Shown in pieces: positions 1 to 64,000 of a stretch of 64,000 bases of DNA. The notes beneath the pieces are model-generated. The model searched no databases. It saw only the letters and a list, made by a program, of their open reading frames with translations, and had not been told where the DNA came from. This DNA comes from Heterodontus francisci. Lineage: Eukaryota. The first letter of the stretch is position 1. Each line of letters begins with the position of its first letter. The stretch covers positions 372,001-436,000 of the forward strand of contig NW_027142325.1 of assembly GCF_036365525.1 (NCBI RefSeq), read 5' to 3'. Position numbers and translations under genes: made by a program.

Positions 1-398
1 GAAATAAATATAAGACCAAAAGAAATAGTCACCAGCTACTCACTGATCAGCTTATTCTCTTATGCTGATGTTGCTTTAGGTTTTTTGTAACTCGCTCCCA
101 GACACTCACTCTCCCCAGAGTGGGAGCATTATATATTTGGGCAGTGGCTGAACCCGAGACACTACACATGTAGTGTCTCCCACCCGCCCTCCTCCTCTAA
201 CCAAAAAAAAAGGACTCTGGTGTGTTGATAAGGTAAGCTTTTTTATTTCTTCTGTATTGTGTGATTGGTTAAAAATCTACTTTCTTTTTTTGATTTATCT
301 ATTAATTGGTTATTTGAAAAAGACCATAGCAGAGAAGTATCAGAAAGTATTTAACTCATAAATTTATATAAAGTAATAAAGTAATTAACTAAGTAGAA

Positions 399-1331
399 AT
401 GGCTGGGCAGGTGATGTGCTGTAGCTGTATGATGTGGGAGCTGGCTGTCCCCATTGTGAACGGCAGGGACCACATCTGCAGCAAGTGTTGGTTGCTGGAA
501 GAACTCCGGCTCAGAGTTGATGATCTGGAATCTGAGCTTCAAACACTACGGCACATCCGGGAGGGGGAGAGTTACCTGGACGTTTTGTTTCAGGAGGCAG
601 TCACACCTGGTAGATTAAGTAATTCAAATTCAGTTAGTGATCAGGGACAACAGGGTGTGATTGCAAGTGAGGCAGGTAGGGGGATCCTGAGTTCAGGAGT
701 GGAGGAGCCTCAGCCTTTGACCTTATCCAACAGGTACGAGATACTTGCTCCCTGTCTGGATGAGGAAAAGGGCTGCGGGGAGGATGAGCCAACTGACCAT
801 GGCACCATGGTGCAGAAGGCCATTCAAGAGGGGGGAGCAAAAAGACAAGTGGTAGTTTTTGGAGATTCTATAATTAGGGGGATAGATAGTATCCTTTGCA
901 AGCCGGATCGGGAGTCCCGCATGGTGTGTTGCCTGCCCGGTGCCAGGGTGCAGGACATCTCTGACCGGCTTGAAAGGATATTGGAGCGGGAGGGGGAGGA
1001 TCCAGTTGTTGTGGTCCACATTGGGACTAACAACATAGGCAAGGCTAGGATGGAGGACCTGTTTGGGGATTATAAAGCACTGGGAGCGAAATTAAGGAAC
1101 AGGTCCTCGAGGGTCATAATTTCCGGATTACTGCCCGAGCCACGTGCAAATTGGCTTAGGGATAAGAATACTAGGGAAGTAAACAGGTGGCTAAGGGAGT
1201 GGTGTGGGAAAGAGGGGTTCCATTTCATGGGGCATTGGCATCAGTTTTGGAACCGGGGGGGATCTGTACCGATGGGACGGTCTCCACTTGAACTGATCTG
1301 GAACCAGTGTTCTAGTGAAACGGATAAATAG
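399..1331 (+). CDS. CR1 ORF1p (Cys-rich N-terminus, coiled coil, SGNH/GDSL esterase); frameshifted near the 3' end at a G homopolymer (~1255-1262)
   Basis: CCSCMMW..CSKC; VVFGDSIIRG (block I); CCLPGA; VVHIGTNN (block III); the DGLHL block V lies in the adjacent frame. Confidence 0.88.
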   Translation: MAGQVMCCSCMMWELAVPIVNGRDHICSKCWLLEELRLRVDDLESELQTLRHIREGESYLDVLFQEAVTPGRLSNSNSVSDQGQQGVIASEAGRGILSSGVEEPQPLTLSNRYEILAPCLDEEKGCGEDEPTDHGTMVQKAIQEGGAKRQVVVFGDSIIRGIDSILCKPDRESRMVCCLPGARVQDISDRLERILEREGEDPVVVVHIGTNNIGKARMEDLFGDYKALGAKLRNRSSRVIISGLLPEPRANWLRDKNTREVNRWLREWCGKEGFHFMGHWHQFWNRGGSVPMGRSPLELIWNQCSSETDK

Positions 1332-1431
1332 GGTGGTCTCTAGGACTTTAAACTAGTGACTCAGGGGGCAGGGAAAGGGAAAACGACAGGGAGTATGATG
1401 GTAAATAAAAAGGTAAGCAGCAGGTTAACGT

Positions 1432-4259
1432 GTGCAGGAGGGTTTAAGTTCAAGGCAGACTATGAAAGAAGCAGAAAGGAAGGATAACTCAGGAGTTATT
1501 ATTAGAGATGTTGGAAATCATGAGGGTAAGAAAGCTAGCATAAAGGCACTTTACCTGAATGCTCGTAGCATTCGTAACAAGGTTGATGAGTTAACGGCAC
1601 AAATCATCACGAATAAATATGATTTGGTAGCCATTACGGAGACATGGTTACAGGTTGGTCACGACTGGGAGTTAAATATCCAGGCGTACCAGACTATTCG
1701 GAAGGACAGACAGGAAGGTAAGGGAGGTGGTGTAGCTCTGATATTCAAGGACGACATCAGGGCAGTGCTGAGAGATGATATAGGTTCTATGGAGAATGAG
1801 GTTGAATCAATTTGGGTGGAAATTAGAAACTCTAAGAAGAAAAAGTCATTGATAGGCGTAGTCTATAGGCCACCAAATAATATCACATTGGGGCGGGCAA
1901 TAAACAAAGAAATAACTAATGCCTGTAAAAATGGTACGGCAATTATCATGGGGGATTTTAATCTACATGTAGATTGGTCGAACCAGCTCAGTCAGGGTAG
2001 CCTTGAGGAGGAATTCGTTGAGTGTATCCGTGATAGTTTTCTTGAACAGTATGTAATGGAACCGACGAGGGAGCAAGCTATCCTAGATCTAGTCCTGTGT
2101 GATGAGACAGGAATAATTAATGACCTCATAGTTAGGGATCCTCTTGGAAGGAGTGATCACAGTATGGTTGAATTTAGAATACAAATGGAGAGTGTGAAGA
2201 TAAAATCCAATACCAGGGTCCTGCGCTTGAACAAGGGGGACTACAATAGAATGAGGGAGGACTTGGCTAAAGTAGACTGGAAACAAAGATTTTATGGTGG
2301 GACAGTTGACGAGCAGTGGAGGACTTTCAAAGCAATTTTTCAAAGTGCTCAGCTAAAGTATATTCCAGTGAAAAGGAAGGACTGGAAGAAAAGGGGTAAT
2401 ATGCCATGGGTGTCTAAGGAAATAAGGGAGGCTATCAAATTGAAAGAGAAGGCATACAAAGTGGCCAAAAGCAGCTTGAAACTAGAAGATTGGGAAAACT
2501 TTAAAGGTCAACAGAAAGCCACAAAAAGAGCTATAAAGAAAAGTAAGATAGAACATGAGAAAAAACTAGCACAGAATATAAAGACAGATAGCAAAAGTTT
2601 CTATAAATATATAAAACGAAAAAGAGTGGCTAAAGTAAACGTTGGTCCTTTAGAGGATGAGAAGGGGAATTTAGTTATGGGATATGATGAAATGGCCGAG
2701 GCATTAAACAGGTATTTTGTATCGGTCTTCACAGTGGAGGACATTAATAACATGCCAGTAATTGACAAAGAGACGAACGTAGGTGAGGACCTGGAAACAA
2801 TCATTATTACGGAAGAGGTAGTGTTGGGCCAGCTAATGGAGCTAAGGATTGATAAGTCTCCTGGCCCTAATGGAATGTCCCAGCTGATTGGAAAACAGCA
2901 GATGTGACGCCACTGTTTAAAAAGGGAGGTAGACAAAAGATGGGGAATTATAGACCGGTTAGCTTAACCTCTGCAGTGGGGAAGATGCTTGAGTCTATTA
3001 TCAAGGAAGAAATAGCAGGGCATCTCGATAGAAATTGTCCCGTTGGGCAGACGCAGCATGGGTTCATGAAGGGCAGGTCATGCTTGACAAATCTTTTGGA
3101 ATTCTATGATGACATTACGAGCAAGGTGGACAATGGGGACCCAGTGGATGTGGTGTACCTAGATTTCCAAAAGGCCTTAGACAAGGTGCCGCACAAGAGG
3201 CTGCTGCATAAGATAATGATGCATGGCGTCAGGGGTAAAGTATTAGCATGGATAGAGGATTGGTTGACTAACAGGAAGCAGAGAGTGGGGATAAATGAGT
3301 GCTATTCTGGTTGGCAATCAGTCACTAGTGGTGTGCCTCAGGGATCGGTGTTGGGACCGCAATTATTTACAATTTATATAGATGATTTGGAGTTGGGGAC
3401 CACGTGTAGGGTGTCAAAGTTTGCAGATGACACTAAGATGAGTGGCAGAGCAAAGTATGCAGATGACTGTGAAACTTTGCAGAGGAACATAGATACATTG
3501 AGTGAGTGGGCAAAGGTCTGGCAGACGGAATACAATGTTAATAAATGTGAAGTCATTCATTTCGGTAGGAGTAACAGTAAAAACGATTATTACTTGAATG
3601 GTAAAAAGTTGCAGCATGCTACTATGCAGAGGGACCTGGGTGTCCTTGTGCATGAATCGCAGAAGGTTGGTCTGCAGGTACAGCAAGTAATTAGGAAGGC
3701 AAATGGAATTTTGTCCTTCATTGCTAAAGGGATTGAGTTTAAAAGCAGAGAGGTTATGTTGCAGCTGTATAAGGTACTGGTGAGGCCGCACCTGGAGTAC
3801 TGTGTGCAGTTTTGGTCTCCTTACTTGAGAAAGGATATACTGGCACTGGAGAGGGTGCAGAGGAGGTTCACTAGGTTGATTCCAGAGTTGAGGGGGTTGG
3901 CTTATGAGGAGAGACTGAGTAGATTGGGATTATATTCATTGGAATTCAGAAGAATGAGGGGGGATCTTACAGAAACATATAAAATCATGAAGGGAATAGA
4001 TAAGATACAAGTAGAGAGGATGTTTCCACTGGCAGGTGAAGCTAGGACAAGAGGGCATAGCCTCAAGATTAGAGGGAGCAGATTTAGGACTGAATTAAGA
4101 AGGAACTTCTTCACCCAGAGGGTTGCTAATCTGTGGAATTCCTTGCCCAGTGAAGTAGTTGACGCTTCTCCAGTAAACGTTTTTAAAGCTAAGGTAAATA
4201 TCTTTTTGAACAATAAAGGAATTAAGGGATACGGTGGGAGCGCGGGTAAGTGGATCTGA
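1432..4259 (+). pseudogene. CR1 ORF2p (AP endonuclease + reverse transcriptase), split by a short internal deletion near 2880
   Basis: YLNARSI, AITETWL, MGDFN, SDH (APE); [30 protein letters not shown] (RT). The HPRVLKEVA...IFQ..DSG segment seen in other CR1 copies of this window is missing between SPGPNGM and (P)ADWK. Confidence 0.92.
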
Positions 4260-4379
4260 GTCCACGAAAAGATCAGCCATGATCTTATTGAATCGCAGAG
4301 CAGGCTTAAGTGGCCGGACGGCCTACTCCTGCTCCTAGTTCTGATGATCTTATGATCTTATTACTCTGTATCTTGCCCG

Positions 4380-7300
4380 TTTTTTTCATCTCTATTTTTA
4401 TAATATGGCCTTTATGCCCCAGGACCCTTTTATATATTTTATGTCGAGGTGGCCTTTATTTTTCTGGCCCCCTTTATATACATTTTATAAAAATAACTTT
4501 ATTAAAAAAAGATAAATAAAACAAAACTCAAATTAAAATGCCATTCTCGGCATCAATTATGCACTCCAGCCCCGACAGTGCTCACCGGTCGTGGAAGGCC
4601 TCAAGCGTACCGGCGGACGCCGCATGCTCCTTCTCCGGGGACAACTGGGCACGAACGTAACTGCGGAAGAGGGGCAGGCAATCAGGGAGGACGGACCCCC
4701 CGATGACCCGCAGCCTGGAAATGTGAATTGCCACCTTGGCCAGGCCCAGGAGCAGACCAATGAGGAGATCCTCCTCCCGGCCCACGCCCCTCCGCATCGG
4801 GTGCCCAAAGATCAGGAGCGTGGGGCTGAAGTGCAACCAAAACCTGAGGAGCAGCCCCTTCAAATACTCAAACAGGGGCTGCAACCTCGCACACTCCATA
4901 TACACGTGGAAAACGGACTCATCCGGACCGCAGAATTTACAGGCGGCCTGGGAGTCCGTGAACCTACTTAAAAGTCTATAGCACGGGACTGCCCTGTGCA
5001 ACACCCTCCACCCGAGGCCCCCAATGTAAAGGAGGATTCCCGCATAGAGAGACCTCCATCGGGGTTTCCCCTTGCTGCCAGATGGCAACACGGACTGCCA
5101 GGGCGTGTCTGACCAGCTGATGAGGGCGAGGAAGTGGAGAGTGAGCAGGAGCAGCCCGCACAGGAAACCCCTCCCCCCCAATTGGAATGACCCGGAGGGC
5201 ATTTCCGATGAGCAGTTCCGGCCAAGCCCCCTCGTCACCCGCAGTGAGGGGCGTCCTGGGGGCTTCAGCTACTTATTCGGCCGTCGGTCCATCCCTGGGG
5301 CCGGCCCACCAGACAGCCAGTTTTTAAGCAGGCGGAGATCGCCCCTCTTCGGCAGCAGGACGATGACCACCCTGCGCCACGAGACGGGCATCTCCCCGGT
5401 CGCCAGGCTTTCCCCCAGGACCCGCGCGTAATCGTCCCTCAGGACGTCCCAGAATGCCCTGAGGAACTCCACGGTCAGCCCGTCCAGCCCTGGGAATTTG
5501 CCCCTCGAGAGCTGGTGGAGGGCGCCAGTCAGCTCCGCCAACGTGAGCGGAGCCTCCAATCCTTTGGCGCCCTCCGGGCTGACCTGCGGCTGGTCCTCCC
5601 ACAAAACTCTGCGCGCGTCCTCGCTGGACGGATCCGGAGAGAACAACGCACTGTAATAAGTACGGACCAGGAGGTCCATTCCCTCTGGATCTGTGACGGA
5701 GGATCCGTTGTCAGCCAGCAGCTCAGCGAGCTGCTTACGGACATCCCGCCATTTTTCCAGCGAGTAGAAGAAGGGTGAGGCGTTGTCCAAATCTTCCAGG
5801 ATCTGGATCCTCGACCTCACGTATGCGCCTCGGGACCCTATGTGCTGCAGGTCCTCAGCGCGCCCTTCTCTTTGTACGCCTACCACAGGGCCAGGTCCGC
5901 GACGGCATGACCGAGGCGGGACTCCAAGTCGAGCACCTCCCTCTCTAGGTGCCTGATCTCGGCTTCCCGCCTCTTGGTCGACCCCTTCGCGTACTCCTGA
6001 CTGAAGACGCGGATGTGAGTCTTGCCCACATCCCACCATAGCCTCAAGGAGGGGAAGCCCCCCTGCTTCCTTCTCCAGTCAGCCCAGAATCGACGGAATG
6101 AGTCCCGGAATCGCTCATCTTCCAGCAGCCGGTTGTTAAAGTGCCAGTACGCGGACCCCGTGTGAGGAGCGGAATGAACTCTGCCCACACCAGGTGGTGG
6201 TCCAAGCACTGCACCAGCCGCATGGAGGCTGCCGAGACGCGGGAGACGAGCGCCTGCAAAAAGTAGAGGCAGCCGATTCGGGACCCTCCTCCTCCAGACC
6301 TCCAGGTGAAGGCGCTGGAGTTGGGATGGAGATTCCGCCAGACGTCCACCAAGTTAAGGGAGCTGATCAGTTCCCTCAACTTCTCCACCGACGCTTCGCC
6401 GCGCTGGGGACCGCAGCGATCCTCCACCTCGAGGGTGCAGTTAAAATCCCCCCCAAGGATGATGCACTTGCCGCTATCGATGGAGCTCAAGAGAGCGGAC
6501 ACTTCTTCAAAGAAGCGTGTGGGTTTCCTGCAGAAAATTCACCGCATATCTCCCTTCCCTGAGGACTGAGAGATTGTGAAATCTGCGGTGAGACCCCCTG
6601 CTGCCCTTGATGTTGAGGCTGGCTATGGTTATCTTCATGTCAAAGGTACTTAAAACCCGTCACCAACACCTCACTGTGAGGAGGGAACGGAAGTTCACCT
6701 GGCCCTCCACTCCCCCAGCAACCCATCGAGGAATGCATTAAAACGGCACCTCTCAACCAGTTTCGTGCCCTCACCCTTGCCCGCTTTCTTGAGGGCGGCA
6801 TGGACAGACTGGATGATCAGCTCCAGACTCGACCAACGGCCGAGGGCCAGCTGAACTTTATCGCGGCAACCCCTGCAAGCCGCGAGGAAATCCCGGAGTT
6901 CCGCCGTGGGGATGAGAGGAGACTCGGTGGGAGGCACGAGGGACTCTACCACCTCACTGGCAATGGAATCAAGGTTGTCCTCCATGCCCCAAACCGAGTC
7001 CCCATCCTCCTCCTGGTTGTCACTGCCAGCGGTCGACACACCCACCACACACTGTGGGCGGACGTCCCGGCCGCGCCAGCTGGTCCCGCCTCCGTCACGA
7101 TCCCACCCACAGGATCGATGGCGGAGGAGTCCCCTCTGGGTTCTAAGATGGAACTGGAGCCTGTGGGCACCAGCGGTTCAGGACCCTGCTCCACCTCCGT
7201 CCCCAGGCCAATGAGCAGTCCAGGGGAGACGGAAGTTCCCGACTCCGGAAATCCAGCCGGTGCTGAGACCGGAGGTGAAGAGAGGAGGCCATCTCCCGCT

Positions 7301-9331
7301 CCGCCAGCACCCACAGGCCCAGCAGATGGGGCAGCATTTTCAGTTATAACCAGGTCTGGTGTCTCCTGGTTGTCAGTGGATTCTGGCTGGGAGGGCCGAC
7401 CCTTTGGGGACTCGCCCTCCCCTCCACGCAGGCCACCGGACCCAGTGGCAGAACGGGAGGCTTCTCCAGAAGCGTCCCCAGACTCCCCCACCACAAGTAG
7501 GGCTTCAATTGCTCCCACAGGAGGGGCTGCATGTAGCGGGGCCTCCCCCTCCCCTCCATCCTGAAGAATAGGGAGCTCCTACCCAGACTTTGCAGTCTTG
7601 ATGTTGGTGGTGGTAGGGGGAACCTGGGGACCCGAAACAGGAGACAGCTCCCCTCCAACAGATGGGCCCTGCACCTCAGGGCCCTGTGTTACCTCTGTGG
7701 AGGGGTGCCTTCTCCTCTTTTTCCCACTGGGGCACAGAGGCTCAGAGACCTCCATGTCATCAGAGGCCTCCGCCTCCGCACCCTTTTTTTTTTAGTTACT
7801 CTGGGCCTGAGCCCAGCCTTGGGACAGGTGGATTCCCTGGGAGCGGGCCTTGGGCTGAGCCCAGACTCAGATTGTGTCACGGCGTCCAGGGAATGAGCCT
7901 CTCAGTGTTTACTTTTCCTCCACGCCTTCCTTCCACTCGGACGGGCACTCCCCTCCCCGCCGGAGGCTGTGAAAACCACAGCCTCCGGAACCGACTAAGC
8001 GGTGTCTGTTGGATGTGTGGGGTGAGTGGGAGGAGGTGCAGTGTCGCCACCCTGGGCCGCCGAAGTGGAACTGGCGGCCGGGAGGTTGGGGCAGTTCTTA
8101 TGAACATGCCCCACCCCCTTGCAGACGTGGCACCACACCCCGTCTAAGGTCCAAAAGACGTGGTAGACCGTCCCTGGAACTCCACACTGAAGTGGTCCTC
8201 CAAGACCTCCTCCCACGCCAGCTGCATAAATAGCTGGCGGCGGAAGGAGTAGACATGTCGGAGGCTGTGCTCCCGAAGACTAAGCCGGACTGGGGTGATC
8301 CCCGACCTCACCTCCCCCAGATGGTGCAGGTGGGGAAGGAGGAGCTCACTGGGAATAAAGGGCGGCACATTTGATAACATTATCCGCTGCGCAGTGGCCC
8401 CTAGAGGGTTCACCGGCAGGAAAGTCCAACCCACAGTGAGCCCTTTATTCAGGGCCAGGGGCACGGCCCGCTCGGTCTTCAGGAAGAACACAGCCTGCCC
8501 GTACATTTTTGAGGCTGCCACAATGGCTGAGGGGCCGACAACCTCGGCCATTGCCTTTACGCAGGCCTCTATAGACATTGGGGTGGGGATAGCTCTTTAC
8601 CCCATGGCTCGAAGTAATGAATTTAAAAGGTGACGGGGTCACACGGGCGGCCACAGAGGCTACAGCCGCATAGGTATGAGAAGGCCCCGCCACCAGTGAT
8701 GATGGGCTTGCCATGGTTCAAGAGCCAAACCCATCCCCAAATTGCAGGCAAACAAGCAAAAACAAAGAAACCAACTAGTAGGTTTGGGGAGAGGCTGAGG
8801 GAATACAGGAAAGGGGAAAGACAGGTTGCAAGCGATGACTTTGCTTTTTTTTTCTCCTTGAAGGGTGGTACTCAGAGCACTGTAAACACTCCTGGTCTTC
8901 CGGTTTTCTGGTTGTGGGAGGGGTCTTTTCCTGGGTCAGCCGAAAGCTGCCCAGGCACTAGTTAGATCCTTCTGTCTCTATAGCCAGGCAGCTTCAGCTG
9001 ACTCAGGCTGGGCAATTAGGGTGGGGAGGGAGCTTCCTTGTGTATTCAGTGCAATGGCACAGATCCCTGCAGAATTGTACAGCCCCCACCCCTTGTTGTT
9101 CCGGCCTCTTCCACCTCCCACAACAGTCCAAATGAATTAAAGCCTGGTGCTCGACACCCACCTCGAAATACAGCCTTATTGCCAAAGTCTTTCCTCCTCT
9201 GCAGCAAAAGTTGTTCAAAATTTTGCAGTTCAGTCCTCAGCTCTCCCTCTACAACAGCACCTCCAGCAACTGACTGCAGCACTATCAGCTGCACCTCGTT
9301 GATGCACTCAGCACCTCCAACTGGTTAGCAG
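4380..9331 (-). mobile_element. Tx1-clade LINE, internally deleted copy (Tx1 copy 1; RT domain lost)
   Basis: Collinear with 9807-16420: ORF1 from MASPSS (~8714) with CHVCKGVGHVHKNC knuckle, APE remnant, C-terminal CKFC...HVYMEC; poly(T) on + at 4380; RT region absent at the ~5315 junction. Confidence 0.92.
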
Positions 9332-9340
9332 CTAACCCCG

Positions 9341-9675
9341 TTTTTTTTTTTCTTTTTTTTTTAGCTGCAAGACGGAGGAGTCGCTGGAGGAGGTGGAGGG
9401 TGAGAGACGCTGCCCGGAGGGGTCGGGATGGGTCGGGCGGCCCGGGATCCGGGGTAGGGAGTCACAGGGGGCGGGGGGAAGGGGATTAATGCCCCCCAAC
9501 TCTTTCTGCCGCCCTCCTTTTCCCCCATTTTTTTTCCATGCGGATTCCCTATGTAAACAGGTCACGCTGCAGTTCCAGCTTACGGCCACTGGCGGCGCTG
9601 CAGTTTGAGGCCTGGATTTTTAAAAACCCACAGCCTGGGCTGAGGGGCGGCTTCAGTCTGGGAAATGCAGACCTG
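9341..9675 (-). mobile_element. Unclassified ~335-bp GC/CpG-rich poly(A)-tailed insertion at the Tx1 target site
   Basis: Starts directly after ctaaccccg with T11-C-T10; the target repeat resumes (gtgctgt) at 9676; no similarity seen to the Tx1 body and no tRNA A/B boxes recognised. Confidence 0.6.
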
Positions 9676-9806
9676 GTGCTGTCCCGGGCTGTATGATAGA
9701 GAATCCAGGGAGCTTTACTCTGTATCTAACCCCCGTGCTGTACCTGTCCTGGGGAGTGTTTGATGTGGACAGTGTGGAGGGAGCTTGACTCTGTATCTAA
9801 CCCCCG
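9676..9806 (+). repeat. ~71-bp tandem repeat units (gggagctttactctgtatctaacccccgtgctgtacctgtcctggggagtgtttgatgtggacagtgtgga); Tx1 target
   Basis: Unit starts at 9708 and 9779; further pieces at 4361-4379, 9332-9340 and 16421-16540. Confidence 0.88.
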
Positions 9807-9933
9807 TTTTTTTTTTTTTTCTTTTTTTTTTATATTTTATGTCGAGGGGGCCTTTATTCCTCAGGCCCCCTTTATATACACACTTATATTTTTAAAATAA
9901 CTTTATTAAAACCAGATAAATAAACAAAAAAAC

Positions 9934-12900
9934 TCAAATTAAAATGCCATTCTCGGCGTCGACGATGCACTCCAGTCCCTGCGGTGCCCACCGGTCGCGG
10001 AAGGCCTCAAGCGTACCGGCGGACACCGCATGCTCCTTTTCCAGGGACACCCAGGCGCGAACGTAACCGTGGAAGAGGGGCAGGCAAACGGGGAGGACGG
10101 ACCCCCCGACGGCCCGCAACCTGGACCTGTGAATTGCCACCTTGGCCAGGCCCAGGAGCAGACCGACGAGGAGATCCTCCTCCCGGCCCAAGCCCCTCCG
10201 CACCGGGTGCCCAAAGATCAGGAGCGTGGGACTGAAGTGCAGCCAGAATTTGAGGAGCAGCCCCTTCAGATACTCAAATAGGGGCTGCAACCTCGCACAC
10301 TCCATATAAATGTGGAACACGGACTCGTCCAGGCCGCAGAAAGTACAGCTGGCCTGGGAGTCCGTGAACCTACTTAAAAGCCTATTGCACGGGACTGCTC
10401 TGTGCAGCACCCTCCACCCCAGGTCCCCGATGTAAAGGGGGAAGACTCCCGCGTCGAGAGACCTCCATCGGGGTTTCCCCTCGCCGCCAGATGGCAACGC
10501 GGACCGCCAGGGCGTGTCCGGCCGGCTGACGAGGGCGAGGAAGTGGAGAGTGTGCAGGAGCAGCCCGTACAGGAAACCCCTCCGCGCCGATTGGAATGGC
10601 ACGGAGGGCATTTCCTAGAGGCGGCTCGGGTTGTGCGGGACCGGCTCCCGAGGAGGGTTTCGGGGCCTGGGTCCGATGAGCAGTTCCGGCCGAGCGGGGG
10701 TCAGCTCGGCCGGGATCGCTCCGCACTCCCGAGCCCCCTCGCCATCCGCAGTGAGGGGCGTCCCGGGGGTTTCGGCTACTCCTCCGCCCGCCGGACCGTC
10801 CCCGGAGTCGGCCGCCCGGACAGCCGAGGCGCTCTCCTCCGCCGGCGGGGGAGCGCCCTGACTGGAGGCGACCATGTTCCAGACTCGGAAAAGATCCCGG
10901 TAAAAGACAGGCAACTCCCTCAGAGAGGCGCGGCTAACGGACTCCACCGGGAGCTGCGTGTCGTCTTGAAGGCAGTGACACTGGCGGAAAAAATACGTCG
11001 CCAGCGCACACCATCTGGGAGGACGCTCGACGTACAGGTATCTCTGCAGGGTCCGAAGGCGGAGAGTCGCAGCCTGGGTGCGGACGCACACCAGCGACTG
11101 ACCGCCCTCCTCGATCGGGAGACTCAGGACCGCGGCAGAGACCCAGTGTTTCCTCTTGCCCCAGAAGAAATCGACGAGTTTCTACTGGATCTTGGTGGCA
11201 AATACAGGGGGCGGGGCCAAAGTGACCAACCGGTACCACAGCATGGAGGCCATCAGTTGGTTTATGACCAACGCTCGGCCCCTGTAGGAAAGCACTCGGA
11301 GCAGTCCTGTCCAGCGCCCCAGCCGAGCAGTGACTTTCGCCTCCAACTCCTGCCAGTTTGCCGGCCAGGCTTCCTCAGCGGGGCTAAGGTGGACTCCCAG
11401 ATAGAGGAGGTGCGTGGTGCTCCACGCAAAAGGTGTCATCTCCTCCGGCAGGGAGTCCACCCGCCACTGACCAACCAGGAGTCCGGAACATTTCTCCCAA
11501 TTGATCCTCGCGGAGGACGCGGCAGAAAAGGTCTGCTGGCAGTCGCGCATCCTCCGCAAGTCAACGGGATCTGTGATTGCGAGGAGCACGTCGTCGGCGT
11601 AAGCCGAGAGGACGACCCGCATGGCCGGCTCGCGCAGAGCCAATCCCGTCAACCTCCTGCGAAGCAGGCACAGGAAGGGCTCCACGCAGATGGTATACAA
11701 TTGGCCGGACATGGGGCACCCCTGACGCACTCCTCTCCCAAATCGAAGGGGCGCCGTCAAGGACCCGTTAACTTTGACTGGACACTCTGCGGCGGCGTAT
11801 AAAAGTCGGACCCGGGCCACGAAATGCGGCCCGAGTCCGAAAGCGCGCAGAGTCCCGAAAAGGTAATCGTGATCCACCCTGTCGAACGCCTTCTCCTGAT
11901 CGAGGGAGAGAAAGGCGACCGACTGACCAGTCCTCTGGGAAAGATGGATCAGGTCCCGGACCAGGTGGATGTTGTCCTGGATGGACCGGCCCGGGACCGT
12001 GTAGGACTGGTCGGGGTGGATCATGTGGGCCAGCTCGGAGCCCAGGCGGGTAGACATAGCCCGGGCAAAGATCTTATAATCCGTGCTGAGGAGGGAGACC
12101 GGACGCCAGTTTTTAAGCAGGCGGAGATCGCCCCTCTTTGGCAGCAGGACGATGACCGCCCTGCGCCACGAGAGGGGCATCTCCCCGGTCGCCAGGCTTT
12201 CCCCCAGGACCCGCGCGTAATCGTCCCCCAGGACGTCCCAGAACGCCCTGAGGAACTCCACGGTCAACCCATCCAGCCCTGGGGATTTGCCCCTCGAGAG
12301 CTGGTGGAGGGCGCCGGTCAGCTCCGCCAACGTGAGCGGAGCCTCCAATCCTTCGGCGGCTCCGGGCTGACCTGCGGCAGGTCCTCCCACAAAACTCTGC
12401 GCGCATCCTCGCTGGACGGATCCGGAGAGAACAACGCACTGTAATACGTCCGGACCAGGAGGCCCATTCCCTCCGGATCCGTGATGGAGGATCCGTCGTC
12501 GGCCAGCAGCTCGACGAGCTGCTTACGGACCCCCCGCCATTTTTCCAGCGAGTAGAAGAAGGGTGAGGCGCGGTCCAAATCTTCCAGGATCTGGATCCGC
12601 GACCTCACGTACGCGCCTCGGGACCCTATGAGCTGCAGGTTCCTCAGCGCGCCCTTCTTTTTGTACGCCTGCCACAGGGCCGGGTCCGCGACGGCATGAC
12701 CGAGGCGGGATTCCAAGTCGAGCACCTCCCTCTCAAGGCGCCCGATCTCGGCTTCCCGCCTCTTGGTCGACCCCCTCGCGTACTCCTGACAGAAGACGCG
12801 GATGTGAGTCTTGCCCACATCCCACCATAGCCTCAAGGAGGGGAAGCCCCCCTGCTTCCTTCTCCAGTCGGCCCAGAATCGACAGAACGAGTCCCGAAAT

Positions 12901-13667
12901 CGCACGTCCTCCAGCAGCCGGTTGTTAAAGTGCCAGTACGCGGACCCCGCCCGCGTGTGGAGTGGAGTGAACTCCGCCCACACCAGGCGGTGGTCCGAGC
13001 ACGGCACCAGCCGCATGGAGGCCGCCGAAACGCGGGAGACGTACGCCTGCGAAATGTAGAGGTGGTCGATTCGCGACCCCCCTCCTCCAGACCTCCACGT
13101 GAAGGCGCTGGAGTCAGGATGGAGATTCCGCCAGACGTCCACCAAGTTAAGGGAGCTGATCAGTCCCCTCAACTTCTCCACCGACGCTTGGCCGCGCTGG
13201 GGACCGGAGCGATCCCCCACCTCGAGGGTGCAGTTAAAATCCCCCCCGAGGATGATGCACTCGCCGCTATCGATGGAGCTCAAGAGAGCGGACACTTCTT
13301 CAAAGAAGCGCGCTTGCAACGCGCTGGGCCTGGGCGCGTACACGTTCACAAAGTGGAGCGGCACGCTACCCAGGTGAACGGCGAGGTGGAGCAAGTGGCC
13401 CGGCACTAGCTCCTTGACCCCCAAGATCTCCGGCTGAAAAGTCGGGGCCAACAAGATAGCCACCCCACTAGAAATAGGGGTGAGGTGACTCATGTAGACC
13501 CCACCCTGCCACTCCAGGAGCCAGGTGGCTTCGTCTCCCGGAACGGTGTGGGTTTCCTGCAGAAAGCTCACCGCGTATCTCCCTTCCCTAAGGACTGAGA
13601 GATTGTGAAATCTGCGGTGAGCCCCTCTGCTGCCGTTGATGTTGAGGCTGGCTATGGTTATCTTCAT
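9934..13667 (-). pseudogene. Tx1 ORF2p (APE endonuclease, RT, C-terminal zinc-binding region)
   Basis: MKITIASLNING, LQETH, GGDFN, SRID, SDH; KSPGLDG, NWRPVSLL, LDQEKAFDRV, GVRQGCPMSG, AYADD; CTFC..ESVFHIYMEC; frameshifts near 12370 and 10613, stop at ~11182. Confidence 0.93.
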
Positions 13668-13699
13668 GTCAAAGGTACTTAAAACCCGTCACCAACACC

Positions 13700-15744
13700 T
13701 CACTGTGAGGAGGGAGTGGAAGTGCACCTGGCCCTCCACTCCCCCAGCAACCCATTGAGGAACACATTAAAACGGCGCCTCTCAACCAGTTTCACGTCCG
13801 CGCGCTTGCCCGCTATCTTAAGGGCGGCACGGACGGACTGGATGATCAGCGCCAGATTCGACCAACGGTCGAGGGCCAGCTGAACTTTATTGCGGCAACC
13901 TCTGCAAGCCGCGAGGAAATCCCGGAGTTCCGCCGTGGGGATGAGAGGAGATTCGGTGGGAGGCACGAGGGACTCCACCACCTCACTGGCGATGGAATCA
14001 AGATCATCCTCCGTGCCCCGCACCGAATCCCCATCCTCCTCCGGGTCGTCACCGCCAGCGGCCGACACATCCACCACACACTGTGGGGCAGACGTCCCGG
14101 CCGCGCCAGCTGGTCCCGCCTCCGTCACGATCCCACCCCCAGGATCAATGGCGGAGGAGTCCTCTCTGGGTTCTATTGTGAAACTGGAGCCTGTAGGCAC
14201 CAGCGGTTCAGGACCCCCCTCCACCTCCATCACCCAGGCCAATGAGTGGTCCAGGGGAGACAGAAGTTCCGGACTCCGGGAAACCAGCCGGAGCCAAGAC
14301 TGGAGGCGGCGAGAGGAGGCCATCTCCCGCTCCGCCAGCACCCACAGGCCCAGCAGATGGGGCAGCATTCTCAGTTATAACTGGGTCGGGTGTCTCCTGG
14401 TTGGTGGTGGACTCCGGCTGGGAGGCCCGACCCTCTGGGGCCTCGCCCTCCCCTTCATTCAGGGCACCCGACCCAGTAGCAGTGGCGGAATGGGCGGTTT
14501 CCCCAGGCTCCCCCACCACAAGCAGGGCCCCACTTACTCCTTCAGGAGGGGCCTCAGGTACCGGGGCCATCCCCTCCCCTCCATCCTGAGGAATAGGGAG
14601 CACCTGCCCGGACTTTGCAGCCTTGGTGGTGGCGGTAGGGGGAACCTGAGGACCAGAAACAGGAGGCAGCTCCCCTCCAACAGATGGGCCCTGCACCTCA
14701 GGGCCCTGTGTTATTTCTGTGGAGGGGTGCCTTCTCCTCTTTTTCGCATTTGGGCGCGGAGACTCAGAGACCTCCATGTCATCAGAGGCCTCCGCCTCCG
14801 CACCCTTTTTTCCCTTTTTAGTCACCCTGGGCCTGAGCCCAGCCCTGGGACAGGTGGATTCCATGGGAATGGGCTTTGGGCTGAGCTCAGGCTCGGGTTG
14901 AGTCAAAGTGGCCAGGGGACGCGCCTCACGATGTTTCTTTTTTTCCCCGCGTCTTCCTTCCGCTCGGTCGGACGCTCCCCTCCCCGCCAGAGGCTGTGAA
15001 AACCACAGCCTCCGGAACCGACTGAGCGGTGTCTGTTGGATGTGTGGGGGGAGTGGGAGGAGGTGCTGTGGAACCACTCTGGGCCGCCGAGGTGGAGCTG
15101 GCGGCCGGGAGGTTGGGGCAGTTCTTACGAACATGCCCCACCCCCTTGCAGACGTGGCACCGCGCCCCGTCCGAGGTCCAAAAGACGCGGTAGGCTGTCC
15201 CCTGGAACTCCACATTAAATTGGCCCTCCGTGTCCTCCTCCCATGCCAGCTGCATAAATAACTGGCGGCGGAAGGAGTAGACATGTTGGAGGCTGTGCTC
15301 CCGAAGACCAAGCCGGACTGGGGTGATCCCCGACCTCACCTCCCCCAGATGGTGCAGGTGGGGGAGGAGGAGCTCACTGGGAATGAAGGGTGGGACGTTG
15401 GACAACATTATCCGATGCGCAGTGGCCCCCAGAGGGTCCACTGGCAGGAAGGTCCCCCCCACAGTGAGCCCTTTACTCAGGGCCAGGGACACCGCCCGCT
15501 CGGTCTTCAAAAAGAACACAGCCTTCCCATACATCTTTGAGGCCGCAACAATGGCCGAGGGGCCGACAACCACGGCCATTGCCTTAACGCAGGCCTCAAT
15601 AGACATGTTGGGGTGGGGATAGCTCTTCACCCCATGGCTGCATGTCAATAATTTAAAGGGTGACGGGGCCACGTGGGCAGCCACAGAAGCTGCAGCTGCG
15701 TAGATAGTAGAGGGCCCCGCCACCGGTGATGAAGGGCTTGCCAT
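13700..15744 (-). pseudogene. Tx1 ORF1p (N-terminal RRM-like region, CCHC zinc knuckle, long Pro/Ser/Glu-rich tail); two frameshifts
   Basis: ASKMYGKAVFFL, IMLSNVPPFI, SFRRQLFM, CHVCKGVGHVRKNC; pieces in ORFs 14926-15765, 14208-15311, 13700-14368. Confidence 0.88.
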
Positions 15745-16420
15745 GGGTCTAAGAGCTAAACCCACCCCAAATTGTGGACTTGCACACTAAATAACAGCGA
15801 CTCACAGAAAAATTTGAAAAGACAAACAAACAAACAACAGGTTAGTGGAGAGGCTGAGGTAAGAGAGGAGAGGCAAAGGCAGGCTGGAAGGGATGACTTG
15901 CTTTCTGGAGGTGGTGCTCACAGTACACTTAAAACAAACAGTCTTTGAAGTTGGTCTTCCGGTCCTCTGGTTGGGGGAGTCGTCTTCACCTGGGTCAGCT
16001 GAAGCTGCCCAGGCACTATCTATCCCCTTCCGTCTGTTTAGCTGGGCAGCTTCAGCTGACCCAGGCTTGGCAATTGGGGTGGGGAGGGAGCTTTCCTGTG
16101 TGCTTTTGCAGCAGCACAGATTCCTGCTGAATTGGCAGCCCCACCCCTTGTTGTTCCAGCCACTTGTTCCTCCCCCAACAGTCCAAAGTAAATTACTGGT
16201 GTTCAGCACCCACCTCCAGACAAAGCCTTGTTTCCAAAAAATGTCCCTTTCTTCTCTTTAATGGAGACTGTTGTTGGAGTTTTCCTCTGCTTGTTGGTAG
16301 CTGCTCTCCCTTGCTCAGTGCAGCTCCTCTCTCCACCTCTGCAACCTCCAACTGCCACCAGCACTCTCAGCTGCACCTCGTTGAGGCTCTCAACACTCAG
16401 GTTCCCAAATCAGAGAGCAG

Positions 16421-16540
16421 CCAATCCCAGTGCTGTCCCTGTCCTGGAAGTGTTTGATGGGACAGTGTAGTGGGGGCTCTACTCTGTATCTAATGCGTGC
16501 TGTACCTGTGATGGGAGTGCTTAATGGGATAGAGTAGAGG
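16421..16540 (+). repeat. Degenerate continuation of the ~71-bp tandem repeat
   Basis: ccaatcccagtgctgtccctgtcctggaagtgtttgatgggacagtgtag...actctgtatctaatgcgtgctgtacctg. Confidence 0.82.
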
Positions 16541-16544
16541 AGAT

Positions 16545-16880
16545 TTATTCTATTTTTTGATGAGGTAAGAGAGACAGTTGATGAGGTTTGTGCGATTGAT
16601 GCGGTGCACGTGGATTTCCAAAAGGCATTTGCTAAAGTGCCGCATAACAAGCTTGTCAGCAATGTCAGAACCTACGGAATAAAAGGGACAGGAGCAGCAT
16701 GGATACAAAATTGGCGGAGTGAGAGGAAACAGAGAGTAGTGATGAACGGTTGTTTTTTCAGACTGGAGGAAGACATTCTCAAGGGGTCAGTGTTGGAACC
16801 CCATCTTTTCCTGATATATATTAATGACATCGATGTGGGGGCACAATTTCAATATTTGTGGATGACACAAAACTTGCAAT
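16545..16880 (+). mobile_element. CR1 RT fragment
   Basis: VDFQKAFAKVPH...[17 protein letters not shown]. Confidence 0.8.
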
Positions 16881-17598
16881 TTCTGTGCTGCAGTAATTAG
16901 AAGATGTAGTCAGCAGGGCAGCTGCTTAACTGGAACATTCTCACAGCTGTTAAGCTGGAAAAACCCTTCTCTGGCTGTTCTGCCCCTCTCACTCTCTCAC
17001 CCCTTTTAAGGTAGAAACTTGTCAGGTTGGGGTGTCAGTCAGGTGACTAAGGCCTCTCTCCTCTGGGATGATTCATACTATGTTCCAGGATATGGGAAGC
17101 GTTGTTCTATGAAGGTATATAAATGTTGTCTATTCTGATGAAAAGATGTGACTTCATACCTATGGCTGCAGAGTCAGTCTGTCTACAATAATCTTTGTTA
17201 CCTCCATTCCTGAAGATTGGAGGGGGTGCATGGAATGGGGTGTTTTTCAATTCAAATTCCCTAACGTTAATTCAGATGTGGATAATGGGTTTCATCTTGA
17301 ACAGACAGAAATGTTTATTGACAGCGCAGGAGGGGGTCACCTGACTTCTTCAATTTTGTCTGTGGCATAAATGTGCCCATTTGTAGTTCAGATCAGCAGT
17401 TTGCTTTTATGTCATAATTCCTCCCGTTCATTTCATATTTCATCACCGTTCCCTTTGTGAGCAACACTAATGTATTCTGTGTAATTTACCATCATCTTTG
17501 CACTGGAAATGAAGAAACACTTTGATCAACTTCTGTATTTTGGAGTTAAGAGACACGAAGCAGCGAGTGAGAAGGACGAAACACCGGAGAGTTTGGTG

Positions 17599-17659
17599 AT
17601 GAGGTTTCTCTACGTTTGGCTTTCTGCAGTCCTGCTCTCGGTCTCGGTGCGGGGTTACA
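17599..17659 (+). CDS. Signal-peptide exon of the Siglec-15-like Ig gene (MRFLYVWLSAVLLSVSVRGY)
   Basis: Hydrophobic leader in apparently non-repetitive DNA, followed by phase-1 donor A|GTAGGT that joins in frame to the phase-1 acceptor at 53368. Confidence 0.65.
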
Positions 17660-17889
17660 GTAGGTGCTTTCCAACAACTGTTCAAATTCATTTTGTTAGC
17701 CAATTGCCATTTTTATCATTTCACTACAGGGTCGCGATTGGGAGAAAGTCCAGGGGAGCGACAGTCAGAGTCAGAGAAACGGGGAGGGGTGGAGTGAGTA
17801 TCAAGTTTCCAGCTGGACACAGGGATATCATAATTAACCACTGTATGGCTCAGGGAATTAGGTGTTTTTAGAAATGATAAATGATGCCA

Positions 17890-17952
17890 AGGAGAAACTG
17901 CAGAAAAGACTTCCTAGAATGGTGCAAAGGATGAGGAATCAGTTAAGTGGAG
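17890..17952 (+). mobile_element. CR1 3' fragment, left half (right half at 44850-45205), split by the outer LTR element
   Basis: EKLQKRLPRMVQRMR..SYVE-like on the left continues as RLKKL..LEQRRLR on the right; GGAG duplicated at both junctions. Confidence 0.7.
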
Positions 17953-18240
17953 TGTTACAGACAGGTGGTAAGTGGTGTGGTGGCTTCCACTTTTCACCTC
18001 TCAACTAACCGCAGTCATGTTTTGTTAAAAATGGTGCCTTAGTCCCTGAGGTTTTATTGCAGGTTAAAAATGAAGATAACGTAAAAGTTATCTCTCTGGA
18101 GAGAGAGGGGCAGAGCAGCCTGAGAAAGTCTTTTTCAGCAGAACAGCTGTGAGAATCCTTGGAATACTATACAAAACTTCACTACTCCTGTAATCAAATC
18201 CTCTTGCAATAAAGGCTAACCTACCATTAGCCTTCTTAAT

Positions 18241-20003
18241 AAAAGCAAAATACTGCGGATGCTGGAAATCTGAAATAAAAACTAGAAATGCTGGAAATAT
18301 TCAGCAGGTCTGGCAGCATCTGTGGAAAGAGAAGCAGAATTAAGGTTTCAGGTCAGTGACCCTTCATCAGAACTGGCAGATATTAGAAATGTAAACCGTT
18401 ACAAGCAAGTAAAGCGGGGGTGGGGCAAGAGACAACAAAGGAGAAGGTGTAGATAGGACAAGGTCACCAAATAGCTGACCAAAAGGTCACGGAGCAAAGA
18501 TTTGTTAATGGTGCATTGAAAGACAAAGCTTTAGTACAGAAAGGGTGTTAACGGACTGAAAATTGAACAGCCACAAGTACAAACATGAAAAAAAAAGTGG
18601 GTATGCAAACTGAGAAAACTAAGATGAAATAAAATAAAATAAACACAAAAGAATATATATTAAAAAAAATAAAAAATAAAAAAATAACTAAAAATAAAAG
18701 TAAAATGGAGGGCCCGTCATGCTCTGAAATTATTGAACTCAATGTTCAGTCCGGCAGCCTGTAGTGTGCCTATTCGGTAGATGAGATGCTGTTCCTCGAG
18801 CTTGCGTTGATGTTCACTGGAACACTGCAGCAATCCCAGGACAGAGATGCGAGCATGAAAGCAGGGGTATGTGTTGAAATGGCAAGCAACCAGAAGCTTG
18901 GGGTCCTGCTTGTAGACTGAGCGGAGGTGTTCTGCAAAGCGGTCACCCAGTCTGCGTTTGGTCTCCACAATGTAGAGGAGACCACATTGTGAGCAGCGAA
19001 TACAGTATACTACGTTGAAAGAAGTACAAGTAAATCGCTGCTTCAACTGAAAGGAGAGTTTGGGGCGTGGGATAGTGAGGAGAGAGGAGGTAAATGGGCA
19101 GGTATTACACCTCCTGCGATTGCAGGGGAAGGTGCCGTGGAAAGAGGATGAGGGGGTGAGGGTAATGGAGGAGTGGACCAGGGTGTCACGGAGGGAACGA
19201 TCCCTTCGGAATGCTGATGGGGAAGGGAGGGGAAATGCGGTTGGTAGTGGCATCACGCTGAAAGTGGCGGAAATGGGGGAGGGTGATCCTTTGGATATGG
19301 AGGCTGATGGGGTGGAAAGTGAAGACAAGGGGAACCCTGTCACGGTTCTGGGAGGGAGGGGAAGGGGTGAGGGTAGAGGTGCAGGAAATGGGCCGGACAC
19401 GGTTGAGGGCCCTGTTAACCACAGTGGGGGGGATTCCTCGGTTGAGGAAAAAGGTCATATCAGTAGCACCGTCATGGAAGGTAGCATCATCAGAGCAGAT
19501 GCGTCGGAGACGGAGAAACTGGGAGAATAGAATGGAGTCTTTACAGGAGGCAGGGTGTGAAGAAGTGTAGTCGAGGTAGCTGTGGGAGCTGTGGGAGCCC
19601 AGCCTCCACAAGAAGCCAAGTTTGCAGTCCAATAATGTTTTAGAAATAGTTTGTGTGTCACTTCAAAATAGTCTGGAGAAAATGTCATTAAATGGAGAGT
19701 TTTAAGCATGGGTTTATAATGGATATTAGTAGACAGCCTATCCCCAGTGATGGAGACAGAGAAGTCGAGGAAGGGAAGGGAAGTGTTGGAGATGGACCAT
19801 GTAAAGGTGAGAGAAGGGTGGAAATTAGAAGCAAAGTTGATAAAGTTTTCCAGTTCGGGGCGGGAGCAGGAAACGGCACCGATACAGTCATCAATGTACT
19901 GGAAAAAGATTTGGGGAAGGAGGCCTAAATAGGACTGGAAGAAGGAATATTCGACATATCCCATAAAAAGACAGGCATAACTAGGACCCATGCGGGTACC
20001 CAT
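18241..20003 (-). mobile_element. Penelope-like element, 5'-truncated (RT C-terminus + GIY-YIG endonuclease + 3' repeat region)
   Basis: MGTRMGPSYACLFMG, YIDD, LPFLD; NVVYCIRCSQCGLLYIVETKRRLGDRFAEH and GLN (GIY-YIG). Confidence 0.9.
18336..18376 (-). ncRNA. Minimal type I hammerhead ribozyme motif of the Penelope element (probably degenerate)
   Basis: Minus strand reads ccagtt-CTGATGA-agggtcactgacct-GAAAC-ctt-aattc: intact CUGAUGA and GAAA boxes, stem II, short stem I. Confidence 0.72.
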
Positions 20004-20189
20004 AATGGTGCCCTGCTGACGACATCTTCCAACAACTTCAGAAGAGAAATTTCAAGGTGATTTTGGGATTCCCCATCAGTGAAACTAAACCAGGAATTTC
20101 CCAATTGACTTTGGATAGAGGCTTAACCAAAAGGAGCCTGCAACACTTCATCCTGTTGTTTTAAAACAGTTCCTGAAATGGTTGCAACC

Positions 20190-22161
20190 TTTAAACCTTT
20201 AACCGGTAAAACCCACACATTCCCAGGAAATGCATTATTTCCCTCTGAGTTTTGGGAATGGGGAAATCTACCAGGCCTTGCACTTTTCCTGCCCTTGACA
20301 ACACCTGACCTTGGCCTAGAATGTGACCTAAATAGCTTACTTTAGCCTTAGTGAACTTGCTCCTTGCTAAATTGGCCTCCAGGTGAGCTGTCAGTAAACC
20401 CTTCAAGAGTTCCCTTAAATGGTTCAGGTAGTCTTCCCAAGTATCACTGTAAACTAATAGGTCATCCAATTAGATGACACAGTTGTTTAAACCAGCTACC
20501 GCCTGGTTCATGAGTCTTTGGAAAGTTGCTGGGGTGTTCTTTGTATAAGGCATCTTTGTACATTGGTATAAGGCATCGGGGTGAGAAATTCTGAAATTTC
20601 TCTTGCTTGGGTGGTCCTGGGGACTTGCCAATATCCTTTCAATAAGTCAATTTTACTAATGTAGGTGAAGCTTCCTACTCAGTTAATGCAGTCCTCAATA
20701 CGGGGGATTGGATAGGAATCTGTTCTTGTTACTGATTGACTTTGCTGTAGTCATTGCAAAGTCTGGTTGATCCATCTGGTTTGGTTGCCAATACAATAGG
20801 GGAGCTCCAGCTGCTTTGGCTGAGTTCAATTAAATCCAGCATTTATTTGATTTCTGTGATGACCTGAGCCAGTTTGTCAGGGGTCAGTCTGCATGGGTTC
20901 TGTTTTATTGGTGGTGTCTCTCCTCCATCTACATCGTGTATTGTTAAAGATGTGCAACCCGGTTTGTCCCTGCAAATTTCCTCGAACTCCCTTAGCAGTG
21001 TTGCTAGGTCCTGTCTCTGCTGGTCAGAGAGATAGTTGAATATGGTGCCTAGTCTGCTTAATATTTCTGTATTTTCCAATTTTATTGTGGGGGCTTCGAT
21101 TTGAGAATTTTCTGGATTTTCTTCCTCGCCTAGTTTGTCTTCACTAGTGCTGTCTTTCTCTATTGCTCTTACTGTTTGGCATACACTTACTGGCCTATCT
21201 GGTTCCTGGCTGTGGTATTATTTTAGCATATTGACGTAGCAGAGTCTTTTCTTTTTTCTCTGGTCTGGGGTATTAATTAAGTAATTCATGTCACTGACCT
21301 TGTTCCTAGACTGTATGGGCCACTGAATCTGGATTTTAGAGGTTCGCCTTGCAATGGTAACAGTACCAGAAGCTGATCCCCTGGTTTAAATTCACGGGCT
21401 GCGTTTTTTTTTTGCCTGCCTGCCTTTTCATGGTCTGAGATTCTTTCAGGTGTTATTTTCTTACAGCACCGACTTTAAAAAGTCTCTCTCGAAAAGTGGA
21501 CACGAAATGTAGTAGTGAGGTTTCCTCCCTATGATTCAGGAATTTTTCTTGAACCAGTTTCAGCGGGCCTCAAAACCCAATTCAAATGGGCTGAAGTCTG
21601 TGGATTCATTTGGTGGATCTTTGGTAACAATCGGCAAAAAGAAAATTTCTTTATCCCAGTCATGGGGGCAATCACAGCACAATGCCCTGATCATGGTTTT
21701 CAGGGATTGATAGTATCGTTCCAGAACCCCTGGAGACTGTGGGCGGTATGCTGAAGATTTCAACTGTTCGATACCAAGGTTGTGCACTTGGAATGTTGGG
21801 GAAATTAGTTCCTTGGCTGGACTGAATTTCTTTGGGCAAGCTGTATCATGTGAAAAATGGTGTCAGACCCTCAACTCGAGCTCTGGAAGTAATTTTTCTT
21901 AAGGGTATGTCTTCTGGGTGGCCATATCCATGATGCTTTGAAGGTATTGGTAACCTGTCCGAGTTTTAGTCAGTGGTCCCACACATTCAACCAGAAGTCT
22001 GCTGAAGGGTTCCTCAAAAGCAGGGGTAGGGATTATTAGAGTAGGTTTGATTGTGGGTTTGGTTTCCCAGCAAGTATGGCAGGTCTTGCAAAATTTAACC
22101 ACCTCCTTGTGGATTTGAGGCCAGTAAAAATGTTGGGTCTTTCTGATAGCCACGTGCCCAG
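20190..22161 (-). pseudogene. Gmr1-like pol remnant: integrase followed by RT
   Basis: HFYWPQ..CKTCHTC, SSAYRPQSPGVLERY, SRFSGPY (IN) precede DKPGCTSLTIHDVD, WSSPIVL, YLDDLLVYS, FLGMCGFYR (RT) in reading order. Confidence 0.85.
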
Positions 22162-23199
22162 TGTTATGACTGAAGCGGGAGGAGTGCACTGTTAATTCAG
22201 TCCCACTTCTCCATAGGTCACAACATATATGTAAATTTTCCCACTTACCGAAGCCATCAATCAGATACTCGATGTTTCCCCTAGAATAAAGCACACCAAC
22301 CAGGTTTCTTTAATAAACAACTAAATTATCTTTTTATTCTAAACCAAGTCTTAATCAATAATGAAGTAAAATGTACGCACAAATGGAAATATTAAAGCCC
22401 CTTATTTCATCCTAGCCCTCACGCATACACATACATACACAACTGGTTAACCGGCAAAAAAAAGGATTTTTGTTTACAGCTGTTACAAAGAAATAAGAGG
22501 AATAAAAAAAAAGTTTGACTGAAAAGAAGGTATGGATGTCCTTTGCTTTGGCGAGGTGTCCCAAAGGGGAATAGGCAGCTGTCAATGGAATCTTCCTGGA
22601 ACAGTTTTTTCCAGGTGATATTCATGATTAGTCTGGGTAGGCATTCAAAGAGATGCAGCTACAGAAGGCTTCACATAGGTCTTGCATCAGGTGTGCAGCA
22701 ACAAAGGTTTCAATTCTCACACGTTTGATGCAAAGTTCCTTTAAAGATGCAAGGTTTCTGCAAACATGCCGGATTTCTTCAAATACAGGAGGCAACACTT
22801 GACACAGGGTTTGCTTTTCAAGAGAAAGATGGGCTGCTTGATCTTCTGCTCTCCTGGCAGGTCAATAAGCAAACTCCAACTGACTGTTTTTAACAGATCA
22901 AAATGAAACTAAAACCTTTTCACAAACAAGCCTTGTGACAACCATAAATATTGAATTGTCATTTCCTTGTAAATAGCTCTTCAGGTCAAAACACAAGCCC
23001 TGCTATGTTTACTTGAAATCACATGTTTTCCAGTACTTGTTTACTCGCTGAAACCAAGAACCTTCTTTTGATCTTCCTTTTTTTTAAAACAACCACAAAG
23101 TTCAGCCTCTTCATGATTCCAGATGAATCAGTGTCCACAATCCAACTATAATTTCTTAAAATATATTGTACAAAGAAAAATAGAAGCACTCACGTAACA
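22162..23199 (-). mobile_element. Solo LTR with 4-bp TSD CCAG, inserted in the integrase HHCC motif
   Basis: Ends TGT...ACA; ccag at 22158-61 and 23200-03; flanks rejoin as HEIPMAG|HVAIRKT; orientation inferred. Confidence 0.85.
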
Positions 23200-26100
23200 C
23201 CAGCCATAGGGATTTCATGGACAATCCTCAGAATCTCCCTACAATGTTTAGGCGGAGTACAATTTGGTGAACCACTGTCAACCCCTCCTCTGTAGGTCAC
23301 TGCGGAGGTCTCCATTTTCTTATTATTAATCCATTTTGAAGTAATAACATTCAGGCATCTTCTCAGCCTCTGCATCAGAACAGGCTGTCTGCTCTATTCT
23401 TTTTTAACTCAGGGTCTGCCTGCTGGGCTTTAATTGAAGATTTACTGTATACTTCCTTCTCTTTCCCCAAGTCTCCAAAAATTTTCAGCCAGTCAGGCCT
23501 CAGGCCTGACTTTGTGGTTCAGCTTGCTCTGTTGGATCTTTTTTAGCCATGTACCTAGTTCCCATACAGTCAGGGAATATTCCATAGATTGGAGTAAGGG
23601 GCGCACGGAAAGAAGACTTTGCCGCGTGAGACGTAGTCAGAGTGTGAAGCTGGGAATTTGACTCGTGGGAATTCGGTGCAGAGGGGAAAAGAGGTGCTTC
23701 TTTTTCACCCTCCAGTAGCTGTCGAAGAAGCAAGTTGCTTCCCAGAAATAGAGGGGAACCTTGAGATAGCAGCGAGGGTTTGAAAAGTTACGATGGTGAG
23801 TCTGTGGGTTCAGAGCTTTCCAAAGAAAATTGGTGTATGACATTACAGCAAAGAAGGAAAGTGATTGGTTGGTGAACATTTTCTTTTTTTTTCTTATATG
23901 AACTAAGGAATTTTAATTGGGTTTAGTCTAACATTATCTTCTGAGACTCAGGTAATTTATTAGTGAGGTTTCATTAGTAGTAAGCTTTACTGGCAGTAGT
24001 AAAGCTTATCAGTAGTGGTGGGGCTTAGTAGTAGTGGGGTTTATTAATTCTAAACTAAGAAAAATAAATTACTTAACACATAATAAAGCTGGCAGGGCAA
24101 GTGATGTTCCGGCTGCAGTATGTGGGAACTGGTGGACGCTGGCGTGATCCACGGTAAACGTGTCTTCAGTAAGTATATGCAGTGTGAGGAGTTTCGGCTC
24201 AGAGTCAATGAGCTGGAGGCCGAAGGCCGTCACACACCGCTGAGGATAGCGTCTTCTGATGTCAGTGGTCAGGGACAGGAGGGACTGTGAGTGAGGCAAG
24301 TAAGGGGATCGAGAAGGCAGAAGTGGAGGAGCCTCAGCCCTTGCAATTGTCCAACAGGTTTGAGGTTCTTTCAGCTTGTATGGATGAAAGCGAGGACTGC
24401 AGATGAGCAAACTGACTATGGCACCATGGTACAGAAAGAAATTCAAGTGGAGGGAGTAAGGAGAAATGTGGCGGGAGTAGGAGATAGTGTAGTAAGGGGG
24501 ATAGACAAAGTTCTCAGCGGCCAAGAGCGAGAGTCCAGAAGGCTGTGTTGCCTGCCCGGTGCCAGGGTTCGGGACATCTGCTCGGGTCTGAAGAGAAACT
24601 TGCAGTGGGAGGGGGAGGATCCAGTTGTCGTAGTCCATGGGTAACAACGACATAGATAGGACTATGAAAGAGGTTCTACCTAAGGAGTATGAGCAGCTGG
24701 GGGCTAAATTATAAAGTAGACCCTCAAAGGCAATAATCTCTGGATCATTAACTGAGCTATGAGCAAATTGTTAGAGGGTAAATTAGATTAGAGGGTTAAA
24801 TGTATGATTCAGAGTCCGGTGTGGTAGATATTCGTTTTGATTCATTGGGCACTGGCACCAGTACTGGGGAAAGTGAGAGCTCTTATCATTGGGACGTTCT
24901 TCACCTGAACCATGCTGGGACCAGTTTTGTGGCGAGTCGTATAACTAGGGTGGTAGAGAGGATTTTAAACTAAATAGTGGGGGTGATGGGATCAACTGAG
25001 AGAAGATTAGATAATTTAAAGAGAGAGGAGAAGGCAAGAGAGCAAGTTAGTAATAAAGGAATTGATCATCTAAGTGTGGCAGAAAGGGACAGAGCGTAAG
25101 AGTGCACCAACAGATAAGGCCAGAGGTTGTGAATATAATAAAAAGACAGAACTAAAGGCACTCTATCTGAATGCACACAGCATTCACAACAAAGTAGATG
25201 AATTGACAGCACAAATAGAAGTAAATAGATATGATCTGATTGCCATTATGGAGACATGGCTGCAGGGTGATCAAGGCTGGGAATTGAATGTTCAAGGGTA
25301 TTAGACACTTCAGAAGGATAGGCAAAAAGGAAAAGGAGGTGGGGTAGCACTGTTAATAAAGGATGAGATCAGTACGTTAATGAGAGAGGATCTTAGAGTG
25401 AAAGATCAAGATGTAGAATCAGTTTGGTGAGAGCTAACTAACAGAAGGGACAGCAAACATTGGTAGGAGCATATAATAAGAGTAATGCAGTAATCATGGG
25501 GAATTTATTCTACATACTGTTGGGGTAAACCTAATTAGCATTAATGTTATGAAGGACAAAATCCTGGAATGTATATGAGATGGTTTTTTAGAACAGTATG
25601 TTGAGGAACGAACTAGAAGACGGGCTATTTTGGATCTCAATGTGCAATGAGAAAGCGTTGATTAATAATCTCATTATAAATGAATTCTAGGAAAGAGTGA
25701 CCATAATATCGTAGAATTTTACTTTAAGTTTGAAAGTGATGTCGTTCAACTGAAATTAGGGTTAAATCTAAACAAAGGAAACTACAAAGGTATGAGGGGC
25801 ATGTTGGTTGGGAAGATACATTAAAAGGTATGATGGTAGACAGACAATGGGCAGCATTTAAAGAATTAATACATGGTTTACAACAAATTTACATTCCTTT
25901 GAGACAAAAAAAGCCCAACAGGAAAGGTGATCCAACAATGCATAAATAGAGGAGTTAAATATTATGTTAGATCAAAGGAAGAGGCTTACAAAGTTGCCAA
26001 AAAAGTAGTAAGCCTGAGGATTGGGAGCAGTTTAGAATTCAGCAATGGAGGAGCAAGAAACTGATAAAGAAGTAGAAAATAAAATATGAAAGTAAACTAG

Positions 26101-27024
26101 TGAGAAATATAAAAACGGACTGTAAAAGCTTCTATAGGTATGTAAAAAGGAAAAGATTAGCAAAGACAAACGTGGGCCCATTACAGGCAAAGATAGGGGA
26201 ATTTATAATGGGGAATAGGAAATGGCAGAGAAACTAAACAAATACTTTGTGTCTGTCTTAACAGAGAAAGATACAAAAAAATTGCCAAAAAACTAAAGAA
26301 CCAAGGGACGAGCAGGAATGAGGTACTGAACAAAATTAGTATTAGTTAAAAAAAAGTAGTACCGAATAAATTAATGGGAGTGAAAATTTATAAATCCCCT
26401 AGACTTGATGATCTATATCCCAAAGTGTTGAAAGAGGTGGTTGTAGAGATAATGCGTGGTGATCATCTTCCAAAATTCTATAGATTTTCGAATGGTTTCT
26501 GGAGATTGAAAGGTAGCAAATGTAACCCCACTATTTAAGAAAGGAGGGAGAGAAAACTGGGGAACTACAGACCTGTAAGTCTGACATCAGTAGTAGGGGA
26601 AATGCTAAAATCTACTTTAAAGGATGTTACAACTGGACACTTAGAAAATGATGGTAGGATTGAGCAGAGTCAACATGGATTTATGAAAGGGAAATCATGT
26701 TTGACAAACCTGTTAGAGTTTTTTGAGGATATAACTTGCAGAATAGATAAGGGGAAACCAGTGGATGTGATATATTTGGATTTTCAGAAGGCATTCAATA
26801 AGGTCCCACATAGGAGATTCGTAAGCAAAATTAGAACACATGGGATTAGGGGTAATATACTGGCATAGATTGAAAATTGATTAATGGACAGAAAATGGAG
26901 AGTAGGAATAAACAGGCCATGACTAGCTGGGTACTGCAAGAATCATCACAATATATATCAATGATTTGGACATGGGCACCAAATATAATATTTTCAAGTT
27001 TGCTGATGGCACAAAACTAGTTGC

Positions 27025-30000
27025 TCTTATGATCCTGTTGTTTTTTGGGGGGAAAATATGTGGTGTGCCTTTGAGATGCCAAAAGATCTGAACTGCTTTA
27101 AGAACAAGCAAGCCTCAGGAGTTACCAAGAAGGTGCATTTTGGTTGCCCGTGGATACAACCATGTGGAGAGAGAGCCAACCAGGTTCCAAGGGTGCATCC
27201 TGGTTGCCTTGGATATAACCACTCGGAGATTGAGGGTCGGTATACAATGCTACGATTGACTTTTAAAGTGGCTTTTTATTTGAGACAGATTGTTCTAACC
27301 GACAGACAGCTGGGCCAGCATGAACTGACCAGAGATCTCTGTTAATTTAAACTGAAGAAAGTAAATTTAGACTATTTTACCCCCCCCCCACCCCCTCAAA
27401 ATTCTAAAAGTTAAGCCACATTGATTTCTTTGAAAGTGGTAGCAAACTGTTGCTGTGTTCATCGCTGGACAAGAAGAACAACACTTCAACTGCTGAACTA
27501 GACTAGTGATTGTCCTACTGTTGGAGAACCTTCCCCCCCACCATCCCCCATCAGACAACTGCGAAGACTTCGAGCAACATTGGATAGTTTCTACATTGGG
27601 AAGATTCCATTTCGACAGGAGTGTAAATCTGCAAGGACTTTGTTACTTCTATTTTTAACTGTTGTTTTATCTTAATAGTGTTTAAGAATTTAGTTTTTCT
27701 AATAAACAGTTAATTTGTTGATCTAAAGACACCTGGTTTAGTTCATACCATTCAGGGGTTAATAGATGGTTCAATTCGCCTGTGATTTTCTTTAGTTTGG
27801 AAAGTTTAAAGTTAGGCAATCTGTGGAGTGACAGGTCTCAATTGACAGTGCATTGCTCCCACCGCAATTAGAATTGTATATTTTTATTAGGGGCTTTGTC
27901 TTGAGCGGTCATGTCGTAACATATTAATTGGGGGCTCGCTCATGATTGAATCTTATTTTAATTAAATGGCTCACATCTGGGGTCAGAATGAGACTAATTT
28001 GGAGGGTTTGCAATTGGAATCATATTAATTACTCATTTCTGGGATAACATATTTAAATTGGGGTCAATTGGAAACTCAATTGTTGGGATCTAATGTAACG
28101 CCAATTACAAAGAAATAAAGAACCAGATCTCTTGTATAATAAGGTAAAGTCTATACCATTATAATTGCATTAATGGTTGCAGCAGAGTTTTTGGGAAAGC
28201 AGAATGTTTCCCTGAGTGACTTGATAACTTTAACTCAGAATAAATTAAAAGAATTGGCAGCAAAATTGGGGTTAGAATTGAAATTAGGTGCCAAAAAAGC
28301 AGAGATAATTGACATAATAGTCCAACATCTGGAATTAGGAGAAGAAGATGATGAAGGAGAATATGAGGAACAAGAAAGCAATAGTTCAGAGAGTGATGCA
28401 GTGGTATTGGCTAGGATTCAGTTAGAAATGAAAAAACTTGAGGATGAAAGGGAATTAAGAAAACTTGAATTGTAAAAAGAGGAAAGAGAAAAAGAAAAAG
28501 CAATAGTAATAAGTAAACTTGAACAAGAGAAAGAAACAACAAAAGACTTAAGCTTGAATTCCAGAAAGAGGATGGGAGAAAGAGTGGGAATTTAAATTAA
28601 AAGAGATGGAACTAAAACAAAGGGATGGTCTTGAATCCAGAGAAAGTTCAGGTCAGGAAGAATCTGAATTTAGCTCAGGACCCAGCGAAAAGCTGTTTAA
28701 ATTTATACAGTCTCTTCCTACATTTGAGGAAAGGGATGTAGAGGCAGTTTTCATATCTTTCGTAAAAATAGCCAAACAGATGAAATGTCCGAAAGAAAGC
28801 TGGACACTGCTTATGCAGGGCAGGTTGGTAGGCAGAGCTCATGAAGTTTATGCCATGCTTCCTGAAGAGGCTTCTGCAGATTATGAGATGGCAAAAAAGG
28901 CTATTCTCACTTGTGTATGAGTTAGTCCCTGATGCTTACGGTCAGAAGTTTAGGAACTTACGGAGATTGACTGGGCAGACATATTTAGAATTTGAGAGGA
29001 TGAAGCAAATTATTTTTGACCATTGGATACAGGCATTAAAGATAGAAACCACATATGAGAACCTTTGAGAATTGATTCTCTTAGAAGACTTTAAAAATGC
29101 CATTCCTTCAGTAGTGGGAACTCATATAGATAACCTGAAAGTTTTGAAAGTTAGGCAAGCAGCAGAAATTGCTGATGATTTTGAGCTTGTGAATAAGCCA
29201 ACCTCTTTTGTCCGTCACCCCCATAAACCTGAGAAGGATAGAAATTGGGAGAGTGAAAGGAAAGCAAGTAGCCGGGGACAAGAAGGAACAGCTGGGAATG
29301 CCTCAGGATCACCTCCTCAGGTCAGAAAGGAAGGTGCTGAGGATAGAAGTGAGGTTCGCAAGCCAATGTGTTATCATTGTAACAAAACGGGCCATGTTCG
29401 TTCAGAGTGCTGGAAATAGTGAGGTAAACCCATAGGATCTGTTGGGGTATGCAAAGTTAGTGCACAGGAAAAGACTCCGACTGAGAGTATAGCAGACCAG
29501 GCTATAGCTTTGATGACAGCTATGAAACCAGATACTAGAACTAAAAGAGTGTAGAGGTTAAGAATAAAATGCCTGAGAGTTACAATGAATTTCTGTCAAA
29601 GGGGTGAGTAACTCCTGTAAGTGAGACAGGAAAACCTATCATTATACTCAGCGACACAGGAGCAACCTAATCGCTCTTGCTAGAGAAAGATATAAGGGTT
29701 CCACCAGAGAGTGCCTTGAACCCTAAAGTTTTACTTAATGGAATTGGCGGGGTGTATATACGCATATCTTTGTATAAAGTATGCCTAGAGAGTGACTTAA
29801 TATCTGAGATAGTTACTGTAGGTGTTGTCCATAGTTTACCAGTGAAGGGAACTGATCTACTCCGAGGAAATGATTTCTGGATCAACAGTATCAGTGTCTC
29901 CTAAAGTTACAGAGAAACCAAGTGAAATTAAGGAAATGGAGCAATTACTGGAACAATTTTTCGTGGATATTTCCTGCGTGTATAGTTACCCGAGCAATGG

Positions 30001-30607
30001 CTAAACAGGATCCATTGTTGGAGGTAAAAGGGGCACCACAAATAGATAGCCAAGTATCTGAAACCCTTATTTGGGGATTTAGATAATCCAAATGAGTTGT
30101 TTAACAGATCGTCTATCATTGCAGCACAGCAAGCTGATCCAGAGATATACCGAATAGCACAGAGAGTTCTGTCAGAAGCTGAGGAGACAGGAGTCCCAGA
30201 AGGCTGTTATATGGCAAACGGGGTTTTGAGGAGGAAATGGAGACCGCCTCATAGGCCTGCAGACAAAGGCTGGACAGTTGTTGAACAGATAGTAGTACGA
30301 CCTAAATATCGCCAAGGATTATTAAGGTTAGCACACGACATTCCTTTTGCAGGACATAGGGGAATTTGAAAGACCAAATCACACATAAGCCTGGTCAGGT
30401 TTTACAAAGGATGTGAGACAATTTTGTAGGACATGCCATACCTGTCAAATGGTGGGAAAACCACAACCTACCATAAAACCAGCACCGCTAGTTCCCACAT
30501 CAGTGATTGAGGAACCATTTAGCAGCGTGTTAGTAGATTGTGTAGGAACCTTGCCAAAAACAAAAGCAGGGCATCAATACATACTTAATATCATGGATAT
30601 GGTAACA
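27025..30607 (+). mobile_element. Gmr1-like Gypsy element, 3'-deleted (5' LTR, PBS-Pro, gag, protease, start of integrase)
   Basis: LTR ends gtcgtaaca at 27921; PBS tgggggctcg at 27929; gag with CYHCNKTGHVRSEC; protease DTGA ~29653; HDIPFAGH..CRTCHTC directly after the protease. Confidence 0.87.
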
Positions 30608-30654
30608 GTGGGAATGTGAGTTGTGAGGGGATGCAAAGAAGCATCAAGGGGATT

Positions 30655-31997
30655 ACTCTCAATCATCAGTAAAGTGATGGAAGGTGTCATCAACAGTGCC
30701 ATCAAGCGGCACTTGCTTAGCAATAAGCTGCTCAGTGACGCTCAGTTTGGGTTCTGCCACAGCGACTCAGCTCCTGACCTCATTACAGCCTTGGTTCAAA
30801 CGTGGACAAAAGAGCTGAACTCAAGGTGTGAGGTGAGAGTGACTGCCCTTGACATCAAGACAGCATTTGACCGAGTATGGCATCAAGGAGCCCAAGCAAA
30901 ACTGAGGTCAATGGGAATCAGGGGGAAAGTCCTCTGCTGGTTGGAGTCATAACTAGCGCAAGGTAAGATGGTTGTGGTTGTTGGAGGTCAATGACCTGAG
31001 CTCCAGGACATCACTGCAGGAGTTCCTCAGGGTAGTGTCCTCGGCCCAACCATCATCAGCTGCTTCATCAATGACCTTCCTTCAATCATAAGGTCAGAAT
31101 TGGGGATGTTCGCTGATGATTGCACAATGTTCAGTAGCATTTGTGACTCATCAGATACTGAAGCAGTCTGTGTGGAAATGCAGCAAGACCTGGACAATAT
31201 CCAGGCTTGGGCTGATAAGTGGCAAGTAACATTTGCGCCACACAAGTGCCAGGCAACGACCATCTCCAACAAGAGAGAATCTAACCATCTCCCCTTGACA
31301 TTCAATGGCATTACCATCGTTGAATCCCCCACTATCAACATCCTAGGGCTACCATTGACCAGAAACTGAACTGGAGTAGCCATATAAATACTGTGGCTAC
31401 AAGAGCAGGTCAGAGGTAGGGAATTCTGAGGCGAGTAACTCACCTCCTGACTCCCCAAAGCCTGTCCACAATCTACAAGGCACAAGTCAGGAGTGTGATG
31501 GGATACTCTCCACTTGTCTGGATGGGTGCAGCTCCAACAACACTCAAGAAGTTCGACAACAGGACAAAGCAGCCCACTTGATTGGCACCCCATCTACAAA
31601 CATTCACTCCCTCCACCACCGACGCACAGTGGCAGCTGTGTGTACCATCTACAAGATGCACTGCAGCAACGCACCAAGGCTCCTTAGACAGCACCTTCCA
31701 AACCCATGAGTTCTACCAACTAGAAGGACAAGGGCAGCAAATGCATGGGAACACCACCACCTGCAAGTTCGTTTCCAAGTCACACACCATCCTGACTTGG
31801 AACTATGTCGCCGTTCCTTCACTGTCGTTGGGTCAAAATCCTGGAACTCCCTTCCTAACAGCACTGTGGGTGTACCTAGCCCACATGGACTGCAGCGGTT
31901 CAAGAAGGCAGCTCACCACCACCTTCTCAAGGGCAATTAGGGATGGGCAATAAATGCTGGCCTGGCCAGTGACGCCCACATCCCATGAATGAATTAA
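30655..31997 (+). mobile_element. 5'-truncated LINE (CR1/L2 group, distinct subfamily), RT 3' half
   Basis: [26 protein letters not shown]; tail gggcaattagggatgggcaataaatgctggcc...atgaatgaattaaagaaaa. Confidence 0.85.
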
Positions 31998-32060
31998 AGA
32001 AAAGACAGGCCAAGTGAGTTGGCAGGAACATGGCAGATGGAATATAACGTGGAAAAATGT

Positions 32061-32474
32061 GGGCCGGAATTTGAGGTTGGGTGGGAGGCTCCACCCACCA
32101 TCCATAACGTCAGGGGCAAGCCCGCCTTCGCCAGGCCTGGGAGCAACACCAAGATCATATGTCCCCCAGGCCCTAAGTTGGCCTTAGGTGGGACTTCTGC
32201 CAATCAGTGGGCCAGCAGCTCTCAGTACCAGCAGCGCTACTGCTGGAACTCCACCAAGATTCGGCAGCAAGAGGGACGCGGGTCCCGGATAAAGGTTTGT
32301 GAGGCTTCACCAGGGACAATTGTCTTGGCCGTTTCACGCCGCCACTGCCCCTGGTAAATTTGTAGTGGAGTCGGCAAGGCGTCGGGAATGGCACAGCGTG
32401 CCTCCCACTCAATTTTACAACTCCCCCCCACCCATGCCACTAGCCCACTCCTGTAGGAGGTGTAAAATTCCAGC
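32061..32474 (+). mobile_element. MITE-like non-autonomous DNA element inside CR1-B
   Basis: Imperfect terminal inverted repeats gccggaattt / aaattccagc; tgt duplicated; removal restores CR1 gaaaaatgtgaagttattcac. Confidence 0.6.
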
Positions 32475-35400
32475 TGTGAAGTTATTCACTTTGCTGGGAA
32501 GAACAGAAATGCAGAGTATTTCTTAAATGGTGAGAGATTGGGAAGTGTTGATGTCCAAAGGGACCTGGGTGTCCTTGTTCATAAGTCACTGAAAGCTAAC
32601 CTGCAGGTGCAGCAAGCAATTAGGAAGGCAAATGCTATGTTGGACTTTATTGTAAGAGGATGTGAGTAGAGGAGTAAAGGAGTCTTGCTGCAATTGTATA
32701 GAGCCTTGGTGAGACTGCACCTGGAGTATTGTGTATAGTTTTGGTCTCCTTACCTAAGGAAGGATATACTTTCCATACAGGGAGTGTAATAGCGGTTTGC
32801 CAGACTGATCCTTGGGATGGTCGGATTGTACTACGAGGAGAGATTGAGGAGACTGGGCCTATATTCTCTAGAATTTAGAAGAATGAGTGGTGATCTCACT
32901 GAAGCATACAAAATTCTTACAGGGCTCGACAGGGTTCTTGCAGGTAAGATGTTTCCCCTGGCTTGAGGCGTCTAGAACCAGGGGACACAGACTCAGAATA
33001 AGAGATAGGCCATTTAGGACTGAGATGAGAAGGAATTTCTTCATGCAGAGTCTGGTGTATCTGTTGAATTCTCTACCACAGAGGGCTATTGAGGCTCAGT
33101 CATTGAGTATGTCCAAGGAAAAGACTGATAGATTTCTAGACATTAAAGATGTCAAGGGATATGGGGATAGTGCAGGAAAATGGTGTTGAAGTGGAAGATC
33201 AGCCATGATCAAGTTGATTAGTGGAACAGGCTCAAGGGGCTGAATGGCCGACTCCTGCTCCTAGTTCTTATGATCCTATGTTTCCAAGTTCCTATGTTCT
33301 TTCTGTATTTGTTCTTTCTCTTTGGCCTCATTTGGCTGGTTTAAGACCACTGGGGCTGCTATCACTTTACCTCCAGCCAAATCATCGCCGAGCTGCAAAT
33401 CTATTCCGGCCACAGGCAGACAATGAATAATCCCTATTGTAACTGGTCCAGATACTAGTGTAGGTGGATCCAATACAAGAGCACTGACATGTATCCATCT
33501 TCAGTGCCTCTTACCAGAACCTTTGCCTTGATTGAGCTGTCTGGTGGAACGGTCATCCTTTTACCCAGCATTAAGGAGTGAGTGGCCAATGAATCTCAGA
33601 GCAGAACAATGGATTTTCCTGTCTCATTAGAGGGATATGGGACACCTTTCCCTTTCAAACAAAATCCTGATAACCTTCAGGAATCTTTTCTACTTCTGCT
33701 ACATCTGGGACAGTATTCTTTGAGGAGTGTATTACAGTGGTTCGGGTCACAGGCTTGTCTGCCTTGTTGCCTACTTGGGCTCCTTTTCCAACTCAGCTCT
33801 GTGAACTCCTACAAAATTTACTGTCTCCCCTTTAAATTCCAGCTTTCACATGCCACGTTTTACTGCAATGGAAACACACAGGTCTGTGGAAAACATTCCT
33901 GCCCTTTGCACTTTATTTCCTTACTGGTGCAGGTCTTCTTGCATTCTCACTTTTGGTTCCCTTTTCACCAGCACCCCATCTTTTATTATTATTAATCCAC
34001 TTTCTGTCCTTCCCAGAACTCTTGCGATTATTATAGATGGGTTTTCCATGAAAAAGGATTTTTGAGTAAGCACATAATCATCTGCCATTTCAGCAGCTTC
34101 TCTTACCCTTGTAATTCTTTGCTCCTCCATATGAGTCTTTATGTTGAGGGGGATGCTATTTTTAAATCCTTCTCGTACAATTATTTCTCTCAAATTTCCA
34201 TTTGAGATTCTAACTTGAGAGATCGGATCCTGTGAACGAAAGCCATGAGTTTAATTCTTTCAAATTCAATAAAGGTTTGGGCAGGTTTTTTCCTAGCATT
34301 TCAAACCTGCGGCTGATAGGCACGTATGCATTTAAGATCGCAGTTTTAGTCTGTTCTTAATCAGAGGAGCTTTCTTCTGATAACATGGAATGAACTTCAC
34401 AAGCTCTACCCACCAATTCATCTTGTACGAGGAGGGTCCAATATTCTTTTGGCCATCCTAGTCTGTATCTATTTTTTCAAAGGAGATAAAATGGAGCTCG
34501 ACCTCTTCCTTATTACATTTTGGCACAAATTGTGAGTATCTTAAAACAGCAAAGTTACTTTGCGAATTGTGGATCTAGTTTGAGTGGCTGGTTGCATTCT
34601 CACCTTGTACTTGCAGCCTTTCTAACTCAAACTTTCTCACCGCTTCCTGCCTTTCCTTTTGAAGTTGAAACTCTTCTTCCTCTTTTTCCTTTTGAAGTTG
34701 AAACCCTTTCCTCTTTTCTCAAGTGCAACTCCTCCCTCTCTTTCTGAATTCTAGCTAGGGCCCTGTTTTCAGTATCAGATCCCATGGTTGCTTCTCCTGG
34801 TTCTGGGTTAAAATTAAAATGGCTCACTAGATTCTTCAACATTTTAGGTTTCTTTGTTTTTTGTTTGAAAGTGACTCCCACCTGGGCAGCTCAGGTTGTT
34901 ACGACCAGGCGAGGAAGGGATCTCAGGCTCCTCTTTCGCCTCTTCTCTGGGTTGACCACAACAGGGTTTATCTTTTTTTAACACAGTGATTTAACTGACC
35001 ACCTCAGTGAACAATTGCTCCAGTTTTCCTAATATAATTGCAAATGAACCAACAAGACAGGTATTTTTGAGTGTAAACAAGAAAGATGTAAGTTTATTAA
35101 CCTTATCACTCTAAACCGGTTAATATTACTAAAATACACTGCGCCTCCATGCCCATATTCACACAAGAGCCACACACACACACACACACACACACAAATA
35201 AATTACAGAGGGAAAAGCAAATTTTGGGAGGTTGGAGTAGAATCCTTAATAAATGCAGTTTAAATACTGAATCTCAGTCCCAGAGTCTTTAGTTGAAATT
35301 GTAGTCCTGAAGTCTTCGCTGGGCCATATGCACGGGTCGGGCTGGCTTCTCAGGTTCTGGAAGGCAGGAGAGGGACTTTATCCTTGTCCCCTGGTTGCTG

Positions 35401-36140
35401 ACTGTAAGGATCTGTAAACTTGTCTTCCACCAGCGTCAGCTTGAGGCTTCTCAGGATCTGTACTGGAGAGAGAGAGAGAGAGATGCTGTTCCCTAGCTAG
35501 ATCCCAGTTACTGTCTGGCTTCTGAGTCACCACTCACAAATCTCCTGAGTGGGCCAAGCAGTCATGTGATGTGACCACCTCTTTGTGTTTGAATCAGCAT
35601 CTTCCGGAATGATCTTTGAAATTTTCCCCCGAGCTGTTCAGACATACTTGATAGTGGGAGGTTTGGCTCTTTCAATGTCAATGGATGTCGATGGCTTTTG
35701 ACGACCCCCATTGATAAGGTTATCCCAGATAAATGAATCGGAGAGCATCCCATTGACCTGGCTCGACTGAGTAATCACATCTGTCTCCGGCCCGATTCTT
35801 TGGTGTTTTCATATGCAAATTGTGCGTGGCCAGCTTGGCTGCCAGCTGTTGCGTTTTCAAAAGTTATTTGTAACAATGTCCAGTACAAGTCTCAGGCAAA
35901 GTTCCATATGATGAAATTAATATTTCCATTTGGCATGTGGGGCTTCCGTCACACCTCTGGACCACGCCAAATGAAATGTGACAATGGATGCATTTCATTA
36001 TAGGAGTTAAAAAAAAGAGAAAACACTGGAAAACACACATGCATTTTTTCATTCACTCTCATCCACTCTGTCATCCACTCAGAAATCTTAATATTGTTGC
36101 AGCTTGTCCTTTTTCCCTCTGAAGCAGCAGTGTTGATTTC

Positions 36141-39100
36141 ACAGAATCACAGAATCGTTACAGTGCAGAAGGAGGCCATTGTCTCCGCACTGGCTCTCTG
36201 AAAGAGCAATTTCCTCAGTTCCATTCCCCTGCCTTCTCTCCATAACCTTGCACATTCTTCCTTTTCATATAACTGTCTAATTCCCTTTTGAATGCTTCAA
36301 TTGAACCTGCCTCCACCACATTCTCAGGCAGTGCATTCCAGACCTTAACCACTTGCTGCAGGAAAAAGTTTTTCCTCATGTCACTTTTGCTTCTCTTACC
36401 AAATACTTTAAATCTGTGCCTTCTCATTCTCAATCCTTTCATGAGTGGGAACAGTTTTTCTCTAGCTACTCTTTCCAGACCCTTCATGATTATGAATACC
36501 TCTATCAAATCACCTCTCAGCCTTCTCTTCTCCAAGGAAAACAGTCCTAACTTCTCCAATCTATCTTCATAACTGAAATTCCTCATCCCTGGAACCATTC
36601 TGGTGAATCTTTTCTGTACTCTCTCCAATGCCCTCACATCTTTCCTCAAGTGCGGTGCCCAGAATTCAACGCAATACTCCAGCTGAGGACAATCTAGTGT
36701 CTTATACAAGTTCAACAAAACTTTCTTGCTCTTGTACTCTATGCCCTTATTAATAAAGCCCCAGACTCTCAATGACTTATGCACGTATATACCTAGGTCC
36801 CTCTGCTCTTGCACCCCCTTTAGAATTGTACTCTTTATTCTATATTGCCTCTCCATGTTCTTCCTACCAAAATGAATCACTTCACATTTCTCAGCATTGA
36901 ACTTCATCTGCCACCTGTCTTCCCCTTCCACCAACTTGTCTATGTCCTTTTGTAGTTCTACACTATCCTCCTCACAGTTCACAATGTTTTGTATCATCTG
37001 CAAACTTTGAAATTGTGCCCTGTACACCAAGGTCTAGGTCATTAATATATATCAGGAAAAGCAAGGGTCCCAACACTGATCCCTGGGGAACTCCACTACA
37101 AACATTCCTGCAGTCCGAAAAACATCCATTAACCACTGCTCTTTGTTTCCTGTCACTCAGCCAATTCCGTATCCATGTTGTTACTGTCCTGCTTATTCCA
37201 TGAGCTACAGGTTTGTTCACAAGTCTGTTATGTGGCACTGTATCAAACGCATTTTGAAAGTCCATGTACACTACATCAACAGCATTGCCCTCATCAACCC
37301 TCTCTGTTACCTCCTCAAAAAACTCTAGCAAATTAGTTAAACATGATTTTCCATTAAGAAATCCATGCTGGTTTTCCTTAATTAACTCGTATTTGTCCAT
37401 GTGACTATTGATTTTGTCCCAAATTATTTTTCCTAGAAGTTTTCCCACCGCTGAAGTCAAACTGGCTGGCCTGTAGTTGCTGGGCTTATCTTTACACCCT
37501 TTTTTGAACAAGGGAGTAATGTTTGCAATTCTCCAGACCTCTGGCACCACCCTCGAGTATAAGGAAGACTGAAAAATTATGGCCAGTGCCTCTGCGATTT
37601 CCACTGTCACTTCCCTCAATATCCTTGGATGCATCTCATCTGGTCCTGGTGCTTTATCCTCTTTAAGTACAGACAGCCTATCTAATACTTCCTCATTGTC
37701 AATTTTAAACCCTCTAATGTCTGACTTGCCTCCTCTTTCAACAATGCTTAGGTTGCATCTTCGTCCTTGGTAATGACAGATGCAAATTTAATACCTCAGC
37801 TATGCCCTTTAACTCCATGTGTAAATCCCCTTTCTGGTCCCTAATAGTCCCCACTCCTCCTTTTACCACCCTTTTACTATTTATATTCCTATAGAAAACT
37901 TTGGGATTCCCTTTAATGCTAGTTGCCAGTCTCTTTTCATGCTCTCTCTTTGCTTCTCTTATTTGATTTTTCACTTCCCCTCTGGACATTTTATATTTAG
38001 CCTGGTTCTCAATAGTATTTTCTACCTGGCATCTGTCACAAGCACACTTTTTCTTCTTTATATTAATCTTTACCTCTTTTGTCATCCAGGGAGCTCTGGA
38101 TTTGTTTGCCCTACTTTTCCCCATTGTCATCGACCGGTTTTCCTGCCAGCTTTTAACTCTAATTTATTCGCCCAACTCCATTCTTCTCCCATTGAAGTTG
38201 ATTATTCTTACTCTGGATTGCTCTTTGTCCTTTTCCATAGTCAGCCTAAACCTTATGATACAATGATCACTATCCCCTAAATGCTCTCCTACTGATACTT
38301 GATCCAATCGGCCCACCTCATTCCCAAGAACCAGGTCTAGCAGTGCCTCCTTTCTTGTTGGACTAGCAACATACTGTTGTAAAACATTTTCGTGAACACA
38401 CTCTAGGAACTCTTGCCCGTCACTGACCTTTACACTCCTATTATCCCAGTCTATGTTTGGATAATTAAAGACCCCCATTATAACTACCCGATAATTTTTG
38501 CAGCTCACTGGAATTTTCTTGCAAATTTGTTCCTCCACGTCCTTCCCACTAGCTGGTGGCCTGTAGATAACACTGAGCAATGTAACTGTATCTTTTTTCT
38601 TCCTTAGCTCTAGCCAAATTGATTTTGTCCTCGACCCCTCTGGGACATCCTTTTTCTCCAGCACTGCAACAGTTTCCTTCAACAATACCGCCACTCCTCC
38701 CCCTTTTTCCCTTTCTTACCTTTCCTGAACACCTTGTATCCAGGAATATTCAACACCCAGTCCAGCCCTTCTTTGAGCCTGGTCTCTGTTCAAGCCTCAA
38801 CATCACATTTCCACAAGGCAATCTGCACCTGTACCTCACTGGTCTTATTACCCACAGTCCATGCATTCACATACATGCACATTAACCCTGATTCAGACTT
38901 TATTACTTTCTCCCTTACGCTGACCCCACCTAATAATTTACTATTCCCGACTCCGAGTCGTGGATAGTGATGAGGATTGTCAGAGGATACAGCAGGATAG
39001 AGATCGGTTGGAGACTTGGGCGGAGAAATGGCAGATGGAGTTTAATCCGGACAAATGTGAGGTAATGCATTTTGGAAGATCTGATACAGGTGGGAAGTAT

Positions 39101-40700
39101 ACAGTAAATGGCAGAACCCTCAGGAGTATTGACAGGCAGAGAGATCTGGGCGTACAGGTCCACAGATCACTGAAAGTAGCAACGCAGGTGGATAAGGTAA
39201 TCAAGAAGGCATACGGCATGCTTGCTTTCATCGGTCGGGGCATAGAGTATAAAAATTGGCAAGTCATGCTGCAGCTGTACAGAACCTTAGTTAGGCCACA
39301 CTAGGAATATTGCGTACAATTCTGGTCACCACACTACCAGAAGGAAGTGGAGGCTTTGGAGATGGTACAGAAGAGGTTTACCAGGATGTTGCCTGGTCTG
39401 GAGGGCATTAGCTATGAGGAGAGGCTGGATAAACACGGATTGTTTTCACTGGAATGACGGAGGTGGAGGGGCGACATGATAGAGGTTTACAAAGTTATGA
39501 GTGGCATGGACAGAGTGGATAGTCAGAAGCATTTTCCCAGGGTGGAAGAGTCAGTTACTAGGGGACATAGGTTTAAGGTGCGAGGTGCAAAGTTTAGAGG
39601 GAATGTGCGAGGCAAGTTCTTTACACAGAGGGTGGTGAGTGCCTGGAACTTGCTGCCAGGGGAGGTGGTGGAAGCAGATACGATAGCGACGTTTAAGAGG
39701 CGTCTTGACAAATGCATAAATAGGATAGGAATAGAGGGATACGGTCCCCGGAAGAGCAGAAGGTTTTAGTTTAGGCAGGCATCAAGATCAGCGCAGGCTT
39801 GGAGGGCCGAATGGCCTGTTCCTGTGCTGTACTGTTCTTTGTTTTTTGCACTCTTGTTCTATCTATCTCCCCCAGTATTCTGTGCTCCTTGGTTTTCCTC
39901 TCTGATACTTGCTCCTGGTTCACACACCCCTGACAAGTTACCAGTTTTGCTTCCCTGCAATCTGAGCTCCCTCTCAGGTTCCCACCCCCTGACAATTTAG
40001 TTTAAACCTTCCCCCAACAGCACTGGCAAATCTCCCTGCAAGGATATTCGTCCGTCTTGCTCAGATGCAACCCGTCCATCTTGTACAGGTCCCACCTGCC
40101 CCAGAACAGGTCCCAATGCCTCAGAAATCTGATGCGTTCCCTTCTACACCAGTTCTTCAGCCACATGTTCAATTGCTCAATTCTACTATTCCTCTGCTCA
40201 CTTGCATATGGGACTGGGAGTAATCCTGAGATTACTGCTTTTGAGGTCCTGCTTTTTAGTCTCCTTCCTAGCTCCCTAAAATCTGCTTTCAGGACCTCAT
40301 CCCCCTTCTTAACTATGTCATTGGTACCAATGTGGACCACGGCCTCTGGCTGTTCACCCTCCCCCAGAAGAATGTCCTGCAGCCGCTCCGTGACATCCTT
40401 GACCCTAACACCAGGGGAGGCAACACACCACCCTGGAGTCATGTTTACTGCCATAGAAACGCCTCTCTGTTCCCCTAACTAATGAATCCCCTATCACTAC
40501 TGCTCTTCCACTCTTCGTCCCCCCATTCTATGCAGCTGAGCCACCTGTGATGCCACAAACTTGGATCTGACTGCCACTCCTCTGAGGAATCATCACCCTC
40601 ACTAGTATCCAAAATGGAAAACCGATTAGCGAGTGAGATCATATCAGGGGACTCCTGCACTACCTGCCTGGTTCTCTTAGATTGCCTGGCGGTCACTCAT
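36141..40700 (-). mobile_element. CR1 LINE (CR1-C) inside the inner LTR element
   Basis: Esterase ORF1 40002-40696 (VVHIGTND, DGLHL); APE 38164-38694; RT 36215-37634; tail (cacagaat)n. Confidence 0.88.
38950..39848 (+). mobile_element. 5'-truncated CR1 (CR1-D) inserted in CR1-C
   Basis: WQMEFNPDKC, DLGVQV, TRGH, FFTQRVV; tail ctgtactgttctttg. Confidence 0.88.
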
Positions 40701-42195
40701 TCTTTGGGGTATGGGGTTACTCTCCCTTTGGACACAATATCCTGATAACATTCAGGGATCTCGTTACATTTTCCTGTACCCAGAGCAGACTGTTTCCTGG
40801 GACTTACTGCTGTTGCAATTAAAGCCACAGCCTGCTCTGCTGTGCTTTCCATCAGGGTCCCTTTTCCAGCACTGGGCAGGTGTGCCCTGATTAACCTTAT
40901 AGGCTTTCCCCTAAGCTGCAACTGGACTCGCTCTGTGCACTTTTTGTTCCTCCACATGGGTCTTTATAGAAAGAGGGAGAGAGTTTTTCAATTCCTCAAG
41001 TAGAATCAACTCTCTGAGGTTTTCATACGTGGGCTGCACTTTAAGGGCCCTTAACCACTGGCCAAAAAACAGCTCCTTACTGCTTTCAAACTCGAGGTAA
41101 GTTTGATCAGCTTGTTACCGGAGGGTTCGGAATTTCTGGCAGTACGCTTCTGGTACTAGCTCATATGCCCCAATGATAGCATTTTTAGTCAATTCATAAT
41201 TTAATGAACCAGCAACAGTGAATAAACCTTTTCCTGTTAGCTTGCTTTGTCGCTGGAGGATCCAGCTCTTTGCCGGCCATTTCAACTGTCTCGCAAGCTT
41301 TTCAAAAGTTACAAAAATGCTTCCACATCCCCCTCATTGAAACTTGGGATCAATTGGGAGAACTTTATGAGCTCAGCACATGGTCCTGAGTTAAGTGCAG
41401 TCTCCATATTGGCCATGCTTTCACTGGCCCCACACTGCCCCACCCCACCCCACCCCCAGCTAATTCAAGCCGCCGTAACTCCCTATCTTGCTGCTCCTTC
41501 TGGAAAATTCTCTCTCTTTCTTCCTGTCTTCCAATTCATGTTTCCTTTGTTCGAATTGTGTCCTAGCTAACATTACCTTGTCTGAGTCTGACTCCAACCC
41601 TGTCTCCGAATCTTCAGGTTCGAGTGAAAAATGGTTGGCCACAAGTCTTAGGATGTCGGATTTCTTACCTCTTGCACGGAAAGTAATCCCAAACTGCCCA
41701 GCCACATTTTTCAACTTTTCCACTTATAGGGCCTTTATCTTATCCCAAGTTACTTCATCCTGGCTTGGGAAAGTACTGGCCTCGGATGCGGAGATGTTAG
41801 TATTCTAGCAACACAAACCACAAGAAAACCTGTATTGATTTTTTTTTTGTTGGGATCAATTTGGTTTCTCACTTCCAATTTCTCGTTTGTCTGTGTACAA
41901 TGCCAGACTAGAGCCCCCAAATTTCTGTTACGACCAGGTGAGGAAGGGGTCTCAGACTCCCCTTTTGCCCCTTCTCTGGGTTGACCACAGCAGGGTTTAT
42001 CTTTTTTAACAGAGATTTAACTTACCACCTCAGTGAGCGCTTACTCCTGTTCCTCTAATATATTTGCAAATGAACCAATCAGACAGGTTTTCTTTCTTGA
42101 GTTTAAACAAGAAAGATGTAAGTTTATTAACCTTATCACTCTAAACCGGTTAAAATTACTAAAATACGCTATGCATCCATACCCACATTCACACA

Positions 42196-42345
42196 NNNNN
42201 NNNNNNNNNNNNNNNNNNNNNNNNNNNNNNNNNNNNNNNNNNNNNNNNNNNNNNNNNNNNNNNNNNNNNNNNNNNNNNNNNNNNNNNNNNNNNNNNNNNN
42301 NNNNNNNNNNNNNNNNNNNNNNNNNNNNNNNNNNNNNNNNNNNNN
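42196..42345. other. Assembly gap (150 N) within the inner element's LTR at a (CA)n tract
   Basis: Run of N; the homologous position in the partner LTR is (CA)n at ~35171-35195. Confidence 0.97.
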
Positions 42346-43672
42346 CAGAGTTGGGAGGTTGGAATCGAGTCCTTTATAAATGGAATGTAAATACTGAGTC
42401 TCAGTCCCAGAGTTTTTAGTTGAAATTGCAGTCCTGAAGATCTCGCTGGGCCATGTGCACGGGTCAGGCTGGTTACTCAGGTTCTGGAAGGCAGGAGAGA
42501 GACTTTATCCTTGTCCCCCGGTTGCTGACTGTAAGGATCTGTAGACTTGTCTTCCACCAGACGCAGATTGAGGCTTCTCAGGATCTCTACTAGAGAGAGA
42601 GAGAGAGAGAGACAGAGACAGAGATGCTGTTCCCTTGCTGGATCCCAGTGACTGTCTGACTTCTGAGTCACCAATCACAAATCTCTTGAGTGGGCCAAGC
42701 AGTCATGTGATGTGACCACCACTTTATGTCTGAATCAGCATCTTCCGGAATGATCTTTGAAATTCAGGGCTCTCCTCCTAGCTGTTCAGACATACTTGGC
42801 AGGGGAGATTTGACTCTTTCAATGTCAATGGGTGTCGATGGCTTTTGATGACCCCTCATTGATAAGGTCATCCCAGATAAGTGAATCAGAGAGCACCCCA
42901 TTGTTCTGACTAGCTGAGTAATCATATCTGTCTCCAGACTGATTCTTTGGTATTTCATATGCAAATTGTGCTTGGCCATCTGGGCTGCTAGCTGTTCAGT
43001 TTTTAAAAGTTATTTGTAACAATGTCCAGTACAAGTCTCAGGCCAAGTTCCATGCGATAAAACTAATATTTCCATTTGGCATGTGGGATTTCCATCACAG
43101 GGTTTTCAAATCTTCAATACTTAATCAATTTAACTTATCATGTGACATGTCTCCTGCTCTTCTGCATGAAATGCGTCCTTTTGTTTCTCGCACCCGAGAA
43201 AAGAAATGAATGATATGAGAAAACCTGTTTGTTCAATTTTCACAGTTTTAGAGATCCATTTTCCTCCCATTTCCAAATATTTTATTTAAGCAGTTCAGAA
43301 TCCCAGCTTTGAGCCCCCATTTTGGTATGGACAGGTGGTAACTTGTGTGGGTGGCTTCCAATTTTCACCTCCCAACTGATTGCGATTGTGTTTTGTTAAA
43401 AATGGTGCATTTTTAGGGCCAAATAAACTGACAAACGATAGTTTTCTTGTAGGTTAAAAAAACACCTATTTTCTTTGGAACAATTCCTGAAATGGTCGCA
43501 ACCTTCACCCACTCGCACATTCACACATACACAAGAATAGATAGAGAGAAAAAGGTCGGATGCATTTAAAGTCCAAGGTAATATAAAACTTTGTGGATTA
43601 CAGAATGCTGTTGAATCATCTGGGGAGAAAAGTCTTCTTTTAAAGGTACAGGCCTGGTTGTCTGCTTGCTCT

Positions 43673-43987
43673 TTATTTATTTATTTAGAGATACAGCACT
43701 GAAACAGGCCCTTCGACCCACCGAGTCTGTGCTGACCGACAACCACCCATTTTATACTAATCCTACATTATCCCCATATTCCCTACCACATCCCCACCAT
43801 TCTCCTACCACCTACCTACACTAGGGGCAATTTACCTATCAACCTGCAAGTCTTTGGCTGCGAGAGGAAACCGGAGCACCCGGCGGAAACCCACAGGGAG
43901 AACTTGCAAACTCCGCACAGGCAGTACCCAGAACTGAACCTGGGTCGCTGGAGCTGTGAGGCTGCGGTGCTAACCACTGCACCACCC
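43673..43987 (-). mobile_element. HE1-type tRNA-derived V-SINE
   Basis: tRNA-like head (gtggttagcaccgcagcctcacagc..gggttc), V-domain ggaaaccggagcacccgg..gaaacccac, (taaa)n tail; same family as 63259-63543. Confidence 0.82.
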
Positions 43988-43989
43988 TA

Positions 43990-44128
43990 AATGAACTTAA
44001 TTCAATTAATTAATTAATTGAATTTAAATTCCACCAGCTGCCATGTTGGGATTTGAACCCATGTCCCCAGGACATTAGCCTGGACCTCTGGATTGCTAGT
44101 CCAGTGACATTACCACTACGCCACCATC
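43990..44128 (-). mobile_element. 5' fragment of a tRNA-head SINE (same family as 47652-48025)
   Basis: Minus strand ggtggcgtagtggtaatgtcactggactagcaatcc...gggttcaaatcccaacatggcagctggtggaattt. Confidence 0.7.
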
Positions 44129-45859
44129 TCTCCATTTTTTCTCTCCATCTTGCTGAGGTGTTGTACAGTTCTATTGGTTAAAACTCAGCCCAAGGTTGGT
44201 GGTGTGAATTTGGTTTACCTTCACAGATGGAGAGTCTTAAAGTCACTTTGTAATTTCTCTGCTGTAATGGTTGTTCAGTTCTTGCTCAGCAGGGTTCTGC
44301 TTAGCTGGATCTCTCTCTCAGCCTCTGGCTGGAAACTGGCTTTCGGTGGTCTTGTCTGGATCTTCCTCTCTCTCCAGAGGGCTACCAATTAAGGTCAAAA
44401 TCCATCACATTTGACTTTCTGTTAGGTGGTGCATGGCCCTGTTCCCTGGTGTGAGCACACAATGGACCAGGATGTAGAAACCATGGCTATCTATTGACGT
44501 CTGAATGGGAATCATTCTGTTATAATGATGCTACTTAACTCATTCATTTTGGTTTGGGCTGTGAGTCAGTCTGTCTTCTGAACCTTTTGTTAGTTCATGC
44601 AGGTAGATAGGAGTCATCAATATGCAATGGGTTCTCCCAGAGCTATTTCAGATGAAGTTAACAAGTTTAACCCTCCACAGACGGAACTGTGTATTGTCAA
44701 CACAAGAGGGGGTTCACGTGATCACTACTCCATATTGTCTGTGCAATAATTGTCCTTGTTCTTGTGGTTCAGTGTAAAAGTTGACTTTTTATTTTCATAA
44801 TTCCTCCAATTCATTGTTTATTTCAACACAGCTCCTTCCAAGCATGTGAGGAGAGACTGAAGAAGCTGGCATTGTCCCCTTAGAGCAGAGAAGGTTGAGG
44901 GAGATTTAGTCGAGGGGTTTAAAAACATTGAGGAGTTTTGATAGCGTAAATCATGAGAAACTGTTTCCATTGGCAGGAGGGTGATATTTTCTTACAGAGT
45001 GAGTTCAGATGATCTGGAATGCAGTGACTGAAAGGCTGGTGGAAACAGATTCAATACCAACCATCAAAAGGGAATTGGATAAATACTTGAAGGGTAAATA
45101 TTGCAGAACCATGGAGAAAGAGTAAAGGTGTGGGACGAATTAGATATCTCTCTCAAAGAACCAGCACAGGCATGATGGGGGAATGGCCTCCTGTGCTGTT
45201 TGATTTTATTTATAAAATAATGGATAGCTGGAAGTGAATTACAGCCTAGAATCTAATCGAGAGTTCTGGGGATTGAAAATCCTGTCCTGTTACACTGACA
45301 GTGGGATATTGCTCATCAGACACAGCGCTCTCTGATGACCTCAGGATTTAATACAGGATCAGCTCATTTACATACGGAACAACAAATAATATAATGGAGG
45401 TGTTTTAGATGATGGAAGTATTTAACAATTTCCTCTGGTGGGGGAATTACAGAACAAGGGAGCATAACCTTAGATTTATAGTTAGGCTGTTCAAGGGTTA
45501 TGTCAGTAAGAACTTCACACAAAGGGTGACGAGACATTTCCTGCGACACTTGCTGAGACATTTGTTAATAAGACCTGCCTGTTTGAAGTCTGTGCCATGA
45601 AATTTATTCATGTAGTGTTGCCTCTTGTGGTGCTCTGCAGGCTGCCCTTGCTTCCCGGAGACAGGCAGTCCCACAGGTCACTACCTGTGTGACCCCATGC
45701 CCCGTTCTTCATTGATATGTGCGCAAGCAGCAGCATCCCCTGCCAGGGCCTGAACACGTTGAATTGGCACCATCCTGAAGACAACTGGCTGATGTAACGT
45801 CAGGATTCCAAATTTGAACAGCCCAGATCCTGGTAACGCTGAATTGTCCACTCCTGAGC

Positions 45860-46108
45860 AAAGAAGCAAGATGGACTCTACAGCAGCTCCCCTGCTCTGC
45901 TTCAAGTAGTGCAGTGGGATCTTTTACATCCACCTGAGAGCAGACAGGGCCTCGAGTTAACGTCTCACCCGAAAGACAGGACCTCCAACAGTGTAGCACT
46001 GCCTGAGTACTGGACTGGAGTGATTTTGTGCTGAAGCCTCTGGAATGGGCATTGAACAGACAGCTTTCTGATTGCAAAGTGAGAGTGCTACACACTAAGC
46101 CACAGCTC
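45860..46108 (-). mobile_element. Deu-domain SINE remnant (SacSINE1/AmnSINE1-like)
   Basis: Minus strand tgagacgttaactcgaggccctgtc...gatgtaaaagatcccactgcact resembles the Deu core; head gctgtggcttagtg. Confidence 0.65.
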
Positions 46109-46109
46109 T

Positions 46110-47190
46110 CACTATAAAGGGTTAGCATAACTTCCCTGCTTTTGTAATCTATGTCACTATTTATAAAGCCCAGGATCCCATATAATTTTTAAAGACCATT
46201 ATCCACTTCTCCTGCCACTAAGACAGATTTTTATATAGAAATGCCCAAGTCTCTTGTCCGAGCTGGAAGTGAATTACAGCCTAGAATCTAATCGAGAGTT
46301 TTGGGGACTGAAAATCCTGTCCTGTTGCACTGACAGTGGGACATTGCTGTTCAGACACAGCGCTCTCTACAGCCTCTTTAAAATTGTATTTTTTGTTATA
46401 TTGCCTCTCCTCATTCTTCCTTCCAAAATGCATTATTGCACACTTCTCGGAATTAAATTTCATCTGCCATGTGTCTACCCATTTTACCAGTCTGTTTATG
46501 TCCTCCTGAATTCTTTACCATTCCCCTCATTTCTTTGTTTCGTGTCATCTGCAAACTTTGAAATTATGCCTTGTATACCAAAGTCCAGGTTATTACTTCA
46601 TCAAAGAACTCAATCAAGTTGTCAGAAATTATTTGCCTTTAACAGATCTGTGCTGGCTGACATTTGTTAACCCATATTTTTCTAAGTGACAACTAGTTTT
46701 GTCTTAGATTATTGTCTGGAATAGTTTCTCCCCCACCCCACAGCCCCCAATCTACCCACTGACATTAGGCTGACTGGCCTGTAGTTATTAGGTTTATCCC
46801 TCTCCTCCTTTTTGAACAGGGGTGTAACATTTACAACCTGCCAGCCCTCTGGCATCACTCCCATATTGAAAGAGGATTGGACGATTGTAGCCACAGCTTC
46901 TGCTATTTCCATCCTTATCCCTCAGGAATCTAGGATGCTTCCCACATCTGGTCTGGGTGACTTTCCTACTTTGGACACTGCTAACCTTTCAAGTACTTCC
47001 TCTTTATCTCGTTTCTCCGAGTCAATTTCTCTACTACCTCCTCCATTACTGTGACACCGGCAGCTTCCTCCTATTTTGGGGAGAAATGTTCATTCAGTAC
47101 CTCAGCCATGCCCTCTGCCTCCACACCATTTATTTTCTGGTCCCTAATCACCAGAACCTTTCCGCTGACTATCCATCTACTATGTTTAGA
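46110..47190 (-). mobile_element. Decayed CR1 RT fragment
   Basis: MKFNSEKCAIMHFG; NVTPLFKK..NYRPVSL. Confidence 0.75.
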
Positions 47191-47214
47191 AAGGACTTTA
47201 GTGTTCCAGATGTT

Positions 47215-47650
47215 TATGCTTGTTGGAGGCCAATCATCTCAGGCCCAGATGCAGGAGATCCTCAGAGTAGTGTACCAGGTCCAACCATCTTCAGCTGCTT
47301 CATCAATGACCTTCTCTCCATCATAAGCTCTGAAGTGGGGATGATCCCTGATGATTGTGCAATGTTCAGCACCTTTTGTGACTCCTCAGAATCTGAAGCA
47401 GTTCAAGCCTGCATGTAGCAAGACATGGACAACATTCAGGCTTGGGCTGATAAGTGGAAAGTAACATTCGCACCACAGAATTGCCAGGCAATGACCATCT
47501 CCAACAAGAGAGAATCTAACCATCAGCCCTTGACATTCTACAGCATTACCATCGTTGAATACTCCACCATCAACATCCTGGAGGGATTCAGAAGAAACTT
47601 AACTGGACCAGCCATATAAATACTATGGCTACAAGAATAGATCAGAGATT
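47215..47650 (+). mobile_element. LINE RT fragment (same subfamily as 30655-31997)
   Basis: PQSSVPGPTIFSCFINDL; NIQAWADKWKVTFAP. Confidence 0.78.
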
Positions 47651-47651
47651 G

Positions 47652-48025
47652 AGGGTGACAGTGGTTCAGTGGTGCTGTCACTGATGTAATAATCTAGAAG
47701 CCCAGGCTAATTCCCCTGGGGCATGTGTTCAAATCCCACCATAGCAGCTGGTGGAATTTAATTTCAAATAATTGAAAAGAATCTCAAAATAATTGCCACT
47801 TTCAAGAATGGTGCCATAAAACTATTATCACTTGCCATTAACAAAAACATTTGGTTCACTAATGTCCTTGTCTGGCCTATAGGTGACTGCAAACCCACAG
47901 CAATGTGGTTGACTCTGAACTGCCCTCTGAAATAGCCCAGCAAGTCACTCAATTGTCTGGGGCAATTAGGGATGGGGAACAAATGCTGGCCTTGCCAGTG
48001 ATGCCCACAGGAATTTAAAAAAAAC
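47652..48025 (+). mobile_element. tRNA-head SINE with a LINE-derived 3' tail
   Basis: B-box-like gttcaaatccc; 3' end gggcaattagggatggggaacaaatgctggccttgccagtgatgcccaca matches the LINE tail at 31931-31985. Confidence 0.75.
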
Positions 48026-48331
48026 TTTATGTTACCCACTTATATTTTCTCATACATTCTCTTTGTCTTCTTTCCTTTTTCAGGTCTCCCAAACACTTTC
48101 AGTACTGACTCTCTATGTATAATGAATCAGACATTGATCATAAACCTTCTTTTCCTGTCCCATTTTAAACTCAATATCTTTATTCATCCAAGAAGCTGTA
48201 GTATTGGATGTTCTTCTTCCTTTCGCCATCCTAGGAATGTTTTTAGCCTGTACCTGAAATATCTCCTCATTAAAGGCCCCCATTGCTCACATTCTGTTTC
48301 ACCTGTCTATCTTGGTTTTGAACCCATCAAC

Positions 48332-51300
48332 TATAAACCATCTGAACCCGTCTGTTATATTCCAGCCTGTAACTCACTGTTATTTATCCATTATTTAATG
48401 TATAAACTACCCAAACCCCTCTGTTATATTCCAGCTTGTAACTCACTGTTATTTATCCATTATTCTATGTATAAACTACCCAAACCCCTCTGTTATATTC
48501 CAGCCTGTAACTCACTGTTATTTATCCATTATTCTATGTATAAACTACCCAAACCCCTCTGTTATATTCCAGCCTGTAACTCACTGTTATTTATCCATTA
48601 TTTAATGTATAAACTACCCAAACCCCTCTGTTATATTCCAGCTTGTAACTCACTGTTATTTATCCATTATTCTATGTATAAACTACCCAAACCCCTCTGT
48701 TATATTCCAGCCTGTAACTCACTGTTATTTATCCATTATTCTATGTATAAACTACCCAAACCCCTCTGTTATATTCCAGCTTGTAACTCACTGTTATTTA
48801 TCCATTATTCTATGTATAAACTACCCAAACCCCTCTGTTATATTCCAGCCTGTAACTCACTGTTATTTATCCATTATTCTATGTATAAACTACCCAAACC
48901 CCTCTGTTATATTCCAGCTTGTAACTCACTGTTATTTATCCATTATTCTATGTATAAACTACCCAAACCCCTCTGTTATATTCCAGCCTGTAACTCACTG
49001 TTATTTATCCATTATTCTATGTATAAACTACCCAAACCCCTCTGTTATATTCCAGCCTGTAACTCACTGTTATTTATCCATTATTTAATGTATAAACTAC
49101 CCAAACCCCTCTGTTATATTCCAGCCTGTAACTCACTGTTATTTATCCATTATTTAATGTATAAACTACCCAAACCCCTCTGTTATATTCCAGCCTGTAA
49201 CTCACTGTTATTTATCCATTATTCTATGTATAAACTACCCAAATCCCTCTGTTATATTCCAGCCTGTAACTCACTGTTATTTATCCATTATTTAATGTAT
49301 AAACTACCCAAACCCCTCTGTTATATTCCAGCCTGTAACTCACTGTTATTTATCCATTATTCTATGTATAAACTACCCAAATCCCTCTGTTATATTCCAG
49401 CCTGTAACTCACTGTTATTTATCCATTATTTAATGTATAAACTACCCAAACCCCTCTGTTATATTCCAGCCTGTAACTCACCGTTATTTATCCATTATTC
49501 TATAAATTACCCAAATCCCTCTGTTATATTCCGGCCTGTAACTCACTGTTATTTATCCATTATTCTATGTATAAACTACCCAAATCCCTCTGTTATATTC
49601 CAGCCTGTAACTCACTGTTATTTATCCATTATTCTATGTATAAACTACCCAAACCCCTCTGTTATATTCCAGCCTGTAACTCACCGTTATTTATCCATTA
49701 TTCTATAAATTACCCAAATCCCTCTGTTATATTCCGGCCTGTAACTCACTGTTATTTATCCATTATTCTATGTATAAACTACCCAAATCCCTCTGTTATA
49801 TTCCAGCCTGTAACTCACTGTTATTTATCCATTATTCTATGTATAAACTACCCAAACCCCTCTGTTATATTCCAGCCTGTAACTCACTGTTATTTATCCA
49901 TTATTCTATGTATAAACTACCCAAATCCCTCTGTTATATTCCAGCCTGTAACTCACTGTTATTTATCCATTATTCTATGTATAAACTACCCAAACCCCTC
50001 TGTCATATTCCAGCCTGTAACTCACTGTTATTTATCCATTATTTAATGTATAAACTACCCAAACCCCTCTGTTATATTCCAGCCTGTAACTCACTGTTAT
50101 TTATCCATTATTCTATGTATAAACTACCCAAATCCCTCTGTTATATTCCAGCCTGTAACTCACTGTTATTTATCCATTATTTAATGTATAAACTACCCAA
50201 ACCCCTCTGTTATATTCCAGCCTGTAACTCACTGTTATTTATCCATTATTCTATGTATAAACTACCCAAATCCCTCTGTTATATTCCAGCCTGTAACTCA
50301 CTGTTATTTATCCATTATTTAATGTATAAACTACCCAAACCCCTCTGTTATATTCCAGCCTGTAACTCACTGTTATTTATCCATTATTCTATGTATAAAC
50401 TACCCAAATCCCTCTGTTATATTCCAGCCTGTAACTCACTGTTATTTATCCATTATTCTATAAATTACCCAAATCCCTCTGTTATATTCCAGCCTGTAAC
50501 TCACTGTTATTTATCCATTATTCTATGTATAAACTACCCAAACCCCTCTGTTATATTCCAGCCTGTAACTCACTGTTATTTATCCATTATTCTATGTATA
50601 AACTACCCAAATCCCTCTGTTATATTCCAGCCTGTAACTCACTGTTATTTATCCATTATTTAATGTATAAACTACCCAAACCCCTCTGTTATATTCCAGC
50701 CTGTAACTCACTGTTATTTATCCATTATTTAATGTATAAACTACCCAAATCCCTCTGTTATATTCCAGCCTGTAACTCACTGTTATTTATCCATTATTCT
50801 ATGTATAAACTACCCAAACCCCTCTGTTATATTCCAGCCTGTAACTCACTGTTATTTATCCATTATTCTATGTATAAACTACCCAAATCCCTCTGTTATA
50901 TTCCAGCTTGTAACTCACTGTTATTTATCCATTATTCTATGTATAAACTACCCAAACCCCTCTGTTATATTCCAGCCTGTAACTCACTGTTATTTATCCA
51001 TTATTCTATGTATAAACTACCCAAACCCCTCTGTTATATTCCAGCCTGTAACTCACTGTTATTTATCCATTATTTAATGTATAAACTACCCAAACCCCTC
51101 TGTTATATTCCAGCCTGTAACTCACTGTTATTTATCCATTATTTAATGTATAAACTACCCAAATCCCTCTGTTATATTCCAGCTTGTAACTCACTGTTAT
51201 TTATCCATTATTCTATGTATAAACTACCCAAACCCCTCTGTTATATTCCAGCCTGTAACTCACTGTTATTTATCCATTATTCTATGTATAAACTACCCAA

Positions 51301-53206
51301 ATCCCTCTGTTATATTCCGGCCTGTAACTCACCGTTATTTATCCATTATTCTATAAATTACCCAAATCCCTCTGTTATATTCCGGCCTGTAACTCACTGG
51401 TATTTATCCATTATTCTATGTATAAACTACCCAAACCCCTCTGTTATATTCCAGCCTGTAACTCACTGTTATTTATCCATTATTCTATGTATAAACTACC
51501 CAAACCCCTCTGTTATATTCCAGCCTGTAACTCACTGTTATTTATCCATTATTTAATGTATAAACTACCCAAACCCCTCTGTTATATTCCAGCCTGTAAC
51601 TCACCGTTATTTATCCATTATTCTATAAATTACCCAAATCCCTCTGTTATATTCCGGCCTGTAACTCACCGTTATTTATCCATTATTCTATAAATTACCC
51701 AAATCCCTCTGTTATATTCCAGCCTGTAACTCACTGTTATTTATCCATTATTCTATGTATAAACTACCCAAATCCCTCTGTTATATTCCAGCCTGTAACT
51801 CACCGTTATTTATCCATTATTCTATAAATTACCCAAATCCCTCTGTTATATTCCGGCCTGTAACTCACTGTTATTTATCCATTATTCTATGTATAAACTA
51901 CCCAAACCCCTCTGTTATATTCCAGCCTGTAACTCACTGTTATTTATCCATTATTCTATGTATAAACTACCCAAACCCCTCTGTTATATTCCAGCCTGTA
52001 ACTCACCATTATTTATCCATTATTCTATGTATAAACTACCCAAACCCCTCTGTTATATTCCAGCCTGTAACTCACTGTTATTTATCCATTATTCTATGTA
52101 TAAACTACCCAAATCCCTCTGTTATATTCCAGCCTGTAACTCACCGTTATTTATCCATTATTCTATGTATAAACTACCCAAATCCCTCTGTTATATTCCA
52201 GCCTGTAACTCACTGTTATTTATCCATTATTCTATGTATAAACTACCCAAACCCCTCTGTTATATTCCAGCCTGTAACTCACTGTTATTTATCCATTATT
52301 CTATGTATAAACTACCCAAACCCCTCTGTTATATTCCAGCCTGTAACTCACTGTTATTTATCCATTATTCTATGTATAAACTACCCAAACCCCTCTGTTA
52401 TATTCCAGCCTGTAACTCACTGTTATTTATCCATTATTCTATAAATTACCCAAACCCCTCTGTTATATTCCAGCCTGTAACTCACCGTTATTTATCCATT
52501 ATTCTATAAATTACCCAAATCCCTCTGTTATATTCCGGCCTGTAACTCACTGTTATTTATCCATTATTCTATAAATTACCCAAATCCCTCTGTTATATTC
52601 CAGCCTGTAACTCACCGTTATTTATCCATTATTCTATAAATTACCCAAATCCCTCTGTTATATTCCGGCCTGTAACTCACTGTTATTTATCCATTATTCT
52701 ATAAATTACCCAAATCCCTCTGTTATATTCCAGCCTGTAACTCACCGTTATTTATCCATTATTCTATAAATTACCCAAATCCCTCTGTTATATTCCGGCC
52801 TGTAACTCACTGTTATTTATCCATTATTCTATAAATTACCCAAATCCCTCTGTTATATTCCAGCCTGTAACTCACCGTTATTTATCCATTATTCTATAAA
52901 TTACCCAAATCCCTCTGTTATATTCCAGCCTGTAACTCACCGTTATTTATCCATTATTCTATAAATTACCCAAATCCCTCTGTTATATTCCGGCCTGTAA
53001 CTCACCGTTATTTATCCATTATTCTATAAATTACCCAAATCCCTCTGTTATATTCCAGCCTGTAACTCACCGTTATTTATCCATTATTCTATAAATTACC
53101 CAAACCCCTCTGTTATATTCCAGCCTGTAACTCACTGTTATTTATCCATTATTCTATGTATAAACTACCCAAACCCCTCTGTTATATTCTAGCCTGTAAC
53201 TCACTC
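48332..53206 (+). repeat. Minisatellite, 69-bp unit with a 65-bp variant, roughly 70 copies
   Basis: tataaactacccaaacccctctgttatattccagcctgtaactcactgttatttatccattattctatg repeated; the 23-aa periodic ORFs reflect the 69-bp unit. Confidence 0.98.
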
Positions 53207-53367
53207 GTGTCTGATGTCTGTGTATAAACCATCCCAATCTGACCATATGATGTTATATCTGCTGTCACTAGATCACAATCAGTATATTATCTCACAGTTT
53301 GATTTTGAAACAGTATTCTCTGTCCCTGTGCTGTTTTAATATTCTCGCTCTCTCTCTCTCTCCACAG

Positions 53368-53751
53368 AGGTTTCTGCTAATGGTTGGACAATGAGCACTG
53401 CGGATGATGTGAGTGTTGAGGAAGGAGGGTCCGCTGTCTTGCCGTGTACTTTCACTCACCCACACCCTGATCAGACGGTCACCGGCTCTGTGATATGGTA
53501 CAAAGGCCGTTACAATGTTATTTTTAAGTGTACATATTCTGGTCCGGGCCATTCACAGAGTGAGCTGTGTGAGAATGTGATACAGCAGGACGGCGGGAAT
53601 CGATTCAGATTCGTGGGGAACTTCAGTAACAAAGATGTCTCAATAATGATGGAGCGGCTGATCCGGGCGGACAGCGGTCCTTATCAGTGTCGTGTGGAGC
53701 TCAATATTGGAAATATTAATGTACTGAAACTAACGAGTCTGAGAGTGGAAG
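53368..53751 (+). CDS. SIGLEC15-like: Ig V-set exon, Siglec-15-like sialic-acid-binding domain (V1)
   Basis: Acceptor (ct)n-ccacag|AG, donor G|GTGAGG, phase 1-1; WTM..VSVEEGGSAVLPCTFTHPH..IW..IFKC..SELC..RFRFVGN..DVSIMMERLIRADSGPYQCRVEL parallels recalled Siglec-15 WSM..AVLPCTFTHPH..VFRC..SELC..RFRLLGN..YFCRVEF, including the extra Cys pair and F-strand Arg. Confidence 0.88.
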
Positions 53752-55063
53752 GTGAGGAACAATGTTCAGGGGCTGCAGCTGCCCCGATAGCTCAATGGCT
53801 AAAGACTCCACCTGGTCTGGTCCTGAACCACATGGGTAAATAAACTCTCAGCAATCCCGGGATTTGAAAGGGGAATATTGCCCGGGATTCCTGCTCCTGA
53901 TCACTCTCCAGACACTCCTGCTGGAAGGTGTCTTATTGGACATTGAATAAGACAATGGGCCAGCATGTGATGCTCTCCACAGTCAAATAGTCCATTGCCA
54001 CTCATTGACCAGGCTTGTGCTGTAAGGAAGGCCATCTGGGTGAGATCAGTAATAATATTTTAGGATAATGAGCTATTTCAGTTTGGACATTGGGTAAGTG
54101 CAGCATGTCCATCTCAGTCTCAGTGCTGTAGGCCTGCAGTGTCCAGCTCAAAGCTGATTGGACCTGTTCCACCACTTCATATATTCTCAGTGGAGAATTG
54201 GCGGGTGGATCACAGGGAGACGATGTCAATTGGGTCATTGCTGCTCAGCTCACACTTCAGGGCAGTACCGAGGGAGTGCTGCACTGGCTGAGGTGCCATT
54301 AGCTGCACTTTAACCTTCCTCCGATGTTGCCCCGCACGTCGATTGAATCTTCTGGGCATTTCTGGGACCAATGGGAAATGATATTTAACCGAGACAAATG
54401 CAGTGTGATGCGGGTAGGTAGGATCAACACGGAATTCACTGAACATTTACAGGGAATAATACAGAAAGTGGCTGAGAGAGAAAAGGATCGAGACTGTTAA
54501 TGTACACACATCACTCAAAATTCACAACCAATGCAGTGAAGCCATTGACAAAACAAACAGGGCATTGGGTTGTATTAACAAAACCATTCAGTACAAGTCA
54601 AACCACTTCCCACTTTCTGCTAGTCTGAGAAACGTCCCTGACCTCTTACCCTCTGTTTCCTGTTTTGTCACCATCTTTCAATCTGTTCTGCTACCCGGCC
54701 TCCTGAGCCCACAATCCCTGGGATCTCCACTGGCTGAGTACTACACTGGGCAATGCCTCTACCTACTGGACCACAGGGAGAGCTCAGAACTGAAATAAAT
54801 TAAAGTTCTCATCAAGACCTGGATTTTGCTGCCTCACTGTGTGGTGGAGGGAGGTTCAATTGAAACATTTAAAAGGGAATTAGATTGAAATAAAGGAAGA
54901 ATGTGCAGGGTTTTGGGGAGAAGGCGGGGGGAATAGCAGGAAGTGAATTGCTCTTTCGGTGAGCCGGTGCAGACATGTTGGGCTGAATGGTCTCCTTCTG
55001 CAGTGTAACAATTCTGTGATCTGTGAAGACACTGATCCATTCTAATGTCTGTCCTTTCCTCAG

Positions 55064-55414
55064 CTGCTAGTGGAAATGTCTCAGTGGTGACTGGGACCGA
55101 GGGAGCTTCAGTTACATTGCCCTGTATGTTCACACCCAGGAGTTACCGCACCCTGTCCACTGTTACATGGATGAGGAAGGAGCCCTACCAACACATAGTC
55201 ACATTTAGAGCCCAATCAAATGGATCTTGGACAACTGCAAATGGTGGAAATCGGTACGAGCTCATCGGGAATCCAAAGGAGGGAAACGCCTCAACCAGGA
55301 TAAACCAGCTGAGTGTGAATAACAATCACACTTACCTGTGTCTGGTGGAATACACATCATTGGACAATTATCAACATCTGATCCAGACTGAGACACAGCT
55401 GCAGGTTGTACATG
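55064..55414 (+). CDS. Second Ig V-set exon (V2), Siglec/PILR-like fold lacking the F-strand Arg
   Basis: Acceptor ctttcctcag|CT, donor G|GTAAGA, phase 1-1; GASVTLPCMF..VTW..RYELIGNPKEGNASTRINQL..TYLCLVEY..TQLQV. Confidence 0.87.
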
Positions 55415-55491
55415 GTAAGAAACCATTCCCACATTCTCCAGTGTATCGAGGTTGTACAGTGAGGGTGAGCAGTGTAATATAAAACACTCAT

Positions 55492-55795
55492 CAGCTGTGG
55501 CTCAGTGGTTATCACTCTCACCTCTGAGTCAGTCGGTTGTGGGTTCAAGACACTCCAATGCAATACTGATGGAATGTGACACTGTTTAAGGTACTGTGTA
55601 TGAGAAGAGATATTAAAGTAAGGCCTTATCTGGAAGAGTATGGGAGTTGACCTAATGTCCTGGTCAATACTTATCTCTGAACCAACATCATCAAACCATA
55701 GTCTGATAATTATCTCATTGCTGTTTATGGGATCTTGCTGTGTGCAAATTATCTGCTGTGTATCCTGCATTAAAACAGTGACTACACTTCAAAAA
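55492..55795 (+). mobile_element. Decayed Deu-type SINE remnant
   Basis: Head cagctgtggctcagtggttatcactctcacctctgagtcag..gggttcaag; tail cagtgactacacttcaaaa. Confidence 0.55.
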
Positions 55796-56514
55796 CAAAG
55801 TTCTGTCATTCACTGACTTCCTGGCTGACCTGCATCTTAACTCCATTTAATGAACTTGTTTCTGGAACCCTTCCTACCCTTGTCTAACAAAATCTATCAA
55901 TCTCAGTGTTGAAATTTTCAATACATTCCCAGCATCAATAGCTTTTCCAGGGAGAGTTTCAGATTTCCATTATCCTTTGTGTGAAGAAGTCCTTCCTGAC
56001 ATCACCCCAAACAGCCCAGCTCTAATTTGAAGGTTATGGCCCCTTGTTCTGGACTCTCCCACCAGAGGAAATAGTTTCTCTCTATCTGTCCGGTGCCAGG
56101 GATCGGGACATCGGCTCAGGGCTGGAGAGGAACTTGCAGTGGGAGGGGGAGGATCCAGTTGTCATCATCCCCATGGGTACCAACAACGTATTTATAGAAC
56201 CAGGAAAAAGGTTCTGCAAAGCGAGTATGAGCAGCTAGAAGCTAAATTAAAAAGCAGGACCACAAAGGAAATAACCTCTGGGGTATTACCTGAGCCACGA
56301 GCATATTGGCGGAGGGTAAATAAGATTAGATAGTTAAATGCATCGCTCAAAGAGTGATGAGGGAGAACTGGGTTTTGATTTATGGGGCACTGGCACCTGT
56401 ACTGGGGAATGTGGGAGCTGTACCGTTGGCACGGTCTTCATCTGAACCATGTTGGGACCAGTGTTCTGTTGAGTCATATAACTAGGGCAGTAGAGAGGGC
56501 TTTTACACTAAAAG

Positions 56515-59205
56515 GAAGGATGAATGAGAATGGACAGAGACTGCTTGAGTTGTGTACCTATCATAACCTCTGCATCACCAACTTGTTCTTTCACACTAAA
56601 CCCTGTCACCAGGTTTCTTGGAGGCACCCAAGATCACGTCGTTGGCACCAGCTGGACCTCATCGTCACAAGGCGAGCCTCTCTAAACAGCGTTCAAATCA
56701 CACGCAGCTTCCACAGTGCGGACTGCGACACCGACCACTCCCTGGTGTGCAGCAAAGTTAGACTCAAACCAAAAAAGCTGCATCACTCCAAGCAGTAGGG
56801 CCGCCCGCGCATCAACACGAGCAGAATTTCTTATCCACAGCTGTTACATAAGTTTCTAAATTCACTTGAAAAAGCCCTTCAAAACACTCCCTCAGGGGAT
56901 GCAGAGACCAAGTGGGCCCACATCAGAGACACCATCTATGACTCAGCAATGACCACCTATGGCAAACGTGTGAAGCAGAATGCAGACTGGTTTCAATCTC
57001 ACTTTGAAGAGCTGGAACCTGTCATAGCCGCTAAGTGCATTGCACTGCTGAACGACAAGAAAGCCCCCAGCGAGTTAACATCCGTAGCACTTAAAGCAGC
57101 CAGAAGCACTGCACAAAGAACAGTCAGGCGCTGCACAAATGACTACTGGCAACACCTATGCAGTCATATTCAGCTGGCCTCTGACACCGGAAACATCAGA
57201 GGAATGTTTGATGGCATTAAGAGAGCTTTTGGGCCAACCATCAAGAAGATCGCCCCCCCTCAAATCTAAATCAGGGGACACAATCACTGACCAAGGCAAG
57301 CAAATCGACCGCTGGGTTGAGCACTACCGAGAGCTGTACTCCAGGGAAAATGTTGTCACTGAGACCATCCTCAATGCAGCCCAGTCTCTGCCAGTCATGG
57401 ATGAGCTGGATGTACAGCCATCAAAATCGGAACTCAGTGATGCCATTGATCCTTTAGCCAACGGAAAAGCCCCTGGGAAGGACGGCATTACCCCTGAAAT
57501 AATCAAGAGTGCCAAGACTGCTATACTTTCAGCACTGTACAAACTGCTTTGCCTGTGCTGGGATGAGGGAGCAGTACCACATGACATGCGCGATGCCAAT
57601 ATCATCAACCTCTGTAAGAACAAAGGTGACCGCGGTGAATGCAACAACTACTGTGAAATCTCCCTGCTCAGCATAGTGGGTAAAGTCTTCGCTCGAGTTG
57701 CTTTAAACAGGCTCCAGAAGCTGGCTGAGCGTGTCTACCCTGAGGCACAGTGTGGTTTTCGAGCAGAGAGATCCACCACTGACATGCTGTTCTCCCTTCG
57801 TCAGATACAGGAGAAATGCCGTGAACAACAGATGCCCCTCTACGTTGCTGTCATTGATCTCACCAAAGCCTTTGACCTCATCAGCAGACGTGGTCTCTTC
57901 AGACTACTAGAAAAGATCGGATGTCCACCAAAGCTACTAAATATCATCACCTCATTCCATGACAATATGAAAGGCACAATTCAGCATAGCGGCGCCTCAT
58001 CAGACCCCTTTCCTATCCTGAGTGGCGTGAAACAGGGCTGTGTTCTCGCACCCACACTGTTTGAGATCTTCTTCTCCCTGCTGCTCTCTCATGTGTTCAA
58101 GTCTTCAGAAGAAGGAATTTTCCTCCACGCAAGATCAGATGGCAGGTTGTTCAACCTTGCCCGTCTAAGAGCGAAGACCAAAGTACAGAAAGTCCTCATC
58201 AGGGAACTCCTCTTTGCTGACGATGCTGCTTTAACATCTCACACGGAAGAGTGCCTGCAGAGTTTCATTGACAGGTTTGCGGCTGCCTGCAATGAATTTG
58301 GCCTAACCATCAGCCTCAAGAAAACGAACATCATGGGACAGGACGTCAGAAATGCTCCATCCATCAATATCAGTGACCATGCTCTGGAAGTGGTTCAAGA
58401 GTTCACCTAGCTGGGCTCAACTATCACCAGTAACCTGTCTCTGGATGCAGAAATCAACAAGCGCATGGGAAAGGCTTCCACTGCTATGTCCAGACTGGCC
58501 AAGAGAGTGTGGGAAAATGGCGCACTGACACGGAACACAAAAGTCCGAGTGTATCAAGCCTGTATCCTCAGTACCTTGCTCTACAGCAGCGAGGCCTGGA
58601 CAAAGTATGTCAGCCAAGAGCGACGTCTCAATTCATTCCATCTTCACTGCCTCCGGAGAATCCTTGGCATCAGGTGGCAGGACCGTATCTCCAACACAGA
58701 AGTGTTCGAGGCGGCCAACATCCCCAGCTTGTACACACTACTGAGTCAGCGGTACTTGAGATGGCTTGGCCATGTGAGCCGCATGGAAGATGGCAGGATC
58801 CCAAAGGACACATTGTACAGCGAGCTCGTCACTGGTATCAGACCCACCAGCTGTCCATGTCTCCGCTTTAAAGACGTCTGCAAACGCGACATGACGTCCT
58901 GTGACATTATTCACAAGTCGTGGGAGTCAGTTGCCAGTGATCGCCAGAGCTGGCGGGCAGCCATAAAGGCGGGGTAAAGCGTGGCGAGTCGAAGATACTG
59001 AGCAGTTGGCCGGAAAAAGAACAGAAGCGCAAGGGGAGAGCCAACTGTGTAACAGCCCTGACAACCAATTTTATCTGCAGCGCCTGTGGAAGAGTCTGTC
59101 ACTCTAGAATTGGCCTTTACAGCCACTCCAGGCGCTGCTCCACAAACCACTGACCACCTCCAGGCGCTTACCCATTGTCTCTCGAGACAAGTAGGCCAAA
59201 GAGTG
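56515..59205 (+). mobile_element. RTE-clade (BovB-like) LINE, 5'-truncated
   Basis: NENGQRLLELC, TDHSLV (APE end), GKAPGKDGI, AQCGFR, IDLTKAFD, GVKQGCVLAP, LFADD, RWLGHVSRM. Confidence 0.92.
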
Positions 59206-60539
59206 GGGGGAAGAGATCATGTGAGAGGAGATGTGGTAAATCAAATGAAAACGATAAGGTAATCGAGCAGAGTGGCGAATTAAGTAGTGATAACCAGAGT
59301 GCGGCAAGCTTAAGAGTGTACCAGCAGAGAAGACCAGAGATGGCAGAAATGGTATAAAGAGAGAGTTAAAGGCGCTGTATCTGAATGCACACAGCATTCG
59401 TAATGAACAGTTGCTACACTGTATGACAGAGTATACAGGAAGAAATAAATGGGGCCTGTAAGAAAGGTACTGCAATCACATGGGTGATTTTAATCTATAT
59501 AGATTGGACGAATCAGATTGGCAAATGTTGCTTGAAAAATGAGTTCACAGAGTGTATTTCGGACAATTTCACAGAGCAGTACGTTCTGGAACCAACTAGG
59601 GAGCATGCTATTCTAGACCTGGTAATGTGCAATGAGACAGGATTGGTCATTAACCTCATGGTAAAGGAGCCTCTAGGTGACAGTGATTATAACATGAGAG
59701 AATTTCACATTCAGTTTGAAGGGGAGATGTGTGGGCCTAAGACGAGTGTTTAAACCTAAATAAAGGTAAATACAAGAGTATGCCAGCAAAAAATATAAAA
59801 TCAGACTGTAAAAGCTTCTACAGGTACGTAAAAAGGAAAAAGACAAATGTGGGTCCATTACAGGCAGAGTAAGGACAATTTATAATGGGAATAGAGAAAT
59901 GGCAGAGAAGCTAAATAATTATTTTGTGTCTGTCTTCCCTGAGGAAGATATAAGAAATTTCCCAGAATTAGAGATCCAAGGGGTTAGGGGGAATGAGGAA
60001 TTGAAGGAAATTAGTATTAGTAAGAAGATTGTATTGGAGAAATTAATGGGGCTGAAGGTTGATAAGTCCCCGGGACCTGATATTCTACATCCCAGAGTGT
60101 TTAAAAAGGTAGCTATGGAGATAGTGGATGCATTGGTGATCATCTTCCAAAATTCTATAGATTCTGGAGCAATTCCTGCAGATTGGAAGGTTGCAAATGT
60201 CATCCCACTATTTAAGAAGGGAGGGAGAGAAAACAGGGAATTACAGACCTGTTAGCCTTACATCGGTCATTGGGAAAATGCTAGAATCTATTCTAAAGGA
60301 TGTGATAAATGGACACTTGGATAATAATGATCTGATTGGGCATAGTCAACATGGATTTATGAATGGGAAATCATGTTTGATGAACCTGTTGAAGTTTTTT
60401 GAGGATGTTACTAACAGAATTGATAAAGCAGAGTGGTATACCTGGATTTTCAGAAGGCTTTTGATAAAGTCCCCCACAGGAGGTTGTTTAGCAAAATTAA
60501 AGCACATGGGATAGGAGGTAATCTACTGGCATGGATTTC

Positions 60540-61705
60540 TTTCTTTTTCTTTTTCTTTTGGGCCTCCTTATCTCGAGAGACAATGGATACGCGCCTGGAG
60601 GTGGTCAGTGGTTTGTGAAGCAGCGCCTGGAGTGGCTATAAAGGCCAATTCTGGAGTGACAGGCTCTTCCACAGGTGCTGCAGAGAAATTTGTTTGTTGG
60701 GGCTGTTGCACAGTTGGCTCTCCCCTTGCGCCTCTGTCTTTTTTCCTGCCAACTACTAAGTCTCTTCGACTCGCCACAATTTAGCCCTGTCTTTATGGCT
60801 GCCCGCCAGCTCTGGCGAATGCTGGCAACTGACTCCCACGACTTGTGATCAATGTCACACGATTTCATGTCGCGTTTGCAGACGTCTTTATAACGGAGAC
60901 ATGGACGGCCGGTGGGTCTGATACCAGTGGCGAGCTCGCTGTACAATGTGTCTTTGGGGATCCTGCCATCTTCCATGCGGCTCACATGGCCAAGCCATCT
61001 CAAGCGCCGCTGACTCAGTAGTGTGTATAAGCTGGGGGTGTTGGCCGCTTCAAGGACTTCTGTGTTGGAGATATAGTCCTGCCACCTGATGCCAAGTATT
61101 CTCCGAAGGCAGCGAAGATGGAATGAATTGAGACGTCGCTCTTGTCTGGCATACGTTGTCCAGGCCTCGCTGCCGTAGAGCAAGGTACTGAGGACACAGG
61201 CCTGATACACTCGGACTTTTGTGTTCCGTGTCAGTGCGCCATTTTCCCACACTCTCTTGGCCAGTCTGGACATAGCAGTGGAAGCCTTACCCATGCGCTT
61301 GTTGATTTCTGCATCTAGAGACAGGTTACTGGTGATAGTTGAGCCTAGGTAGGTGAACTCTTGAACCACTTCCAGAGCGTGGTCGCCAATATTGATGGAT
61401 GGAGCATTTCTGACATCCTGCCCCATGATGTTCGTTTTCTTGAGGCTGATGGTTAGGCCAAATTCATTGCAGGCAGACGCAAACCTGTCGATGAGACTCT
61501 GCAGGCATTCTTCAGTGTGAGATGTTAAAGCAGCATCGTCAGCAAAGAGGAGTTCTCTGATGAGGACTTTCCGTACTTTGGACTTGGCTCTTAGACGGGC
61601 AAGGTTGAACAACCTGCCCCCTGATCTTGTGTGGAGGAAAATTCCTTCTTCAGAGGATTTGAACGCATGTGAAAGCAGCAGGGAGAAGAAAATCCCAAAA
61701 AGTGT
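60540..61705 (-). mobile_element. RTE-clade LINE 3' fragment, same family, younger (open 335-aa ORF)
   Basis: LLFADD, FTYLGS, RWLGHVSRM, C-terminal CSTCGRACHSRIGLYSH; (aaaag)n tail. Confidence 0.92.
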
Positions 61706-62091
61706 GAAAAAAACTAATTGAAACCTACAAAATACTTAAAGGGATAGACAGAGTAGATGCAGCCATGATGTTTCCCCTGGGTGAGGAGTCTCGAACCAGG
61801 GGACACAATTTCAAAATAAGCGGGAAGCCACTTAGGACAGAAATGAGGAGAGATTTCTTTACTCAGAGGGTTGTGAATCGTTGGAATTCTCTACCCCAGA
61901 GGGCTGTGGAAGCTCAGTCATTGAGTGTGTTTAAAGCAGAGATTGACAGATTTCTAAATACCAATGACATAAGGGGATATGGGGATAATGTGGGAAAAAT
62001 GCATTGAAGTGGATGATCAGCCATGATCATCTTGAATGGCAGGGCAGGCTGGATGGGCTGAATGGCCTACTCCTGCTCCTATGTTCCTATG

Positions 62092-64000
62092 AAGGCAGAG
62101 TTATCTAAAGTGAACTGGGAAACTAGGTTAAAAGGTAGGACAGTAGAGATGCAGTGGCAGACTTTTAGGGAGATATTTAATAACTCTCAGCAAAGATTTA
62201 TTTGAGTGGAAAGAATGATTCTTTGAGAAACATGCATCATCCGTGGTTAAATAAGCAAGTTGAGGATAGTATCAAATGAAAGAAACACTGTATAAATCTG
62301 CAAAGGTTAGTGCTGTGTCAGAAGCTTGGACAGTCTGAGAGAGAACTAGCTGGTGATATAAAAACAGATTGTAAGGGTTTCTACATGTATTTAAATAAGA
62401 AAAGAGTAACTAAAGCTAGAATTGGTTCTCTAGAGTGTGAGTCTGGGTAATTGATCATGGTAAACAAGGAAATAGCGGAGGTGTTGAACAGGTATTTTGT
62501 ATCTGTTTTCACTGCAGAAGACTGAGAAAACCTGCCAAAGATACTTGAAAATCAGGAGGTGAAAGGGAGGGAGAAATTTAAAACAATCACCATCACCAGG
62601 GAAAAGCTGCTGGGAAAACTATTAGGCCCAAAGGTTGACAACTCCCCAGGATCAGATGGTCTGCATCCTAGGGTCTTAAAAGAAGTGGCTGCAGACAGAG
62701 TAGAGGCTTTGTTTATAATCTTCCAAAATTCATAGATTCTGGAAGGGTCTGAGCGGATTGCAAAATAGCAAATGTAAAATCTTCATTCAAGAAAGGAGGG
62801 AGACAGGAAGCAGGAAACTATAGGCCAGTTCGTCTAACATATATCATAGGGAAATTGCTAGAATCCATTATTAAGGAGTTTATAGAAGGATACTTCGAAA
62901 ATCATAATGGGATCTGACAGACTCAACATGGTTTTGTAAAAGGGAAATCATGTTTAACTAATTTATTAAAGTTCTTTGAGGAATTCACAAGCAAGGTGGA
63001 TAAAGGGGAATCTGTAGTTGTGGTGTACTTGGACTTCCAAAAGGTATTTGATAAGGTGTCACATAAAAGGTTACTACACAAGATAAGAGCACATGGTGTA
63101 GGAAGTAACATATTAGCATGAATAAAAGACTAGTTAGTTAACATGAAGCAGAGAGTAGGGATAAATGGGTCTTTTTCAGGTTGACAAGATGTAACAAGTG
63201 GAGTGCCACAGGGTTCAGTGCGGGTGCCTCAACTATTTTAAATTTATGTCAATGAATTGGGGCGGCACAGTGGTTAGCACCGCAACTTCACAGCTCCAGG
63301 GACCCGGGTTCGATTCTGGGTACTGCCTGTGTGGAGTTTGCAAGTTCTCCCTGTGACCGCGTGGGTTTTCGCCGGGTGCTCCGGTTTCCTCCCACAGGTG
63401 ATAGGTAAATTGGCCATTGTAAATTGCTCCTAGTGTAGGCAGGTGGTAGGGAATATGGGATTACTGTAGGGTTAGTCGGGACAGACTCAGTGGGCCAAAG
63501 GGCCTGTTTCAGTGCTGTATCGCTAAATAAAATATAAATAAAAAGAGACCAAATGTATGGTTGCTAAATTTGCCCAGGACACCAAGATAGGAAGTAAGCT
63601 GTCAAGAGGACATAAAGAGTTTACAAAAGGATATAAATAGATTAAGTGAGTGGGTAAAAATTTAGCAGATGGAGTATAATGTGGGAAAATGTGAACTTGT
63701 CCACTTTGACAGGAAGCTTAGAAAAGCGGTATACTATTTAAATGGAGAGAGATTGCAGAACCCGGTGGTACAGAGGGATCTGGGTGTCCTGGTACATGAG
63801 TCACAAAAGGTTAATATGCAGGTACAGCAAGTGATTAGGAAGGTAAATGGAACATTGATGTTTATTGCAAGGGAAATTGTGTGTCAAAGTGGGTAAGTTT
63901 TACTGCAGCTGGACAGGGCCTTGTGAGACCACATCTGGAGAACTGTGTGCAGTTTTGGTCTCCTTATTTGAAAAGGATATAATTGTGTTAGAAGCAGTTC
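62092..64000 (+). mobile_element. Decayed CR1 ORF2 fragment running off the window
   Basis: SPGSDGLHPRVLKEVA, LDFQKVFDKVSH, MEYNVGKC, DLGVLVHES. Confidence 0.82.
63259..63543 (+). mobile_element. HE1-type V-SINE inserted in CR1
   Basis: gggcggcacagtggttagcacc..gggttcgattc (A/B boxes), V-domain gggtgctccggtttcctcccac, A-rich tail. Confidence 0.85.

What the first reader, a model, noticed from the sequence alone, without database searches (positions are those of the whole stretch)
4361..16540. Candidate satellite-specific Tx1 retrotransposon: three insertions at the same nucleotide of a ~71-bp repeat unit
Seen: poly(T) tails start right after ttactctgtatcttgcccg (4379), ctaaccccg (9340) and actctgtatctaacccccg (9806), all in the same orientation. 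An empty unit at ~9716-9741 reads ...tctaacccccg^tgctgt. Both Tx1 5' ends finish in agcag followed by a ~9-10-bp target copy (ctaaccccg; ccaatcccag), and the repeat resumes with gtgctgt at 9676 and 16430. Established: Tx1-clade APE elements are often sequence-specific (Tx1L, Keno in U2 snRNA, Mutsu in 5S rDNA, Dewa in tRNA arrays, Kibi/Koshi in microsatellites). Inference: this family's endonuclease recognises a shark minisatellite, uses it as a safe harbour and re-targets its own TSD to build head-to-tail stacks. I do not recall this target being described, but could not search.
Basis: partly seen in the sequence, partly recalled or inferred. Interest (0 to 1): 0.85.

Follow-up and report, generated by a model that had tools for sequence, protein, structure and literature searches.

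The report
Site-specific Tx1 retrotransposon in 70-bp repeat
A jumping gene closely related to the frog Tx1L element has inserted repeatedly at one exact nucleotide of a ~70-bp repeat in this genome; this is the known habit of the Tx1 group, here with a target that I could not find described.

Summary
Three poly(T) starts (4380, 9341, 9807) each follow the last G of a ~70-bp repeat unit (...tctgtatctaaccccG^TGCTGT), all in one orientation. An empty boundary lies at 9735/9736. Two inserts are copies of one APE+RT retrotransposon on the minus strand. Copy C is full length. Copy A is internally deleted and belongs to another subfamily. The third insert, B (335 bp), is a different sequence at roughly single-copy contig depth.

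The reverse transcriptase is 64% identical, without gaps, to Xenopus Tx1L ORF2, so Tx1 membership is shown.

Contigs of public runs give further junctions at other loci. At least 9 join the unit end to the Tx1 3' region and at least 2 join a Tx1 5' end to the unit. A run under another organism label has the unit end followed by poly(T).

An unrelated 71-unit satellite in the same window has no insertion.

Best reading: a sequence-specific Tx1 family whose endonuclease nicks CCCCG^TGCTGT. B would be an RNA mobilised in trans.

Tx1 families that target satellites and transposons, and stacks that sandwich a target copy, are already published (Kojima 2015). So this is a new member of a known kind. 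Six other first-stage notes report the same on other DNA of this genome; I did not check them. The share of copies in this target was not measured, and Repbase/Dfam could not be searched.

The parts
4362..4379 (+). Last 18 bp of a repeat unit (tactctgtatcttgcccg). It is the left flank and primer side of the copy A insertion, and it abuts the 3' end of a CR1-like LINE.
   Evidence: 18-mer match with 3 mismatches
4380..9331 (-). Tx1 copy A. It has a short A7 tail (4380-4386 on +), a partly duplicated 3' UTR, three internal deletions relative to copy C, and a 5' end ...agcag at 9327-9331.
   Evidence: 85-93% identity to C in three blocks, gaps between the blocks; 5' 300 nt about 62% identical to C
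9332..9340 (+). 9-bp target copy ctaaccccg, sandwiched between the 5' end of A and the poly(T) of B.
9341..9675 (-). Insert B: a 335-bp poly(A)-tailed sequence unrelated to Tx1, with contig depth close to that of other single-locus contigs. It has no target copy at its 5' junction. Probably an RNA retrocopy made in trans.
   Evidence: depth 24-49 against 1e5 for Tx1; a 342-bp contig spans 9395-9736 with 1 difference; no Rfam family
9676..9735 (+). Repeat unit u1 (diverged, 60 bp). Its end at 9735/9736 is an empty target site.
9736..9806 (+). Repeat unit u2 (71 bp). Its last G (9806) is the primer end for copy C.
9807..16420 (-). Tx1 copy C, full length (6.6 kb) with frameshifts. Tail is 9807-9831. 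The ORF2 C-terminal zinc-binding piece is 9934-10611, RT is 11182-12390 and APE is 12318-13667. ORF1 pieces are 13700-15765, with a CCHC knuckle. The 5' UTR runs to agcag at 16416-16420.
16421..16430 (+). Target-like copy ccaatcccag at the 5' junction of C. It matches 7 of 10 positions of the left flank ctaacccccg.
16431..16555 (+). Repeat unit u3 (16431-16499) and partial unit u4 (16500-16555). The boundary at 16499/16500 is empty. A 5'-truncated CR1-like LINE follows.

Best explanation
This is a family of Tx1-clade non-LTR retrotransposons, close kin of Xenopus Tx1L. It inserts by target-primed reverse transcription at one fixed nucleotide of a ~70-bp repeat.

Inferred mechanism: the element's APE endonuclease nicks the window's + strand between CCCCG and TGCTGT. 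The freed 3'-OH primes reverse transcription on the poly(A) tail, which is why poly(T) follows that G directly. The second strand is cut about 8-10 nt upstream, at tat^ctaac, so a short copy of the target lies at the element's 5' end.

That copy together with the downstream TGCTGT rebuilds a usable site, so later insertions stack with only the short copy between them (A + ctaaccccg + B). Insert B is a cellular or other RNA that the same machinery copied in trans.

Shown: the anatomy, the clade, and that the same junction recurs at other loci. Inferred: which protein part reads the DNA, the position of the second cut, and the order of events.
For: Three different inserts share the junction nucleotide and the orientation. 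CCCGTTTTTTT occurs 3 times against 0.05 expected.

A and C are not local duplicates. ORF2 is 93% identical, but the 5' 300 nt are only about 62% identical, the 3' UTR structure differs, and the flanks differ. B is a different sequence altogether.

Domains are APE, RVT_1 and zf-RVT, and ORF1 carries a CCHC knuckle. The RT is 64% and the APE 48% identical to YTX2_XENLA, against 143 bits to L1 ORF2p.

In the contigs of run X1, at least 9 contigs join the unit end (9729-9734) to the Tx1 3' region (9922-9935, 10076). Contigs also join a Tx1 5' end (9308, 9310) to the unit (9728, 9732). Each has the depth of a single locus (13-59). Summed depth is about 1-2.8e5 at the 3' end against 2-11e3 at the 5' end, which means mostly 5'-truncated copies, as retrotransposition leaves them. 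In run X7, under another organism label, the unit end is followed by TTTTTTTTT.

Internal control: an unrelated 69-bp satellite of 71 units at 48345-53205 has no insertion.

The DNA-reading beta-hairpin of the APE is FTWRSGGGGSR in both copies. Tx1L has FTYVRVRDGHVSQSR, and its RDGH tip is the part discussed as a DNA contact in PMC1950540.

Tx1L endonuclease is a proven sequence-specific nickase (PMC1950540). Tx1 families that target satellites and transposons, and tandem insertions sandwiching a TSD, are published (PMC4494074).
Against: The share of genomic copies that sit in this target was not measured.

The two 'TSD' copies do not match. A differs by 2 substitutions and 1 indel in 9 bp; C differs at 3 of 10 positions. 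So a true duplication is not shown. The right-hand copies could belong to the next unit (a one-unit deletion) or could have come with the element.

B has no target copy at its 5' junction.

The poly(A) tail of A is only 7 nt.

No enzyme data exist.
Confidence: 0.8

Rival explanations
1. The repeat is not an independent target but travels with the element. Transcripts start in upstream units, and these units are carried as a 5' extension. The element thus seeds its own landing pads, and the units next to the 5' ends are inherited rather than local.
For: The copy at C's 5' junction (ccaatcccag) does not match C's own left flank (ctaacccccg). A contig from another locus with the same 5'-UTR type carries the same cc variant (...gcaaccaacccccgtgctgt, table 5c). 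The array to the right of C is only 1.8 units long and ends in unrelated DNA. Summed depth of the unit is only about 5 times that of the Tx1 3' ends. Kojima 2015 discusses co-transcription with the target for Tx1/SINEU.
Against: Units also lie 3' of the poly(A) tails, where the element cannot have brought them. Most copies are 5'-truncated, yet contigs still join unit ends to 3' regions. The 'cc' can equally be extra G residues added at the 5' end of full-length cDNAs. Even under this model the 3' junction still needs a site-specific nick.
Confidence: 0.1
2. A composite block (unit + Tx1) was amplified by segmental or tandem duplication. The shared junctions would then descend from one or a few insertions.
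For: A and C lie 5 kb apart in one short array. Copies are 85-93% identical.
Against: Divergence is mosaic: 93% in ORF2 but about 62% in the 5' 300 nt. The 3' UTRs and flanks differ. B is a different insert at the same nucleotide. Junction contigs break at different 3'-UTR positions. The strong 3' over 5' depth excess points to many 5'-truncated retrotransposition events.
Confidence: 0.05
3. The preference is for a DNA structure or chromatin state of the array, or the 3' junctions were fixed by microhomology. The endonuclease would not be reading the sequence.
For: No biochemical data exist for this enzyme.
Against: Single-nucleotide precision and a fixed orientation hold for three inserts and for further contigs. 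The primer end CCCCG has no T to pair with poly(A). An equally repetitive 69-bp satellite 32 kb away is untouched. The closest characterised relative, Tx1L-EN, is sequence-specific in vitro.
Confidence: 0.05

Closest known systems
Tx1L of Xenopus laevis (ORF2 = YTX2_XENLA). It inserts at one site in the DNA transposon Tx1D, and its endonuclease is sequence-specific in vitro.
   Same: RT 64% and APE 48% identical. Same domain order. A long ORF1 of about 690 codons with a CCHC knuckle. Insertion at a fixed nucleotide of another repeated sequence.
   Different: The target here is a ~70-bp tandem unit with TGCT downstream of the nick; Tx1L has AGTT downstream (PMC1950540). The target copy is about 8-10 bp, whereas Tx1L's duplication is longer (23 bp, from memory, not checked). 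The APE beta-hairpin is 4 residues shorter and Gly-rich, RSGGGG in place of VRVRDGHVSQ.
Tx1-Mar families and SINEU-3 of crocodilians (Kojima 2015, PMC4494074), and the satellite-targeting Tx1 families in that paper's Fig. 3.
   Same: Tx1-clade elements with a preferred site in an abundant repeat. Tandem insertions sandwich a TSD. Non-autonomous RNAs are mobilised to the same site.
   Different: A different target (Mariner-N4_AMi and others). The crocodilian group clusters with Keno, while this family is nearest to Tx1L and to turtle elements. The passenger here (B) is not a repeated SINE: its contig depth is close to that of single-locus contigs.
Keno (U2 snRNA genes) and Kibi/Koshi (TC and TTC microsatellites), other target-specific Tx1 lineages.
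   Same: Same clade and the same safe-harbour habit in multicopy sequence.
   Different: Their targets are RNA genes or microsatellites, not a 70-bp unit. No sequence comparison was done here.
Human L1
   Same: APE + RT + C-terminal zinc-binding domain, a poly(A) tail, target-primed reverse transcription, and trans-mobilisation of other RNAs.
   Different: Only 143 bits to this RT. The L1 nick site is a loose TTTT/AA; here it is a fixed G/C-rich site.

Membership tests
Tx1 clade of non-LTR retrotransposons | The RT domain groups with Tx1L rather than with L1 or other clades | tested here: met
   249/390 identical (64%), no gaps, 511 bits to YTX2_XENLA. The best other full-length representatives are at most 49% identical. 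L1 ORF2p gives 143 bits and R2 gives 91 bits. No formal tree with named outgroups was built.
Tx1 clade of non-LTR retrotransposons | N-terminal APE endonuclease, RT and C-terminal zinc-binding domain in ORF2 | tested here: met
   PF03372 (6e-18), PF00078 (9e-39) and PF13966 (1.6e-4, below the curated cut-off), in that order on the minus strand. The reading frame is broken into pieces in both copies.
Tx1 clade of non-LTR retrotransposons | ORF1 with a CCHC zinc knuckle (type I ORF1; the type is stated from memory) | tested here: inconclusive
   CHVCKGVGHVRKNC is present in the 14926-15765 piece. No Pfam hit for the ORF1 pieces. Not compared with Tx1L ORF1.
Target-specific Tx1 family (Kojima 2015 criterion) | One type of sequence flanks more than 20% of the copies | tested here: inconclusive
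   In the window both Tx1 copies (and insert B) lie in the unit. At least 11 further junction contigs were seen.
Target-specific Tx1 family | Insertion at the same nucleotide and in the same orientation of the target | tested here: met
   Junctions lie after G 4379, 9340 and 9806, all with the element on the minus strand. Contig joints cluster at 9729-9734, and poly(T) follows the unit end in run X7.
Target-specific Tx1 family | The endonuclease nicks the target sequence specifically in vitro | not testable with these tools
   This needs purified APE domain and unit oligonucleotides.

The most novel reading that the evidence does not exclude
The ~70-bp repeat and this Tx1 family spread together. 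Full-length transcripts start in the upstream units and carry them, with the target copy, to new loci. The element thus plants its own landing pads and builds the short dispersed arrays it later re-uses. This would explain three things: the mismatch between the two 'TSD' copies, the same 'cc' variant at the 5' junctions of two different loci, and a unit abundance only a few-fold above that of Tx1 3' ends.
Probability: 0.12. Interest if true: 0.65.

Novelty: new member of a known kind. Interest (0 to 1): 0.38.

Why it matters
Site-specific LINEs are studied as natural models for programmable, safe-harbour insertion. This family and Xenopus Tx1L share 64% of their RT residues but nick different sequences. 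They also differ sharply in the beta-hairpin of the endonuclease that is thought to read the DNA. That makes them a natural pair for asking which residues set the target. The family is abundant: summed contig depth suggests thousands of 3' ends, a rough figure. It therefore also accounts for a visible share of this genome's repeat structure, and it should be annotated as one system (element + target repeat) and not as unrelated repeats. In itself the behaviour is what specialists expect of the Tx1 clade.

Tried and rejected
1. The look-up of encoding contigs was called on a relative with 80% identity (P0120) to fetch independent copies with flanks.

2. Read laying masked the poly(T) tracts (9333-9368, 9796-9843). 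Canonical junction-spanning contigs could therefore not be counted; only joints with variant 3' UTRs were visible.

3. Naming relatives failed twice. The atlas search gave only generic 'reverse transcriptase' clusters, and the listing of cluster members on ten full-length representatives gave no names. The name came from a search with the full-length relative P0125, which returned YTX2_XENLA.

4. Rfam on the unit, on B and on the 5' UTRs gave nothing near any gathering score. So the unit is not a recognisable RNA gene, unlike the targets of Keno, Mutsu or Dewa.

5. No open-access paper prints the unit's 15-mer. The Tx1 target papers of Carroll's laboratory (PMC85248, PMC362770) are not held.

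6. The search of earlier findings by sequence came back blank, which means nothing according to the operators.

7. Is the large 69-bp satellite at 48345-53205 the same repeat? No: the alignment score is 7 against 8.2 +/- 1.5 for shuffles.

8. The idea that the units are 5'-UTR monomers of the element was rejected. They also lie 3' of the poly(A) tails and are far more abundant than Tx1 5' ends.
Full report
**What is there**

Read on the + strand, the region is laid out as follows:
- A CR1-like LINE (+, about 400-4360).
- The last 18 bp of a repeat unit (4362-4379).
- Retrotransposon copy A on the minus strand (4380-9331).
- A 9-bp target copy, ctaaccccg (9332-9340).
- A 335-bp poly(A)-tailed insert, B, on the minus strand (9341-9675).
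- Two repeat units (9676-9735 and 9736-9806).
- Retrotransposon copy C on the minus strand (9807-16420).
- A 10-bp target-like copy, ccaatcccag (16421-16430).
- 1.8 more units (16431-16555), then a truncated CR1-like LINE.

With the inserts removed, what remains is a short array of about four units of 69-71 bp (alignment). Each poly(T) starts right after the final G of a unit, at 4380, 9341 and 9807. Boundaries 9735/9736 and 16499/16500 are empty.

CCCGTTTTTTT occurs three times in 64 kb, only at these junctions, against 0.05 expected. The unit's 18-mer occurs nowhere else in the window.

**What the inserts are**

A and C are the only two copies of this element in the window. C is full length at 6.6 kb. 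On the minus strand its pieces carry APE (PF03372, 6e-18), RT (PF00078, 9e-39) and a weak zf-RVT match. An upstream ORF1 of about 690 codons is in three pieces and carries a CCHC knuckle. Both copies have frameshifts and stops.

A lacks three internal blocks and has a partly duplicated 3' UTR and only an A7 tail. Identity between A and C is mosaic. It is 93% over 1.2 kb of ORF2 and 85-88% elsewhere. The 5' terminal 300 nt are only about 62% identical, although both start CTGCT. That pattern fits two subfamilies, not a local duplication.

B is unrelated to Tx1 and matches no Rfam family. Its contig depth (24-49) is close to that of other single-locus contigs in the same run. So it is not a repeated SINE. 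A 342-bp contig confirms its junction with the unit (table 8).

**Clade**

The closest proteins in the large collection are turtle sequences at 60-68% identity. A search with the full-length relative P0125 returned the Swiss-Prot entry for Xenopus Tx1 ORF2 (P0281).

Direct comparison of the RT piece gives 249/390 identical residues with no gaps, and the APE piece gives 211/439. Human L1 ORF2p scores 143 bits and R2 proteins 91 bits. The element therefore belongs to the Tx1 clade, in the lineage of Tx1L itself. I did not build a tree with named outgroups.

**Is the target choice real beyond this window?**

Contigs of four public runs were laid on 9100-10400 at 80% likeness. In X1, the run that best holds the window, 8,849 contigs matched.

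Summed depth was as follows:
- about 1-2.8e5 over the Tx1 3' region;
- 2-11e3 over the 5' UTR;
- 1-8.5e5 over the unit;
- 24-49 over B.

The tool warns that these sums are not copy numbers. Taken roughly, they mean thousands of mostly 5'-truncated copies and a unit only a few-fold more abundant.

Among the 15 joints shown (of 103), nine contigs at single-locus depth join the unit end (9729-9734) to the Tx1 3' region (9922-9935 or 10076). These are other loci with a variant 3' UTR. Two or three contigs join a Tx1 5' end (9308/9310) to the unit at 9728/9732. One of them reads ...tcaatcagagggcaacc + aacccccgtgctgt.

In X7, filed under another organism label, a contig has the unit end followed by TTTTTTTTT. 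Both the unit and the Tx1 3' region are also present in X5, X6 and X7.

Six other first-stage notes on other pieces of this genome describe the same association. I could not check them and do not count them as evidence.

An internal control exists. A 4.9-kb satellite of 71 units of 69 bp at 48345-53205 is unrelated to the target unit and carries no insertion.

**Mechanism (inferred)**

With the element on the minus strand, the + strand is the strand that primes. A nick between CCCCG and TGCTGT leaves a 3'-OH on G, from which the poly(A) tail is copied. This is exactly what the three junctions show.

The 5' ends of A and C both lie 9-10 nt upstream of the unit boundary. That places a second, equally fixed cut at tat^ctaac.

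However, the two copies of the supposed duplication do not match. For A they are cttgcccg against ctaaccccg, and for C ctaacccccg against ccaatcccag. Three readings remain open:
- a true 8-10-bp duplication that later mutated (C's g-to-a change is at a CpG);
- a second-strand cut at the same motif one unit downstream, which would delete about 61 bp and leave the next unit's end beside the 5' end;
- for C, extra G residues at the 5' end, or flank carried along from the source locus. The same 'cc' variant is seen at another locus with the same 5'-UTR type.

B has no target copy at its 5' junction. The stack A + 9 bp + B matches the 'tandem insertions sandwiching a TSD' described for SINEU-3 and Tx1-Mar (PMC4494074). 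The order of A and B cannot be decided.

**The endonuclease**

I aligned the APE domains of this family, Tx1L, turtle relatives and more distant Tx1-like proteins. The hairpin that Repanas et al. grafted, and whose tip in Tx1L is RDGH (PMC1950540), reads as follows:
- Xenopus: FTYVRVRDGHVSQSR.
- Turtles: FTFVRVEAHRSHHSR.
- This family: FTWRSGGGGSR, in both copy A and copy C.

So the relatives differ most where target reading is expected. This is suggestive but is not proof.

**Comparison with what is known**

Target specificity is a hallmark of the Tx1 clade. Tx1L inserts into Tx1D, Keno into U2 genes, Kibi and Koshi into microsatellites, and Tx1-Mar into a Mariner. Satellite-targeting families are listed in Fig. 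3 of Kojima 2015. Tx1L endonuclease is sequence-specific in vitro.

The present case adds a family and a target, not a new principle. I found no open-access paper on this target or on site-specific Tx1 in cartilaginous fishes. Repbase and Dfam could not be searched, so the family may already be catalogued.

**Limits**

- The N runs in the window were left alone.

**Verdict**

This is a new member of a known kind, of moderate interest, mainly as a natural retargeting partner of Tx1L.

Noticed in passing
window 9341-9675 (minus strand): Insert B: a G+C-rich 335-bp sequence with a 23-nt A-rich tail but no AATAAA signal near its end. It sits at the same nucleotide as the Tx1 copies. It matches no Rfam family and has no other copy in the window. 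Its source RNA is unknown.
   Followed up: partly
window 15989-16012 / 16042-16065: A perfect 24-nt inverted repeat (29-nt loop) in the 5' UTR of Tx1 copy C. By eye, copy A has an imperfect counterpart at about 8931-9009. It may be a structural or promoter element of the family.
   Followed up: partly
window 48345-53205: A 69-bp satellite of 71.5 units at 95% matches. It is unrelated to the Tx1 target unit and free of insertions.
   Followed up: partly
window ~400-4360 (+) and 16556 onward (+): CR1-like LINE copies border the small unit array on both sides. The left one ends in gatcttatgatcttat directly against the unit fragment, so the array was also hit by a non-specific LINE.
   Followed up: no
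window 11182-12390 (minus strand) against turtle and Xenopus proteins: The RT is 60-68% identical to many sea-turtle copies and 64% identical to Xenopus Tx1L. That is high for hosts that diverged so long ago. Either this lineage evolves slowly or horizontal transfer should be considered.
   Followed up: no
runs X5 and X6: Runs under two other organism labels hold the 3' region of copy C at about 99% identity, but only 24 and 8 contigs were laid, against 8,849 in X1. It is unclear whether this reflects run depth, a filter, or a real difference in family size.
   Followed up: no
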